From NCBI GenBank assembly GCA_963833425.1, contig CAWHXP010000003.1, positions 160,001 to 224,000 of the forward strand: a stretch of DNA of 64,000 bases. The letters are read 5' to 3'. Position 1 is the first letter of the stretch; each line of letters starts with the position of its first letter. Origin of the DNA: an uncultured Methanosarcinaceae archaeon (GTDB lineage Archaea; Halobacteriota; Methanosarcinia; Methanosarcinales; Methanosarcinaceae). The notes beneath the pieces are model-generated. The model had not been told where the DNA came from and did not search any database. It saw only the letters and a program-made list of their open reading frames with translations. This document shows positions 1-64,000 of this stretch, one piece after another. The position numbers and the translations under genes were made by a program.

Positions 1-768
1 TTTATCAACAAATTGCATTATGGTTTCGTAAACCATCTCTTCAGTAATCTCGGAACCCTGTGGAAGCAGAGAAACAAGCTGGAGAGTCTGGACAGCTTTT
101 GCCACGTTTCCTTTCGCAAAATAAAGGATCGCATCCAAAGCTCCATTTGAAAGATGTACATTTTCAGCACAAGCAATTTTCTCAAGATGGTTTTCCATAA
201 TAGAATCAGAAATATATGTGAAAAATATTTGAAGACCCCTTGAACGGAGAGGAGAAATGAGTTTAGAAGGCTTCGTAGTGGACAGGATAAATCTGCATGT
301 TGAACTGTATTTTTCCATAATTCGCCTGAGTGCGTTTTGTGCATATGAACTAAGGGATTCGGCACTATCGATATAGATTAACTTATAATCAGCATCAATA
401 GAAGCCATCCCAGCATAATCATTGATAATTTCCTTGAATATATCTATTACACTTTTGTAAATTTTTTTAGGATCATCAACACCAAGAAAACGCACAAAAC
501 GCTGATCTCGGACGATATAGCGTTTACCCTGGTCAAAAAAATCTGAAGCATTGAAGTATGTAAAATTGTTTTTCCATGTACTCCCATATATTTTCCGGGC
601 AAGAGCAACAGAAGCCGTCGTTTTTCCTGAGTCCTCTGGGCCGTAAAAAATAAGGTGGGTGAGATTACCTGAATCAGCCAACTCGGAAAGCGTGGTTATT
701 GCATGTTCATTGCCGAGAAACTCTTCCAGGGTACTTGGCCTATATTTTAAAGTCCATAGATCCTGCAT
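1..768 (-). CDS. Replication factor C small-subunit family AAA+ protein, 3'-truncated by the window edge
   Basis: Manual translation from ATG 768: MQDLWTLKYRPSTLEEFLGNE...HLIFYGPEDSGKTT (Walker A)...AQNALRRIMEKYSSTCRFIL...PLRSR. Frame stays open to position 1, so it is absent from the ORF track. Confidence 0.88.
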   Translation of the reverse strand, partial: MQDLWTLKYRPSTLEEFLGNEHAITTLSELADSGNLTHLIFYGPEDSGKTTASVALARKIYGSTWKNNFTYFNASDFFDQGKRYIVRDQRFVRFLGVDDPKKIYKSVIDIFKEIINDYAGMASIDADYKLIYIDSAESLSSYAQNALRRIMEKYSSTCRFILSTTKPSKLISPLRSRGLQIFFTYISDSIMENHLEKIACAENVHLSNGALDAILYFAKGNVAKAVQTLQLVSLLPQGSEITEEMVYETIMQFVDK

Positions 769-838
769 CTATTCCACCTGTTTTTTTCAAATTTTGCCAA
801 CAATTTCAAGGAACTCCATTTTCATTTTACCGAAATGC

Positions 839-2575
839 TTACTCAGCTAGACTTTCCTTTCCTCTAGCTACTTCTACTCTTGTTTCAATTTCTCCTTTTG
901 CTTCAAGCAGTTCCTTTATAACCACACCGTAAACTGGTCTTGCAACAATTACACCAATGAATACTCCAATGATGGTAGTAATTGCAAAACCTTTCAGAGT
1001 TCCGAAACCCATTACGACGAGAGGAGCCATTGCAATAATATTCGTGGAAGCTGCACCTATAATTATCACGAAAGCCTTTCCTATTCTGGAAGAGAAGGCA
1101 TTCGTTGTTGAAGGAATTTTACCTTCATATAGCACCTCATCTGTGATGATTATAAGGTGGTCAATTCCGGTGCCTATGGAAGCGATGATACCTGCAATTG
1201 ACGACAAATCAAGCTGCCATTTGATAAGTGCCGCAACTCCAAGAATCATGATGATTTCACTGATGGAAGTTCCTACCATCGGTATCAAGATTTCAGGTCT
1301 CTTGTACCTGAAATAAACCACTGAAGCTACAGCAATCAGGGAAATCAGGCCTGCAATCACAGCTTCGGTTTTGAACTGTGCTCCAAGGCCTGCATCCACG
1401 TGCCCTGAACTTTCAAGCATGACATTGACAGGAAGAGCCCCTGCTCGAAGGTGGACCTCAAGAGCCTTTGCTTCTTTTTTTGCCGTGTCACCTGAGCCTG
1501 TGGAAGCTTCCCAGGAATATATAGGAGTTCCTCGCAATCTAGAGGCTGCATCAGGATTCAGAGGAGCTCCATATATTTTTACTTGATCTAGGTACATATT
1601 CAAATAATGTTGTTCTGGGTGATCAACGGCCCCGGTTTCGAGTGCTGCTTTTTGGAGTGCTCTGGCTCCTTCATCTGAAAGGGTGAAAGGAACATGCCAC
1701 TGATTATCATGATAGCTTATAATTTTGACATCTTCGATAGAATCACCATTAACCACATGCTGAGTTTCATTTCCTGTAGTCTGGATCCTAATCTCGAACT
1801 TACCCTGTTTATCGACTATTTCCTTGGCCGTTGCCAGATCAATGCCTGCAAAGTCGATCTGAATATAATCATCTCCTACAGTTCTGACAGGAATATCTTT
1901 CAGGCCAAATGCGTTGAGCTTATCATTAAGGATATCTCTTGTAAGGTCTCTTGTCTGAGGGCTGACCCCTTCTTTGTAAGTTGAAATTCCGTCCTGATTT
2001 TTGACAATAAACCCTCCAACTTTCTCCATAAGAGCTTCTAGATCCTTTTCAGAAATTGACTTTTTTATTTCGTAGACAGGCACATCCTTGTTACTCGTTT
2101 GAACTACTTCTGTGTCAAGAGATTTTGCGAGATAATTCCGAATAAGAAATTCTTTACTGGTAGATCCTATGGTTACTTGAGTTGTGTCTCTGCTCAGCTT
2201 GTCCACGCTTACATTGCCTCCTAATCCCAATCTCTCAATTTGGGATGCGTTAATCGGAGCAGAGGTCGTAAACGTGATATCTTTATTGGCAGATCCGCCG
2301 ACTTCTAAGTTACTATTTGTGATGTTAATAGGGGAGCCAATTGCAGGTTCTACTAACGCGCTGACTATCTTTCCAGGATTCGCATCTATCTGAGCAATCG
2401 CTCCCTCAAGTTTAATCTGAAGCCAAGATCCGCCTTCAAGGTCGAGTCCATAGTGCAGATGAGAAGTTGCTCCTTCACTGGTATAGCCGGGGTGGATAGC
2501 AAAGATAGCTACAAGAACTGCTAGTATAAAGATGATTATTCTTGGGTTTTTTAAAAGATTTTTTGCTTTATTCAT
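839..2575 (-). CDS. secD: Protein translocase subunit SecD
   Basis: GLDLEGGSW motif, LRAGALP, C-terminal TM bundle with IGTGIDHLIII and LKGFAITTIIGV; 4-nt overlap with secF. Confidence 0.95.
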   Translation of the reverse strand: MNKAKNLLKNPRIIIFILAVLVAIFAIHPGYTSEGATSHLHYGLDLEGGSWLQIKLEGAIAQIDANPGKIVSALVEPAIGSPINITNSNLEVGGSANKDITFTTSAPINASQIERLGLGGNVSVDKLSRDTTQVTIGSTSKEFLIRNYLAKSLDTEVVQTSNKDVPVYEIKKSISEKDLEALMEKVGGFIVKNQDGISTYKEGVSPQTRDLTRDILNDKLNAFGLKDIPVRTVGDDYIQIDFAGIDLATAKEIVDKQGKFEIRIQTTGNETQHVVNGDSIEDVKIISYHDNQWHVPFTLSDEGARALQKAALETGAVDHPEQHYLNMYLDQVKIYGAPLNPDAASRLRGTPIYSWEASTGSGDTAKKEAKALEVHLRAGALPVNVMLESSGHVDAGLGAQFKTEAVIAGLISLIAVASVVYFRYKRPEILIPMVGTSISEIIMILGVAALIKWQLDLSSIAGIIASIGTGIDHLIIITDEVLYEGKIPSTTNAFSSRIGKAFVIIIGAASTNIIAMAPLVVMGFGTLKGFAITTIIGVFIGVIVARPVYGVVIKELLEAKGEIETRVEVARGKESLAE

Positions 2576-3477
2576 CTGTTATACCTCCCTCCGAATTCTG
2601 GTTTCATTACATACCAGCGCAGAATTCCAGTATTCAGGAGCCAGGTATTCATAATATCTGCAAAAAGTCCTGCAATCAGCACTATCGAGATTTGAGAAAG
2701 TAGAGGAATCTGTGAGAAGGAAGGAATAATCAGATAAAGGTAAGTAGAGACTAAGTACATGACTACAAGTGCTACAAGAGCTGTGCTGGTCATTGTAACC
2801 CCTGTTTGTATAGCCCGAGAAACTTTCTCTTCTACGGTGCCTCGACGTTTAAGCACTCTATTAGTGAGCAAAATGTCACTGTCTACGGAATAACCTATAA
2901 GCATTAGCAGGGCGGCAAGTGTGCCCAAGGAAAGCTCGACCCCTGCAATCTTCATGAAACCAAGGGCAATTACGATGTCGGAAAAGGCAGAGAGTATTAC
3001 TGCAAAAGAAGGTACTGGACTTCTGAAGAGCAAGAATACTACAATGGACATTCCTATAAAGGAGATGATAAGGGCCCTAATAGCTTGTACCTGCAAAGCT
3101 TGGCCATAGACAGGCCCTATTTGGCTAATTTCCACATTCGAATATCGGCTCATGACATCTTTTTCCAGCTGGCGTTGTTTTTCGTTGTCCATGACACCAA
3201 AATCCATGATGATCCTGCTACCAGCCTGCCGAGCATCGATGATGTGGTAAGAAGAATACGCTTCTTTAAGCGCAGCAGGAGAATTGATCGTTTCTATAGA
3301 AACCTGTGTGCCGCCCTGGAATTCCATTCCCATAGTTACCGGCGACCCGCTGCTCAAAAAAGAAACTAGCAGTATAATTAGAGAAACTGCGAGTATCGCA
3401 AGAGGGAATGCCAGCAACTGGCGATTATCGTGATTTTTCACGAAATTATCTAAAAATTCAGTCAAACCTGTTGCCAT
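2572..3477 (-). CDS. secF: Protein translocase subunit SecF
   Basis: GMEFQGGT, IGYSVDSDILL, multiple TM segments; adjacent to secD. Confidence 0.95.
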   Translation of the reverse strand: MATGLTEFLDNFVKNHDNRQLLAFPLAILAVSLIILLVSFLSSGSPVTMGMEFQGGTQVSIETINSPAALKEAYSSYHIIDARQAGSRIIMDFGVMDNEKQRQLEKDVMSRYSNVEISQIGPVYGQALQVQAIRALIISFIGMSIVVFLLFRSPVPSFAVILSAFSDIVIALGFMKIAGVELSLGTLAALLMLIGYSVDSDILLTNRVLKRRGTVEEKVSRAIQTGVTMTSTALVALVVMYLVSTYLYLIIPSFSQIPLLSQISIVLIAGLFADIMNTWLLNTGILRWYVMKPEFGGRYNR

Positions 3478-3844
3478 AATTTAATACTCCGGATGCATGT
3501 ATCTATCGTTTATCAAACTTATCCGAATAACTTTTCACATCGAGATATCTGATTACAATGTATAATTCAGAATCATTGATATTCATAGTCAGATTTATTA
3601 GATTATTCTGAATAAGGTTTTATTAATAATCAAATTCAAATTTGGATATACTGTTATGGTATCTTAATGTTGTAACTGAGTAAATTTTTTAATTTTATAT
3701 TCTCAAAGATTAATATCAAATTTTTCTTTGAAAGGCAATTCTTCCCTATACACCGTTATTTCATTCCACTTAAATTTAACTCTTGAAAATGCTACAAGTT
3801 CTAACGTCACAGCTATATATACCAGTTACTGTTCATTAAAAATA

Positions 3845-4339
3845 ATGACAGAAAGACCTTCCCTTGACGAATATTTCCTTGAAATCGCCTTCGTGGTAGG
3901 AAAAAGAGCCACATGCCTCCGAAATAATGTAGGAGCAGTTGTTGTTAGAGATAAACGTATACTCTCAACTGGGTATAACGGCGCTCCAAGTGGCATGGAA
4001 CACTGCATTGAAATCGGATGTATCCGGGACCTGGAGAATATCCCTTCAGGCACTCGACACGAGAAATGTAGGGCAGTGCATGCGGAACAGAATGCCATCA
4101 TTCAGGCTGCAATCCACGGGGTGAGCATATCAGGGGCAACTATCTATTGCACACATCGACCTTGTATTCTTTGCACTAAAATGATTATCAATTCAAATAT
4201 CGAAAGGGTTGTATATGCAACTCTTTATCCTGATATCGATTCAGTTGATTTTTTCAAGGACGCATGTGTAAAAGTGGAACATTTACCTTTTGAAATTAAA
4301 TATGAAGATTCGGCAAAAATCAAACCTACAAGGTTATAA
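3845..4339 (+). CDS. Deoxycytidylate (dCMP) deaminase family protein
   Basis: Likely start ATG 3845 ([11 protein letters not shown]); TGYNG, HAEQNAI and PCILC Zn-binding motifs. Confidence 0.9.
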
Positions 4340-4727
4340 CATACCTTTTGTACTCACCTATACAGAAGTAGTTCTCCGTGGGAGATCCTAAATGATTTAA
4401 TCAATTTTATGATTCATTAGACCAAGCTCAAAACCATTGGGCCTTCAGCTGAGTGGTAGTTTATATATATCTAAACTGACATTCCGCAAATTTACACAAA
4501 TGTAAATTTAGTTGTCCATTTGCACGCCTTTTAGCCATCGAAAGTTAAATTAATTTATAAGCTGCCATCACATTGAGAAAATAGATGGCATTGACGCATA
4601 CATCTGTAAAAAGTGGATTTAATTTTAATTATTCAAAATCATTTGTTTGATAAGATTTATTAACCCAAAATTCACCAAGTACATGCATTCATTATAATTA
4701 GTCAGAAATCTGAATTTTTTCTTTATA

Positions 4728-4813
4728 GAAAATTTAGATAAACCTCCTAAATTTATCATATATTTATAGAAGATACCTAACTACTGTGAAAATAAGAGGT
4801 TAATCGAAATTTA
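4728..4813. mobile_element. ~88-bp IS5-type MITE (degenerate)
   Basis: Ends GAAAATTTAGATAAAC / GTTAATCGAAATTTA resemble the TIR of the IS5 element at 17254-18385; interior similar to other copies. Confidence 0.55.
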
Positions 4814-4860
4814 TAATACCCAATTTGGGATTATTTCGTCATCTTACAGGAGACTTACTT

Positions 4861-6105
4861 TTGGGAACGATTAGCGAAAAAATACTTTCCCGAGCATCGG
4901 GTACAGTGGCAAAGGCAAATGATTTCGTGATAGCAAATATAGACTATTCAATGGCGCATGATGGTACGTCGGTTCTTACCGTAAATGCTTTTAAGGAACT
5001 GGGGAGGGATAAAGTATGGGATCCGTCTAGGGTCATAATTCCTTTTGACCATATTTCACCTGCGAACAATGAGACATCAGCTACCTTGCAAAAAGAGATC
5101 CGGGAGTGGGTGAAGGAACAGGGTATCAATAATTTTTATGATGTTGGGGAGGGAATCTGCCATCAGTTACTCCCTGAAAAAGGCTTTGCCCTCCCTGGGA
5201 AATTGATCATAGGGGCTGACTCTCATTCCTGCACTTATGGAGCTTTCGGGGCTTTTGCTACAGGAGTTGGGGCTACTGATATGGCTGAGATTTTCGCTAC
5301 TGGTAAGCTCTGGTTCAAAGTACCAGAAAGTTTAAAGATTACTGTTGAAGGCAGTCTTAAAGTTGGGGTCTGTGCAAAAGACCTTATTCTTTACATCATC
5401 GGGAAGATCGGAATTGATGGTGCCACCTATAAAGCTGTCGAGTTCTATGGGCAAGCGGTTAACGAACTTTCGGTTGCTGGAAGGATGACACTCTGCAATA
5501 TGGCAATCGAGATGGGGGCAAAGTTAGGAATTGTCGCACCAGACGAAAAAATCTTCGAATTTTTGAAAAATAGAGCAGTTGCTTTTTACGAACCTATCTA
5601 TGCCGATCAAGATGCTTGTTATGTAGAAGAATTCACCTATCATGCTGATAATATTGAACCTCAGATAGCCTGTCCGCATCAGGTAGACAATGTAAAACCT
5701 GTTGGAGAGGTCGAAGGCACTCATATAGATCAGGTCTTTATCGGGACATGCACTAATGGTAGGCTTGAAGATATTGAAATAGTAGCAGCTATCCTGAAAG
5801 GGAAAAAGGTTGCAGTTAGGACTATTGTAATTCCTGCATCCCGCACTATTCTCCTTGAAGCAGTTGAAAATGGGACTATAGAAACTCTGCTGAAAGCAGG
5901 GGTGACTCTTGTAACTCCTGGATGTGGGCCCTGTCTTGGTGCTCATCAAGGAGTACTTGGGGAAAGCGAAGTTTGTATCTCAACAGCAAATCGAAATTTC
6001 AAAGGTCGGATGGGAAGAGATGGTTTTATTTATCTCGCGTCTCCCGCTACTGCAGCTGCTTCTTCGCTAACAGGCGAAATTACTGACCCAAGAAAAATTA
6101 ACTAG
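4861..6105 (+). CDS. hacA: Homoaconitase / 3-isopropylmalate dehydratase large subunit
   Basis: TTG start after [51 protein letters not shown] motifs. hacA versus leuC is inferred from recalled Methanosarcina paralogues. Confidence 0.8.
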
Positions 6106-6236
6106 GAAATATTTGAATCGAAGGTCTTTTAATCTGAGATGTGTTGCAGAGCTTATTCAACGATTTAAAAATTTGATTTAAATCCAGTGGGGATTTATAG
6201 AATGAATTGCATATACCTGAACAGGAGGGACTAACT

Positions 6237-6455
6237 ATGACTGAAGAATGTAGTCATGAAAATCTTTCACATTTGATTGAACACTGGATTGAACATAACG
6301 AAAGCCATATCAAAAATTTTAAAGAATGGGCTCAGAAAGCCAAAAAAGATGGTTTTCTTGAAGCTTCTGAAGATATCCTTGAAGCTGCCGATAAAATCGA
6401 GGAAGCAAGTGAGTATCTTAAAAAGGCAAAAGAAGGACTTTTCCACATTCATTAA
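6237..6455 (+). CDS. Small His-rich helical protein (72 aa), possible metal-binding protein
   Basis: GGAGG RBS then ATG 6237; HLIEHWIEHNESH...EWAQKA...FHIH. Confidence 0.75.
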   Translation: MTEECSHENLSHLIEHWIEHNESHIKNFKEWAQKAKKDGFLEASEDILEAADKIEEASEYLKKAKEGLFHIH

Positions 6456-7099
6456 AATATACGAGAATCTAGTGATAGTAATTAACTATTTCATCTAACG
6501 TGCCGGAATTTTCTGGCACTATATTTTGTTTTTCGTTTTTTTATACAATTCATATTTCAGAATACTCCTCAAGCAGCAATTTCCTTTAATTTTTTAAATT
6601 TGGGTAAAATTTATAATTGTTAGTATATGCTTGATTTTGAGACTTCGTTTATTAATCACTGCTTTTTTCGGGAAAGAGTACAATTTCAATCTTTCATACT
6701 AAATGTGCGTTCCAGATTACAAGATTGACGTCTTAAAAGATTTAACGTCAGTAAATAATATAATATCAATTTTGAATCCATTATTTTATAGAGAATTTTG
6801 ATAAATTTCTGATGCTCAAGATTCATTTATTTATCATTCTAAGAACACGAATTTATTATTTATAAGGAGATGAATAAAGTTAGTGTTTATCTAAATTCCC
6901 TTTTATTCTCTTGCTGGTGTATTTTTGCATTTAACTTATTTTCGTTTTCATACACTAATCTACCGTGCTCTTCGCAAGGATTAAAATGGGTGAAGTCAAG
7001 CATCATTAGATTTATCAGGACTCTATTTTTAAAATGAGAATAAACTTCTTCGAATAACGGGCACAAACAAGTAAAAGTACTTTCATCTTACCCTTTTTA

Positions 7100-7498
7100 C
7101 TGCTGATTTCATCATTACCTTAGTAGGTAGATTGTTCTGGATTTGTTTTTTGAAAACTTTCGAAAACTGATCAGTGAATTGGCATCAATGGCTATATGAC
7201 TTTTATTAATGGTGTAAAATTCGTTTTTTTGGTAATTCCACTACCGAGTAAAATATTAGTTTAAATTGTCAGAAATAGTGGATAAGTCTTATGGTTTAGA
7301 CGTTACACTTTTTTTAAATTGCTACTATTTCTCAGTATATCGGGTGAAAAACAGTTGCAACTTTTCTAGATATATGATGATGGAATTTTAGCTCGTAAAA
7401 GTCGGGTTATACTATAAAATATGATGTTATTTGATATGAATCAACACCTGATTTTTAGTTTCCTGTTTAGGATTCATTGATAAAGCTTACCTGTCACA
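7100..7498 (+). mobile_element. IS110-family left end plus degenerate transposase N-terminus (copy A)
   Basis: From 7266 reads LSEIVDKSYGLDV, then frameshifted IATI..S...GEKQLQ...DDGILA...YEST.DF; homologous to 42142-42384 and 43995-44293. Confidence 0.65.
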
Positions 7499-7586
7499 GA
7501 GAATTTCGATGAACCCGCATATTTCGTCATACACTTATGCTTGTGCATAAACGATTCGTTAAAATCAAAGTTTTATCGAAATCTTC
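7499..7586. mobile_element. 88-bp IS5-type MITE
   Basis: TIRs GAGAATTTCGATGAAC / TTTTATCGAAATCTTC. Confidence 0.7.
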
Positions 7587-8241
7587 TATGGTTAGAAATT
7601 TTCGAGATATTGAGGCGCTTATGCATAAAAAACAGGTAAAGTATATTCGGAATTTATTGCACAATTTGAGCTTAATAATATTTATTCGGCCATCAAGAGT
7701 TTTCTCAAGATATCATCAAAATTTCGCTCCTATGTTCGACTTCGTTACAATTTTGTATATTTTGATGACATTAAAAATAAAAGGAGTATTTGAGGATGGC
7801 GGTAGCTATTTTTAAAATCAACGAATAACGAACCCGAACAGAAAATAAAATCGTGTCAAATACAAAAATTAGCAGAAAAATTTTAAACAGGATTCCAGGA
7901 AAAAATATCGGTAAATTGGAACTTATCCTTTCGTTCAGATTATAATCATCTCGACGATTAACTGCGCTTTTCAAAGTGTTGACTAAGATTATGTTGTCTA
8001 GATATGTGAATATTCCTTTGTCACCATAATTGCAATAAATTCAAAGCCAAGATATAAGAAAAAGTCTCAAATTGGTAGCAAAAAGTTCATAACTTTTATC
8101 CACGTTTGAGGCATGAAAAAAGTACTACTGCCTAATAGTTCATCTCATTATTTTCAATGAGTTTTTAAGTAGTTTATATATGTTGGTTACTCATACAATG
8201 GAAATTGCATAGGATAACATAAACCCACTTAAGGAGTTAAC

Positions 8242-8790
8242 ATGATCCCTAAAAAAGCGTTTGTGACAAAAGGTACCGGGGTGCATAAGGACAGATTAGC
8301 ATCTTTTGAGCTTGCACTGAGGGCTGCTGGAATAGAAAAATACAACCTTGTAAGTGTTTCAAGCATTCTACCTCCAAATTGTAAAATCGTACCTAAGGAA
8401 GAAGGACTTTTACAGCTAAAACCTGGTGGCATTGTCCATTGTGTGCTTGCAAGGAATGATACTAACGAACCACATCGTTTGATGGCTTCAGCTATAGGAA
8501 CTGCTCTTCCAGTAAATGAAGAAAATTACGGTTATATTTCTGAACATCATTCTTTTGGAGAAGAAGAAATTATTGCTGGAGAATATGCGGAAGACCTGGC
8601 AGCAACAATGCTTGCAACTACTTTAGGGATAGAGTTTAATGCTGAAATGGCCTGGCATGAGAGAGAGCAGGTGTATAAAGCTAGTGGTCACATATTTGAC
8701 TCTTTCCACATTTGTCAGACTGCAAAAGGCGATAAAGATGGTAAATGGACAACAGTAGTAGCTGCAATGGTCTTTGTTACTACAAACTAA
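8242..8790 (+). CDS. pdaD: Pyruvoyl-dependent arginine decarboxylase
   Basis: SFELALRAAGIEKYNLVSVSSILPP with the SS self-cleavage site; AGGAG RBS. Confidence 0.93.
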   Translation: MIPKKAFVTKGTGVHKDRLASFELALRAAGIEKYNLVSVSSILPPNCKIVPKEEGLLQLKPGGIVHCVLARNDTNEPHRLMASAIGTALPVNEENYGYISEHHSFGEEEIIAGEYAEDLAATMLATTLGIEFNAEMAWHEREQVYKASGHIFDSFHICQTAKGDKDGKWTTVVAAMVFVTTN

Positions 8791-8799
8791 AGAATGAGA

Positions 8800-8939
8800 C
8801 TAGTGGCATTATGCTTAATTTTCGATAAGATAAAAAATTTAAATAATTTGTTGAGTAGGTAATTTCAATATCGAAAGCCAAATTAGACACATAATGCAAA
8901 AATTTAATTTATAATTTACAGAAAATTCGAGACACTACC
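8800..8939. mobile_element. Possible IS1-type MITE (about 140 bp)
   Basis: Ends CTAGTGGCATT and TCGAGACACTACC (revcomp GGTAGTGTCTCGA); similar ends at 40894-40997. Confidence 0.4.
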
Positions 8940-9569
8940 GAAAGAGGGAATTAAAGAAAAATATAGGGCTAGAATGGTAGCAGGCTTTGCACATTATTTC
9001 CCTCAACTTTTTCAATATCACAATCATAATTTCGATGTCTCATCAAACTGCAGTGGTTGGGTATGTTCACACCACTAATCCGAATATCTATAAATTGTTC
9101 AAAGTCAAATTATTTCATTTGCATGCATGCTTTTTTTGCGTCATTTTCTAGAGGTTTATCCGTTTTTGCATGGACAGTACGTTATGGATAAAAACATTCC
9201 AAAATTGTTCCCTTTTTTATTTTCAAACCAAAACAATTAAGTTAGCTTTGTAAATGCCCAAATATTCATTTCTTTTTTGCAGTTATCAATATTTTTTCCC
9301 CTGAATTACTAGTCTGTGGTACCGTGTGGTACGTACTCAGGAAAACAAATAAATTTACTGAAGAAATTCGATCAATATACCGTCATCAAGTTCAAAGTCG
9401 GAAAAATCCCTAACACTGCTGTAAAATAAGTATTTCAAGTATAATGATTAATCAGCTTCATGTCTGCCTCTGGAAACTTTTTTGTTAAAATATGAACTCA
9501 AAAATGATACAAAAAATTCCGATTAATTAAGGAATCAATTTCAGCAAGTTTATCTACAACTAACTAAAT

Positions 9570-10186
9570 ATAAACCTGCATAAGTACCGCTGGAAACCCT
9601 AAAACCAGCCATAGAGAAATAAGGAATCTTTTCAAAACTTGTGTTCTTGGTGTTCAGTATGGACTTGGTGCAGAGGCTCTTGCATTAAAAATTAATAAAT
9701 CAACCCCATGTGCAAGGGAACTTTTGAGCCATCATAAGCGTTTATAAAAAAATTTGGATATGGGGTAATAGCGAATGGACTCAAGCGTGCCTTAGGAGAA
9801 CGATCGATACCTGTTTCAAATGGCGAATGGCTGTAAAAGGCCCCTGTAGAGAGGAATTGTTAACTGTAAGAAACTCTCCTGTTCAAGCAACAGGAGAAGA
9901 GATCTAAGAGTTGCCTGTTTTCGTCTCACTGAAAATAATATCAAATTAATTGCGCTGATCCATGATGCAATGATAATTGAATGTGAAGAAGAAACAGCAG
10001 ATGAAGGGATTTAAAAAGCTCGGAAAATAATGTCAGATGCTGCTGAAGTGGTGCTTGGATTAGGAAATCGGTTAAGAACTGAAGCTGAAATCACACTACC
10101 TGGACAGATACATAGTTAAAAAAGCAACTGAAACTTGGCGTTTGATCATGAAGATTTTAGAAGAGATTAAAGAAGAAAGAATATAG
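9570..10186 (+). pseudogene. Family A DNA polymerase, C-terminal half (pseudogene)
   Basis: 9601: KTSHREIRNLFKTCVLGVQYGLGAEALA (motif B); about 9860: TVRNSPVQATG; about 9950: LIALIHDAMIIE (motif C); ends TWRLIMKILEEIKEERI*. Several stops and frameshifts. Confidence 0.8.
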
Positions 10187-10226
10187 GGAAGACTAATTTC
10201 AATAATTTCCGTTTGGTCTAATCTTT

Positions 10227-10271
10227 GAATTTAGCTGCAGAGCAATATTAATTAGCTGCGCAGCTAAATTC
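10227..10271. repeat. Nested inverted repeat / palindrome
   Basis: GAATTTAGCTGC (10227-10238) pairs with GCAGCTAAATTC (10260-10271); perfect 16-bp palindrome TTAGCTGCGCAGCTAA at 10252-10267. Confidence 0.8.
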
Positions 10272-10897
10272 TAAAGCCTTCTAATACCTGTTTTACTACT
10301 TATATATCTCTAATATATCTCTTTTTTTCTTCTTGATATTTAAAAATAATATTAAACGGGGTAAAATGATTGTTGAATTCTAAAGATAAAATAAAAGGAT
10401 ATTTCATACCCCAGATGCCTTCAGAATGGATTGTAAAGTTACAGTCCACTTCAGTGGGGCATACATACAGAGTGGCTATGTATATTTGACACTTAAAAGG
10501 GTGAAGAAATCTAAAATTTAGTAGTCACCTTAAAAGGTATAAATTCATTTTTACCTATTCCAGATTGGGCTTGTCCGAAAGCATTGGACGAATTAGAAAA
10601 ATGTGAGATGAGAAAAACGATACGAAAGCGCGGTAAAATTCCCACTGTATCTGTTTTATGCGACAATTGTTATGAAGATTATCCCACTTTAAAAATCCAT
10701 GATAAGTTAGGATCACGCATTTGAAATAAGAATCAAATACTTTAGACATTGTAATGTAATCAAAAAAGAACAAGCACAATAAATGCTGCAGTTTAAATTT
10801 GAAAGTTAGATATATAAGGGTTCTTGCTATTAATTTTTTAGTCCAATTGCATAAATTCTATACCTATTATGTCATTTTTGTAAAATTTGACGTTTTT

Positions 10898-11140
10898 TTA
10901 TTTTTTAAGTTCCCATGTAAGCGTTACGTTGATATTAGCTTCTAGGCTTGCCTTAGTTATTAACGCATTTCCCTCGCTAGTGAGCTTTAGACCAAATGTT
11001 GACTCTACCTTAGATGGTCTGGTACTCTCAGGAACTTAATTCATTGTGGCTACTATGTATGTCGCCATTTGATGTATTGTATTCATTGCACTATTTAGAG
11101 CTTCAGCCGATTTATCTTCAATCTCTTTCAGTGAAATTAT
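10898..11140 (-). pseudogene. Trypsin-co-occurring domain 1 (Trypco1 / CU044_2847-like) fragment
   Basis: ISLKEIEDKSAEALNSAMNTIHQMATYIVATMN*VPESTRPSKVESTFGLKLTSEGNALITKASLEANINVTLTWELKK*; the P..VE..FGLKL..E....I.KAS.EAN..VTLTW signature is characteristic. One internal TAA, N-terminus missing. Confidence 0.75.
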
Positions 11141-11202
11141 CGCATTAAATGTTATATTTAATTATTTGATGTGACTCTTAGTAAGCTAAAGTGGAAAAGA
11201 GG

Positions 11203-12030
11203 ATGAAGTAAATAAGTCTTGAAGCATGCATTTTTCAAGTTATGGATTCTCAGGACATTGTCGGAGGTACGGGTTTTGTCCTCAGTCCAAATTTAGTTGT
11301 AACTTACGCCCATGTTGTGAAAGACTGCAACACCGGAATAGGTGAATTATTAACTTATTCTTCTATCCTAAAAAAACCAGGTTGGAAGCAGAGATATTAC
11401 GTGATGGTTGGAACGAGGAGGAGATGTTGCTTTCCTACGATTGAATAATTTTTCTCTTCTTAATAACCATGTGGCTAAAAAGCTAGGAACATTAGGATCT
11501 ACAAATGAACTCCAACAGGGTTTTCACCTCTATGGCTATCCAGATATAAGAACAGATTTAAAGGGTACTTTGGGTAGGTCAGATCATAGGACAAGTTCAT
11601 AAAAAACTACTTAATGGGCAGCTATTAGGTCTTTTAGAGTTCTTTTCCGAAACTGAAATTAAGTTACTTCTGGGGTAATACGAGTACATAGGGAGGGAAT
11701 AAGAATTTTACCTTTAACTGGCAATTTGACACCAGTTGTTGGGCCGTTATTACGCACTTTAGAAAGTAATTCTGATCCGGGAACTGCAGTTTCGGTTACA
11801 TTTGATGGGAATTATGCTGTTTCAGATTCCGGTGACGACAAACTAAAGTTTGGGATCTTAAAACAGGAAATGAATACACACATTAAAAGGTCATTCTGAT
11901 CGAGTTTCATCAGTTTCCCTCACCTCCGATGGAAATTTGGCTGTCTCAGCTTCATGGGATAAAACGCTTAAAGTCTGGGATCTTAAAACAAGGGCAGAAG
12001 TCAGAACCTTAGCAGGTCATTTCAATTGTA
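11203..12030 (+). pseudogene. Trypsin-like peptidase - [internal deletion] - APAF1-like helical linker - WD40 repeat protein (pseudogene)
   Basis: GGTGFVLSPNLVVTYAHVV (catalytic His), DVAFLRL (Asp), GYPD; then GQLLGLLEFFSETEIKLLL and ILPLTGNLTPVVGPLLRTLE; WD40 repeats such as LKGHSDRVSSVSLTSDGNLAVSASWDKTLKVWDLKT. Stop at codon 3 and several frameshifts. Confidence 0.75.
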
Positions 12031-12070
12031 GAAATGGTTTGAATTTTAAATTTTGTAGAGGATGTTAGTA

Positions 12071-12958
12071 ATGCCAAATCAACTGGAAGATGAGGATTGG
12101 GACCTCCTTCTTCGGAGAATCAAGGATAAAAAGTGTACTCCCTTTCTTTGGACCCGGAGCTTGTGCTGGAAAGATCCCTGTTGGTTCCCAGATTGCAAGT
12201 GAATGGGCAAAAAAGTATGACTACCCAATGGAAGACTCTGATGACTTGATAAAGGTGGCTCAGTTTGTGGCTGTGACCAAAGACGCTATGATTCCAAAGG
12301 AGGAGATGTGTAGAAAAATCAATGAACTGTTAAAAAAGTCCCACAAAAATACTTTGAAACTTCTGATGAACTTCATGGAGTGCTAGCCGATCTCCCATTG
12401 CCAGTTTATGTCACCACAAATTACGATGACCTTATGGTGCGAGCTCTTAAAAGCCGTGGCAAAACACCAATCCAGGAAATATGTCGGTGGAATGAATACT
12501 TCAAGCGACGCAAACCAACGTCAGACTATGTTCCTACTCCAGAAAAACCTTTAATATATCACCTCCATGGCTGCTATGAAATGCCAGAGTCGCTGGTTCT
12601 AACAGAGGACTACTATCTGGACTTCCTTGTTGCCACCTCAATGAAACAAAACCTGCTTCCTCCGCGTATTCAGAAGGCATTTACAGATTCATCTCTTCTT
12701 TTTCTAGGCTACAGGATAGCTGATTTGGGTTCCCAAGTTCTTTTCCGGATTCTTGCTGAATACTTAGAAATAGGTGATAGAATGCACTATTCCATGCAGC
12801 TTGTGACAGAGAATGTTCATGAGGCAAAAGAAGAAAGAGCTCAGAAATATCTGGATCGCTATTTTGAGGAGTCTAATATCAAGGTACACTGACACGATTG
12901 CCGTGAATTTGCCGTAGAATTGAGAAAACTATGGGAGGCTTTCAATCGTGGTCCTTGA
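12071..12958 (+). pseudogene. Stand-alone SIR2-like (SIR2_2) NADase (pseudogene)
   Basis: MPNQLEDEDWDLLLRRIKDKKCTPFL/GPGAC, VYVTTNYDDL, IYHLHG, LVLTEDYY, LLFLGY. Frameshifts near 12148 and 12340-12380, premature TGA at 12890-12892, natural stop at 12956-12958. Confidence 0.85.
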
Positions 12959-14090
12959 ATTCCAGGCTTACGTGGGCCCTCTACCTTTTGAAGAGAAACA
13001 TAAAGCCATTTTTTTCGGGAGACCGTGAAGCTCGAGATCTCCGGTCCTTAGTCATTGCGCATCGTTTGGTTCTCGTCTATGCCCAGCCGGGTGCAGGTAA
13101 GACTTCACTTATCACTGCAGGGCTTATTTATCTCCTGAAAGAAAAACAGTTTGAAGTTCTCCTTGTGGCGAGAGTTAAAGGCACACTTTTTGGAAATATA
13201 AAATCTGAAGAGATCTCAAACATATTTGTCTTTAATACTCTTACAAGCTTGGCTAAAGATGAGCATGATGTTGAGCGCCTTGCTAAAATTAAACTTGTTG
13301 AGTTTATGAAAGAACAGAAGCATATGCATGATGACAATGGTATGGCATTACTCCATGTCATCATCTTCGATCAGTTTGAGGAAATATTCACTTCGTATCA
13401 AGACCGCTGGAAAGATAGAGAGGAATTCTTTGAGCAAGTAAACATTGCTCTGGAAGCAGATCCCCTTTTAAGGGTAGTTTTTGTCATAAGGGAGGATTTC
13501 ATATCTCAGCTAGATCCTTATGAAGATCATCTACCCGAAAAAATGTGGTTGAGTTATCACATAGAGCGCCTGCGCCGTAATGCTGCCCTGCAAGCAATCG
13601 AAAGGCCATTGAGAGATACTAGTCGCTCTTTTGCGGAAGGCGTGGCAAAAAAAACTTGTCGATGATTTGCTGGAGAGTCGAGTTGAGACAATGAACGGCG
13701 AGATCGCTGAGATAACAGGAGAATTCATAGAAGCTGTGCAACTTCAGGTAGTATGCAAGAACATCTGGCGGGATTTACCATTAAATGAAAAACTAATCAC
13801 GTTTCAGCATCTGAAAAAATATGGTAATTTTTAAGAGGTACTTTACAGGTTTTACGAAGAGGCTATAAAGGCAGCGGTAGAGGAGACAGGCATTGATGAG
13901 TAGAGCCTGCGCAGATTTTGCAATGAAAAGTTAATAACGAAAATAAGGATGCGGGGGACGGAGTACCGGGCTCCAGAGTTCACTTGTGGTATTTCCAATC
14001 CAGCTATTGACGTTCTTGAAAGCAGGCACCTTATTAGAGCAGAGTCGCGGGCAAATGCGCTCTGGTATGAACTGGCACACGACATTATAC
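12948..14090 (+). pseudogene. nSTAND1-family P-loop NTPase (pseudogene, sensor domain absent)
   Basis: GTG 12948: QAYVGPLPFEEKHKAIFFGR/DREA; YAQPGAGKTSL (Walker A); IIFDQFEEIFT (Walker B); VVFVIREDF; VQLQVVC; WYELAHD. Two frameshifts, TAA at 13832, TAG at 13901. Confidence 0.85.
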
Positions 14091-14245
14091 ACCGGACCAT
14101 CATGTTTGAGAGGATTTCAATTTTTTATAAGACCTGGAAATACCATTCCATAGCATAATCTAAGAGTTATTTGCTTTGATATCACTCTTTCTCTGCTTCC
14201 TTTCTCTACCTTACCAACTGGGATTCCAAAGATGTTTGATGCAGT

Positions 14246-14540
14246 CAACATTATGAAGGAAAAATTATCTCATTAAATGTAAGATGGTACCTAAAATATT
14301 CATTGAGCTATAAAAATTTAGAGGAGATGATGGCAGAAAGAGGAATAAAAGTTGATCACACTACTATAATTAGATGGGTACATCGATATTCTTCTGAGAT
14401 GGAAAAGAAGGTGCTTAGACATTTAAAGCCAACTAATGACTCTTGGAGAGTGGACGAAACCTGCATCAAAGTAAAAGGTGAATGAAAATATCTTTATCGT
14501 GCAGTTGATTCAGCTGGGAATACAGTTGAATTTATGCTAA
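14246..14540 (+). mobile_element. IS6-family transposase fragment
   Basis: VRWYLKYSLSYKNLEEMMAERGIKVDHTTIIRWVH...SWRVDETCIKVKGE*KYLYRAVDS; no TIRs seen. Confidence 0.85.
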
Positions 14541-14664
14541 GGAATTGTAACGAAATAACTTAAGTAATCAATTATTCTGTTTGAAGAAAATCGGTTAAGA
14601 CATCCATAAAAACGGTTAGGTACATTGCAAAAATTGACTTAAGGTATTTCGCGGCAAGCACTAA

Positions 14665-14788
14665 GATCCTATCCGAAAAGTCTGTAATGCATGTTGAGAA
14701 GTCACAATAGGTTTATAATATCCGGCCCCGGTTTTGCATATTGCATATCGTAAAAGTTATAGCAGGTAACTACTTTTTGGATAGGCTC
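14665..14788. mobile_element. 124-bp MITE with TAA target duplication
   Basis: TIRs GATCCTATCCGAAAAGT and ACTTTTTGGATAGGCTC; TAA at 14662-14664 and 14789-14791. Confidence 0.7.
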
Positions 14789-14849
14789 TAAAATGTAATT
14801 TTAAACCATAATGTTTAATGTACTTAAATTTAAAGCTTTTTTTATTTCA

Positions 14850-15090
14850 AGAATACACGGTTGATTCCATTTTGTGACCTTTTTTAGGGTTCATTTTTGC
14901 AAAAATCGTTTGTTTAGTTGAGTATTAGATGCAACATATAGGAAAAGGTAGTATTTGACCGATAACCGATGACGGTTATCGGCCATAGAGCCTGTATTCC
15001 CGTGGTCAATGGAATGAACAACTCAACAAACGACTTTCATGAAACTAAATGTATAAAAATCACATCAAATAGTCACACCGCTTATATTGT
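14850..15090. repeat. Long imperfect foldback centred on a perfect 10-bp hairpin
   Basis: CCGATAACCG-ATGA-CGGTTATCGG (14959-14982); outer arms 14902-14920 and 15019-15037 pair at 17 of 19 positions. Confidence 0.7.
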
Positions 15091-16469
15091 AGCATGGAAA
15101 TCACGATAGTCACCATAACCCTCTGCATGATGGCAATATTCGTAGTCTTGGTCATACTAGGCAATGTGGTAGGCTTTGACAAAATTTTAAGGCTCATTCG
15201 CCTTCGCTAAACAATTGGATTGCAGCGCGACCGCTTAAACATCTCCGACAGCAGGATAGCCTACATCATGGCAGACTCAGAAATGAATAAGAGGTCGCTC
15301 TTTATGTAACCGGTTACATGCGAAAGGGAAAGACAATCAGAAAAACGCTACTCTGAATGGGGACACATCGAAAGCTCACGTTGAACAACGTCAAAAGTAT
15401 ACGCTTTAACGTCTGAACGATTCACTTCTTCGAGGCAGGAAGACGAATAATCTTTGACATTCCAAAGATCCAGTAATTTTGAATACCTCTTGAAGAGGCA
15501 AAGTATCCGGCGCTTTTCCAAAGTATATTTGAAAGATATGAGAGAAATCCCACAGAGAGTTTGTAGTGGCTAGGATACTTTCACCCATTGGATCGAATAA
15601 AAACCTTATTTAGAGACTATCAGTGACCTATTCCGTGTTTATTTAAGTAGCCATTACCCCATTTTAATGGTGGACAGACGTTGTATGAAAAGGACTAGAT
15701 ACTAAGTGAGTTGATGCCTTTTTTAGATTGAAATATTGGAACTTTAATCGATTACGACTTATCTTAGAATAAACTAAGCTAGTAAAAATGAAAGATGCTT
15801 TGAACAAAAATTTGGATGCCTGAGGAGAGTATTCTCTATAAGCTATATAGCTCGGTAGGTGAAGCTTACGAACATCCGGAACCACACAGGCTTGAGGTTG
15901 AAAATAAAAGCGGTTTAAGCCAGGAGGGCTCGGAAAATCCTTTTTTATCTGCAGAGAAGCAGGCTGCAGCAGTCGAGAAATAATATCCTTCTAAACCAGA
16001 AACAGAGGAAGAGAGCGGTTAATTCAGGCTTATATCATTTTATTCGGTTTATTGATTTCTTATGATTGTGATCCGGCACTACGTGGTCTTCTACTGTACT
16101 TATTTTTATCATTTATGAAATAATTTCTTTAGCGTTTTATGTGTGCTTATTACGTTTTTAGAAACATATAAATAGAATATTTTTTAACGTATTAGCTTTT
16201 GTGACATCTTTTACTTTTTGTTTAGCTGGTTTTAAGTCTGGATATAAGTTCTCAGAATCCCTATCTAATTTTTTAGGTTGGTTTATCCCATCTTCTTTCT
16301 TTTCTATTAGTTTTGTTAATACTTTTTTATTTATTATGATTCAATTTATCAATTGGGACATTAGAGGTATTGATATTTATTTTTTCATTTTTACTGCAAT
16401 TGTTTTTTTTGTCATTGGCTGTTTGGTTTATATATTTGAGTTTGGCGATAGATAAAAGAGATTGATTTT

Positions 16470-16985
16470 TATGGAATATTATAGCTTATCACTTTACTTG
16501 TCCCTAAAGGACTACAATTGTCTCTAATAGAGTCTATCTGTAGACAAGTTTGAGCCTTCTCTGGCTCATATCCTTTTCGCGCTTTTATCCAGTTTTCCTT
16601 ACCCCATTTTTTACCGTACATCATTTCCATTGAGAAGGAAAGCATCAACTCTTCAAAAGTGTCTACATCTTTATATCCCCCTCAATGTACCAGATCATGT
16701 TGTGTACCTCCCGCAACCAGCTTGAATAAGAATCCAATAACCTGATGAAAGCTTCGTATTCTGACATACCCATAATCCGTATAAAGAAATCGATACATAA
16801 TTCTTGAAGCTGATCTTGCCTAGGTAACCATACACAATCGCTTACATCTTTTGAGTGATGCCAATACCACACTCCAGCATCATCGTCTATTGTATCGTAA
16901 ATGTAATCTCCGTTTTCGTAGCTCCACTTAAGCTGGATTTCCTTCGCAAGCGAACACATTTTAATATATTTATCTGGTAGTCCAT
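16470..16985 (-). pseudogene. Hypothetical protein with WLPRQDQLQ motif (frameshifted)
   Basis: ORF 16663-16959 extends by frameshifts upstream (ATG 16985, DKYIKMC) and downstream (TFEELMLSFSMEMMYGKKW). Confidence 0.5.
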
Positions 16986-17253
16986 TTTACCATCCTCGAA
17001 ATGAATTGTCTATTAATGGGTTAAAAGGATACCCTGAGCTATGTGAAAGTATTCAAATACTATCTTTAATTTAGTTTATTATATTTATTAAAATTTTTTT
17101 CTGTTATGTTCCAGAAATATTGACGTATTTTATAATGACAGTTTTTGTGGTGAAAACAAAGAGTACAGAGCCATTCAGAATACACATAGCTTTCGGTACA
17201 CAGCCGATTTTAGTTTTAGTGCTAACTTATAGACTATTTTTAAAAATACTGTA

Positions 17254-18385
17254 GAGGATTTCGATAAACTTCGGATTTTATTTCTTAGCAGTAATTTCTC
17301 AGATCTTCCCCTCAATTTCTCTATTTAATCCCTCTTTTTGGCTCTACTATTCTCAATTCTTTGATTTTAAAGATAGCTTCCGCTATCTTCAATATACTTT
17401 TTTTATTTCCAATGTCCTCAATTGATGGAGATTATAACAAAAAGCCGTACACAACATTTTTAGATTTACTCTTTTAACAGTAGTAACAAAAACTCTTCCT
17501 GCTTTGAAAATTTCTTTCGTTACTGAATAAACTCTTTCCCCTGGGACTCTTTTTGAGCTAATTCTCTTATTTCTTAATATATCCTTTATTCCCAACGTAT
17601 GTCCTTTGACCGCTCTTTTCATTGTTATATTATACCCTTTCGTTTTTGCTCCAAAGTATCCTCTGTCCTTATAAACCACTTCATTTTCCTCTGTCAAATC
17701 TACATACGAATCATGTACTGACGCAGTTGTTGTTTGAATCTTCTGATCAGCTCATAATCTCTGTCTATTATATTATGAAGCTTATATCCAAAGTGAGACT
17801 TACCTCCCTTCTTTGTCCAGGTTCCGTCTCTGTTTCTTCTTGTTTTTGCCTCATCTCTCTGCTTTTGCATGTCATGGATCTGAATGGATAAAAGTAACAT
17901 CCTGAATCAGTCCATGCTTTATCTGGAAACCCAGAGTATCAAGTTGGCTTTGCAACTTTTCCCATATTTTCTTTGAAATGCTCGATAATTCTCTCCCTAA
18001 ATAGCCATACAGTAGTACTGTAAGGTATGTATTCCGGAAATCCAAGGAATTTCCTAAAAGAAATTCGATCTATACACTGTTTGTCAAGTTCAAAATCAGA
18101 GAGCACATGCCATTGTTGTAAAACAAGCATTTTGAACATCACAATGACATCAGTTTCGGATCTCCCTCCTGAAACGGTTTTGTTAATATACATAGACTCA
18201 AGAATAATACGAAACGCTTTCCAATCAATTCATGAATAAATTTCAGCAAGCTTACCTCCAACAGATTCAAGACGTTTATACTCTTCTTTAAGAGCAAAAT
18301 CAGTAAGAGTTTTCATGAATATACATAAATATTGACAAATTTAAAGTCAACCATGCTCATGAGCATGGAGTTTATCGAAATTCTC
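17254..18385 (-). mobile_element. IS5-family element (IS5 subgroup), transposase frameshifted
   Basis: TIRs GAGGATTTCGATAAACT / AGTTTATCGAAATTCTC; 4-bp TSD TGTA (17250-17253, 18386-18389); fragments MFKMLVLQQWH.LSD, DGTWTKKGGKSHFGYKLH, VYKDRGY. Confidence 0.92.
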
Positions 18386-19359
18386 TGTAGAATACAATTT
18401 AAACATTTGTATGCTTGGAGTTCTCGTCTTTCAAAAACAAGATATAATATCAACCAAATACTACATAGGACCAAAAAATTCAATATTTAGATATCAGATC
18501 CTGAAAATTACAAATCGTTCCTACAATTGCTGTGACATCTTGCAGGGTCACAGAAAGGATTACATAATTATTATTTTACTAGATAAACATTAATTAATTT
18601 TAAGTAGTGACAAATAATATAGTTGTTTTGGGTCTTTACTGTAGTTATTAAATTACTAAGTATGCTTATATTCGCCTTTAAGAACAAGATCAACAAAGGT
18701 CTCCATAAGTAATAATTATTGTCAATAGGTTTAAAGATCTCCCATATTCAAATAATAGGAGTCCATAAGGATTCTCTATGAAATTTAAGCGAAAAAGATC
18801 TCTAGCGCTTCTATCACTATTAATGAATATATAAACTTAAAGATATACTTCAAAAAACAAAAAAAAAAAATCATAACATCATTTCGTGGAGAATAAACAT
18901 AATTCCTCTTATAATTTCAAAATGTGGAATATTGTAGAGCGATTACACAAATTTGAATTAAGGTTTATGGATGATTTTTGTGAACTATTGAGGTAAAATT
19001 TTAATTGAATAAGAATGATCTTTTTTGGCTCAGCAAATCTGAACCACTGTTTTAACATTAAATTAAATTGTTAAATTAGGACTGAATCAAATTTTTCCTA
19101 GGTAAAAGATAAAATTGTTTAGCTTTCAAAAGAGTAGGTGAATAGTCACATTTTCGCTATTATCAAAAGCAGTGAAAATTTAAATATAAATAAAAAATAA
19201 TTATAGTAATATATCTGTTTTGTGAAATAAAGTAGAATGGATTTCCAAAATGAAAGTTTTCACAATCAAACAATTGTAAAACAAATAAAGGACAGTTTGT
19301 ACCGCTTAATATAATAAGCAACTTAATATACATGATTTACACAAATATTTTCGATCACC

Positions 19360-20850
19360 GTGTCAGAGCAAAGAAGTATACCTCTAAAAGAGCATCTATT
19401 AACCCTGAAGTCCTGCAAGCATGGAGGGCTAATTCAGGAAACTTCTGAGACTTACGGGATTCCTGAAAGCGAAATTCTTGACTTCAGTACAAACTTAAAT
19501 CCCCTAGGAAATCCCTTTGAGAATAAGGAAAGCGGATTAAACTTGGATAGCCTTCTCAAAAAGAGTATCGGAAAACTTATGGAGTATCCAGATAATAGGT
19601 ATCTCGAGTTTAGGGAAGCTGCTGCAAGGTTTATAGGGCTCGGAGTAACTCCACTGAATATTATTCCGGGTAACGGTTCCACGGAAATCATCAGGCTTTT
19701 AGTCGAATGCCTGGTTGAAAAAGGGGATAGCGTTCTTCTCCCATGGCCCACTTTTGGGGAATATGAAACGCAATGCCAAATTATGGGAGCAAGACTCGAA
19801 TATCCCAAACAGGAAGATATAGAAACACTTCCGAATGAGGTTCTTGAGAGAGCAAAAATCCTTTTTATTTGTAACCCGAATAACCCAACCGGAAAGCTCC
19901 GTACCAAAGAAGAAATTAAAGCTCTTGCAGAGCGTTGCAGAAATTATGGAACGCTTCTTTTCGTAGACGAGGCTTTTATCGAACTCTCTGCCCCATCTCA
20001 GAGTGTTGCAGATCTAGCAGCAATAAATAACTACGTTTTTGTTCTTCGCTCCCTTACGAAGGATTTTGCAATTCCAGGAATAAGGATGGGCTTCGGAATA
20101 GCTTCCTCTGAAATGGCTGAAATCCTAAATGCCTCAAGGCTCTCCTGGAACCTTGGTACCGTGGCAAATGCTATAGGAACTGCTCTTCTTAACATCGAAG
20201 GCGGTATAAATAATCCATATCTAGAAAAAGCAAGAGCTTTAATCAGAGAAGAAGGAGGAAAACTCAAAGCTAAACTCGACAAAATTAGGGGATTCGAAGC
20301 AGGGGAAGCAAATGTAAATTTTATTTTTGTTGATATCAGCAAATTCATTCTTGATTCCAGCAAATTGAGTGCATGCCTTGCAGCTCGTGGAGTTCTTATC
20401 CGGGACTGTGTCTCTTTCCGGGGCCTTGGAAAAGGATACATAAGAATCGCAGTCCGGACAGCAGAAGAAAATGACAAGCTCATTGCTGCAATAGGGGATG
20501 TTGTTTCCCAGTGGGGCAAAGAACAGGCAAAGAATGAACTACAGAATGTAATTGAAAAAGCCTCTGAAATAGAAATTGAAGGTAGAAAGACCTGTGAATA
20601 CTATCCCTGTCATTTTGAAGGCCAAAACTGTACTTTCTGCTTCTGTCCTTTTTATCCGTGTGAGAACGAATGCACAAGGGGGAAGTGGATAACAAGTTCA
20701 GGGGGCAGCAAAGTATGGAGTTGTATAGACTGCCATATTGTTCACAATAAGGAAATAGCCCGAAAAATTCTTGACAGCCTCATGCAGAAAGGAGATGCCG
20801 ATGAACTTGTGAAAATAGCCTGGAAAAAAGTGGTGGAGCCGAGGTTATGA
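19360..20850 (+). CDS. cobD: L-threonine-O-3-phosphate decarboxylase with C-terminal cysteine-rich domain
   Basis: HGG, DFSTNLNPLG, CNPNNPTG, DEAF, RSLTKDFAIPGIRMG (PLP lysine); C-terminal CEYYPCH...CTFCFCPFYPC...CIDC. Confidence 0.92.
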   Translation: MSEQRSIPLKEHLLTLKSCKHGGLIQETSETYGIPESEILDFSTNLNPLGNPFENKESGLNLDSLLKKSIGKLMEYPDNRYLEFREAAARFIGLGVTPLNIIPGNGSTEIIRLLVECLVEKGDSVLLPWPTFGEYETQCQIMGARLEYPKQEDIETLPNEVLERAKILFICNPNNPTGKLRTKEEIKALAERCRNYGTLLFVDEAFIELSAPSQSVADLAAINNYVFVLRSLTKDFAIPGIRMGFGIASSEMAEILNASRLSWNLGTVANAIGTALLNIEGGINNPYLEKARALIREEGGKLKAKLDKIRGFEAGEANVNFIFVDISKFILDSSKLSACLAARGVLIRDCVSFRGLGKGYIRIAVRTAEENDKLIAAIGDVVSQWGKEQAKNELQNVIEKASEIEIEGRKTCEYYPCHFEGQNCTFCFCPFYPCENECTRGKWITSSGGSKVWSCIDCHIVHNKEIARKILDSLMQKGDADELVKIAWKKVVEPRL

Positions 20851-21833
20851 TTATACCAGATAGCGGCCACTTGGCTCTGGTACTTTTGCTGGCAACAACT
20901 ATAGACATCGTTTTTGGAGAACCTCCGGCTGCTGTGCACCCGGTTGTATGGATGGGAAAATTAATTAATTTTCTTAAAAATATAGCTCCAAAAATCCACA
21001 GAAAATTTTATGGAATTATAATGGCTCTCTGTTGTGTTTTTTTCGCAGCTTCACTTGGTTATTTGGTTCTATACATTGCAGCTCTCCCTGGAATTCCAAG
21101 TATTATTGCACTCTTTATAGAAGCTTATTTCTTGAAGGCTACATTTGCCATCAAAAGTCTCCTTAGTCCGGCAAGGGAGATTTACAAGCACCTTGAAGAA
21201 AACAGGCTTGAAAAAGTCCGGGAACTACTCCCTATATACGTAAGCCGGAACACTTCCAAACTGACCAAGACCCAGATGTCTTCTGCAGTTATCGAATCCG
21301 TATCCGAGAATTACGTAGACTGCATCTTGAGCCCCATTTTATATTATGTTCTTTTCGGAGAATTCGGACTTGTCGCTGCATATGCATTCAAAGCTATAAG
21401 TACCCTAGATTCCATGGTTGGATATACTACCAAACAGTATAAGGAACTTGGGTACTTCTCGGCAAAATCAGATGATGCATTGAATTGGATTCCGGCTCGA
21501 ATATCTGTTATATTTATTCTTGCAGCAGCTCTTATAGTAGCTATAATCCCGAAAAAGCAAGGAAAGATAAACCCCTTTAATAGTATCAGGAGTGTCCTGG
21601 AAGATGGCATGAAAACCCCGTCTCCTAATTCCGGTTACCCTATGGCTGCGACTGCAGGAGCTCTCGGAGTCAAACTCGAAAAACCTGATCATTACATTTT
21701 GGGAGCATTATACCCTCCCACTGAAATAAAGGATATAAAAAGAGTATCCCAATTAATAGCAATTGCTTCAGGATTCTCACTTGCTGCCTTTATGGCAGTA
21801 ATTCAGATAGCAGAGATTCATTCATGCCTATAA
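20847..21833 (+). CDS. cbiB: Adenosylcobinamide-phosphate synthase CbiB
   Basis: GEPP..HPVVWMG, ESVSEN.VD, TLDSMVGY, NWIPAR, SPNSGYPMA. Confidence 0.93.
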   Translation: MIIPDSGHLALVLLLATTIDIVFGEPPAAVHPVVWMGKLINFLKNIAPKIHRKFYGIIMALCCVFFAASLGYLVLYIAALPGIPSIIALFIEAYFLKATFAIKSLLSPAREIYKHLEENRLEKVRELLPIYVSRNTSKLTKTQMSSAVIESVSENYVDCILSPILYYVLFGEFGLVAAYAFKAISTLDSMVGYTTKQYKELGYFSAKSDDALNWIPARISVIFILAAALIVAIIPKKQGKINPFNSIRSVLEDGMKTPSPNSGYPMAATAGALGVKLEKPDHYILGALYPPTEIKDIKRVSQLIAIASGFSLAAFMAVIQIAEIHSCL

Positions 21834-22200
21834 TTCCTTCTTTATTTTGTCAGAGCCGAGTGTTGTCACGATATGGATTTTGTGCCGAAATAAAATTTTG
21901 AGAAAAGCGGAGCAAGCCGAAGAACGCTAATCTACCAGAAGCATTAAAATCCATCCATAAACAATAAATTCACTACTATAGATGTATACAAAAGTGCCAT
22001 CCATTTTCTCAATATGACAATTAGCTTCAAAATTAATCTGACTTTCAATGAATATATGGTAGGCAAATAGGCAAACAAATTCTACATCTGTGTATAATAT
22101 GCAGAATGTAGGATAAATCAGAATGAAGTTAAACTCGATTTATAGAATCAATAACTTACTAAAGTTTACCTAGGCAGGATAAAAATCACAATGTGATCTT

Positions 22201-22764
22201 ATGAAGTTATCAGATATTGATGAAAGGAACCTGAAAAAAGAGAAGTCTGAAAAAGTAGAGGGTAGAGCTATAATTGATATACTCGATGTCCTTTCTGAAG
22301 AGGGTATCAGTATCCAGGATCTTGTAGATACTGCTCTCGAAATGTATATCCCACATCCTGGGCTTGAAACAAGGGAAAAAGCTGAATATTTATTTAAAAG
22401 AGAACTCAAATATGCTCTTTCGGACCCAAATCTATGTATTTTGATTTATTCAGGGATTCTGCTTGAGAGGGAAGGCAGGATAGGAAATCTTCCGAATATT
22501 AGTAAAAATTCCTATGAAAAAGACATGAGTTTCATAATTGCAGACGAAGTTCTTGGAACAAGTATTGCAACCTACATCAGTGGCTCCAAAGGAGCATTCG
22601 AGTTTGTAAGGTACGACAAACAAAAGCCAGGAATTCTTTCAAACCTGGGACCATTTATTGATGATGTGATAGGGGGTCTTATAGGGGGGGTATCCTCCAG
22701 TATGTATTCAAGAGGTCTGGCAGAATTCGGAAAGAAAAATTGGGAATCAGGCGAAGCCCTATGA
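22201..22764 (+). CDS. cobZ: Alpha-ribazole phosphatase CobZ (Methanosarcina type)
   Basis: [42 protein letters not shown]; position between cbiB and cobS. Confidence 0.85.
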
Positions 22765-23561
22765 ATTCATTTTTACTTGCTTTTAAATCAAGTTTGGGGT
22801 TCCTGTCCACTATTCCTGTGGGAATCAGTATGGAGGGGATTAATGAGCTTATGGGGAAAATATATTTATACCCCATTGCAGGAGCAGTGCTTGGTTTTCT
22901 CATAGGAACAGTAGCATACGTAGGGCAGATAATTATTCCGGGAGCTATTCTTGCAGCCCTTATCATGGGATTCATATATTATATAACGGGTTTTAATCAT
23001 CTTGACGGAGTCACTGATATAGGTGACGGTTTTATGGCTCACGGGTCACTTGAAAAAAAAATAAAGGCTTTGAAGGACACGAACCTCGGAACTGGGGGAG
23101 TTTCCTTCTGCATTCTGCTGTTACTTACTTTGTACGGTTCGATAAGAGCAATCCAAGAAGAAGGTTCAGTTGTCGGATATAAACTCCCAACGTTGATGTT
23201 CGCATCAATGTTTATCGCAGAGGTTAGTGCAAAGCAATCCATGCTTACAATCGCTGCTTTTGGAAAGCCTATACCTCTCCAGGGAAACAAGGCTTATCCG
23301 AGCCTTGGAACAATGACTATAAACGGAGCAACCAAACAAAATTTCCTTATAGGACTTGTGTTCGGAGCTATTTTGTGTTCTCTGCCTTTTGGGTGGATAG
23401 GTCTATTCCCCTATCTGGGGGCATGTGTCTCTGCTCTGGCAATTCTTAACAGGAGCTATGCCCATTTTGGCGGTTTAAACGGAGACGGGATAGGTGTTGC
23501 TAACGAAATAGGTAGGGTGACTGCCCTGAGTATTATCGCAGTTATCCTGAAATTTCATTAA
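22761..23561 (+). CDS. cobS: Adenosylcobinamide-GDP ribazoletransferase (cobalamin synthase)
   Basis: Likely ATG 22761 overlapping the cobZ stop; [35 protein letters not shown]. Confidence 0.93.
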
Positions 23562-23583
23562 ATAGATACATGAGAGATTTGGA

Positions 23584-24195
23584 ATGGATGCTATTGTAAT
23601 GGCAGGAGGATTGGGACAACGGCTTGGAATGGGGGAAAAACCGTGTGTTGAATTACTTGGAAAACCACTCATAAGCTATGTGATAGATACCCTCATAACC
23701 ACAAAGAATATAGATCGTGTCTTTGTAGCAGTATCTCCTGCAACCCCTAAGACCGAAATTATGATTCAGGAATATTATAAAGGAGAAATTCAAGTAATCA
23801 GGACCTTTGGAGGGAACTACGTAGGGGATATGATTTATGCAGTAGAAATTTCGCAAACAACTGGTTCAGTAATGATTATTATGTCAGATCTTCCCCTGAT
23901 AGATTCAGAGCTTATAGATTCGATAATTGAGAAATACTGGGAAGCAGAAAAACCGGCACTTTCAGTATATGTCCCAATAAATATCTGCAAGGGAGCTGGA
24001 ATCAGGCCTGGAACGGTTTTCAACAAGGACGGCAAACTAATTGTACCTACCGGGATTAATATTCTGGACAGTTCTCAAATCAGAAACGAACAGGAAGACT
24101 TTAATCTTATACTTGAGGATCCCAAATTAGCAACAAACGTGAATACTGTACAAGACCTCCAACGCTGCAGGAATTTACTGCAGTGCAAAAACTAA
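23584..24195 (+). CDS. cobY: Adenosylcobinamide-phosphate guanylyltransferase
   Basis: MAGGLGQRLGMGEKP, SDLP, PTGINI, NVNT..DL; end of cob cluster. Confidence 0.9.
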   Translation: MDAIVMAGGLGQRLGMGEKPCVELLGKPLISYVIDTLITTKNIDRVFVAVSPATPKTEIMIQEYYKGEIQVIRTFGGNYVGDMIYAVEISQTTGSVMIIMSDLPLIDSELIDSIIEKYWEAEKPALSVYVPINICKGAGIRPGTVFNKDGKLIVPTGINILDSSQIRNEQEDFNLILEDPKLATNVNTVQDLQRCRNLLQCKN

Positions 24196-24499
24196 AATTT
24201 GCTAGAAATATCATGTATTCTATCTTTTAAAAACCTAAAATTCAAAATCTGTTTCATGATCAACAAATCTCCCACTAAATAATGGATCTATTTGGGAATC
24301 GAAGCACTATTTTTGGGAAGGCTCGGAAATTAAGAGCTTTAAAGTATTTTGTTGCATTTTGTCATGGAAATTTAATCATTGAACATGGTACTTGGATAGT
24401 TCTTCGTTAGCATAAGGGGTTCACAGCTTATTTAGGTGGTCCATGATTAAATTTTTAGGACACGTTAATATCTTAATCCGTTTCTAAAGTGATCTCAAT

Positions 24500-25189
24500 C
24501 TAAGAGGGAAAGATGTAAGCTATATTCATTGGAACATAATTCCACAACCTCCATGTGCCATCGCCTTGCCAGTCGAGGACTCGTCCATCGTGCATAGGGA
24601 CTAGGGTATGCCCAGCTACAATAGACTCCCACTTCCCCTTTCGGGGACACTTATATGGCGGTGGACCACTTGGACTGACCGACATGATCTTAAGTAGATT
24701 TCGATAGGTATTCAACACCTGACTAGTCTGAGTATAATCTGGGTCATAAACAACGGATACACCTAACGACCTGGTAAAGACCGAAGCATTGGTCGGAATC
24801 GGTACTGCTGTAGGGTCTCCCTACGCTCCTTTCCAGGCTATTTCAGTCACAGGAACGTTGAAAATCGAGGGATCGATTACCAGGATACCTGATCCGGGCA
24901 CCTGCACAGTCGGCGCCACATGCCACCCCCAAGAAACTATACAGTTTGGGTTGTTAATGGTTGGGGTATTCAGGTCACCGTAGATCCATACCTTATCAGG
25001 CTCGACACCCGCTGCAATCATCAGCCTGCACATCTCATGAGCTCGTACCCAGCATCCATCGTCAGGGTACATAAAAGGAATACATGGCGCTGCCGCGCTG
25101 GCAGGACTGCAGGTCTTGGTGCTGACTAAGTCAAAAAGCTCTTGAACCTTTTGTGGTGATATCGAGACTAATTTTGAGGCTTCACTCAC
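24500..25189 (-). CDS. Protein-glutaminase catalytic domain plus C-terminal Trp-rich unit, interrupted by an in-frame TAG at 24821-24823
   Basis: IPFMYPDDGCWVRAHEM, WGWHVAP, VIDPS (Cys-His-Asp triad). ORFs 24821-25189 and 24500-24718 share one frame separated only by TAG. May be a pseudogene. Confidence 0.75.
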
Positions 25190-25697
25190 CGGCTTGGCGC
25201 ATCACCTCAGCCAGTGCCATAGGATTTGGGTTGGGCTTGATATCTATGATATCATGAGTGTTTAGTGCCTCTGTAACCAGTACATCCTTATCTTCATCCT
25301 TTGCTTTTTTCAAGGCATCCGATAACTTCTGGAAATCCGGGTTTGACCGCTTTATATAGTGCTTGGCATGAGAGACTATCAGCTCTACTTCGAAATCAGC
25401 ATTTTCTAAAGGTGTGACGATCCCTACTTTCACGGACAGCGGAACTAACACTTCTGTTATAACATTAGTTTGAGGATCGATCTCCACATAGACGGCCTGG
25501 TTTGAATGGCTTATGTTGTCAAGTACCTCCTTCCATACGAACGATCTGTGATCTTTCAACTCTAGGTTACCGGATCCTCCACCCTTAAAATTCACCTCAA
25601 TAACCTCAACTGACGGCTTTCCTGGCAATGCGGCTGCGGCTTCATTCGGTGAAGAAATGCCCCTCACCCCGTCCACAACCACATTTGGCTTTGCCAT
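25182..25697 (-). CDS. N-terminal (pro-)region of the protein-glutaminase, frameshifted or split
   Basis: MAKPNVVVDGV...AVYVEIDPQTNVITEVLVP...VELIVSHAKHYI; overlaps the catalytic ORF by 8 nt in a different frame. Confidence 0.6.
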   Translation of the reverse strand: MAKPNVVVDGVRGISSPNEAAAALPGKPSVEVIEVNFKGGGSGNLELKDHRSFVWKEVLDNISHSNQAVYVEIDPQTNVITEVLVPLSVKVGIVTPLENADFEVELIVSHAKHYIKRSNPDFQKLSDALKKAKDEDKDVLVTEALNTHDIIDIKPNPNPMALAEVMRQAGE

Positions 25698-25944
25698 CTT
25701 TTCCATTCTTTATGCCCCCTCAAATTGGATCTTCGATTCAAGACTTATTCAAACATTTTATCCAAAATACTTAGCAAGATGTCATTCTGTATTATTTTGT
25801 TGTGTTCATGAGTTATTGATTAAATTTGACAAAGAGAGTAGACTCACATTATTTGTCCAGGTTGAGATGTTCTTTTTGGTTTGTGGTTTTCAGTAACTTG
25901 CTCCACGATCCGTAAGTTTCATCTCCTTTAAGTGCTTTCGTTTA

Positions 25945-26055
25945 GGACTTAAGCACTTGAGGTGCAAAAACAAGTACAATAAACATCCCGATTTAAATCA
26001 ACAATTAACCGGTAAAGGTTCAATGCTATCTATTATTTAGTAAATTGTTAAGTCC
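25945..26055. mobile_element. ~111-bp MITE with TA target duplication
   Basis: TA|GGACTTAAGCA ... TTGTTAAGTCC|TA; related to 39287-39400. Confidence 0.55.
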
Positions 26056-26465
26056 TACTATAATCTGTATTTATGTAATGATCAATAATGAAAAACCAAT
26101 ATATATCTATGACGACAGGTTATAACACTACGCGAATAAATTTGGAAACTTTTATTATCTTCATGCCTTCGATTTTTACTTGAAACGAACATGAAATTCT
26201 TCGAATAACAGGCACAAAAAATGAAAGTACTTTTTAGAGCCATATGTATCATTCATTTTAGGTAATCACGAGTAAAGACCTAAAACAGCTTCTTTAGATC
26301 GGTTTTGATTGTGTGATACAAAAGTTTCATCATGGTTCATGACATATTTTAAAATATAAATGCCCTCTAAACTATTCTTTGCAATTAAAGTAACGTACTG
26401 CAAAATAAGATAGTTAGCAAATCTGCAAAAGAATAAGATCCTGATTTTTTAAGAGGTGTGTAGAA

Positions 26466-26954
26466 GTGTATCAGGAAACTAAAAAGCAAATTGAAGACTT
26501 GATTTCCGAATCCGATATCCTGATGGAATCTTTGCGTAAATTTTTATATTTAGTACCCATTCAGTACGACCCTTTCCTTAGCTTTGGGCCCTTTAGCATA
26601 TCTGACCTGCCTAAAATGTGGGATTATGACCTTGAAGTCAATACCAACCCTTATGATGGGGAGCCAATTCCTCTACATTATAGGTGGTTTAAATTGACTA
26701 ACGACCAGTTTATTGAGCAAGATGAACTATTTAGAAGATACATAACCTGGGCTGCGTCCGCCAGAAACCTAATTGAGAAATTTTTGCCTGAAAAATTGGC
26801 TTTTTTTGATGAAAAGTCCGAAATCGTTAGAAAATGGATCGAAATGAGCGAACCTTTACCTTCGGATGACAGTGCAGAAATGTTTTTTAGATTTAGAAAA
26901 CACTTTGTAAGCCAGCAAACTATTGTTTCCGCTTTATTGAAGCAAATTAAATAA
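26466..26954 (+). CDS. Hypothetical protein (162 aa)
   Basis: GAGGTG RBS before GTG; intact ORF with protein-like composition; no motif recognised. Confidence 0.65.
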   Translation: MYQETKKQIEDLISESDILMESLRKFLYLVPIQYDPFLSFGPFSISDLPKMWDYDLEVNTNPYDGEPIPLHYRWFKLTNDQFIEQDELFRRYITWAASARNLIEKFLPEKLAFFDEKSEIVRKWIEMSEPLPSDDSAEMFFRFRKHFVSQQTIVSALLKQIK

Positions 26955-27884
26955 TAAATATTTTTCAAACTAAAATAACGAATGAGCTCCTTGCAGAAAA
27001 TGTCAGTCTTGCTTTATCGATAGATTAAACTAGGATCTATTTTCAAAAATGATTGGAGTCGTATTAATTGGGGTGACTGTTTTCTATTAAAGTGAAAACC
27101 TATCAACGGAATTACGTCTCCAATCGAGCTGTTCTGAATCGGCCCACCTATAAGAAATGAAACTTGTTCTTTCTCGTTCAATTCAACCCAAATTTAAAAG
27201 GAACATACATTTTAGAATGTATGAATAGCTTCATGCTTCTGTTTTGGGATCCTATTGTGGAAATAAGTCAACATTTATACTAATTTATAATTAAATATCT
27301 GTTGGGTTAGAATATGTTAATATGGTATGTTTTTACCAATATATATAGAATGAAACTATTAGATATATTTATGATTAAAATTTCATAATTTTAAAATATT
27401 AATCTAAAAGTCCAAATTTATGAAAAAAGTAAGAGAGAACTAATTCTAAAGTGTTTATATAGGAGTGGGAAATTGATGGTCGAATATCGTTCTTTTGATA
27501 TGAAGCAAAACTCAAGTGGTAGAGACATAATACTTGAAGAATTCAATAAGTTGTTTGAGGATTTCATAGAAAAAGTAATAATGCTCAGGATTTGGAGATT
27601 TTGAAATCCCTGGAACTGGAAAAATTACTTTCAACAATATAGTTATTGCAGAAAGTGGTGCCTACACCTGGAAGCCACACGGACGGTATACATATAACTA
27701 ACTTGATTAGATAGTTGTAACCGTCTTTCGACTAAAGGGACCAGGAAAAGAAGAATTTATAGAAAAGGTCCTTGACTTTGCTTGTAATATTCAATATGGA
27801 AATTTAAGGCTCCAAACTCTTGACTACTTGTTCCGATTCTGGAGGGACAAAAAAAGTAGAATTTATAGAAAAGGCTATTTATTC

Positions 27885-28749
27885 GGTTATGTTGCATAAA
27901 ATCATAATATTGAAGCAAAAATTTAGTTTCACAGCAAAGAACATAAAAAAGCAGAATATTTCTCAGATAACATCTAGATTTAGGCAGCTATTCCGAATAA
28001 CTTATTTAAAAAATTGACTTCAGCGAGAACAAATCGATTTAAAGTGTCAACCTATTTTTTTCTTATCATATGCATGATTTCAATTCCTTTTAAAGTCTTA
28101 CTGGCCGTATAAAAAGAGTGAAAGCTTAACATTGGACGAACTATTCGTTTTATAGATCCATGATTCTGTTCAACAATGTTATTCAAATACTTGATTTGTC
28201 GAAGGCTTACATTTTTAGGTAATATTTTTTCAGCTTTAAGTTCATATATAGCAGGTGGATAGGCTGAATTTTTCTCAACAATCATTACCTTTGGAATTTG
28301 ATTATGATTGTAACTCAAAGCTTTCTTAAATAAACGTTTTGCAGCAATTCTATCACGTTTTTCATTTAGCATAAAATCAACTGTATTTCCAGTTGAATCA
28401 ACTGCAAGATACAGATATTTCCATTCACCTTTTACCTTGATGTAGGTTTAGTCCAGTCTCCAAGAGTCATTGGTCGGTTTTAAATATTTATGTATCTTTT
28501 TTTCAATCTCAGGAGAATACTGATGTACCCATCTCATTAGAGTAGTGTGATCAATTTTTTTCCTCTTTCTGCCGTCATTTCCTTTAAATTTCTATAACTA
28601 ACTGGATATTTTAGATACCACCTTACGTATAAATAGGATAATTTCTCCTTCATAATGTTTCCACTTAAAGGCATTAGATAGCATACTATCATTATCTTGA
28701 TTTTCTCTTTATTTATTGTACATTTATGATGAATTTTTGCAACATAACC
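27885..28749 (-). mobile_element. IS6-family element, transposase disrupted
   Basis: TIRs GGTTATGTTGCATAAA / TTTTTGCAACATAACC; KYLNNIVEQNH, YLAVDSTGNTVDF; TAA inside the DETY motif plus frameshift. Confidence 0.92.
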
Positions 28750-29091
28750 CTTTTTTGCATTTACTGTGCATCAATCGACCAAATACTCTCCATTCCTTTA
28801 AATGTTGGAGCGTCCAAGTTTTCAAACAGTAGGAAGAATAAATAGAAATTTTCAAAAGTATTAGAACTCATGTACTTGAGGTATAGAATCAAGGCTAAAG
28901 GGACTAAATGAGATAGTATGCCAGCTTAATGACTGGCTTCAAAAAAGACTGTAATCATGCAATTTTCATCTATTTTACTCACAAAATTGATGTGTTTCCC
29001 CCTTCAAAATCGAGGTTATTGTGATCTTCTTTTGCTTTTGACCATTCAATAAATCATATTTATTTGTGAGAAGTTAATTCGTTGAATTAAT

Positions 29092-30201
29092 TTAAATTTT
29101 AACTAAATTATAATCCCGGCTTCCAAGCCCGATTTTTTCTCCATACTTAAGTTGGTGAGTTCCATCTACCATAGGCCAAATGCCCCTGAATTTATCTGCC
29201 CCTTTTTCAAGGTTCGAATGTAGAGAGGAATTGGCAAGCCCTTTCTGCTTGTTCACAAGATCGTAGCTTGCCTGATCAAGGGCAACTGGGTCTTTCGAGG
29301 CAAGGATCCCTACATCTGGAACAATAGAGGCATCACTCCAGGGCACACAATCACAGTCAGGAGTAATCCTAAGAAGGAAGTTGATATAACCTACTCTACC
29401 CTTTTTTCCTTTTACAGCACCATATGCATATTCTGTAAGGCATTCAAGGAATTTCGAGATATCGTGTTCCCAGTCTATGTCGATGGCATTTACAGGGCAT
29501 GCTTCCATGCACTGTCCACAGCTGATACAGATATTAGGTTCGATCCTCGAAACATCCTCTAAAAGTGACGCAGCTCCGACAGGACACACCTCGACGCATT
29601 TTCCACAAGCTATACATTTTTCTTCAACAATATGTGGACTTGTACTTAGGTGCTGGTCCTTCTTGCCAGCCGTAGGGGCACAGCCCATTGCCAGATTCTT
29701 AATAGCTCCTCCAAAGCCGGCTACAATGTGACCTTTAAAGTGTGACACTACAATCATGGAATCTGCTGCAACAATGTCTGCACCTATCTTTACTGACTTA
29801 AAATTTTTTTGTCCGATCTCAATTTCTAATATATTTTGGCTCTTCAAACCATCCGAGATAATAAGCGGAGCCCTGACAACGGAATAATCAAAACCATGTT
29901 CTATTGCTGTTGTCAGGTGATCAACTGCGTTATGTCGGCTTCCGGAGTACAAGGTATTCGTATCTGTGATAAATGGCTTTGATCCGGCTGCCCTAATCAT
30001 TTCTACGATCTGCCTGACAAAAACAGGATTAATGTATCCATCATTTCCATACTCTCCAAAATGGATTTTGATCGCAGTTAGGTCATCTACGCCCAGAAGC
30101 TCGACAAAACCTGCCTTCTCAAAGAGCTTCTGAATTTTGCTTACCGTATTTTCCTGAGGATTTTTTGCCCTAAAATCTGTGAAATAGACATTACTTGTCG
30201 T
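29092..30201 (-). CDS. DUF362-domain 4Fe-4S protein (apparent ACG start)
   Basis: Frame open upstream of the listed ATG to ACG 30201 after GGAGG; TAIKIHFGE.GN, SHFKGH..AGFGGAIKNLAMGC, two CxxCxxCxxxCP motifs, TPDCDC. Confidence 0.88.
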   Translation of the reverse strand, partial: TTSNVYFTDFRAKNPQENTVSKIQKLFEKAGFVELLGVDDLTAIKIHFGEYGNDGYINPVFVRQIVEMIRAAGSKPFITDTNTLYSGSRHNAVDHLTTAIEHGFDYSVVRAPLIISDGLKSQNILEIEIGQKNFKSVKIGADIVAADSMIVVSHFKGHIVAGFGGAIKNLAMGCAPTAGKKDQHLSTSPHIVEEKCIACGKCVEVCPVGAASLLEDVSRIEPNICISCGQCMEACPVNAIDIDWEHDISKFLECLTEYAYGAVKGKKGRVGYINFLLRITPDCDCVPWSDASIVPDVGILASKDPVALDQASYDLVNKQKGLANSSLHSNLEKGADKFRGIWPMVDGTHQLKYGEKIGLGSRDYNLVKI

Positions 30202-31105
30202 TTGAGTCCCTCCTTGCGAGATCTAATTGAGTTAATGCATTATCCATAATAACAACATAGTTGAGAAAGTATTTTTTATTTTTTGTATTGCGCTACGGAC
30301 GGTAATTCTCAGAGAAAGACTGATTTATCAAGCTAGATAGTTATTCCAAAAGTGATATAGAGTATTGTTAATGTGCCCTACAGTTTTAAATTGACCTATT
30401 AAGCTGATCAAAAAGTTAATATAGTTATTAATATAAAATTTTTCTATAAACTAAATGTGCTTGATATATCATTCAGTTTGCTTCGATTCACAAATTTATT
30501 TTATCGATCTATAGGGGTATACAACTATATATAAAAATATATTAACTCTTATTATTAAAGCCATATTTAAATAATTATCTTGAAAATCGTTATGAAATAA
30601 ATACTTTATTTTGAGCAAAACATCTGTTTCCTATTCAATTCAGGATTAAGTATAGCTAGATATGAAGGTAATGATTCATAATTCTGGAAGAACAATGTAA
30701 CCTACGTTTGATAGATTCTGTGAATTGATATAGGATTTTATTACCACAGACGCATTTACCGTACAATGTTTTAGAAAAAATGAAAAAAATAAGAAAAACT
30801 TATTCACGATATCACTTTGAATCGTAAGAAGAAAATAGAAGCTGAACTTATCTATACATTAAGCTGTATATGCTTATTTCAAGATTATGGATAAATGAAT
30901 TTTCAGTTTGGAAAGATCTTTACTTAGCAATGCTTAGTGAATTTCACTTTTCTTGCTTATAGATGTCTTGGAAATACACTTTCTAAATAATAGTATAAGA
31001 ATTATTATTTTCAATTTACAATTTATGATTTGTAATTTAGATGAAACAAATCTAAATTGCGTTATATGATTATCGTTAACATTATAAATATACGGAGTCA
31101 CTAAT

Positions 31106-33487
31106 ATGCGAATCGGAGTTTATATTTGCCATTGCGGACTGAATGTTGCGGGAGTTATAGACGTTGTGGCATTGCAGGAAATGGTAACTAAACTGGAAGA
31201 TGTGGTGCTTGCTCGAGAAATTCAATTTTTATGTTCCGATTCTGGACAAGAAGGTATCGTCAAAGATATAAAGGAAAACAAAATAGATCGGGTGGTGATA
31301 GCTGCCTGTTCCCCTAGACTCCACGAAAATACCTTCAGGCATGTAATGGAAAAGGCAGATTTAAATCCTTATCTTATGGAAATGGTGAACATAAGAGAAC
31401 AGTGTTCCTGGGTGCACGCTGGAGATCCACAGATGGCAACTCAGAAAGCTTTTGATCTAATTAGAATGGGAGTTGCAAAGGCCAGGTTCCTGAAGGAATT
31501 GAGCGCTACAAGCTCTAAAGTCAGCAGAAATGTCCTTATTATAGGTGGAGGTGTCGCCGGAATTGAGGCTGCTCTGAACCTTGCAGAAGCTGGCTTCCTC
31601 GTAACAATGGTGGAAAGGGAGTCTACAATTGGGGGTAAAATGGCCCTTATGAATGAAGTATTCCCCACAAACGATTGTTCAATCTGCGTACTTGCTCCAA
31701 AAATGACTGAAGTTCAGAATCATCCGAACATCACTCTTTATACATATTCCGAAGTAACTGACATTTCAGGGTCTGTTGGGAAATTTCACGTAAAAATTAA
31801 ACGCAAACCTAGGTTCGTGCTCGAAAAAAAATGTAAAGGTTGTGTGGATCTCTGTTCAGTTGTCTGTCCTGTGGAAATCGAGAACCCTATGGACTATGGG
31901 GTAGGAAAGACCAAAGCAATATATATGCCAATTCCTCAAGCCGTTCCTCAGGTAGTGCTTATCGACCCTGATCACTGCGTAGGCTGTGGACTCTGTTCGC
32001 AGGCTTGTCCAGCAGAAGCCGTTCATTATGAGCAAAAAGCCGAAGACATTGAGATAGAAGTAGGAGCTGTCATCGTTGCAACTGGTTATCAGCTCTTTGA
32101 CGCCTCCAGGAAAAAAGAATATGGATTTGGAAGGTATCCGGATGTTATAACGAATATGCAGCTTGAGCGCATGTTGAACTCTTCAGGGCCTACAGGTGGC
32201 AGAGTGCTTGTGCCTTCGACTAGCAAGCCTCCGAAAAGAGTGGCATTCATTCAGTGTGTGGGATCTAGGGACAAAACTGTTGGAAATGAATATTGTTCAA
32301 GATTCTGCTGCATGGCAGCGCTCAAGAACGCCCAAATGATCAAGGAACGCTACCCTGAGACGGATATCACGATTCATTATATAGATATCAGGGCTGGAGG
32401 GGAAATGTATGAAGAATATTATACAAGGACTCAAGCGATGGGTGTGGACTTCATCCGCGGGAAGGTTGCCGAAATTTACACAGGAGAAGATGGTAAGCCT
32501 GTAATTCGTTATGAAAATACCCTAGAGGGCCGGCTCGAGGAAGAAGCCTATGATCTTGTTGTGCTTTCAACAGGTTCCGAACCAAGCGAATCCGCAGAAG
32601 GCATAGGAAGGATGTTGAACCTTTCACGGCGGCAGGATAGATTCTTTGCTAGTGCACATCCTAAAATGCGCCCTGTTGATGCGCCTGTAAGTGGGGTTTT
32701 CTTGGCAGGCTGCGCGTCTGGTCCCAAGGAAATTCAGGTTTCGATTGCTCAAGGCAGCGCATGCGCTTCCAAAGTTATGCAGTTGCTGGGAACAGGCGAG
32801 CTTAAAGCAGATCCATTGGGAGCACATGTTGATTCTGAGAAATGTATCGGGTGCAAAACCTGTTTGGAAGTTTGCAAGTTCGGAAAAATTAGGATTGAAG
32901 ACAAAAAAGCTATAGTAGACGAGATCTCATGCCATGGTTGTGGAGATTGCAGTGCCGCTTGTCCTGTAGGGGCAATTCAGATGCGGAACTTCGAAAACGA
33001 ACAGATTCTTGCTCAGGTTCGGGAAGCAACAGCGAACAAGTCCCAGAGCCCTTTTATTGTGGCTTTTCTATGTAACTGGTGCAGCTATGCTTGTGCAGAC
33101 CTTACAGGGATGTCCAGGCTCAATTATCCAACAAACATTCGAATAATTCGCACAATGTGTTCTGCAAGAGTAAGCCCAGAATTTGTGCTTGAAGCTTTCA
33201 AAGGCGGAGCAGATGGGGTACTTGTTGCAGGTTGCAGATTGGATGAATGCCATTACATCTATGGGAATATTGATGCAAAGCACCGTTTGGACGTCCTGAA
33301 AGAAATTCTAACAGAAATAGGGCTTGATCCAAGAAGGCTCAAAACCCTCTGGATCTCAGCTGCGGAGGGAGAACGTTTCGCAAGCACTATAACAGAGTTT
33401 GTAGAAGAACTCAAAGAAATTGGGTCGATAGGAACTGAACTCCAGAAGGACGAACCAATATCTACATCTGAGGACGTGGCAAAGTGA
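31106..33487 (+). CDS. hdrA: Heterodisulfide reductase subunit A fused to an MvhD domain (HdrA2 type)
   Basis: MRIGVYICHCG, ACSPRLHE, NIREQCSW, IGGGVAG, FIQCVGSRD, YCSRFCCM, ferredoxin motifs, C-terminal FLCNWCSY...MCSARV...GADGV MvhD domain. Confidence 0.95.
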   Translation: MRIGVYICHCGLNVAGVIDVVALQEMVTKLEDVVLAREIQFLCSDSGQEGIVKDIKENKIDRVVIAACSPRLHENTFRHVMEKADLNPYLMEMVNIREQCSWVHAGDPQMATQKAFDLIRMGVAKARFLKELSATSSKVSRNVLIIGGGVAGIEAALNLAEAGFLVTMVERESTIGGKMALMNEVFPTNDCSICVLAPKMTEVQNHPNITLYTYSEVTDISGSVGKFHVKIKRKPRFVLEKKCKGCVDLCSVVCPVEIENPMDYGVGKTKAIYMPIPQAVPQVVLIDPDHCVGCGLCSQACPAEAVHYEQKAEDIEIEVGAVIVATGYQLFDASRKKEYGFGRYPDVITNMQLERMLNSSGPTGGRVLVPSTSKPPKRVAFIQCVGSRDKTVGNEYCSRFCCMAALKNAQMIKERYPETDITIHYIDIRAGGEMYEEYYTRTQAMGVDFIRGKVAEIYTGEDGKPVIRYENTLEGRLEEEAYDLVVLSTGSEPSESAEGIGRMLNLSRRQDRFFASAHPKMRPVDAPVSGVFLAGCASGPKEIQVSIAQGSACASKVMQLLGTGELKADPLGAHVDSEKCIGCKTCLEVCKFGKIRIEDKKAIVDEISCHGCGDCSAACPVGAIQMRNFENEQILAQVREATANKSQSPFIVAFLCNWCSYACADLTGMSRLNYPTNIRIIRTMCSARVSPEFVLEAFKGGADGVLVAGCRLDECHYIYGNIDAKHRLDVLKEILTEIGLDPRRLKTLWISAAEGERFASTITEFVEELKEIGSIGTELQKDEPISTSEDVAK

Positions 33488-35076
33488 ACGAAGATCACGA
33501 CGAACAAAAGACTCACATAAGTGATGGATGCTGCGGACCCAGGAAAATCGAAACTGAAGAGTCCAAAATAAGCGAAAATGAAAAACCTGAAGCTGAAGGC
33601 TACAAATCCGATGATTTTGAAGCAGAGGGGCTTGAATCGGAGGGATTGGGGGTTGTAGTGCCCGAAAAAGACGAGGGTGAACAGCAGGAAAAAATTACTG
33701 TTACAAATAGCATGGACATTGAAGGTACACATTTTTGCTATACCCAGGCAACAGAAAAGTCCATAAAGACCTTGGATTACGATTACAAGCGGTGCAGTGG
33801 CTGTGGAATCTGCGTAGAAGTCTGCCCAACAAAAGCCCTTGAACTCGGACCAGTACACGAAATTGCAACCGGGCTTGACGCTCCACCGGTGATTATGGAT
33901 CTTGAGAAGTGTACCTTCTGCAGGATGTGCGCAAATCTCTGTCCTTTGCATGCTATAACCTTTGACGCTGTCGGCGAGGTCCCGGATGAGAAGCAGTATC
34001 CAAAGTACGATGCGTACGTTAATATAAACGAAAAATGCCTCCCCTGCGCTCTCTGTGAAGGGGCTTGCCCTCAGGATGCAATTGAAGTCGAGTTCACCTT
34101 TCCGAAAAAAGACGAAATCTCCCCCTTTAAAGAAGGGGCCAAAGGAGAGATAGTAATTGACACTGACAAGTGCAATTTCTGCGGAATATGTGCCCGTTTC
34201 TGCGACGCTATTGTCATGCTCGAGCGCGAACCTACACCTGAGAATCCTTTGCCTTTCGAGCAGATCCTTGTGGATGAAGATAAATGCGACTACTGTGTAC
34301 TATGCCAGGATATCTGTCCAGAAGAAGCTATTAAAGTCAAAGGGGAACGCTCTGTTGAGGCCCCTAAAGTTGAAGGAAAAATTAAGGTTGATAAGGTCAA
34401 GTGTACACAATGTGGTCGGTGCAAGGTTGTCTGCCCTTATGATGCCGTAGAGCTTCAAAAACCTATGGAAGGGGCACTGAGCCTCATACCTGCTAACTTG
34501 AATGAGTGTGACCCCCAGGGTTGTCACGGCTGCTTTAATGTCTGCCCCTCTAAACTCTGGTACGTGCCAAAAGACCCCGAAGATCTGCGAAAAATTGCTT
34601 TTGTTGAAGATTTCTGTACTTACTGTGGAGCTTGTGTAAAAGCCTGCCATCTAGCAGCTATCAAAGTGGACAGGTCCGATGTTCGCCACACAGATATTCC
34701 GGTTACTCCCTGGGCTACTCAGTGGAGAGACGCAATTGAGTCCCTTAAAACAGGAGTTAGAAAAGGGGTCGATAGGTCGGTGTTCAGGAAAATCGATATA
34801 CTTAAAGGCCAGAAATTTATGGGTGTAGAATACCCGAGTATTAACAAAGAGATACTTGCAGCCGTGCAGGCAAAAATAGATGCCTTAATGCCAGCCCTTA
34901 AGAGTGCAAAAGTCAGAAAACTCTGGGAAACTGAATCTCCTAAAAACGCAGCTGCAGCCGTAAAAAAGAAACTAGAAAGCAAAAAACAAAATAATTCGAA
35001 GCCAAAAGCATTAAGTATAGAAGCTGAAGGTAAAAAAGGGATACCGCAAAATTTAGGCGCAGGTGAAGAGAACTAA
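33484..35076 (+). CDS. Polyferredoxin
   Basis: Many CxxCxxCxxxCP motifs; GTGA overlap with hdrA2. Confidence 0.9.
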   Translation: MNEDHDEQKTHISDGCCGPRKIETEESKISENEKPEAEGYKSDDFEAEGLESEGLGVVVPEKDEGEQQEKITVTNSMDIEGTHFCYTQATEKSIKTLDYDYKRCSGCGICVEVCPTKALELGPVHEIATGLDAPPVIMDLEKCTFCRMCANLCPLHAITFDAVGEVPDEKQYPKYDAYVNINEKCLPCALCEGACPQDAIEVEFTFPKKDEISPFKEGAKGEIVIDTDKCNFCGICARFCDAIVMLEREPTPENPLPFEQILVDEDKCDYCVLCQDICPEEAIKVKGERSVEAPKVEGKIKVDKVKCTQCGRCKVVCPYDAVELQKPMEGALSLIPANLNECDPQGCHGCFNVCPSKLWYVPKDPEDLRKIAFVEDFCTYCGACVKACHLAAIKVDRSDVRHTDIPVTPWATQWRDAIESLKTGVRKGVDRSVFRKIDILKGQKFMGVEYPSINKEILAAVQAKIDALMPALKSAKVRKLWETESPKNAAAAVKKKLESKKQNNSKPKALSIEAEGKKGIPQNLGAGEEN

Positions 35077-35222
35077 GTGGAGAAGTACACTTTTCGTCCA
35101 AATTTTAAAGAGGAATACATTTCGGGATATGCTGGATCAAAGGACAATATCTCTTTTGCACCTTAAATGACTATTCCCGATAATCCAAATATAAGGTTTA
35201 AAATGCACCGCTTAGATCAGCG

Positions 35223-36065
35223 GGTTCCGTTGCAAAAATCTCAGGATAAGCACGTAAATATATGGATTATGAACAAAAGTCAAAATATCCGAGAAAAATG
35301 TATCAATATTAATAACTATTCCAAATAATTGATTGGTATATTTAGCTTCATTAAGACCAGAGTAGTTTGGATTCTTGATTTGTCCTTTTTTAACCATATT
35401 CATAGCTTCAATTCCTTTTAAAATCTTACTTGCAGAGCGAAAAGACTGAAATCCTAACATTGGATTAACGATTCGCTTTATAGATCTATGATCTTGTTCT
35501 ATAATTTTATTCAAATACTTGATTTGTCTAATGCCTACGTTTTTAGGTAGTATTTTATCATTTTTCAATTCGTGTATGACAATAGGATAAACTTGATTCT
35601 TATCAAAGGTTATTGCTCTTGGAATTTGATTCTGATTAGAGCTCAAAGCTTTCTTAAGGAATCTCTTTGCTGCTTTTCTATCTCGTTTTGAACTTAACAT
35701 GAAATCAATTGTATCTCCATTTGAATCAACTGCTCGGTAAAGATATTTCCATTCACCTTTTACTTTTATATAAGTTTCATCAACTTTCCATGAATCATTA
35801 GTTGGTCTTAAGTACTTTCTTATCTTCTTTTCTATTTAAGGTGAATATTGATGTACCCATCTCATGATTGTCTTATGTTCGACTTTTATTCTCCTTTCTG
35901 TCATTATTTTTATAACTTAATGGATATTTTAAGTACCATCTTACGTTTAATAAGATAATTCCTCCTTCATAATACTTCCATTTAAAGGAATTTACTGGCA
36001 TAATATATACTCCAAATTTCTACTATTTCAGTGAATCACCCTAATAATTTTTTTGCAACGGAACC
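35223..36065 (-). mobile_element. IS6-family element, transposase disrupted
   Basis: Perfect 16-bp TIR GGTTCCGTTGCAAAAA / TTTTTGCAACGGAACC; WKVDETYIKVKGEWKYLYRAVDS, KYLNKIIEQDHR; stop and deletions in the N-terminal part. Confidence 0.93.
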
Positions 36066-36774
36066 AATAATAGTGACTAAGCTGGAAACAAATTTTACAT
36101 CTGTATATATCTGCGAAATATCCTTTATTAAGGCCAAAAAGGCGAGCAAATTATGTAGCTTTATACATCTGCGAAAAGTCAGAAGCAGCTTAATTTGAAG
36201 ATTCTTATACAATATTATAACTTTTCGAGATCTATATGGCCAGTTTTTCCCTTATTAATTTTTATGATAATATAATTATCAGTTGCAGTAAGTTTCATGG
36301 AATTTGGTTGCTTCATTTTCTATTTTGTGCTTGCATCATTGGACCAAATAATCAAAAAAGAAACATTTCTTTTTACTCCCTTGTCAAAATAAGGCTATAA
36401 ATGAAATTAACAACCTTTACTGTGGATATAACTTATTTTGGTACTGTAGTAGAGCTTTTTACATAGAACACTTACTGAAGTTAAAGCTCTGATAGCGAGT
36501 TCTTCGACTAAGTTTGTGGAATTATCTGTAAGTGCGAATCTAAGGTGGATTTTATAGCAAAATTCTCAGATAAAGTCTAGAAATTAAGGTAATTTCAAGC
36601 AAGGAAATATGCAAATTTCAGAAAAATTCAGCTTTATAATGCTATTAATTCAAACGAGCCCAAGTTTAGCAACGATATAAATTTGATAAACCTTGAATTT
36701 TTAATAAATGGTTATCCAGGATTTATAAATACCCAGCCAAAAATTGGGGTTTCTCAGAATTTTCGATAGTTTTT

Positions 36775-37692
36775 TCATTTAGATTTCTGAATATTTAAGG
36801 CTTCATTTGCCTTTTTTGTATCTACATCTATCCAGAGATGCAACTCTCTATAGGGCATAATTCTGTCGGTATCGTTGAAAAGCAGGAACTCAAGCTTCAT
36901 ATTCTTTCCCTCGAAAGAGGGTGTAAACTTAACTGGTTCTTTCCAAGTCTCATCATTATCAAGACTGATTTTTTTCTGGTTTTCAGGTAGAGGTAGAGAT
37001 TTATTTTTAAGTTTTATCTCCATCGTATAGTTCATAGGCCTATACTCATGGTTTATTATTCCCACTATTACGGTACCGTTTTCCCCGATAACATACTTTG
37101 TAGTGTAGTTGTCGGCTTTTCCTTCAAGCCCGAGAATATAGAACTCGGTGAAATGTTCTCCTTCCTTTGGGATTAGAATTACATATGCAAGAGTTGTGAC
37201 AGCCAGGAGAATGGAGAGTACCATAAAAGCTGTAAGTACTTTATCCAGTCTTGATTCTGGTTTTTCCAGAATTTCGGCTCTAAGATAAAGTGCCATTTCC
37301 CTAAAGGGTACTTCGAAAGCTTCGCCTTCCAAAAGTTTTGCCCGCCGCAGGTACGCAATTTCGCACATGACAAAGGTGAAAACTGAAAGGCTTATGAGGA
37401 TTGTCAGGAGCCTTATTCCCCACGGAGTGAAATTAAGGCCAAGCCCTATAAGTGGTACTACTGCGATGCTCAGCCCAAATGAAAGAGCTATCCTCTCGAT
37501 TCCGTCAATGTCGCACTTTGCGGGAAAGAGTGCTACCATAAGCGAATAACCTGGTAGAAAAAGCACGAGCGGTATACCAAGTATATTTCTAATTACAGTT
37601 TCACTTAATTCGGGAGTGAATACAAAGATATCCGTGAGGAGCACCAGCAAAATAACAATCGAGATGTCTGAGGGAATTTTCTTTCCGATCAT
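36775..37692 (-). CDS. DUF1616 membrane protein
   Basis: LFLPGY...ALFP, ERIALSFGLSIA, FTPWGI, EHFTEFYILG, YRELHLWI. Confidence 0.88.
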   Translation of the reverse strand: MIGKKIPSDISIVILLVLLTDIFVFTPELSETVIRNILGIPLVLFLPGYSLMVALFPAKCDIDGIERIALSFGLSIAVVPLIGLGLNFTPWGIRLLTILISLSVFTFVMCEIAYLRRAKLLEGEAFEVPFREMALYLRAEILEKPESRLDKVLTAFMVLSILLAVTTLAYVILIPKEGEHFTEFYILGLEGKADNYTTKYVIGENGTVIVGIINHEYRPMNYTMEIKLKNKSLPLPENQKKISLDNDETWKEPVKFTPSFEGKNMKLEFLLFNDTDRIMPYRELHLWIDVDTKKANEALNIQKSK

Positions 37693-38479
37693 TTAGGTCA
37701 TCCGGCCATCATTAAAAAAAAATTTGCTATTCTTTTTTCGGGAAAGTATATGCTATTTCTAATGCATTTTAGTCTGTTGCGTTATTATTTATCTTAATAA
37801 ATATTTATTCAAAAGTTTCAACAGATTTTACATCATTTATTTCCTTCTATTTCCTTTTCACAAATTTTCTATCTATTTTTTATTTCTGTCATCGCAAGAA
37901 AATATAATAATTTGTGCGTGTAGATAGAGTACCATATGCTCAGGTCTGTATGAAAAAATTTTGTAATGGGTACAGAGGCCTGCATGCTTGGGCATAGATG
38001 AATGAATTTCTCAGACGTTGGATGAGACTTATTTAGCTTCCATGATGTTGTTTCCTGGATCAGTTACTTTTCATTTGCTATTCATTAAGATATCATCTAA
38101 TTTTTGAGCTAGACGTTAACCTAAATATTATTACTATTCTATTTATAGTCACATTTAAATATCAATTCACTGATACTCTATATTTTTAGTATGATGATAT
38201 TTCTCATATTGATGTAATCTAAAATATATTAATTAAACTGATGTGATTTCTATAGAGGATTTTGGTAAACTTCTTCATATTTTTAATGTTAACCCAAATA
38301 AACACCAAATTATTCGGAATACAGGCCAAAAAACAAAACTACTTCTCATCATATTCTTTTGTGATATAACAGCTCTGTAAAAAGTATAATAGAAAAATAG
38401 TAAATGGAGAACTTTTCTCAATCTGTTAGCTCTCGAGTACTCCACTGAAAGTCAGAAATATTTTTGCATTATCCAGTCT

Positions 38480-38971
38480 TTAGTCAATTTTCTCAAACTT
38501 GGATGCAGGTGCCCCACAAATTGGACATTTCTCATGAGGCTCACTTTCCGTAGTATATCCGCAGATACTGCAGACGTAGTAATCAACATCTTCATTCTTT
38601 CCAATTTCATCGAGGGCTTTTTCGTATAATCCAGCATGGATCTTTTCTACTTTATTTGCCACCTCAAAGCTCCAGAGAGCTCTGTTATCACCTTCTCCCT
38701 TTGCCTCCTCTATAAATTTTGGATACATTTTTGTAAATTCGTATGTTTCGCCGTTAATGGCATCTTTCAAGTTGTCCATTGTAGTTCCAATCCCACCCAT
38801 ACGCTGAAAATGATTGAAAGCATGGACTGTTTCCGCAGCAGCAGCAGCTCTGAATAGCTTAGCTATCTGGTGATATCCTTCTTCATCGGCTTTTTTTGCA
38901 AAGGCCAAGTATGTTCTGTTTGCCATTGATTCGCCAGTAAATGCAGCTTTGAGATTATCTTTGGAACTCAT
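38480..38971 (-). CDS. rbr: Rubrerythrin
   Basis: AFTGESMA..Y, AETVHA, GETYEFTKMYP, EKIHA, C-terminal CSICGY...CPICG. Confidence 0.93.
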   Translation of the reverse strand: MSSKDNLKAAFTGESMANRTYLAFAKKADEEGYHQIAKLFRAAAAAETVHAFNHFQRMGGIGTTMDNLKDAINGETYEFTKMYPKFIEEAKGEGDNRALWSFEVANKVEKIHAGLYEKALDEIGKNEDVDYYVCSICGYTTESEPHEKCPICGAPASKFEKID

Positions 38972-39286
38972 ATATATCCCCTTTAATTTGAAATTTTTTA
39001 CTCTATTTAGTGGTCATATATATCTTTTTAACGCCCACGATGTATGACACAAAATTATCGAAGTATCTATTAGTGGCAGCAGAGTAATTCTTTTTGTTCA
39101 TGCATGTTATCGATTATGAAAACTAGCCCTATCCACCTCAAAAATTAGGATATCTATAAGATTTTGGCGTAAACCTGACATTCAAATCACAAGGAAACGT
39201 TTTGACATTAGTTTCATGTCTAGGATTCGAAAGCATGAAATCCTATGAAAAGAGGCAAATATCTATATATCTTTTAGTTATACTTA

Positions 39287-39400
39287 GGGCTTACGCATTT
39301 GGAGCACAAAACAATAATAGTAAACTCATATTTTTATAAATTTCAAATTTTAACTATGATATTTCGAGTACTTGATTTTACATCATAAATGAGTAAGTCC
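39287..39400. mobile_element. ~114-bp MITE
   Basis: TA|GGGCTTACGCATTT ... AAATGAGTAAGTCC inverted ends. Confidence 0.6.
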
Positions 39401-39480
39401 CACACTTGTACAAAGACTGAATTATATACAACTAGATCTTTTGAAGGCTAGAATTACTTTATTATTAGTTTCCAGAATAG

Positions 39481-40308
39481 ATGATAAAAATGACCCAGGA
39501 AATGAACTACTCAAAAAGGATTGATTCTACTCTTTTACTTGAATTAAAAAACATAAGTGTTGTAAGGTGTGGGAAAAAGGTCCTCGATTCCGTGTCTCTT
39601 TCAATTGAGCATGGAGAGCAAGTTGCAATTATAGGTCCTAATGGCTCAGGAAAATCTTCCCTTATAAAGACAATCACAAAAGAATATTACCCTCTTTCAG
39701 AAACAGACGATTTTGTTATAAAGATTATGGGTAAAGATATCTGGAACGTTTTTGAGCTAAGAAAATTAATGGGGATCGTCTCTGGAGATCTTCAGCAGAT
39801 ATACTGCCGACAGATCAAAGTTTTGGATGTAGTATTATCGGGATTTTTTAGCAGCATAGGGATTTACTACAATCATAATGTAACTCCTGAAATGGGGATC
39901 AAAGCCAGAGAAATTCTGAAATTCCTTGAAATTTCACACCTTGAAAACAAGTTAATATGCGAACTCTCCACCGGAGAGACCAGACGGGTATTGATAGGCA
40001 GAGCCATTGTTCATGACCCCTATATCCTAGTTTTAGACGAACCCTCAAACAGCCTTGATCTGAAAGCTCTTAATAGCTTCCGTGAGAGTATTAGGAAGAT
40101 TGCAATTTCAGGAAAAAGTGTGATTTTGGTCACTCACAATCTTCAGGACATCATTCCCGAAATAAACCGTGTGGTTCTTATAAATGAGGGAAAAATCTTC
40201 AGGGATGGAAAAAAAGGGGACATCCTGACAGATGCCAATCTTTCGGAACTTTTCTCCATTTCAGTAAAAGTCTTGGAAAAAGGAGGTTACTACCAGGCTC
40301 TGGTCTGA
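39481..40308 (+). CDS. ABC transporter ATP-binding protein (ModF-like), orphan
   Basis: GPNGSGKS, LSTGE, LVLDEP, LVTH; no permease nearby. Confidence 0.9.
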   Translation: MIKMTQEMNYSKRIDSTLLLELKNISVVRCGKKVLDSVSLSIEHGEQVAIIGPNGSGKSSLIKTITKEYYPLSETDDFVIKIMGKDIWNVFELRKLMGIVSGDLQQIYCRQIKVLDVVLSGFFSSIGIYYNHNVTPEMGIKAREILKFLEISHLENKLICELSTGETRRVLIGRAIVHDPYILVLDEPSNSLDLKALNSFRESIRKIAISGKSVILVTHNLQDIIPEINRVVLINEGKIFRDGKKGDILTDANLSELFSISVKVLEKGGYYQALV

Positions 40309-41462
40309 TGCACATTATTCTTCAATCAAGTTGCAATTCTGCAGCTTCAAACAAAGTCACAGAAGCTTGCTCTACAAAGTATAGAGAGTTGTTCAATTCG
40401 TTTTTTTGGCAACAAACTTGACTCTGCATCATTATATTTCTTAATCTAATACCCCAATTCACTTTCTTCTGAAGCTACTAAGTTAGGTGAGTTATGAAAT
40501 GATTAATTTCCTTATTTGACTTACCCAGCCTGAATAGCTTACCATCACATATGTTTGACCATAATGCTTAATGCATTTGATTTTGTGCATAAAGCGCGTA
40601 AGTCCTACTAATGTAAGATACACAGTTATTGTATTTTGGATATATCTGCACCACATAGTAAATATCTAAAAGATTAACTATTGATATAAAGGATTTTTTA
40701 TATTAAGTTAAATCATTTTTATGTCAAAATCCTTCTTTTTGTTTCAGCTAACACTTCGTGAATTGAAGTTAAAGGCTGTTGAAATCAATATTTAATTGAA
40801 CTATTATAGTATTTTTATACTTTCACCAGATCGACAAACCTTGCTACTTGATCACAAACCTAATCAAAATAATTTTTTTATTTAAAGATTAAGCTAGTGG
40901 CATTTTTCTATGAAATAGTAGTAAAAATAGACAACCAGTCTTTTAATTCGCTTATTTGTAAGATCGATTGTAGTGGTACTTGAGTACAAACACTACGTGA
41001 TAGATAATCTGATTAAGCTATTTTTAAAGCTATTTGATTCCCAATGTACACCAAATATAGGTCAAAGGTATATGGCATCACCTCTGAAAATGATGGCAAA
41101 AACAACCTCATTTTACAAAGAAGTGATGAATTGGAATGACAGACCAATACAAAAAATAATAGAAATCACGTCATCAATACCTAAAGTTCAGATATTCGAG
41201 ATACTTAGCACTCTAAAGTAATAAAATCAACTAAATAATAGATGGATCTAAAATTTTAGAAAAATCAATGTCCATACTAAACGTAGTCCTCTGATCTTAA
41301 TGTATACCAAAAATTTTTTATTTACAAACGGACATTATTTAATAGACACGTCTTAGTATTTATGTGCATAAAGAGAAACAATTTCTCACTTAGATGTTGT
41401 ATCTAACAAATATTCAGGAATAATTATAAAAAACCTTCGCATATCTGGAGGCAATAATCCGA

Positions 41463-41639
41463 ATGTCTGCATGCCAAGACTGTAGATTTTATGCATCTGT
41501 TGATGAGCAAAAGGGCGAATGTTTTAGCCTAGGCTTTGAAGTGCGTGGTAAAACCGATTCTAAAAAATGCCCAGAACGGGCTTTCAGGCCAAATAAAGGT
41601 CCAAAATCAAAAAAAACAGGAGCTTCAACGAGATTTTAG
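41463..41639 (+). CDS. 58-aa Cys4 protein (BssC/TutF-like small Fe-S protein candidate)
   Basis: GGAGG RBS; MSACQDCRFYASVDEQKGECFSLGFEVRGKTDSKKCPERAFRPNKGPKSKKTGASTRF*; below the ORF-track cut-off. Confidence 0.65.
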   Translation: MSACQDCRFYASVDEQKGECFSLGFEVRGKTDSKKCPERAFRPNKGPKSKKTGASTRF

Positions 41640-42141
41640 GAAAGATTGCTAAGGAAATTCTTTTAAGATGGTACAGAAAAGGCGAAAAGGATGTTGCAAA
41701 TCTATAAATGGACTAAGCCGACCTTCAGCCTGAAAAAAGTTCAGAAAAACTTATAAGAATTTTTACTATTTCTGCTTGCTGGAATTAAATGTGCCTAAAT
41801 AAAATTGCATTCAAGGTTTTATCCCATTTTTTTGGAGACCTATACAAGGACGTCATATTGAGAAAAAAGATGACAACTTGTGTACTTTTACAGGAAGTAT
41901 AATATTCCATTTTTGCTAAAAAGATCTGTCAACCAATCATTTATATGGCATATTTCAAAGGAAAGAGTATCATAGACTTCATTTATTGTATCTTTTCTTT
42001 TTCATATAACTTTGTGGCGAAGCCGAATATATGACCCAAATTCTCTATGATATTTTTGGAAAACACTTGATGAATTGATTATTTCATCCGGTGCAAGTTG
42101 TGCAGTGACTTCAGGATCATTTCTCTGTTTCCAGGTACGTT

Positions 42142-42384
42142 AATACTGAGAAATACAGCAATTAAAAATGTGTGTCATGCTTAAACTACAAAATTTAGTT
42201 ACTATTTTTGATAAGTTCGATCCTTAAATCTATTTGGGCAATGTAATTGCTTCAAAAACAATTTGATGTCCTTGATCAAGGTTACTTTGAGCCTTCAATG
42301 AAAATTCACTGATTAGTGCCATAAAGTTTTTAAAAATTGAAATTAATACAAGCTTTTTGCTAAAGACAATTAGGAAAATCAATG
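42142..42384 (-). mobile_element. IS110-family left end remnant (copy B)
   Basis: Reverse complement aligns with 44009-44170 (CATTGAAGGCTC...TTGATCA...AATTGTTTTTGAAGCAATT...AAAAATAGTAACTAAATTTTGT). Confidence 0.65.
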
Positions 42385-42470
42385 ATTATTTCGATAAACT
42401 CCTAAATTTAGTAATATGCTTATAAATGATACATAAATGACTCGTAAAGATGATGTTCATCGAAATCCTC
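42384..42470. mobile_element. 87-bp IS5-type MITE
   Basis: GATTATTTCGATAAAC ... GTTCATCGAAATCCTC; internal ATGACTCGT. Confidence 0.65.
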
Positions 42471-42613
42471 AATAGCCAAAAAAGGGTGATGGAAAAGTAC
42501 TTTCATTTATTCATGCTTCTTATTGAAGAATTCCATTTTGATATTATAATCAATTCTTCATGAACAATTCAAACATAAAGAACTAATCTTATGCATTCTA
42601 TCATTTATTTCCA

Positions 42614-43642
42614 ATGTACAGAATAATCCGGATTCCCCCAGAAAAAGGAGAAGAAATAAGGAAAAAAGCAGCATCTGGGAAATTTCTTGATACTGCCAGA
42701 AAAATCCGAAAAATCAAAAATGATGAAGGCAGTTTTCTAGAAATCCCTCTTACAAATGCTGCAGATGACATCGTAGAAGAGTTTCCAGTCATTGAGCAGG
42801 AAAATCCTGAATTTTTTCAAAAATCATGCATCTGGGAAGAATTCCTCAAAAACCACTTTTCAGAAGCCGAACTTGCGTATGCCCCATCAGGCTGGCAGAC
42901 CATCGGTGACATAATAATAGTCAGGATACCAGAAGTACTTGAAGAAAATAAATTTAGGATAGCTGAAGCTCTGCTTTCCAAGTGCCCAAATTGCAAAAGT
43001 GTCGTAAGAGATTTTGGAATTGAAGGACAGTTTCGCCTGCCTAAAAGGGAACTTCTTATAGGGAGCAGGACGGAAACAGTGCACAAAGAACATGGCTGTT
43101 TTTTCAAGCAGGACGTAACAAAAGTGATGTATTCCAAAGGCAACCTTGAAGAAAGGAAAAGGATGAGTAGGGTTGGAAATGGGGAGGTAGTAGTAGATAT
43201 GTTCGCAGGAATAGGATATTTTTCAATTCCCATGGCTGTCCATTCTAGGCCTAAAAAAATTACATGCATTGAAATAAACCTTGAATCCTTTGCCTACCTA
43301 GAGGAAAATATCAAGCTAAATAGACTAGGAAATATAATTGTTCCAATTTTTGGAGATTGCTCAAAGTTTACTCCCGAAGGAACAGCTGACCGTGTTCTTA
43401 TGGGATATGTAGGAAACACAGATTATTACCTGGGCCAGGCTATTAAAACTTTGAAGAGCAGTGGAGGTATTCTGCACTATCATGAAACAGTCCCAGAAAA
43501 TCTTGCCAAAACCAGGCCTCAAGAGAGAATCAGAAAAGCTGCCGAGTCCCTGGTGAAGCAAGTAGAGATTTTAGAGACTCGCAGGATAAAGAAGTATTCT
43601 CCTGGTATTCTGCATGTGGTTGTGGACGCGAGAGTTTTCTAG
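42614..43642 (+). CDS. taw2: tRNA(Phe) wyosine-pathway aminocarboxypropyltransferase Taw2 (Trm5/TYW2 family)
   Basis: IGDI, HKEHGC.F..DVTKVMYSKGN..ER.RM, VVDMFAGIGYFSIP, ADRVLMGY, HYHE, KKYSPG. Confidence 0.82.
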   Translation: MYRIIRIPPEKGEEIRKKAASGKFLDTARKIRKIKNDEGSFLEIPLTNAADDIVEEFPVIEQENPEFFQKSCIWEEFLKNHFSEAELAYAPSGWQTIGDIIIVRIPEVLEENKFRIAEALLSKCPNCKSVVRDFGIEGQFRLPKRELLIGSRTETVHKEHGCFFKQDVTKVMYSKGNLEERKRMSRVGNGEVVVDMFAGIGYFSIPMAVHSRPKKITCIEINLESFAYLEENIKLNRLGNIIVPIFGDCSKFTPEGTADRVLMGYVGNTDYYLGQAIKTLKSSGGILHYHETVPENLAKTRPQERIRKAAESLVKQVEILETRRIKKYSPGILHVVVDARVF

Positions 43643-43994
43643 TGAAACTCCGAGCCTCCGTATATATTTGAAATCGGATATGATTACTATTAACCAGAGT
43701 AGGGAGATCGTATTCAATATTTTTTACTGAGATAAATACAGCTCAATTATGAGACTTTTTATTATTTTCTTATTTTTTAATTTATTGGAATTATATTTAC
43801 ATTGTCCCATTTCTTTTTTGCATCTATGAATGTCCAAAGAGTTTAATTATTAATTATCTAAACAAATAGTCTATTGTTTGAATAACATGCTAAACAAAGG
43901 AAATAACTTCTCATCCTATTTATTTTGGCTATCCACTCTACAATTATCTTGCACAGGAAATTGTTTTTAGTCAGGTTTTAAATCGTACCTAAAA

Positions 43995-44293
43995 TAATCC
44001 GCAAATTGCCATCGAAGGCTCGAATGCGACTTTGATCATGAGTGCCGAATTGCTTTTGAGGCAACTCCACCTACAAGATCGATTTGGGATATAAATTGTT
44101 AAAAATAGTAACTAAATTTTGTGGTTTAGACGTTCACAAATGCTTTTTAATTGCTACAATCTTCAGTATCTGTGGTGATAAGTAACAACAGCTAATCGAG
44201 CCAAATGATAAAGGATTTAGCCCTCAAAAAATTGATTCCATCAAAAAATTGGATATTGTTAAATGCGAATTGACTAGTGATTTTTGTATTTCT
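43995..44293 (+). mobile_element. IS110-family left end plus transposase N-terminus (copy C)
   Basis: From about 44096 reads LLKIVTKFCGLDVHKCFLIATI...CELTSDF (GLDVHK first-Asp motif); upstream non-coding hairpin. Confidence 0.72.
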
Positions 44294-44381
44294 GAGAATT
44301 TCGATAAATCCCTTTATTTTGTCAATGTGTATAAACTTTACATTAATGACTCGTGATAATCAAAAATTTACCGAAATCCCC
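44294..44381. mobile_element. 88-bp IS5-type MITE
   Basis: GAGAATTTCGATAAAT ... ATTTACCGAAATCCCC; internal ATGACTCGTGA. Confidence 0.7.
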
Positions 44382-45002
44382 TCTATTTCCTGCAATTTTA
44401 GGAATGACCATATAAATACCTTTTTAGTTAATATGAGAGAAAAATAAATTCAGGAGAATTGTTAGCTAATTCGTAGTTCTGATTTGCTATAGTTCCAAAT
44501 GATTATTTTTATGTATTTTCAATTTTTCATTAATGACTCCCTAGGGAAAAATTTCATCCATACGTTTTAATTCCATCTTTTGTAATCATCTACAGAAAAT
44601 TCAATATTGTAGAGTTGTGAGGCATAAATGACAAATATATTTAACTAAAAATGTTGTTATTTTTTTTATGAGCATGTTTTTGAGTCTACGCATCTATTGA
44701 TCGAGCACAAATCGCGAGATTTCGTTCTCTAGTGAACTTAAGTAAAAAATTTAGTATTAATTTCATTGGAATATTGTATAATTCCTCAATTTCGTCTGTT
44801 ACTAGTTTAATAATATCCATTATAATTATTGGTTTTATTTTCTATGCTATACTAGCAAGAACTGATTTTGACGCATTAAAAATGTTATATTACAGAGAAT
44901 TTTTATAAACTTAAATATTAAAATGCTAGATATTTATCGAAATTTTCTAAAGATTTCAGTTATATATTATAACACCAATCACGTGATTGTGGAATTACAT
45001 CG

Positions 45003-46205
45003 TTAATCCAGTCCCTTTCTTCCAAAGGTGTAGTTTGCGACCCTGAGGGCATCTATTTCCCCGGTTTCCTTTTCGGGAGAATCACTTAATTTCACTACAG
45101 AAACGCCATTAACGCTGTGCAGTTTTATGACCATGTTGAGAGGAGGACTTTTCCTGAAGAAAACTGAGTTATTGGTGAGACTTGTTCCGATCCCAAAACT
45201 GCATTTGATTTTGCCTTCACAATATTTTTTGATCCCGATTGCAGATTCCGAATCAAGGGCATCACTGAAAACGATTATTTTTCTTAGAGGATCTATCTCC
45301 ATTTTCTTATAATGCTCTATCACCCTATCCACAAAATAGTACGGGTCTCCGCTATCGTGTCTGACGCCATCGTAGATTTTTGATAACTTAGAGTCCATGT
45401 CCCTAAAAAATACATCAGAGCCGAATGTATCTGTAAGGGCAATTCCAAGGTCTCCATTAAAGACATTTATCCAGTTTTCAAAAGCTAAGCGGTTTGCGTA
45501 CTTGAGGCCTACAATAGCAGAAGTACCCATAACCCACTCATGGCTTACAGTACCTATTGCTCTCAGGCCATATTTCTTTGCGAAATACACATTGCTCGTT
45601 CCTCCAAAAGTCTTTATTGGAATGAGGGTTTTAATTACATTTTCATGAAATTCAAAACTTCTTCGCCTACGGGTCCCGAATTCTGAAAAAAAACAATTAT
45701 TTTCTTCGAGTGCCTTTCCAATTTCAAGAATCTTTTCTTTATAAGCTTCAATTACAGATTTATGTGTGCAGTTCTTTTCTGAGCTTATTTTCCAATCCTT
45801 TTCAATGATTAAGAAATAGAGTTCCGAAATTGCAGCCATAAGGACTACTTCCCAGAGAATAGTGCTGTGCCAGGGTCCTTTTATTCGGATGTCCAGATCT
45901 TTATCTAGAGTGAGGCAGATTTTCACCTCGTTAAGCTTAAAACGAAATTTTTTAAGGTATTCAAGGTACATGGGTTTAAGATAAGAGCAGTGCTCAGGGA
46001 GCCAATAATATTCTTCTTCTGTTAGCTTCAAATTATATATTTTCTCTTCTATGATTTTTTTGAGCTTTTCTACAAACTCTGTGGAAAAACGCTGGGATCC
46101 CCGGTTGATAAATCGATATTCAGCTTCTGCTTTAGGAAAAAATTCTAGCACTGCTAGCTGCATTGTGAATTTATAAAGATCGTTATCGAGTATTGAATTT
46201 ATCAC
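45003..46205 (-). CDS. pncB: Nicotinate phosphoribosyltransferase
   Basis: [59 protein letters not shown]. Confidence 0.95.
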
Positions 46206-46539
46206 TTTAGATCTTCCTATACTTTTTTATATTTTCCCTTACGCAAATCAATAACTTATTTATTTAGCAACTTTCTGATTAGCAGGTATAGAGCATACTA
46301 CATTTTTTAAAATTTATTGCATTCTGATACATCAAGTTTTCTTCATTTAGTTTTTACAATAAAATTTAACATTTTTGAAACTTATAAAAAAATTTCTTGG
46401 AAAGTGCATAAATCTCTTAATTAACCACAAATTCAAAGTTAAACGAAGGAAAGCATTAAAAACTCAAGAATACGGGATAGATTCTCCAGTGCTTTCTTTC
46501 TCCAGGGCTGTACAATACTAAATGACTTAAATATGCATA

Positions 46540-47040
46540 GTTGCACCAAAAATTAGTACATAATTTCCAAATTGATTACACATCTTTTATCATAACTTTA
46601 AGTCCACTAGGAATCTTATTTTTCCCAATATTATATTTTTACATAAATATCAAGAGCTCTGCATTAAGTAAATATACATATTGAATGATTCTACCCTTAT
46701 TGCCCTTAAAAAGTTTCTAGTCATTTTGCTGATGAAATTTTCAATAATGTTCGATCAAGATGCATTTTTTGATGTTAATCCGAGTTTTAACTTTCTCCTT
46801 CTCAAAGTGCTTAGATATTTTTATATTCGCCTATGATGCATGTAGGTTTGATTTTTTATAATTCAGGATATCTCTCCTTGGTACAGTTTTTCGAATGTAT
46901 TTAGCTATCTAACCAATGCTGACATATTTATGTGGATGCTCAATCTCTTTAGTTCCAAGCATGCAATCTTGATAATCCATCAATGAGATTCACTTGTATT
47001 ATTTTTTGATATTAATTTCCGTTTTTTTCTCAGGCTTGAT
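46540..47040 (-). pseudogene. Highly degraded transposase-like remnant
   Basis: Fragmentary frames such as SNIIENFISK and KYLSTLRRRKLK; many stops; family uncertain. Confidence 0.25.
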
Positions 47041-47692
47041 CTGAATTTAAAATGTGGATACTATCGTCTCTAAGAATTGCTTAATAAATAGTGAACATAA
47101 TAATTATTATTTGTTTTCAAATTGCAGTGATATCATTTATATTGGAAATTATTAATAACTTATTTACATAATTCGAGATTTAAATAAATTATGAGGCTTT
47201 GCTAAGCTTCAACTATAATGAGAATTATAAAAGTTTTATTTTGGTGTGTGAAATTTGATCCACGAATTTCTATGGGATAACCCAATATTCTTATATTTTT
47301 AGATACTATCAAAAAGATAATATGGAAGATAAAAGAGTACATATGTAGGATAATTGATATCTATCATCTATCATTTTATGAAGGAAATTTACTTTTGCTC
47401 GTATATTAGACTCGCTGCATTGAGTAAAAAACAAGAAATATAGAGACTTTTAATATTCTTTGTAAACGCAAAAATTTATCATTGTTTCCACATTCTGTAA
47501 TTGAAATAAATAAAATCCAAGAAGTAGTAAAAAGCCTCTTTTTGCACGAATGATGTTACATTCTGATGGATTTTTTATCAAAAAGTGAGTTTTAAGTGGA
47601 ATTCTCAGAGTTATGGATGCAAAAAATAAAATTTATTTTTGTTTAGTCTTAATAAAAATAGCTATCTTCCCTCAAATAAGGAGGAAGCCAGA

Positions 47693-48364
47693 ATGATGAT
47701 CGCAGGAATTGATGAAGCAGGAAAAGGACCTGTAATCGGGCCTATGTGTATTGGAGGCATAAAAATAGAGGAGTCTAAAGTCCACATCCTCAAGTTACTT
47801 GGAGTTGCGGATTCCAAGAAATTGACGCCGAAAAAAAGAGAGCACCTTGCAGGTCTAATAAAAAAGCATTCAGAAGGTTATTTTATACTTGAAGTCAGCC
47901 CCTCTCAGATAGACGGACTCCGGAAGATAATGAATATGAATGAGGTAATGGTAGTTTGCTTTGCAAAAGTGCTTGAACAACTTAAACCTGATATTGTGTA
48001 TGTTGATGCTGTTGATGTCAATGCCGAACGTTTTGCTGAAAATCTCCGTAGACAGTATGCAAAAAATAATCAAAATGATCCAACGAAAATTGATATAGTT
48101 TCCATGCACCAGGCAGATGTGCTATATCCGACAGTCTCAGCGGCCTCTATTATTGCAAAGGTGCGCAGGGATGAAATAATTGGAGAACTAAAAAAAGAGT
48201 GGGATATAGATTTCGGTAGCGGCTATCCATCAGACCCAAAAACAATCGAATTTCTCTTTAAGTGGGGAAGACAACACTGTGGAGCGTTCCCCAGCATTGT
48301 CAGGCAGTCCTGGAAGACTGTAGAAAATATTAGAGAAATAATAAAAAATACAGAAATGAAGTGA
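47693..48364 (+). CDS. rnhB: Ribonuclease HII
   Basis: ATG 47693 after GGAGG; AGIDEAGKGPVIGP, DSKKL, VDA, VSAASIIAKV.RD, GSGYPSDP. Confidence 0.95.
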   Translation: MMIAGIDEAGKGPVIGPMCIGGIKIEESKVHILKLLGVADSKKLTPKKREHLAGLIKKHSEGYFILEVSPSQIDGLRKIMNMNEVMVVCFAKVLEQLKPDIVYVDAVDVNAERFAENLRRQYAKNNQNDPTKIDIVSMHQADVLYPTVSAASIIAKVRRDEIIGELKKEWDIDFGSGYPSDPKTIEFLFKWGRQHCGAFPSIVRQSWKTVENIREIIKNTEMK

Positions 48365-48589
48365 AATCGCAGTAAATAATATTAATTATCCAGCCTATCA
48401 AAAATCAGTTGAAACATATCTCTTTTGATGTGATACCTACTTCCGATTACTAACCGATTGAGATATCAAAAACATAATTAATAGTCGACAAGTAAATGAA
48501 CGAAACCGCCGAAATTGCTCTTTGAATCTCAGTAAAGACGGTTATTGGTACTATTTTTCCCAGTCTGAGAGAGACAAATAATAAATCTA

Positions 48590-48686
48590 GAGGATTTTGA
48601 TAATCCTCTTAATTTAGTCCTAAGCTTATAGATGAATATATGATATATTGATGACTCGTGAAAATACCAAGTTTATCGAGATTGTC
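48590..48686. mobile_element. IS5-type MITE (97 bp)
   Basis: GAGGATTTTGATAA ... GTTTATCGAGATTGTC; internal ATGACTCGTGAAAAT. Confidence 0.62.
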
Positions 48687-49161
48687 ACAAGTTATTAAAA
48701 TGAAAGAAATGTATATTGTTGGAATTTGTTTCTCCCACAATATCCTTTTTTCCGTTGATGTTCGTAGGTATTCACGGCTTTATGGAAAGCCTCCTTCCAA
48801 AACACCTCAAAATGCGAGTCTCAGGTTTGCAGGGTAGAATAATTATATCCCCATATTTAAGTCGTATTGCGTCTCTAACGGTACTGCCACTTACCTATAT
48901 GCTACACAAAAATCAAGATCATTTATCTGCATAAATACATTCTCTCTGGAGTAGGCTAATGGTCGGTAGATAGTTGAGTGCTGCAATTTTTGCCTCCAGA
49001 TTTTTTCTGGATGCGCCCAATAGATTCCAGATACTATAGTATTTGCATCAAAAATTCCTAAAGCAAGTTCCCTAAATATACGAGGCATTTATGCTGTTTG
49101 AGGGATTCTTTCCTGTTCTGAGGGCTGATCGTAAATTGGTCATCTCCTTTATGTCCATCTG

Positions 49162-49833
49162 AGACACCGCTCACTATATCATGATGGCTGGCGTGCCGTA
49201 TGTCCATGGCCTGATCCTTCTTTCACTGAAGCCGGAAAACCTTTTGGAGAACCGATTTCTGCGGATAAATTGACTGAGCTTGACGCAAAAGGCTGGGAGC
49301 TTTATCATGTTGAGAAGGATTGGGCAGAGAACCACAATATTGCTACAGATAATCGACCTAAATTGATTGAGATGGTTGCCACCTGGTATGCAGAAGCCGG
49401 AAAGTATAACGTGCTACCTATCGATAGTCGAGGAGTTCTGCGCATTGCCGATCAAAGACCAGCTATTGCAATAAATAGCATGCGCTACACCTATTATCCC
49501 GGCACTCAGGAGATCCCCGCAACTGTAGCAGTCAACGTTCTCAACCGCCCACATAGTATTATAGCCGATGTTGAGATCCCTGTAGGAGGAGCTGAAGGAA
49601 TTTTGCTCTCTCATGGTGGTATCGATGGCGGTTATTCATTCTATGTCAAAGACGGGAAGCTTCACTGGGCGCATAACTACGTATCTAGGGTTTTCTATCA
49701 TATAGAATCGAATGAGAATGTTCCTGGAGGGAGACATCAACTTGGGTTTGAGTTTGAGGTTACAGGTAACCCAGATTTTGCTAATGATAAGGATCCACCT
49801 GGAATTGCTAAGCTCTTTATAGATGGTAAGTTA
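49162..49833 (+). pseudogene. Arylsulfatase, C-terminal fragment
   Basis: HRSLYHDGWRAVCPWP...WELYHVEKDWAENHNIA...WYAEAGKYNVLPID...GGYSFYVKDGKL...LFIDGKL; catalytic N-terminal domain absent. Confidence 0.85.
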
Positions 49834-50908
49834 AGCGGTCGGTAACTGTGGCGCAAGTGAGCGATGATCGAGAGCATAATAGCTATCTTAATGCCCTGTT
49901 CAACTCCAATAAATATAACCGCCATAGCTGTTATCAAGGCGACGACGAATTCTACAGGCCGTTGTCTGTGAAGAGCAGTCATACCTTTGATATCGACAAG
50001 GTGCAAACCAATGAGTAATACCACTGATGAAAGTACACATGTGGGTAAATAGGCTAATGGCTGAGTAAGAAATACCAAAACTATCAAAACAGTGAAGACT
50101 GTTGTAAGCTGGGTAAGTTGAGTATACCCTCCGACACTTTTAACCATTTCTGTTTTAGTTGGACTCCCATTAACCACGAAAGTACCTGATATACCTGCTG
50201 CTACATTAGCAAAGCTCAATCCAATGAGATCTAAATTTTCATTATAAGTGTCTGAGAACTTCATAGCATAAGCCCGAGAAGTTGCAGCACTCTGGGCAAG
50301 GATGACAATAAAACAAGCCACTGATGTGTTAAGGATCTTCGGGATATCAGACAATGAAACTTGGGGAAAAGAAAGATGTGGCAAACCACCTGGTACTGTG
50401 CCAAGTATGGTGATACCATAAGAAGAAAGATCTAATGCCCAGTTTACAGCGATTGCACCAATCATTGCTAATAGTGCACCTGGTACTTTGCTGTGGATCT
50501 TTCCACTAAGAGTAATTATCCCAATCACAGATAAAGAGACCGAGAGTGTGGGAATATTTGTAAGATACAGATATTTGAACAAATATGTGATCTGCATAAG
50601 TGTTCCATATGAACCGTGAGGAATCCCGAGTACTTCGCTAAGCTCTGAGATTGAGATTTGAATGCCGACGCCTGTGAGAAATCCTATTAGAACTGTGTGA
50701 GAAAGAAAATCAGCAAGAAAACCGAATTGAAGTAGGCCTCCGAGGAGTAACAAAGCCGCTACAAGAAGGGCGATCATACCAGCATATGCAACATATTTTG
50801 GTGATTCGGGAGTAGCTATTGTCACCAATACACTTGCCATAATGGCTGCAGTTGCGGAATCAGCTCCAACGACGAGATGACGGGATGAACCAAAAATAGC
50901 AAATGATA
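49830..50908 (-). pseudogene. SulP/SLC26 sulfate permease, truncated at both ends
   Basis: FAIFGSSRHLVVGADSATAA, GFLTGVG, NGSPTKT, HLRHSYRP; first TM region and STAS domain missing. Confidence 0.85.
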
Positions 50909-51194
50909 TACTTATTTTTGTTCAGAATTTGGATGATTTTGATGAGGCAGACACTTTCATAATGCTGTACATTAAGGCATTAAACAATACCTTAGAATCC
51001 AAAAAGGAAAACTATAGAATAGACGAAAATGAGGTAAGAAAAATCATAGCCGAAACCGACGAGAGATTCGTATATGGGGAAGAAGTATATGAAGAATATG
51101 AAGAAGAATAAAGAAATGAATGAATTCGAATGGCATAAGCCGCTAAATAAAATGTATTTATGAGCAGAAGGAAGAAAAAGTTCCGAAAAAAAGC

Positions 51195-51430
51195 TCTGAG
51201 AGATCCTTAATTTAATGTAAATTGCTTCTATTATCTCTTCAATTACATTATAACTATTATTTTAAGTTTTACTTATTTGGCCTGATTATGAAACTTTCTT
51301 GCCCGAAGTACATTTCCAAACTTTCTTATGACAATAGAGACATGTCTCCGCTCTATTCCTTTTATTGTATTTTATTTTGTCAAAGGCTATGTGAAGCTGT
51401 CTTCTGTATTTTCCCAAAGCTGAATCATTA
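51195..51430 (-). mobile_element. 3' end remnant of the IS5-family element seen at 53922-54919
   Basis: Aligns with 53922-54150 (GAAACTTTCTTGCC.AAGTAC...TGTCTCCGCT...GCTGTCTTCTGTATTTT). Confidence 0.7.
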
Positions 51431-51514
51431 AGACTCTTTCTTCCTGGATTAAGCTTTGAATATAGACAACTTTGTTATGCATAGGTTTTATAGAAAAGAA
51501 ATCTCTGCACCAAA

Positions 51515-51830
51515 AAGAACACAGAGCCATTCTGAATTTACAGAACTTTCGTTAAACTGCCAAGTTTTAGTGCTAAATTGGAGACTATTTTTAAAAATAC
51601 TGTAGAATATGAATTAATATAAGTCTTTTTTGAAGTTCTCATTTTTCAAAAACAAAATATCACATCAACCGAAGACGACATAGGACCAAATAACCCAATA
51701 TTTAATATCAGATCCAGAAAATACAACTCTTTAAACAATTCCTATGAGATCTTGCAGATCACAAAAAAATAATATATTTATTATGTTATGAAATAAATAT
51801 TAATTAATTCCAATTCTCGACAAATTACAG
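51515..51830 (+). repeat. ~320-bp dispersed repeat; second copy at about 17160-17253 plus 18386-18620, split by IS5
   Basis: Shared ACAGAGCCATTC, AGTTTTAGTGCTAA, AGACTATTTTTAAAAATACTGTAGAATA, ACATAGGACCAAA, ATATCAGATCC, ATCTTGCAG, ATTAATTAATT. Confidence 0.8.
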
Positions 51831-52066
51831 TCTTAAACTGCATAGTATTTAAAGTAATTTTGCTTAAACTCTCATTACACTTTCTTAAAAAAGGAGGTAT
51901 AATCATTTTCTAAATTTCATCAATTATTCAAGTTAACAAGTAAAATCCATAAAAAAACAAACTTTAAAAATATTTAACTAACTAAATAAAAAATTGGAAA
52001 GATAGGTTATCTAAAGTCCTTCTACTCCCTGCATGTCGATGGTTAGTTAAACAAACTTGATATCAA

Positions 52067-53872
52067 TCAGATCAATTGTCCAATAAAAGGTCCAACTATC
52101 ATGAACATTAAAGAGAAAAGGATCATTATAGAAAAACCTGCTGCAATAGAACTCGATATCTTTTCCGACGTTGCTTCATCCATTGTAAACCTATATATAA
52201 AAGAATAAATAGAATCTTTAAATACATATCCTCCATCCAAGGGTACAGCAGGAAGACAGTTAAAAAGTCCAACATAAAAATTCAGCCAACCAACCCAGAG
52301 CAAAATATTTGCGATCCAGAAAATCCCACCCCCTAAAGGTTCTGCCCAGCCCACTGGATGATAAAATTGCATGATCACGCCTGAAAACCCGCGGAATCCT
52401 TCACCTGCAAATCCATAAATAGGAAGTCCAAAAAGGATAACCCAGCCTGCAGGCACTGTGAGTAAGGAAGGTATTTGCTTTAAGGCTTCAAGATATAACT
52501 TTGCCTGTGACATCCCTAAAGAAATTCCTAGCATAGGGCATTCTATAATCTCTTTATTCCCGTAGCTAACTCCAAGGAAGCCGTTTTTACCTCCAAAGGA
52601 ATTCGAAGCTAGTTTCACATCAAAAACAACTGTACCGTTTTTATTGACGTTGCCCTTATAGTTTTCAGGAGGCATAAGTTCAACCTTTACAGTCTGGTTT
52701 GCCTTAGTTGCCTTCATGAAGTTTAGGAAACTCGCAATACTGTATATTTGATTGCCATTGATCCGAACCATTACCATTCCGGTCTCAATTCCTGCAGCTT
52801 CTGCTGGGCTTCCTTTAATGACCCCTTCAACTAGCACTCCATTTGCGTAGTCTCTGGGAACTGAAACTGTATTTAAATGGTACACAGAGCTAAGACCATC
52901 TTTAATGCCATGAATGCGCACAGGAACCCCGGGCTTGACCTTTTCAAAATATGTCAAAAGGTCTAAAGATGTAGTGATGATCGTATTATCAACCTGCGTG
53001 ATTATCACACCTTGCTGAATCCCTGCAAGACTAGCTGGAGAGCTTTCATTTACTTTTAAAACCATGGCGTCACTCAAAGGGGCAATTGCCCCAAGTACAG
53101 GCCCAAAGAAAAGGAGAAAAGCGATAAAAGCCACGCTAAAATTGGCCATAACTCCACTTGCAAGAATCCGAGCTCTTTGAATCCTTTTAACTGTTTTTGC
53201 AGCTTTTAAATCGGATTTTTTAGCTTCAAATCTATCATTTTCTTTCCATTCGCCCCATTTATTCCCTTCCTGCTCCCATTCTTCGATTTCCTCAATAGTG
53301 GCTGTTAGAGGCAGTTTTTTTTTCACTTTTTCCTTTTTTCCGAAAAGCTGTTCATCATCAGGTTCCGCAAAACCTCCAACTGGAACAAGGGCAAACAGAA
53401 TTCCCATTGATTTAACCCTTATGCCTTCAACTCGGCAAAGAATCGCATGGGAGAACTCGTGCACAACAAGAGTGACTATTAGAGCAATGACACCCCATGA
53501 GAAGGGAATGAATTCGTTCACTCCAGGGATCAGAAAAATATTTCTTGGGGAATTGTACTTTCCAGGCACTAGCACATTTCCATTCAGGAAGGAAGCATAG
53601 AGTGCGAGGTCCGAGAAAACGAGGATCAGGAACATTGAAAGCATTCCTGCAAACATTATCAAAATTCCAAGATTTGCAAAGCTTCTCCAGTAAAGCTTAG
53701 GACGGGCCAATATATCCAACATTTTGAGACCTTTAGTTGTCCTGATCATAAGGATGGGAAGTGGCCCGAAAGTGCTGATGTTATACTTCTCAAGAGTACC
53801 CCTTCTGTCAAGAAAGGATACAAGAAACCAGTAAAGTAAAAAAATACCCAATGCGATGTTTGTACCATTCAA
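52067..53872 (-). CDS. Site-2 protease (M50) with two PDZ domains
   Basis: HEFSH, GGFAEPD, GVMANF, SPA..AGI twice, FNCLPAVPLDGG. Confidence 0.93.
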   Translation of the reverse strand: MNGTNIALGIFLLYWFLVSFLDRRGTLEKYNISTFGPLPILMIRTTKGLKMLDILARPKLYWRSFANLGILIMFAGMLSMFLILVFSDLALYASFLNGNVLVPGKYNSPRNIFLIPGVNEFIPFSWGVIALIVTLVVHEFSHAILCRVEGIRVKSMGILFALVPVGGFAEPDDEQLFGKKEKVKKKLPLTATIEEIEEWEQEGNKWGEWKENDRFEAKKSDLKAAKTVKRIQRARILASGVMANFSVAFIAFLLFFGPVLGAIAPLSDAMVLKVNESSPASLAGIQQGVIITQVDNTIITTSLDLLTYFEKVKPGVPVRIHGIKDGLSSVYHLNTVSVPRDYANGVLVEGVIKGSPAEAAGIETGMVMVRINGNQIYSIASFLNFMKATKANQTVKVELMPPENYKGNVNKNGTVVFDVKLASNSFGGKNGFLGVSYGNKEIIECPMLGISLGMSQAKLYLEALKQIPSLLTVPAGWVILFGLPIYGFAGEGFRGFSGVIMQFYHPVGWAEPLGGGIFWIANILLWVGWLNFYVGLFNCLPAVPLDGGYVFKDSIYSFIYRFTMDEATSEKISSSIAAGFSIMILFSLMFMIVGPFIGQLI

Positions 53873-53921
53873 GGAAATTCTCCTAAATCATTAAGCTGAA
53901 CAAATATATAGAGGATTTTGA

Positions 53922-54919
53922 GGTTTTGTAGAAATCCTTAATTCCATGGGAATTATTTCTACAATCTTTTTATTTACTCATAGACTATAGTTTAAATTTA
54001 ACTTCTATGACTTGAATATGGAACTTTCTTGCCTAAAGTACTTCTCCAAACTTCCCTTTGGCAACAGAAACGTTGTCTCCGCTATATTCCTTTAATTGTA
54101 TTTAATTTTATTAAAGATTAAGTGCAGCTGTCTTCTGTATTTTTTCCAAAATTATCGCTCTCTTTCTTTTTCTTACAGTTCTGATTGAGTCCACTCTTAT
54201 TTTTTTTCTAATTAGGGAAATGATTTTTTTCTGAATCACATACTTTATTCACCACATAACATTGAAATTTTCTTATCCTTTTTGATTGTTTTATCAGAGC
54301 ATTTGTATTTATGATTTCATGATATGTTTTTTGACTAATTTTACATCATAATACTACCCTTTTAGATGTGTCTACTGACATTGAAGTTTTCAAGAAGCTC
54401 CTTCGTAGCTTCCATGTTCCACGAGAATAATATTAATGGTATAGGAACCTGTAAATCCGTCGAATCAGTTCCCGCAAAAGATACCATTTCTCCATGTGAG
54501 TAAATAACTTTAGAATTTTTGACAAAAGAAGGTTAATAGAGATGAGGGAATTTTAAATACAAACTTTTGAGGGGTAGTAAAAATAGAAGGCTCATTAAGA
54601 TCGAGTTTTTCTTTTATATTGCTCATTGGGTCAATAAGTCCTACAAAATCTCGATAGTCTGTACTAATATACTCCTTCAATAAAACCAGAACAAAAAGTT
54701 TATGCTGAGTATAAACATGTTTGGAATATTTGCAGGAATAAATGCCCACTCCGGAAAACATAACAGTTTCAAAGCTGGTATCAACAAGTTTAATGTACTT
54801 ACTAAATTTAAATATTATATGGTTATTCGTTTTTTTCTGGGAAAATATAGAATATTTTATAACATGATATTTATAAAAAATATAGGGGAATGCACAACTT
54901 AGAGAATTTCTACAGATCA
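53922..54919 (-). mobile_element. IS5-family element, degenerate
   Basis: Inverted ends GGTTTTGTAGAAATCC / GAATTTCTACAGATC; transposase fragment YSCKYSKHVYTQHKLFVLVLLKEY...DYRDFV, later GTDSTDL; many frameshifts. Confidence 0.8.
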
Positions 54920-55077
54920 GAAATTTCATTGTTTATTTCAAAATTGGATGAAAACTATGAAGATCAAAAAGATTCCGAATATATTAGATAATGCCAACTG
55001 AATGAAAATACACTTCGTTTTTTAGCTGATTGTATAATTATCTATTTCTATCTTCCGGACCAATCTTCTAAACAGGT

Positions 55078-55407
55078 GTGATATTTTTGAGTTTCCTGGA
55101 CAAGTTATTTAAAAAAAAAATCGAGGGAAAAACCGTCGAGGAATGGTACTGGATTGCAGTAGGCGAGAATGATCCTGAAAAAAAGATTAAGTACTTTGAT
55201 AATGTTCTCGAATTGAAACCCAGTTTTGCGGGGGTTTGGAACCTCAGAGGACTTGAATTTGTCATCCTGAAAAAATACGAGGATGCAATTAAATCTTTTG
55301 ATAAAGCTCTTGAAATAAGGCCCAGCTACTTGGAAGCGAAGTATAACAAAGAAGACGCAGAGACAGAATTAAGAAAAATCAAGACAGCAGAAAATCTTGA
55401 TGAATAG
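55078..55407 (+). CDS. Small TPR protein
   Basis: KYFDNVLELKP...VWNLRG...KYEDAIKSFDKALEIRP...AKYNK. Confidence 0.85.
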   Translation: MIFLSFLDKLFKKKIEGKTVEEWYWIAVGENDPEKKIKYFDNVLELKPSFAGVWNLRGLEFVILKKYEDAIKSFDKALEIRPSYLEAKYNKEDAETELRKIKTAENLDE

Positions 55408-55467
55408 GGGGAAGAAAAGAAAGAGGAGAAAAATTCGAATAGCTGAATTTTGGCAGAAGACGCGTAT

Positions 55468-56658
55468 TCATTTATTTCTCCGATTAATAGCCTGCAGTCC
55501 TATTTTCAGAGGCTCAGGAAGTTTTCCACACTGCATAGTCTTCATTTGATCAGTAGGAATAAGCTTTAAAGCTGCATTAGTGAGGGTATCGGATTTCATG
55601 ATCCCATCCATGAACCGCCTTATATATACTGAAGTCTCAATTGCATCTCCAATCTGAATTCTCCATTGATGGTCGTATTCTTCAAGCCGACATCTACCTG
55701 CAGTAAATTCTGCGGCAGTTTCACCTGCCACTTTTCCGGCAATCATAGCAGGTGGGATTCCACCTCCGTTTGTCGCAATAATGTGTCCTGCTGCATCCCC
55801 TACAATCAGCGAGTCTTCAGTTGCAGTTCTCTTCGGGGCTCCATTGACCGGAATTATACCTGCAATAACATTCATAAAGATACCGTTTTTCAGCTTTTGG
55901 CTGGCGATAGGATGATCCTGAATGAAACGGTTTAGGTATTCTTTTGCAGACACCCCTTTTTCATTCATTTTGGTTCGGATCCCTAACCCTACATTGGCTC
56001 TATCTTCGCCCTCGGGGAAAATCCAGGCATAGCCTCCGGGAACGAAATTGTTCCCAAAATACATCTCAAGCGAATCTGGATCTATATCCACATTCCTTAC
56101 TTGATATTCCAGAGCCACAGATGTTTCCCTTTCTCCACGCTTGAAAGAGAGACCTTTTGACTTTGCAACCAGAGAATTGGGACCATCGGCTCCAATTATC
56201 GCTTTTGCTCTGATAACGTGTTTCCCATAAATTCCTTTCGTTTCTACAGTTGTACCTTCTACCTTTGTCACGCGGGTTTTGATCACCAGTTCAACCCCCT
56301 CCTTTGCGGCCTTCTCAGCTAGAAATTGGTCATATCTGCGCCTATCGAGAACAGCACCACTGACAGCGAACTCTTTCATACTGCAATTTGGAGAGATGAT
56401 ACGCTGAGTTTTAATACGCTGGAGTATGCAGGAATCAGGATAGTTTTTCAGGAAATTTGGCAGTTTTGCATTAGGAAGAAGGGCCTGGACTTCTGAGGCA
56501 TCGGGGAGAAAGCCTGCACACTGAATGGGACTTCCTAATTCCTTTTTTTTATCAAGAAGAAGGACAGAAGATCCAGTTTCTACCGCATAAAAAGCAGCAG
56601 TAGAACCTGCTGGACCCGCGCCAACGACAATGACATCGTAATAGTCTTTTGGAATCAT
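55468..56658 (-). CDS. Geranylgeranyl reductase family flavoprotein
   Basis: DVIVVGAGPAGS, LDRRRYD, IIGADGPNS, PGGYAWIFP, VGDAAG...NGGGI. Confidence 0.9.
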   Translation of the reverse strand: MIPKDYYDVIVVGAGPAGSTAAFYAVETGSSVLLLDKKKELGSPIQCAGFLPDASEVQALLPNAKLPNFLKNYPDSCILQRIKTQRIISPNCSMKEFAVSGAVLDRRRYDQFLAEKAAKEGVELVIKTRVTKVEGTTVETKGIYGKHVIRAKAIIGADGPNSLVAKSKGLSFKRGERETSVALEYQVRNVDIDPDSLEMYFGNNFVPGGYAWIFPEGEDRANVGLGIRTKMNEKGVSAKEYLNRFIQDHPIASQKLKNGIFMNVIAGIIPVNGAPKRTATEDSLIVGDAAGHIIATNGGGIPPAMIAGKVAGETAAEFTAGRCRLEEYDHQWRIQIGDAIETSVYIRRFMDGIMKSDTLTNAALKLIPTDQMKTMQCGKLPEPLKIGLQAINRRNK

Positions 56659-56747
56659 AAAAAGATATTCCTGTTGTTTATTTAGCCCCTGTAATTTACC
56701 AAAGAATTGTTATTAAACCTCTCTTGAAACGAAGATGATTAATCGTT

Positions 56748-56835
56748 GAAGATTTTGATAAATCCCCCGTTTTTAGCTGATTAGATATAACATTTATAAG
56801 CAATTTGTTGGAATAGGGGGTTTATCGAAATTCTC
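56748..56835. mobile_element. 88-bp IS5-type MITE
   Basis: GAAGATTTTGATAAATCCCC ... GGGGTTTATCGAAATTCTC. Confidence 0.7.
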
Positions 56836-56856
56836 TATTTTGCACGCAGTGAAAAT

Positions 56857-57150
56857 GGCTCTGTAGAAATGCTCTAAATTGAACTTTTACACTATAGTAT
56901 TATAATTATTCCTTTATAATATTTTTCATATATTTTTTGCTAAAAACGAAGGAACATTCAATATTGAAATTTAGTAAGTACATTAAATTTGTTGATACAA
57001 GCCTTGAAACTGTTAAGTTTTCCGGAGTGGACATTTATTCCTGTAAATATTCCAAACATGTTTATACTCAGCATAAACTTTTTGTTCTGGTTTTATTGAA
57101 GGAGTATATTAGTACAGACTATCGAGATTTTGTAGGACTTATTGACCTTA
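56857..57150 (+). mobile_element. 5' fragment of the IS5-family element related to 53922-54919
   Basis: End GGCTCTGTAGAAATG; ORF nearly identical to 54510-54929 (KYSKHVYTQHKLFVLVLLKEYISTDYRDFVGLID) then breaks off. Confidence 0.82.
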
Positions 57151-57466
57151 TTAATCCAATGAAAAAAACCGTACTCATCAAATAAGAAGATAATTATCGC
57201 AAGAGTACAAGGGAATAGCTGAATATTTTAATATTCATCTTCAATCGTATGTCTGCTATAATTAACTCTTTTCTCTGAGTGAGGTGGTATGTGATGCTTG
57301 AATCTTTACTTTGATCATGATTCCTAAAGATGCTGAGATATCTATGAGGCCGTATAAACTTTTCTCGCTTACCACTGTAGTCTTATGAGGAAATTCTTGA
57401 AAAAAAATACCCGAGGATTGATAGGAAAACTAGCTATTAATGATATCTTGAAATAGGTTATTTTTA

Positions 57467-58729
57467 CTAATTAAAAAGTTGATCTATGAACCATTCGGGA
57501 TCGAATTTTTTCAGATCTTCGTAACTTTGCCCTATCCCAAAAAAGAGAATTGGCTTTTCTGTGATATAGGCAATGGAAATACCAGCTCCACCCTTGGCAT
57601 CAGCATCGATTTTTGTAAGAATAGTCCCATCTATTGGCACAGCTTTATTGAAAAGGGCAGCCCTTTCAACTGCATCATTTCCTGCAACTGCTTCATCGAC
57701 AAAAATTATGAGGTCTGGAGTACTTGTCCTGCAAATTTTTTCCATTTGTGCCATGAGATTTAGGTTTGTATGCATACGGCCTGCAGTATCTGAAAGCACG
57801 AAATCTATTTTATGGGCTTTTGCGTACTGAACTGCATCGTAAATAACTGCTGCTGGATCAGCTCCAGGCCGATGCTTAATTATTTTAACTCCTAGCCTGA
57901 TAGCATGAATTTCAAGCTGGTCAATAGCACCTGCTCTGAAAGTATCCCCTGCAGCCAAAATTACTGAATGACCTGACTTGAGTAGCCTGTGAGTCAACTT
58001 TGCAATAGATGTTGTTTTTCCTGTCCCATTAATCCCAACAAAAACAATGTGTACAGGCCTATCTATATTCTCCACGTACTCGTCAAAATCATAGGTATTA
58101 GCAGACACAATTTCCAGTATAGCTTTTTTCAAGGCTGCCTCTACTATTTCTTCTGTATCGCTGCCAATACGTTTTGTGGTACCTGTGAGCTGATTTTTCA
58201 CTGATTCCACAATAGCCTCGGAAACTGACAGAGCAAGATCACTTTCTAGAAGACCCATTTCAAGTTCCCAGAGAGGCTCTTCTAAATCCTTAATATCCAA
58301 ATAGACTTCCCTATTAAAAACCAGAGCTTTTGCTCTCTTTGCAAACCCAACATTAGATACCTTTTTGAAAAAAGATTTTTTTTCCTCAGGTTTTTTATCT
58401 CCATATACTTTTTCTTTCCCAGTATCGATATCTGCAGCTTTTTTTATCCCTTTAGCTCTTTTATTATATTCGACCTTTTTCTGGTCTTCTTTGTCAACAG
58501 TTACAGGCTTAGCCGTTGCATTCTCCATATGTTCGATTTCGGGGCTTTCTCCTCTTAGAACTGAGACAAAATCTGTTTCTTCTAAAACTGGCTCAAGTTC
58601 CCCTTCAGGGACTTCTTCTTTTTCAGGTGCATGTTCAGCTTCGTATTCGATAGCTACTGCTTTCTTTTCAATAGTTTTGCTGAGCGCCTTTTTAAAACTC
58701 CCAAGTTTCTCTTTAAATTTGTTGAACAC
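57467..58729 (-). CDS. ftsY: Signal recognition particle receptor FtsY
   Basis: Likely GTG 58729 (MFNKFKEKLGSF); GINGTGKTT, DTFRAGA, DTAGR, TKIDADAKGG, GIGQSY.DL. Confidence 0.95.
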   Translation of the reverse strand: MFNKFKEKLGSFKKALSKTIEKKAVAIEYEAEHAPEKEEVPEGELEPVLEETDFVSVLRGESPEIEHMENATAKPVTVDKEDQKKVEYNKRAKGIKKAADIDTGKEKVYGDKKPEEKKSFFKKVSNVGFAKRAKALVFNREVYLDIKDLEEPLWELEMGLLESDLALSVSEAIVESVKNQLTGTTKRIGSDTEEIVEAALKKAILEIVSANTYDFDEYVENIDRPVHIVFVGINGTGKTTSIAKLTHRLLKSGHSVILAAGDTFRAGAIDQLEIHAIRLGVKIIKHRPGADPAAVIYDAVQYAKAHKIDFVLSDTAGRMHTNLNLMAQMEKICRTSTPDLIIFVDEAVAGNDAVERAALFNKAVPIDGTILTKIDADAKGGAGISIAYITEKPILFFGIGQSYEDLKKFDPEWFIDQLFN

Positions 58730-58769
58730 AGGATCCATCCAAGAAATATTCAATAAAAAATAAGATATT

Positions 58770-58981
58770 ACAGATTTCGATAAACCTCTGATTTTCACTA
58801 GTCATTTGGATACTATTATATAGGGATAGGACTAAATTTAGAAATTTGTCGAAATCTTCTATCATTTATTAAAATAAAAATTTTTATTCTTCAGAAAATT
58901 TCTGTATAATCCAATTTTGGTTGTTCTTTTATGAAACGTATATAAGCAATTTATTTAGATCGGATGTTTATCGAAATTCTC
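58770..58981. mobile_element. Two adjacent IS5-type MITEs (58770-58859 and 58894-58981)
   Basis: CAGATTTCGATAAAC...TTTGTCGAAATCTTC and GAAAATTTC...GTTTATCGAAATTCTC. Confidence 0.65.
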
Positions 58982-59029
58982 TTTAATAAGTTGAAATCTT
59001 TGATTTAGCTTTTGCTTGAATCAGGCTTT

Positions 59030-59461
59030 TTAAGCCTGCCCAAGCTGCTGAATTTTTGCAGCCTCAACTTCGAGAGCTTGCATACCCTGTATGAATTTAG
59101 TCAGTGAAGCGCTCATCTGTTCGAAAATTTTTGTAAGCTGCTCTTTTCGGCTTTTCAAGGTATCAATAGCTTCATCTGCTGTTTTTTCCACACTAAAGCC
59201 TGCTCCGATGTCTACAATGATCCTGTCCACATTTTTCACTTCGGCATAAACAAATGAGCCAAAACCCACAGGAACCATCGTTTCGGCAATCTTACCTTCT
59301 GCTGAGGCTGCCTTCAGTTCGTTTATGGCTATGATTGTCTGATCGCAGCTTAAAATAGAAGCCTGAATCATGTTCATTTCCTGCCTCAAGGCTTCAGTTT
59401 CCCTCTGGAACTCCTGATATTTGGATGCAAGATTTTTGGCATCTTCACTGATTTCGACCAT
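59030..59461 (-). CDS. pfdA: Prefoldin alpha subunit
   Basis: Coiled coils flanking ETMVPVGFGSFVYAEV...IIVDIGAGFSVEK; conserved synteny. Confidence 0.93.
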   Translation of the reverse strand: MVEISEDAKNLASKYQEFQRETEALRQEMNMIQASILSCDQTIIAINELKAASAEGKIAETMVPVGFGSFVYAEVKNVDRIIVDIGAGFSVEKTADEAIDTLKSRKEQLTKIFEQMSASLTKFIQGMQALEVEAAKIQQLGQA

Positions 59462-59466
59462 ATCCT

Positions 59467-59643
59467 TCACTCCTCAGCAATGCTTTCTATCTGGATCTGG
59501 TTTCTTTTAATACAATGCTTGCTCCCAAAGACAGAATATACCTTATCTATTGCATTTTTCTCATTCTGGCTTTCAACTTTCTTAGTGAAATTTTCCCAGT
59601 TACTTCCTGCTTTAAATTTACCTTTGACAAAAAAATTTTTCAT
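59467..59643 (-). CDS. rpl18a: 50S ribosomal protein L18Ae (LX)
   Basis: [10 protein letters not shown]...FTK.VES.NE..A...[15 protein letters not shown]. Confidence 0.92.
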
Positions 59644-59697
59644 CTTGGTCACCGCTCTTGATGTAGCTTTATTTCGCAACAATTGAGTGATTAGTGC

Positions 59698-60357
59698 TCA
59701 CTTTATGAATCCGAGTGCTTCTTCGATTCTCCCAAGTTCAGGCCCTGTAGTATCTGAACCTGCTAAATAGCCATTTGAATTAGCAAGCATTCCTGAGCCT
59801 AGCATCTGAGTTCCAAAATTTGTAGTCCCTATACTCACTGGAAGCTCGAAGATTTTTTCCAGAATTTCTCTCTCCGAAGACGTCACTCTCGGATGTACCA
59901 GGAGTCCTTTGTTGGTGACAACTCCCGCCATACCTACATTTTTTATCCCAGCAATTGTTCCTCTATAGACTTCGACCTTAAGAGTTCTTGAAATAGCCTC
60001 AATAGCCCGGTCTGAGAGGTCTGGATGAACGAGGGATGCTGAATCGTTTGCAAGCACAATGTTTCCGACTGCATTCAATCTATCTGGAAGAGCCTCTACG
60101 TTAACTTCAGTTATTTTTTGAAGATTTCTTGCGTTGGTTCCGTATGAAAATAAAAATCCGTTTGAGTTTCCTCTAGAAAGGGCCCCTACAACGACACTAC
60201 CATTCACAAGAATCTCAACTACCCTTACATCCAGAGCCTTCTCAATTCTAGCACAGATATCAAGCTTTGTCAGAGGGGGAACGAGTGCAATATTATTTGT
60301 ACAAGTTGCAAAGACCCCTATCATTGGAGTATCGTAGATGTCAATTGTTCGAATCAT
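59698..60357 (-). CDS. eif6: Translation initiation factor 6 (aIF6)
   Basis: [48 protein letters not shown]. Confidence 0.95.
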
Positions 60358-60389
60358 ATTTTTTGGGAATTCACATTTTCGTGTATGTT

Positions 60390-60659
60390 CTACTGGGAAA
60401 GTTCTGCCTGTACCTCTCCATCTGCGAATCTTACAGCTCTGACCCGGATAGAGAGTGGAGGCTTTTCACAACCTTTTTCCCAGAGACGTTCATTAATGGA
60501 TCTGTCCAGCTTAACTTTTACAGACTCGACTTTCATGTGCTTCATGATAAAAATTCTTACCTCAGTAACTGCCCTATTGGCTCTTTTCCATGTAGGTACT
60601 TTTCTTACCGCCCTTAGGGGAATAGTATAGATCTGTTCTTTCACCAAATCTTCTGCCAT
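60390..60659 (-). CDS. rpl31e: 50S ribosomal protein L31e
   Basis: EQIYTIPLR...WKRANRAV...KHMK...[16 protein letters not shown]. Confidence 0.95.
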
Positions 60660-60681
60660 TGTTTTTGTTCACCGTCCTTGC

Positions 60682-60852
<171 letters not shown>

Positions 60853-61085
60853 TTACCTGCAAGTAATTTAGCTCTATTAATATGTGGTTATATCCAGTAA
60901 TTAGATAACTGTGATATTAATCCTTACATAATTGCGGTTCCGCCCGCTGGATAAAAGTAGCTCTCAAAACCATATCCTGTAAATTCTAGGAGAGTTTCAG
61001 TCAATCTGCAAGGGTTGAATATAACTCGATTATCGTATAAATCTTTATTCCAGAATTTCTAATCTACCTTAAAACTCCCGAACCT

Positions 61086-61700
61086 TTATATATCCTTGCA
61101 GGGCTGTTCTTTCCTGGAAAGAACATGGGATTGGATGTGAGCAGGAAATAGTTCCCCTATTTTATCTTCACTGTGTCTTTGTCTGATTAACTCCCTTAGC
61201 TCGTTTTCATAATCCGCTTTCGAAATACTCTCACTTGGACCTTCCTCAATCCTTAAGTAGCGTTCAGCGAGAAAACTCACAGTCTTCCTACTATACCCTC
61301 TCAGGGGGCAAACATACTGAATTTCCAGTCGGTCTTCAATACTTCTCATTTGTGAAATTGAAAGAACAGGAACTTTGTCATCCCTTCTGGTTCCATCAGC
61401 AATGCATTTAACCCCCGGATCTGAAGCAAGGGTTTCTATAGCTTTTTCATGTATATAATTAATAGCGTTTTTAGGAAACCCGTCTTTTATTAATTTCTCA
61501 TATGCCTTTTCAAGGATCTCCCTTTCCAGGAAAAGAATCCGGTGAGGAAACTGCAACACTTTTGCAGTTTTTGCTGCCAGCTCTCCATTGGAAAGCAAAC
61601 CGAAGCTGCACGTAACAAGTTCGATCTCAAAAAACGGTTCCATCAAAAGGGCAGAAAGAGAGCTGTCCTTGCCTCCGCTGAAGAGGATAGAAGTTCTCAT
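61086..61700 (-). CDS. PP-loop ATP pyrophosphatase-like protein of the rps19e-rpl39e cluster
   Basis: LFSGGKDSSL, ADGTRRDD, ADYENELR; conserved archaeal synteny. Confidence 0.85.
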   Translation of the reverse strand: MRTSILFSGGKDSSLSALLMEPFFEIELVTCSFGLLSNGELAAKTAKVLQFPHRILFLEREILEKAYEKLIKDGFPKNAINYIHEKAIETLASDPGVKCIADGTRRDDKVPVLSISQMRSIEDRLEIQYVCPLRGYSRKTVSFLAERYLRIEEGPSESISKADYENELRELIRQRHSEDKIGELFPAHIQSHVLSRKEQPCKDI

Positions 61701-61705
61701 TCTAC

Positions 61706-62065
61706 TTAAATCCGATTTATGGTCGTCTTACGCTTCTTTGGCTGCATCTTCATCAGGAGCTTTTTAAGTTGTTCATCATCTATTTGTGATGGTAAGCGTC
61801 CAGTCTGAGCGAGCGAAATAAGCTGCATTTCAAGCTGTTCACCAAGAGCCGGCCTTGACATCTTCATGGTTGTAAGGCGTTCTCTGGCTTCAGGAGTCAG
61901 AATTTGCCTCAGGATTAGCTGCTTCTGAGCTTCCATATCAGCTCTTGCCTGTTCCTGCTGGTATACTGCCTGCATGTCAGAAGGCTGTTGCTGTACATGC
62001 TGTTTCTGGATTTCTGCGAGCCGTCTCTTTCGAATTTCGTTGAGTTCGTCATCCATTGTAGACAT
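61706..62065 (-). CDS. PDCD5-like DNA-binding protein
   Basis: Likely ATG 62065; [13 protein letters not shown]...[14 protein letters not shown]...LAQTGRL...IDDEQLK. Confidence 0.92.
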
Positions 62066-62172
62066 GTAAAATCTCCCAAAAAAACCGTTTTCCAGAGCAA
62101 TCTGTATCAAGATAGATAATATATTAGAAAGCACTACTAAACATCGAAAGTCCCCTTCGGAAATAACTCGTC

Positions 62173-62622
62173 TCAGTATTTCACCAGTTCCGGGATTTTA
62201 CCAAGAAGTTCATGCTTTAGCTCATTGGCTGCATTGTCAAGCATTGAACGTCCTTTTGCAGATACTGTTCTTCCGTCCTTTAACTTTTGCAGGTAACCTG
62301 CAGCCTCGAGTTGCTGCACTGCCTTTCTAATAATCGAACCACTACCTTTTGCTTTGTGGCTCGGGCTTGAGCCATTATCCTTCTTCCCACCATATACAGA
62401 GCGAAGCCTCTCAATTCCTACAGGCCCATCAGTATAAATTTTTCTCAGGACTGCAGCACATCTGATATACCACCATTTATCATTGCTCGGGGGAAGTTCC
62501 TTATGAATTCCTGTTTTCACGTTCTCTGCCCACATAGGTGGAACAATATTTTCGTTTTCCTCAAGAAAGGCTGCAACCTTTTCAATGAGTTCCATTGAAG
62601 GGACATCAAATACTGTTGTCAT
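62173..62622 (-). CDS. rps19e: 30S ribosomal protein S19e
   Basis: ATG 62622 after [47 protein letters not shown]. Confidence 0.96.
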
Positions 62623-64000
62623 AATCTCCTCCTTTTCCAAATTAAGTTATTTTTAGCTCAGGGGCAATGAAGCCGATTTTCCCCTGTCCCCTTCCATAAA
62701 TAAGCTTTTTTCCCGAAACGAGGTAAAAATCCCTATTTCGACACATACTTGCATGTATTAAAGTGGACTTGCTGGACTCTTATTATTTAGGCCTTCTGAC
62801 CCGATAATGCCGATAAATATGATTTTAGTTAAAACTGGAAAGAGGTTGATACATTTCTCAGTTAATATATACATTTTTCGGTGACTCGCCTGGCAAGCTT
62901 ACTAAATGTAATTATTCTTTTTTAAAGGTTTGTGACCAGGCTGGACTTTTCGAAATATAATTTAGAGATACTTTCAAAATTTTATTCAATTTCCAAGGTC
63001 CAAAAAGATTCTATTTGAGCAAAATAAAGGTAGACCTAAAAGGCTTGTGCATAGAAGGTAACAAAAAAATGCTTGAGACTCATTGTCATTGATTTCAAAA
63101 ATCTTATAAATAAATTCGGCTTAAGATAACTTTATAGTTTACCAATAAATAAGTTGGAAGATATTTTGAGGATTCTGTTTCCCTTTATTCCCTTATTCTT
63201 TTCTGGTTTCATTATTCTTCGAGTTTATAGATAGTTTCCTCTAAACTTTAAATGTTCTTATTATTTCCTGGGTTTTGAAAATCTATACATCTTATCAATT
63301 TGATCCGAAACTCGACATTTTTACCAAAATTACGTGGCAAAACTAACGAAATTTTGGTAAAATACATCGTTTTTATCAAAATAATTGTTAGCACAAATCC
63401 AAAATGTTACTACCTTTAGAAATTGAAAATATAAATTTCATAGATGCGAATGTAAATGTTATTAACATGTCGAAAATAAATTGCTCCTTAACTACATCAA
63501 CGATAGCCCCCACTGTATCGATAAGAGATAGTATAATAACACAGAGATACCATTATTGGACCTTATAGCGAAATCACATTATTAACTTCGTCAGTTCTTT
63601 ACTTTAAAGTAATGGTCTGCGACACTGAAATTCGGTTCAGATAACTTTAGAATACCTAATTATATGTCACCTAAACAAAACAATTGGAAGTGGGTTGACG
63701 CGCTTATGGTGTTAATGCACCGGAGATCGATGATATGAGTGCTAACTAAAACGTGTCATTAACGAAAACAATGCTCTTCCTTTAATAAACGACATCTAAA
63801 GTCAATTCTTATCTATCCCCACAAGCGACAATCGTCAATTCCTCCTGAAATCGGGGCTATGGTGCTAAGTCAATGCGGCGAAATCAGGATCAGCGATATC
63901 ATCTTACCAGTGTAATCTGTAATGATTTGAAGCATTTTGCAGATATGGATTGATTATTATTCCAGATTTTTCAGGAACAAGCATCAGGGGGTGATCACAC

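Follow-up and report, generated by a model that had tools for sequence, protein, structure and literature searches.

The locus between positions 10901 and 14084 of the window (the whole stretch of 64,000 nucleotides that was analysed) is, with good probability, a graveyard in which two distinct STAND-NTPase modules for conflict or defence lie next to each other, both from a Methanosarcinaceae-type archaeon and both inactivated. All four relics that compose it are dead, carrying between them nonsense substitutions, frameshifts, an internal deletion of ~520 aa and two 3' truncations. Neither module can work in the present genome: module A because it no longer has an NTPase or a catalytic serine and retains little of its sensor, and module B because its sensor has been lost and both of its genes are interrupted by stops and frameshifts. 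Both modules are of already described kinds, and the gene graveyard is therefore to be regarded as genuine but fairly ordinary.

A Pfam run on 16 stop-to-stop pieces, 8 of which carried no family at all, together with alignments to relatives whose scores lie far beyond chance, confirmed the four relics where the original prediction had placed them, as well as the IS6 fragment flanking the locus:

10901-11161, minus strand: Trypco1 (Pepco) pseudogene, module A
11203-12023, plus strand: trypsin-NB-ARC-APAF1_C-WD40 pseudogene, module A
11203-11598, plus strand: 5' part of the latter, protease-domain residues 1 to ~134 (tblastn with P0243, P0244 and P0245)
11599-12023, plus strand: 3' relic of the same gene, pre-propeller linker and two WD40 repeats (tblastn with P0245; Pfam WD40)
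12062-12958, plus strand: stand-alone SIR2 pseudogene, module B
12945-14084, plus strand: nSTAND1 NTPase pseudogene, module B
14240-14482, plus strand: IS6-family transposase fragment (NCBIfam NF033587 transpos_IS6, E=1.2e-30)

The domain calls of that prediction were correct, and they support its reading of these pieces as fossils of NTPase-dependent conflict or defence genes; its remark that it did not recognise the four-gene combination as a named system agrees with the result that no PADLOC 2.0 model matched the combination. The PolA relic that it had placed beside the locus was not confirmed, Pfam returning no family at E<=0.01 for any of 11 pieces from 8908-10669, a region outside the coordinates of the locus itself.

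The trypsin assignment rests on relatives. P0243, P0244 and P0245 align by tblastn at 68-76% identity over 11203-11355, 54-58% over 11346-11423 and 49-51% over 11423-11566, spread over three frames, and these alignments (49-76% identity) secure a call for which Pfam Trypsin_2 stayed under its cut-off (E=7.9e-4, 20.6 bits against 27.6, on 11212-11445). The 5' part is read in the frame order +1, +3, +2, +3, and its third codon (11209-11211) is already TAA; the His and Asp motifs are kept, while the catalytic Ser region falls within the ~520-aa deletion and the triad is incomplete. The 3' relic restarts at about residue 653 of P0245 and reaches residue 796, the ~520 residues missing before it comprising the Ser motif, NB-ARC and most of APAF1_C (residues ~135-652 of P0245 have no counterpart in the window), and all that survives of the STAND part of module A are the last ~45 pre-propeller residues and two WD40 repeats at 11740-12023. 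P0245 residues 679-751 align to 11672-11890 and residues 745-796 to 11868-12023, both at 60%, with further frameshifts near 11672, 11836 and 11874; Pfam WD40 scores E=3.6e-12 on 11874-12065, and ~580 WD40 residues have been lost 3' of the relic, as read from the sequence of P0245, whose WD40 region extends that much further. NB-ARC and APAF1_C gave no Pfam match in any of the 16 window pieces. The APAF1-like label of the original prediction fits the gene family, P0244 (685 aa) combining Trypsin_2, NB-ARC, Dark_WHD and APAF1_C, even if the NTPase itself is deleted in the window.

As to the distribution of this gene, the N-terminal 720 residues of P0245 (1376 aa, from Trypsin_2 to WD40) find matches in L004 and L017 only among the 77 loci described below, and the second trypsin piece and the first WD40 piece match none of the 77 by direct tblastn. 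The closest trypsin-STAND relatives are P0244, P0245 and P0247. A phmmer search with the 65-aa trypsin piece gave 3 matches, of which P0242, being a cadherin-repeat protein, was set aside as spurious.

The Trypco1 relic belongs to its family by sequence, matching PF19493 above the curated cut-off (E=3.9e-11, 43.9 bits against 24.6) on 10901-11035 of the minus strand, model positions 61-97 of 98. It keeps approximately the last 70 of ~108 residues, the first ~37 being gone, and is interrupted by an in-frame TAA at 11036-11038, so that no intact small Trypco1/Pepco ORF (~100-117 aa) is left; residues 38-107 of the Trypco1 of L004 align to 11128-10910 at 27% identity (E=3e-4). The relic adjoins the trypsin relic, 42 nt apart (11161 versus 11203), on the opposite strand. 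This orientation differs both from L004, where Trypco1 precedes the protease gene and shares its strand, and from the published Pepco example, in which Pepco likewise precedes the protease gene (the same strand is assumed). It is thus conceivable, albeit rather unlikely, that the relic served another, now lost protease gene of the minus strand, or arrived by inversion, instead of belonging to the adjacent trypsin; the missing 5' end, only 42 nt from the trypsin start, would fit such a history. Against it, Pfam on pieces from 8908-10857, left of 10898, detected no trace of a protease or STAND gene, tblastn with trypsin-STAND proteins gave matches at 11203-12155 only, and Trypco1 adjoins trypsin genes by definition, the family having been defined, according to Kaur et al. 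2020 (PMC7159879), through its neighbourhood with trypsin-like peptidases.

Module A resembles two systems in the literature. According to a 2025 preprint (10.1101/2025.11.14.688446), a trypsin fused to a STAND protein cuts Pepco (the same as Trypco1/2), which then becomes toxic in a manner consistent with a pore, and the Streptomyces subrutilus pair of Pepco and trypsin-Avs4 presented there shares with module A a Trypco1-family gene beside a gene for a trypsin-STAND-repeat-sensor protein; in contrast to that pair, the NTPase of module A is NB-ARC/Apaf-1-like with WD40 rather than Avs4, and the module is archaeal and pseudogenised, with its Ser motif and NTPase deleted. The Apaf-1-like STAND proteins with WD40 and an N-terminal protease that are described in the Gao-lab survey (PMC12803255) are similar to P0244/P0245 in joining NB-ARC, APAF1_C and WD40 and in having a protease in place of CARD; the proteases of that account are, however, caspase-like and mainly cyanobacterial, whereas here they are trypsin-like, from Methanosarcinales, and only fragments in the window. 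If the Streptomyces Pepco-Avs4 mechanism can be carried over, then in intact relatives of module A the WD40 propeller would sense an invader-derived ligand, the Apaf-1-like NTPase would oligomerise, and the fused trypsin would clip the small Trypco1/Pepco protein, which might thereby turn into a membrane-damaging beta-barrel.

Module B opens with the relic of a stand-alone SIR2 of ~297 aa from the ThsA-like NADase family. SIR2_2 (PF13289) matches 12326-12889 with a Pfam E=6e-24, residues 1-299 of the SIR2 of the Methanosarcinaceae bin L002 align to 12062-12952, and the natural stop is found at 12956-12958. With respect to the intact L002 gene, the relic has gained one nucleotide at 12147, lost one at 12336 and changed TGG to TGA at 12890-12892; the motifs TTNYDD and HLHG are nevertheless readable, and they occupy invariant or nearly invariant columns of the SIR2 alignments. 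The Asn and His columns of these motifs are presumably catalytic, an assumption that we take over from work on ThsA. The SIR2 profile matches the structures of ThsA, 7uxt and KomC.

The nSTAND1 relic, identified through PF20703 on 12907-13662 (Pfam E=4.3e-23), keeps residues 1 to ~380 of an nSTAND1-WD40 protein of 1041-1310 aa and is read by tblastn in frames +3, +1 and +2. Its breaks with respect to L002 are a loss of two nucleotides at 13019, a gain of one at 13647, GAA to TAA at 13832 and AAG to TAG at 13901. Walker A (GAGKTS) and Walker B (DQFEE) can still be read in invariant or nearly invariant alignment columns; a PDB search with the NTPase region gave no match. The tree nests the piece within the Methanosarcinaceae clade (SH-aLRT 99) with an end branch of 0.34, as opposed to 0.05-0.11 for the other seven rows of that clade. 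The sensor half is absent: blastn ends at 14084 in all 9 loci that match the right end (L001 contributes two of the 10 high-scoring matches), no relative shows homology past this point, no WD40 of the nSTAND1 gene occurs downstream, and the relic contains no C-terminal sensor repeat of the WD40, TPR or FGE kind. The IS6 fragment, residues 4-82 of 202, begins 156 nt past this truncation point; the IS6 element probably had a part in cutting off the right end of module B.

The SIR2 and nSTAND1 genes form a pair far beyond this locus. A search for SIR2 relatives in contigs of one genome per species yielded 374 confirmed stretches, from which 77 loci were kept; the nSTAND1 piece of the window matches 75 of these, from archaea and at least 10 bacterial phyla, and in 69 of the 77 an nSTAND1 gene lies 0-400 nt downstream of SIR2 on the same strand. 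Forty-three loci contain an intact SIR2 of 270-340 aa next to an nSTAND1 ORF that is 450 aa or longer, as separate genes, and across them the SIR2 and nSTAND1 distance matrices are correlated (Mantel r=0.67, 0 of 2000 permutations as high). The sole fusion is P0026 (770 aa), which holds nSTAND1 and SIR2 in one protein in the order reverse to that of Avs5; apparent SIR2-nSTAND1 fusions in L032 and L034 turned out, when their frames were checked, to be artefacts of ORF calling. Sensors are WD40 in the close relatives and TPR or FGE-like in others. Judged by its sequences, SIR2 with an nSTAND1-sensor gene is a conserved, tightly coupled putative two-gene operon of archaea and many bacterial phyla, for whose NTPase domain no PADLOC 2.0 model gave a match and of which we found no description in the searchable literature. 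Intact pairs occur, for example, in Methanosarcina hadiensis (L006) and in L002.

Among named systems, the closest parallel to module B is Avs5, or AVAST type 5, which is described (PMC12931631; PMC11897194) as a SIR2-STAND-repeat sensor in a single protein, and with which it shares a SIR2_2 (PF13289) NADase-type effector, a novel STAND NTPase, a C-terminal repeat sensor and presumed NAD+ depletion. By analogy, module B would work like a split Avs5, but it is not a member of Avs5: its SIR2 is encoded on its own (~297 aa), ahead of the NTPase gene, and the nSTAND3 profile (PF20720) reaches only E=1.2e-3 and 19 bits, below the 27.2 cut-off, versus E=4.3e-23 for nSTAND1. For the SIR2 itself, the best PADLOC (E=4.4e-15) and PDB (6lhx, 8bto) similarity is to the SIR2-SLOG protein ThsA of Thoeris, the PADLOC match being limited to the SIR2 part (profile positions 11-237 of 478) for the window piece and the full-length relatives alike; module B is not Thoeris, however, as it has no SLOG and a STAND partner instead of TIR, and neither the locus nor the 11 archaeal loci that were scanned yielded a TIR. 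Its NTPase belongs to the same clade as the nSTAND1 conflict systems of Kaur et al. 2021 (PMC8195603), which have an effector or effector-associated N-terminus and variable C-terminal sensors; supplementary file 1 of that work contains 'SIR2' 8 times, never as an adjacent SIR2->nSTAND1 operon, and nSTAND1 in 0 of 19 Euryarchaeota rows (one of them Methanosarcina). On the model of Avs5, in which one polypeptide carries both SIR2 and the STAND NTPase, the intact operon, a ~297-aa ThsA-like SIR2 followed by an abutting or overlapping nSTAND1-WD40 gene, would operate through a triggered nSTAND1-WD40 sensor that recruits or activates the separately encoded SIR2, which would then hydrolyse NAD+ and stop the infected cell.

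The original prediction had taken the four genes for a single module in which a protease arm and an NAD-depleting arm were linked, both presumably driven by STAND sensing, a reading for which there is little evidence and which we consider quite unlikely. What speaks for it is that in L004 and in the decayed L008, as in the window, Trypco1 and trypsin lie immediately upstream of SIR2-type and nSTAND1-WD40 genes (SIR2-CHAT in the two former), that in L004 no NTPase belonging to the trypsin lies between that gene and SIR2-CHAT, and that loci of Methanosarcinales stack several effector genes ahead of one nSTAND1, with SIR2-CHAT in 7 of the 11 archaeal loci examined. Indeed, the adjacency of both gene kinds must have arisen at least twice, because the window shares it with an independent Methanosarcinales lineage, that of L004 and L008, two loci apparently descended from a single ancestral one. 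One might accordingly picture a very widespread 'split Avs5-like' operon of SIR2 and nSTAND1-(WD40/TPR), whose nSTAND1-WD40 in Methanosarcinales would serve SIR2, SIR2-CHAT and trypsin plus Trypco1, the four relics being one such multi-effector system; to this picture we give little credence as well. The trypsin gene family carries its own NB-ARC/Apaf-1-like NTPase and WD40 sensor, which provided the protease arm with a STAND switch of its own. The SIR2 and nSTAND1 pair, on the other hand, is self-contained, directly adjacent in the great majority of loci as noted above and without protease genes in most: Trypco1 or trypsin accompanies it in L004 and L008 only, in both of which they are pseudogenes too, and Pfam found neither in any of 109 upstream ORFs from 52 other loci. 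That scan addressed the 2.5 kb upstream in the 66 loci outside the 11 archaeal ones and took 109 of 175 ORFs, setting aside three recurrent families, ORFs above 700 aa and most minus-strand ones above ~150 aa, and the downstream flanks of the 66 loci were covered by tblastn only, which is insensitive for Trypco1. Moreover, the WD40 relic now meets SIR2 at a deletion junction, at ~12023, and because this junction is a scar the original distance between modules A and B cannot be read from it. Two modules, each with its own STAND NTPase, thus remain the preferred reading.

The decay itself can hardly be an artefact. Errors of sequencing or assembly, in genes that the organism itself has whole, would suit two of the four frameshifting indels that separate SIR2/nSTAND1 from L002, which are single bases in homopolymers (a T-run at 12147, an A-run at 13647), yet this explanation is dismissed in view of the three stops by point substitution with respect to L002, the TAA codons in the trypsin and Trypco1 relics, the 2-nt deletion at 13019, the internal deletion and the two truncations of ~580 aa or more each, the long end branch of the nSTAND1 piece, and the intact state of the other genes of the window (37 ORFs of at least 150 aa in its remainder).

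While the direct value of a locus that cannot function is limited, the intact SIR2 and nSTAND1 pairs are reasonable candidates for studying how a STAND protein activates an effector in trans. Methanosarcinaceae carry, and repeatedly lose, NLR-like conflict systems, and the locus documents both; erosion has likewise affected the related copies in L001, L004, L007 and L008. For the upstream membrane protein, an atlas search gave unnamed clusters only.

The conflict-related genes remaining between 10400 and 14600 are most likely what is left of two STAND modules, independent of each other and both dead, in an IS-littered stretch with few genes: module A, Trypco1 with a trypsin-NB-ARC-APAF1_C-WD40 gene, and module B, SIR2 with nSTAND1. 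The longest stop-to-stop frame throughout this interval is at most 252 codons, and a Pfam scan of 16 stop-to-stop pieces, complemented by alignment of full-length relatives, recognised the following relics.

Relics recognised in and beside the 10400-14600 interval
10901-11035, minus strand, Trypco1 (Pfam E=3.9e-11)
11212-11445, Trypsin_2 (sub-threshold Pfam match, E=7.9e-4)
11874-12065, WD40 (Pfam E=3.6e-12)
12062-12952, plus strand, SIR2 residues 1-299 (alignment of full-length relatives)
12326-12889, SIR2_2 (Pfam E=6e-24)
12907-13662, nSTAND1 (Pfam E=4.3e-23)
12945-14084, plus strand, frames +3, +1 and +2, nSTAND1 residues 1 to ~380 (alignment of full-length relatives)
right of the nSTAND1 relic, IS6 transposase fragment (NCBIfam NF033587, E=1.2e-30)

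Since these domains lie in broken pieces at the positions listed, the relics of four conflict-system genes announced by the original prediction are present, as is the IS6 fragment to their right; the PolA relic placed to their left is not confirmed, 11 pieces there having given no Pfam family. Within the interval, 8 of the 16 pieces carried no Pfam family, and none of the 16 matched NB-ARC or APAF1_C.

The protease gene was identified through its relatives. Used as a phmmer query, the second trypsin piece (65 aa) matched three proteins, two of them trypsin proteins, one of which (P0243) led to the full-length relatives P0244, with Trypsin_2, NB-ARC, Dark_WHD and APAF1_C domains, and P0245 (1376 aa), which has a long WD40 array in addition. 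P0245 matches 11203-11598 with its residues 1 to ~134, in frames +1, +3, +2 and +3 and with TAA in place of codon 3, and the alignment resumes at residue ~653 with the pre-propeller linker and two WD40 repeats, to residue 796 at 12023; this jump implies an internal loss of ~520 residues, which covers the catalytic Ser region, NB-ARC and most of APAF1_C, and ~580 further WD40 residues are missing from the 3' end. The designation "trypsin-APAF1-like-WD40" thus named the right family, that of P0244 and P0245, for a gene whose Apaf-1-like NTPase is itself absent from the window. The Trypco1 relic aligns at 11128-10910 on the minus strand with residues 38-107 of the 108-aa Trypco1 of archaeal locus L004 (PF19493, E=1.1e-22); its first ~37 residues are absent and an in-frame TAA stands at 11036-11038. 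It stands head to head with the trypsin relic, 42 nt lying between its end and the start of trypsin; in L004 the two genes share a strand, with Trypco1 upstream.

The contact between the WD40 and SIR2 relics is a deletion junction, beyond which nucleotide homology to related SIR2 loci starts at 12023-12060 and ends exactly at 14084 in all those reaching the right end, so that ~650-900 sensor residues of nSTAND1 have been lost; the IS6 fragment lies 156 nt past this end. Alignment with the intact copy of another Methanosarcinaceae bin (L002, 85.7% nucleotide identity) revealed frameshifting indels at 12147 (+1 nt), 12336 (-1 nt), 13019 (-2 nt) and 13647 (+1 nt), two 3-nt in-frame deletions, and three nonsense substitutions (TGG>TGA at 12890, GAA>TAA at 13832, AAG>TAG at 13901). 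The frameshifts at 12147 and 13647 each involve one base in a homopolymer run, of T and of A respectively, and may stem from slippage or from read error; the remaining lesions are independent of them. The natural SIR2 stop (12956-12958) overlaps the nSTAND1 start region, as it does in relatives.

Module B recurs in other genomes. A search of species-representative genomes based on an alignment of stand-alone SIR2 relatives confirmed 374 stretches, from which we examined 77 loci; by record title, 11 are archaeal (ten Methanosarcinales-type, one Methanoperedens) and the other 66 belong to bacteria of at least ten phyla. The nSTAND1 piece of the window matches 75 of the 77, the exceptions being L003, whose contig ends just past the gene, and L074. 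In 69 loci the match begins 0-400 nt downstream of the SIR2 match on the same strand; the distance is ~1.2-1.3 kb in L005, L008, L009 and L011 because SIR2 is there fused to a CHAT domain, and 699 nt in L010, while gene order is reversed in L046. An intact SIR2 of 270-340 aa adjoins an nSTAND1 ORF of at least 450 aa in 43 loci, and the predicted ORFs overlap in 39 of these, a count inflated by taking the first start codon as the start. The SIR2 and NTPase distance matrices are correlated (Mantel r=0.67, 0 of 2000 permutations as high), to which shared ancestry contributes, and both domains are fused in the single protein P0026. On this evidence SIR2 plus nSTAND1-sensor forms a conserved unit by itself.

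Several variants accompany this unit. SIR2 carries a C-terminal CHAT (caspase-like) domain, in fusion proteins of 506-544 aa in all, upstream of nSTAND1-WD40 in seven of the 11 archaeal loci (L003, L004, L005, L006, L008, L009, L011; e.g. L004 9722-11332), followed in L006 by a second, stand-alone SIR2. In L048, L052, L053, L058, L059 and L072 one nSTAND1 gene follows a tandem pair of stand-alone SIR2 genes. A conserved predicted membrane protein (median ~214 aa) without Pfam family, represented in the Atlas by unnamed clusters only, occurs among the 77 loci in seven full-length copies (L002 9224-9706, L023 9060-9701, L040, L043, L054, L064, L075) and three fragments, directly upstream of SIR2, or downstream in L075; tblastn for a remnant in the window gave just one weak, chance-level match (E=4.2). 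A further accessory gene may be the ORF of ~210 aa that immediately precedes SIR2 in three bacterial loci (L020 8281-8907, L028 9054-9701, L038 9063-9701) and matches Response_reg weakly (E=1e-8 to 2e-11).

Protease genes do not share this constancy. Among the 11 archaeal loci, whose neighbourhoods were covered by 55 Pfam-scanned ORFs, L004 alone has Trypco1 and Trypsin_2 ORFs immediately before SIR2-CHAT; its Trypsin_2 ORF is itself frameshifted, with the GFSG motif in a different frame, and in L008 both genes are frameshifted relics. Upstream neighbours in 52 other loci are heterogeneous, and neither Trypco1 nor trypsin occurred in 109 scanned ORFs out of 175 within 2.5 kb upstream, a set from which three recurrent families, ORFs above 700 aa and most minus-strand ORFs above ~150 aa were left out. 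Among the loci examined the association is limited to two Methanosarcinales lineages, the window and L004/L008. The original interpretation holds in part: these are dead conflict genes, and its single four-gene module is less likely than two independent ones. An unrelated Trypsin_2-HEAT-KAP NTPase gene, preceded by a 105-aa ORF without Pfam family, lies 8 kb downstream of the SIR2/nSTAND1 pair in an Anaerolineales bin (L017 18567-20531).

As to function, Trypco1 is defined in PMC7159879 as a trypsin-co-occurring gene of NTPase-dependent conflict systems. A 2025 preprint (10.1101/2025.11.14.688446) equates Pepco with Trypco1/2 and shows, for a Streptomyces Pepco-Avs4 pair, that a STAND-fused trypsin removes the C-terminal tail of Pepco, the truncated form being lethal to E. 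coli and forming beta-barrels with membrane-active features. By analogy, the WD40/Apaf-1-like protein of the module A ancestor would have sensed, oligomerised and cleaved Trypco1. The SIR2 profile of module B matches the NADases ThsA, 7uxt and KomC; operon conservation and one fusion protein suggest that the ancestral SIR2 would have bound nSTAND1. In Avs5, according to PMC12931631, a PF13289 SIR2 is coupled to an nSTAND3 NTPase within one chain; module B divides the same logic between two genes and has nSTAND1 instead of nSTAND3.

PADLOC 2.0 matches were confined to the SIR2 domain (ThsA, PDC-S25, LmuA, Dsr1/2), CHAT and repeat parts, with no model matching the nSTAND1 NTPase domain, and NCBIfam named only Trypco1 (CU044_2847 family) and IS6. 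Among the papers listed, our literature search found no description of a SIR2->nSTAND1 operon, which the supplements of a STAND survey (PMC12803255) may cover, and the nSTAND1 neighbourhood tables of PMC8195603 have no such row. On these partial matches and this literature we place the window relics among known kinds, of which they are decayed members; as a side lead, the split SIR2 plus nSTAND1 operon is modest.

The window piece falls inside the Methanosarcinaceae clade (SH-aLRT 99) of a quick maximum-likelihood tree built from 48 NTPase domains, with an end branch of 0.34 versus 0.05-0.11 for the other seven rows of the clade, which fits relaxed selection. Its closest copy, in L007 (87% nucleotide identity), is likewise in pieces, and several eroded copies occur in L001; that Methanosarcinaceae bins besides the window hold eroded or IS-interrupted copies (L001, whole locus; L007 9734-14323) next to intact ones suggests recurrent turnover of these modules within the family. 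Housekeeping genes flanking the relics are intact. The gene-poor 9-19 kb of the window, bounded by pdaD (8242-8790) and an aminotransferase/cobD pair (19336-21833), is relic-rich, as judged from the IS6 fragment and from IS4/IS5-type transposase pseudogene pieces at 17392-18229 on the minus strand (DUF772, E=3.9e-15; weak DDE_Tnp_1 matches).

Follow-up and report, generated by a model that had tools for sequence, protein, structure and literature searches.

A decayed SIR2-nSTAND1 gene pair in a Methanosarcinaceae genome and its two-gene relatives in archaea and bacteria

To our knowledge, Avs proteins generally carry their effector in cis, and the prokaryotic STAND or NLR-like defenses that have been characterized (Avs, bNACHT) each consist of one cytosolic protein that binds a phage protein within the cell. 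In Thoeris, the ThsA protein includes a SLOG domain and acts together with a TIR-domain partner, ThsB. The name nSTAND1 comes from PMC8195603 (Kaur, Iyer, Burroughs and Aravind, eLife 2021), where TIR, caspase, trypsin and similar effectors are linked through bDLD3 or EAD adaptor domains. In PMC10907252, nSTAND1 sensors with FGE/CLec domains are described, along with a trypsin effector that is coupled in trans via EAD8. In the neighborhood tables of PMC8195603 (supplement file 1), none of the eight mentions of SIR2 was an adjacent SIR2-nSTAND1 pair, and the accessible part of PMC7159879 mentions neither SIR2 nor sirtuins. Neither the full-text literature searches nor these tables yielded an account of a stand-alone SIR2 gene coupled to nSTAND1.

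Such a pair is present, in decayed form, in the window, i.e. the whole 64,000-nt stretch of DNA that was analyzed, from an uncultured Methanosarcinaceae archaeon (GCA_963833425.1, CAWHXP010000003.1:160001-224000). It is best explained, with a probability of about 0.75, as a decayed, non-functional copy of a widespread archaeal and bacterial two-gene SIR2 + nSTAND1 module. Lesions were placed by alignment to L022, which of all fetched loci has the most similar intact pair (85% nucleotide identity). The features are listed below.

12071..12958, plus strand: SIR2_2 pseudogene (ThsA/KomC-like, predicted NADase), beginning with the ATG at 12071 and closing with the restored stop at 12956-12958
12890..12892, plus strand: nonsense codon TGA in SIR2 (TGG>TGA; Trp in relatives), from the L022 alignment
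12948..12958, plus strand: stop/start overlap of 11 nt, from the GTG start of nSTAND1 through the last base of the SIR2 stop codon, read from the sequence
12948..14088, plus strand: nSTAND1 NTPase pseudogene, ending after the winged-helix part (YELAHD), from Pfam and the L022 alignment
13832..13834, plus strand: nonsense codon TAA in nSTAND1 (Glu in L022), from the L022 alignment
13901..13903, plus strand: nonsense codon TAG in nSTAND1 (Lys in L022), from the L022 alignment
14247..14541, plus strand: fragment of a highly repeated insertion sequence, 295 nt, located 160 nt downstream of the break

When read through, the SIR2 pseudogene comprises about 295 codons. In the six-frame translation, it starts at the ATG at 12071, passes through three frame segments and ends in "...WEAFNRGP" and the stop at 12956-12958; the tail reads "...KVH", a stop, HDCREFAVELRKLWEAFNRGP and the terminating stop. 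The preliminary description had called this stop "restored", which is apt: relative to L022, the gene carries frameshifts of +1 nt at 12147 and -1 nt at 12336 as well as the TGA at 12890, and there are in-frame 3-nt deletions at 12521 and 12779. The nSTAND1 gene opens with VVLEFQAYVGPLPFEEKHKAIFFGR from the GTG at 12948, in the next frame to the SIR2 tail. Given the positions of this GTG and of the SIR2 stop, the 11-nt overlap that had been described is real, and it was confirmed by the six-frame translation. Intact relatives begin at the same motif, which supports the earlier observation that this nSTAND1 has no N-terminal effector. Its frameshifts relative to L022 are -2 nt at 13019 and +1 nt at 13647. 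The reported end of homology soon after YELAHD was also borne out, in that the match to every relative ends at 14084-14088, immediately 3' of this motif. The window nSTAND1 thereby lacks its coiled coil, transmembrane segment and repeat sensor; intact relatives are ORFs of 860 and 1230 aa.

The open piece at 12380-12892 was assigned to SIR2_2 (PF13289) in Pfam, with an E-value of 4.3e-24 and 85.6 bits against a curated cut-off of 24.5. The active-site motifs TTNYD and HLHG are still legible in it (VTTNYDD and YHLHG). Across 36 relatives, H166, H168 and G169 were invariant, and N118 was at least 90% conserved; from the work on ThsA, we take the Asn of TTNYD and the His of HxHG to be the catalytic residues. 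The SIR2 profile was compared with the chains of solved structures, and it matched the ThsA-type chains 7uxt (4.8e-18) and 6lhx (5.6e-14), KomC (8zsf, 4.8e-11) and, weakly, DSR2. Judged by these matches, the SIR2 protein of the module is ThsA/KomC-like and a predicted NADase; an NADase activity and a role in defense would follow from homology.

The piece at 12931-13665 was assigned to nSTAND1 (PF20703; Pfam E-value 3.9e-23, 83.1 bits against a curated cut-off of 27.1). Both Walker motifs remain legible (AQPGAGKTS and IIFDQFEE), and seven positions (G49, G51, K52, D142, Q143, E145 and E146) were invariant in 33 relatives. An AF2 model of the first 420 residues of the NTPase had a pLDDT of 91.1. 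In VIA, this model was best aligned to archaeal Walker ATPases (2qen, Z 16.8) and to ORC/Cdc6 proteins, at Z 14-17 (ORC2, 14.5), and it also aligned to the NOD modules of the Avs5 filament (Z 13.5), NAIP/NLRC4 (13.1) and Avs3/Avs4 (11.6). Foldseek against the PDB yielded ORC/Cdc6 and AAA+ matches with TM-scores of 0.33-0.46 (query-normalized) or 0.28-0.53 (target-normalized); no Avs was among the Foldseek matches listed, the Avs/NLR NOD modules being listed by VIA only. The modeled NTPase thus has a predicted STAND-type fold (P-loop, helical domain, winged helix), without specific kinship to Avs. A search of PDB sequences with the NTPase profile gave no match at an E-value of 0.01, and the NTPase piece drew no PADLOC match of any kind, Avs models included; a full-length relative matched the HEAT-ARM model only, on its repeats. 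Because it matched neither PADLOC models nor the sequence of any solved structure, the NTPase does not appear to be an Avs. NCBIfam returned only sub-threshold matches for SIR2 and nSTAND1, and neither protein has a family in PADLOC or NCBIfam.

Species-representative genomes were scanned with the SIR2 alignment, and 349 loci were found; the module accordingly has at least 349 relatives among these genomes. Eighty loci were fetched, originating from Methanosarcinaceae, Methanoperedens, Planctomycetota, Chloroflexota, Acidobacteriota, Verrucomicrobiota, Pseudomonadota and others. The N-terminus of nSTAND1 (Y-x-G-P motif) was located 3' of SIR2 on the same strand in 76 of them. Two of the misses were SIR2-CHAT genes (L019 and L021, the latter cut by the contig end); in L065, an adjacent nSTAND1 match was missed by the motif pattern, and in L086 SIR2 itself was cut by the contig end. 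The start codon was forced to lie inside the SIR2 gene in 51 loci, as the only in-frame starts before the motif occur there; these overlaps were -11 in 27 loci, -4 in 11, -14 in 6, -8 in 5 and -1 in 2. For the other 25 loci, an overlapping or a later start was possible in 7, the start lay just past the stop in 9, a gap of more than 60 nt was present in 8, and one had no start codon. The overlaps occupy both alternative frames (-11, -14 and -8 versus -4 and -1), which fits termination-reinitiation and not a conserved recoding site. Within the host genome, the FN[RS]G[TP]-stop/GTG junction is kept in all three copies of the pair (including those on G000:C8 and G000:C20), and the same stop/start overlap persists as a remnant in the related Methanosarcina genome G024. 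The junction recurs, overlapping or abutting, across 76 of 80 related loci, which is far beyond chance. The preliminary description had named a single fused ORF in homologs as speaking against its split effector/sensor pair, and in none of the 80 fetched loci were SIR2 and nSTAND1 joined in this way; at the level of gene architecture, that pair holds as two separate, tightly coupled genes. The split into separate SIR2 and nSTAND1 genes is ancestral rather than an artifact of a frameshift.

The distribution of the pair is patchy, with a match in one other Methanosarcina species of the 24 searched. The nSTAND1 of that species is an intact 860-aa ORF that starts with MVPEFQAYVGPRPF and continues with a coiled coil, a hydrophobic segment and seven WD40 repeats. 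The gene upstream is a 507-aa SIR2_2+CHAT fusion, and a SIR2-tail remnant ("...YHEFSAELRTRWEVFNRGT" and a stop) lies right 5' of the nSTAND1 start, with the same overlap (G024; L012:8019-8172). In M. hadiensis (L015), the order is SIR2-CHAT, full SIR2, nSTAND1, and this locus is presumed to be intermediate between the plain-SIR2 and SIR2-CHAT arrangements. In L016, L017 and L020, the middle SIR2 has shrunk to a fragment of 63-94 residues that retains the same stop/start overlap before nSTAND1. Among the 120 matches listed for SIR2 homologs (278-888 aa), 86 had SIR2_2 alone (most of them 293-325 aa) and 34 had SIR2_2+CHAT. Two tandem SIR2 genes before one nSTAND1 were observed in L073, L075, L076, L079, L082 and L087, mostly from Pyrinomonadaceae and other Acidobacteriota. 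The 28 pattern matches on viral contigs included no relative; a relative was present in only two plasmid records, both of them very large replicons that carry no annotation at the matched position.

The C-terminal repeats or sensors that are absent from the window copy are present in relatives, between which they are swapped. The domain scan covers the first 58 of 66 scanned C-terminal parts (68 in all), in which WD40 was found in 27, TPR in 14, FGE-sulfatase in 2, CBM96 in 1, PPC in 1 and a weak FHIPEP match in 1; the 12 with none were mostly stubs cut by contig ends. A strongly hydrophobic 19-residue window, which is a simple hydropathy criterion for a transmembrane segment, follows the NTPase in 60 of 69 intact partners. 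Lys and Arg were richer on the N-terminal flank of this segment in 50 of 59 cases (poorer in 2, tied in 7), which fits a disposition with the ATPase inside and the C-terminus outside. The segment is absent from nine of the 69, including the M. hadiensis protein, so an outside-facing sensor is not universal. Since most partners have a transmembrane-like segment, the sensor that was lost from the window copy probably resided outside the cytoplasm.

Complex formation was modeled with 420 aa of the NTPase (33 aligned rows) and 298 aa of SIR2 (36 aligned rows). The ipSAE was 0.57 (0.56-0.58), compared to 0.02 for the best control; the verdict of the tool was "weak support", and this value falls in a band in which, by the tool's description, a prediction fails more often than it holds unless the pairing had been probable in advance. 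Of 157 solved complexes, 116 reached the mark of the tool, as did 2 of 215 mismatched pairs; only 18 of those solved complexes, but both mismatches, were at or below 0.60. Partner pLDDT was at least 79 in the runs, and at least 86% of contacts agreed. Because the gene linkage is strong, this prediction can be considered mildly supportive of binding between SIR2 and the NTPase. The recruitment of the NADase in trans that was proposed earlier is accordingly putative and draws on the gene linkage together with this weakly supported complex.

The proposed mechanism is as follows. Gene 1 would encode a stand-alone, ThsA/KomC-type SIR2 of about 297 aa, a predicted NADase, and gene 2 would encode an nSTAND1 ATPase that begins directly at Y-V-G-P-x-P-F...FFGR. 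Intact gene 2 products continue from the ATPase into a coiled coil, in most cases a single transmembrane segment, and an exchangeable WD40, TPR or FGE-type domain. The start of gene 2 inside or at the end of gene 1 points to translational coupling. The C-terminal domain would sense a cue, probably outside the cytoplasmic membrane; nucleotide binding would then lead the cytoplasmic STAND module to oligomerize and to bind or activate the separately made SIR2 subunit. The activated SIR2 would deplete NAD+, halting the infected or stressed cell. On this reasoning from homology, the intact family is probably an unnamed, widespread variant of STAND immunity. The window copy matters only as a record of loss; in intact modules, a separate NAD-depleting subunit would make the activation of a partner in trans by a STAND oligomer cleanly studiable.

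A more specific proposal is offered tentatively, and the odds are somewhat against it: in archaea and bacteria, the module might be an outside-in receptor, with a membrane NLR-like ATPase, an extracytoplasmic WD40/TPR/FGE sensor and a coupled ThsA-type SIR2 NADase inside. The cue would be encountered at the cell surface, e.g. a virus particle or an envelope insult, and if the sensor is outside the membrane, detection would occur before or at entry. The combination of an effector in trans and a sensor outside was not found in the literature searched for any characterized STAND defense system.

The role of the module could instead be unrelated to immunity, with SIR2 as a regulatory deacylase or ADP-ribosyltransferase under the control of the STAND ATPase, for instance in cell-cell or kin recognition or in programmed death in aggregate-forming organisms. 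The probable outward orientation of the sensors and the lack of relatives on viral contigs would suit such a role. PMC7159879, moreover, describes nSTAND1 conflict systems as concentrated in multicellular or social prokaryotes and gives Methanosarcina as one of the few archaea that have them. The nearest solved relatives of this SIR2, however, are NAD-consuming defense effectors (ThsA, KomC and DSR2), and the patchy distribution, the swapped sensors and the three decayed copies form a pattern that is typical of defense genes. A non-immune role is thus considered unlikely, and a defensive, NAD-depleting module is preferred.

In total, the window pair has sustained four frameshifts, three nonsense substitutions and the loss of everything past YELAHD. 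Both genes are, by their sequence, pseudogenes and constitute a predicted non-functional copy, so nothing in the window copy would be expected to work. Of the four frameshifts, those at 12147 (+1 T) and 13647 (+1 A) are located in homopolymer runs and could be assembly errors; the pseudogene assignment stands without them, as the three nonsense substitutions and the truncation are independent of these runs. The pair belongs to a decayed island with IS fragments at about 6.1 to 19.3 kb, between intact housekeeping genes. Directly upstream of SIR2, a fragment of a trypsin-like peptidase was noted on the plus strand at 11242-11448 (a weak Trypsin_2 match), and WD40-repeat fragments occupy 11937-12068 on the same strand, just 5' of SIR2; the fragments between 11242 and 12068 are probably the wreck of another conflict-type gene. 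Elsewhere in the island, fragments of a DUF772-type transposase lie on the minus strand at 17389-18193 (PF05598, E-value 2.8e-15 for 17939-18193).

The sensor repeats were said in the preliminary description to have been lost near an IS6 fragment. The loss stands, since relatives have WD40, TPR or FGE domains; the fragment itself starts 160 nt past the break, so the IS is a putative cause. An IS-linked deletion of the sensor region is plausible. The 14247-14541 fragment has at least 40 copies in the same genome at 80-89% identity (from 135 first-look candidates), and these copies match this stretch only. An ORF within it (14303-14485) matched DDE_Tnp_IS66 weakly, under the Pfam cut-off. Positions 14655-14789 share 82% identity with sequence that lies about 0.9 kb past nSTAND1 genes in a related Methanosarcinaceae genome (L026:5570-5711 and L033:3701-3842), which suggests synteny of the far flank and a deletion of the missing ~3 kb.

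The genome (4.07 Mb in 21 contigs, 80% complete by marker genes) belongs to Methanosarcina, judging by the sources of the closest protein and locus matches. It contains two further broken pairs, on C8 at about 432.6-434.0 kb and on C20 at about 60.0-61.1 kb, both with internal stop codons and with C-terminal deletions that differ between them. Frameshifts, nonsense codons and, in each copy, its own deletion of the sensor have inactivated all three copies in this IS-rich genome. At least 40 IS copies, together with 80% completeness in only 21 contigs, suggest IS expansion and gene decay in the lineage. The first gene of the C20 copy (L014:4576-5229) is chimeric, with TIR_2 (E-value 2.2e-10) in frame with the C-terminal half of SIR2. 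Among 65 database matches, both parts were found in the protein itself only, and a stand-alone 154-aa TIR protein was 65% identical to the front of the chimera, which is treated as a lineage-specific rearrangement.

That the pair is intact in the organism, the frameshifts being assembly errors, is very improbable. The two homopolymer insertions could be accommodated by this explanation, as could a genome that is 80% complete yet has just 21 contigs. It does not account for the three stop-creating substitutions, the 2-nt deletion at 13019, the end of homology at 14084-14088 or the absence of the sensor. Moreover, the two paralogous copies are broken in other ways, and general assembly noise is not the source of the breaks, because long housekeeping ORFs on both sides of the island are unbroken (SecDF, a deaminase, an aconitase-family protein and cobalamin genes). 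A decayed copy of a two-gene module is the better account.

Also rejected, as scarcely credible, was a single fused, Avs5-like gene, either split by frameshift here or joined by programmed frameshifting in the overlap: 13 of 16 matches among longer proteins do have SIR2_2 and nSTAND1 in one chain, one of them (P0132) in operon order, yet no single ORF occurs in any of the 76 loci, the overlaps are in two frames, and in four of the five fused proteins that were read, the NTPase precedes a C-terminal SIR2; the fifth, P0132, is a singleton on a 6-kb contig, and its SIR2 tail seems out of frame. The 13 fused chains argue for a functional link between SIR2_2 and nSTAND1, not for the window pair as a split fusion.

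As far as the literature search, PADLOC and NCBIfam reach, the pair looks like an undescribed module, and three known systems offer the nearest comparisons. The nSTAND1 counter-invader systems, as described in PMC8195603, share with it the NTPase clade (PF20703), variable sensors that include FGE/C-lectin-type domains, and NAD+-targeting effectors. Those systems use adaptors, whereas Pfam shows no adaptor domain on either protein here: no extra domain was found, nSTAND1 starts at its core motif, and SIR2 closes with its canonical tail, although a short, unmodeled adaptor may be present.

Avs5 (AVAST type 5; EfAvs5, PDB 9jap and 9nc9) is similar in its combination of a SIR2 NADase-type effector, a STAND NTPase and a C-terminal sensor, and the NOD modules can be aligned structurally (Z 13.5 and 11.4). 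In Avs5, however, the effector forms the N-terminal part of a single cytosolic protein, whereas here it is a separate, overlapping gene, and most partners in the module have a transmembrane-like segment. The Avs trait of an effector within the NTPase polypeptide is likewise absent, the intact relative consisting of two genes. Among solved chains, the SIR2 profile reaches no Avs5 chain at an E-value of 0.001, and the NTPase has neither a PADLOC nor a solved-chain match.

The effector itself most resembles those of Thoeris and Kongming: ThsA (6lhx, 8bto, 7uxt) and KomC (8zsf) are the closest solved SIR2 proteins by sequence (E-values 5e-18 to 5e-11), and their alignments include the TTNYD and HxHG motifs. 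Unlike in Thoeris, the SIR2 considered here stands alone, with no second Pfam domain, and its partner gene is nSTAND1; its activator would be a protein partner, not a nucleotide signal.
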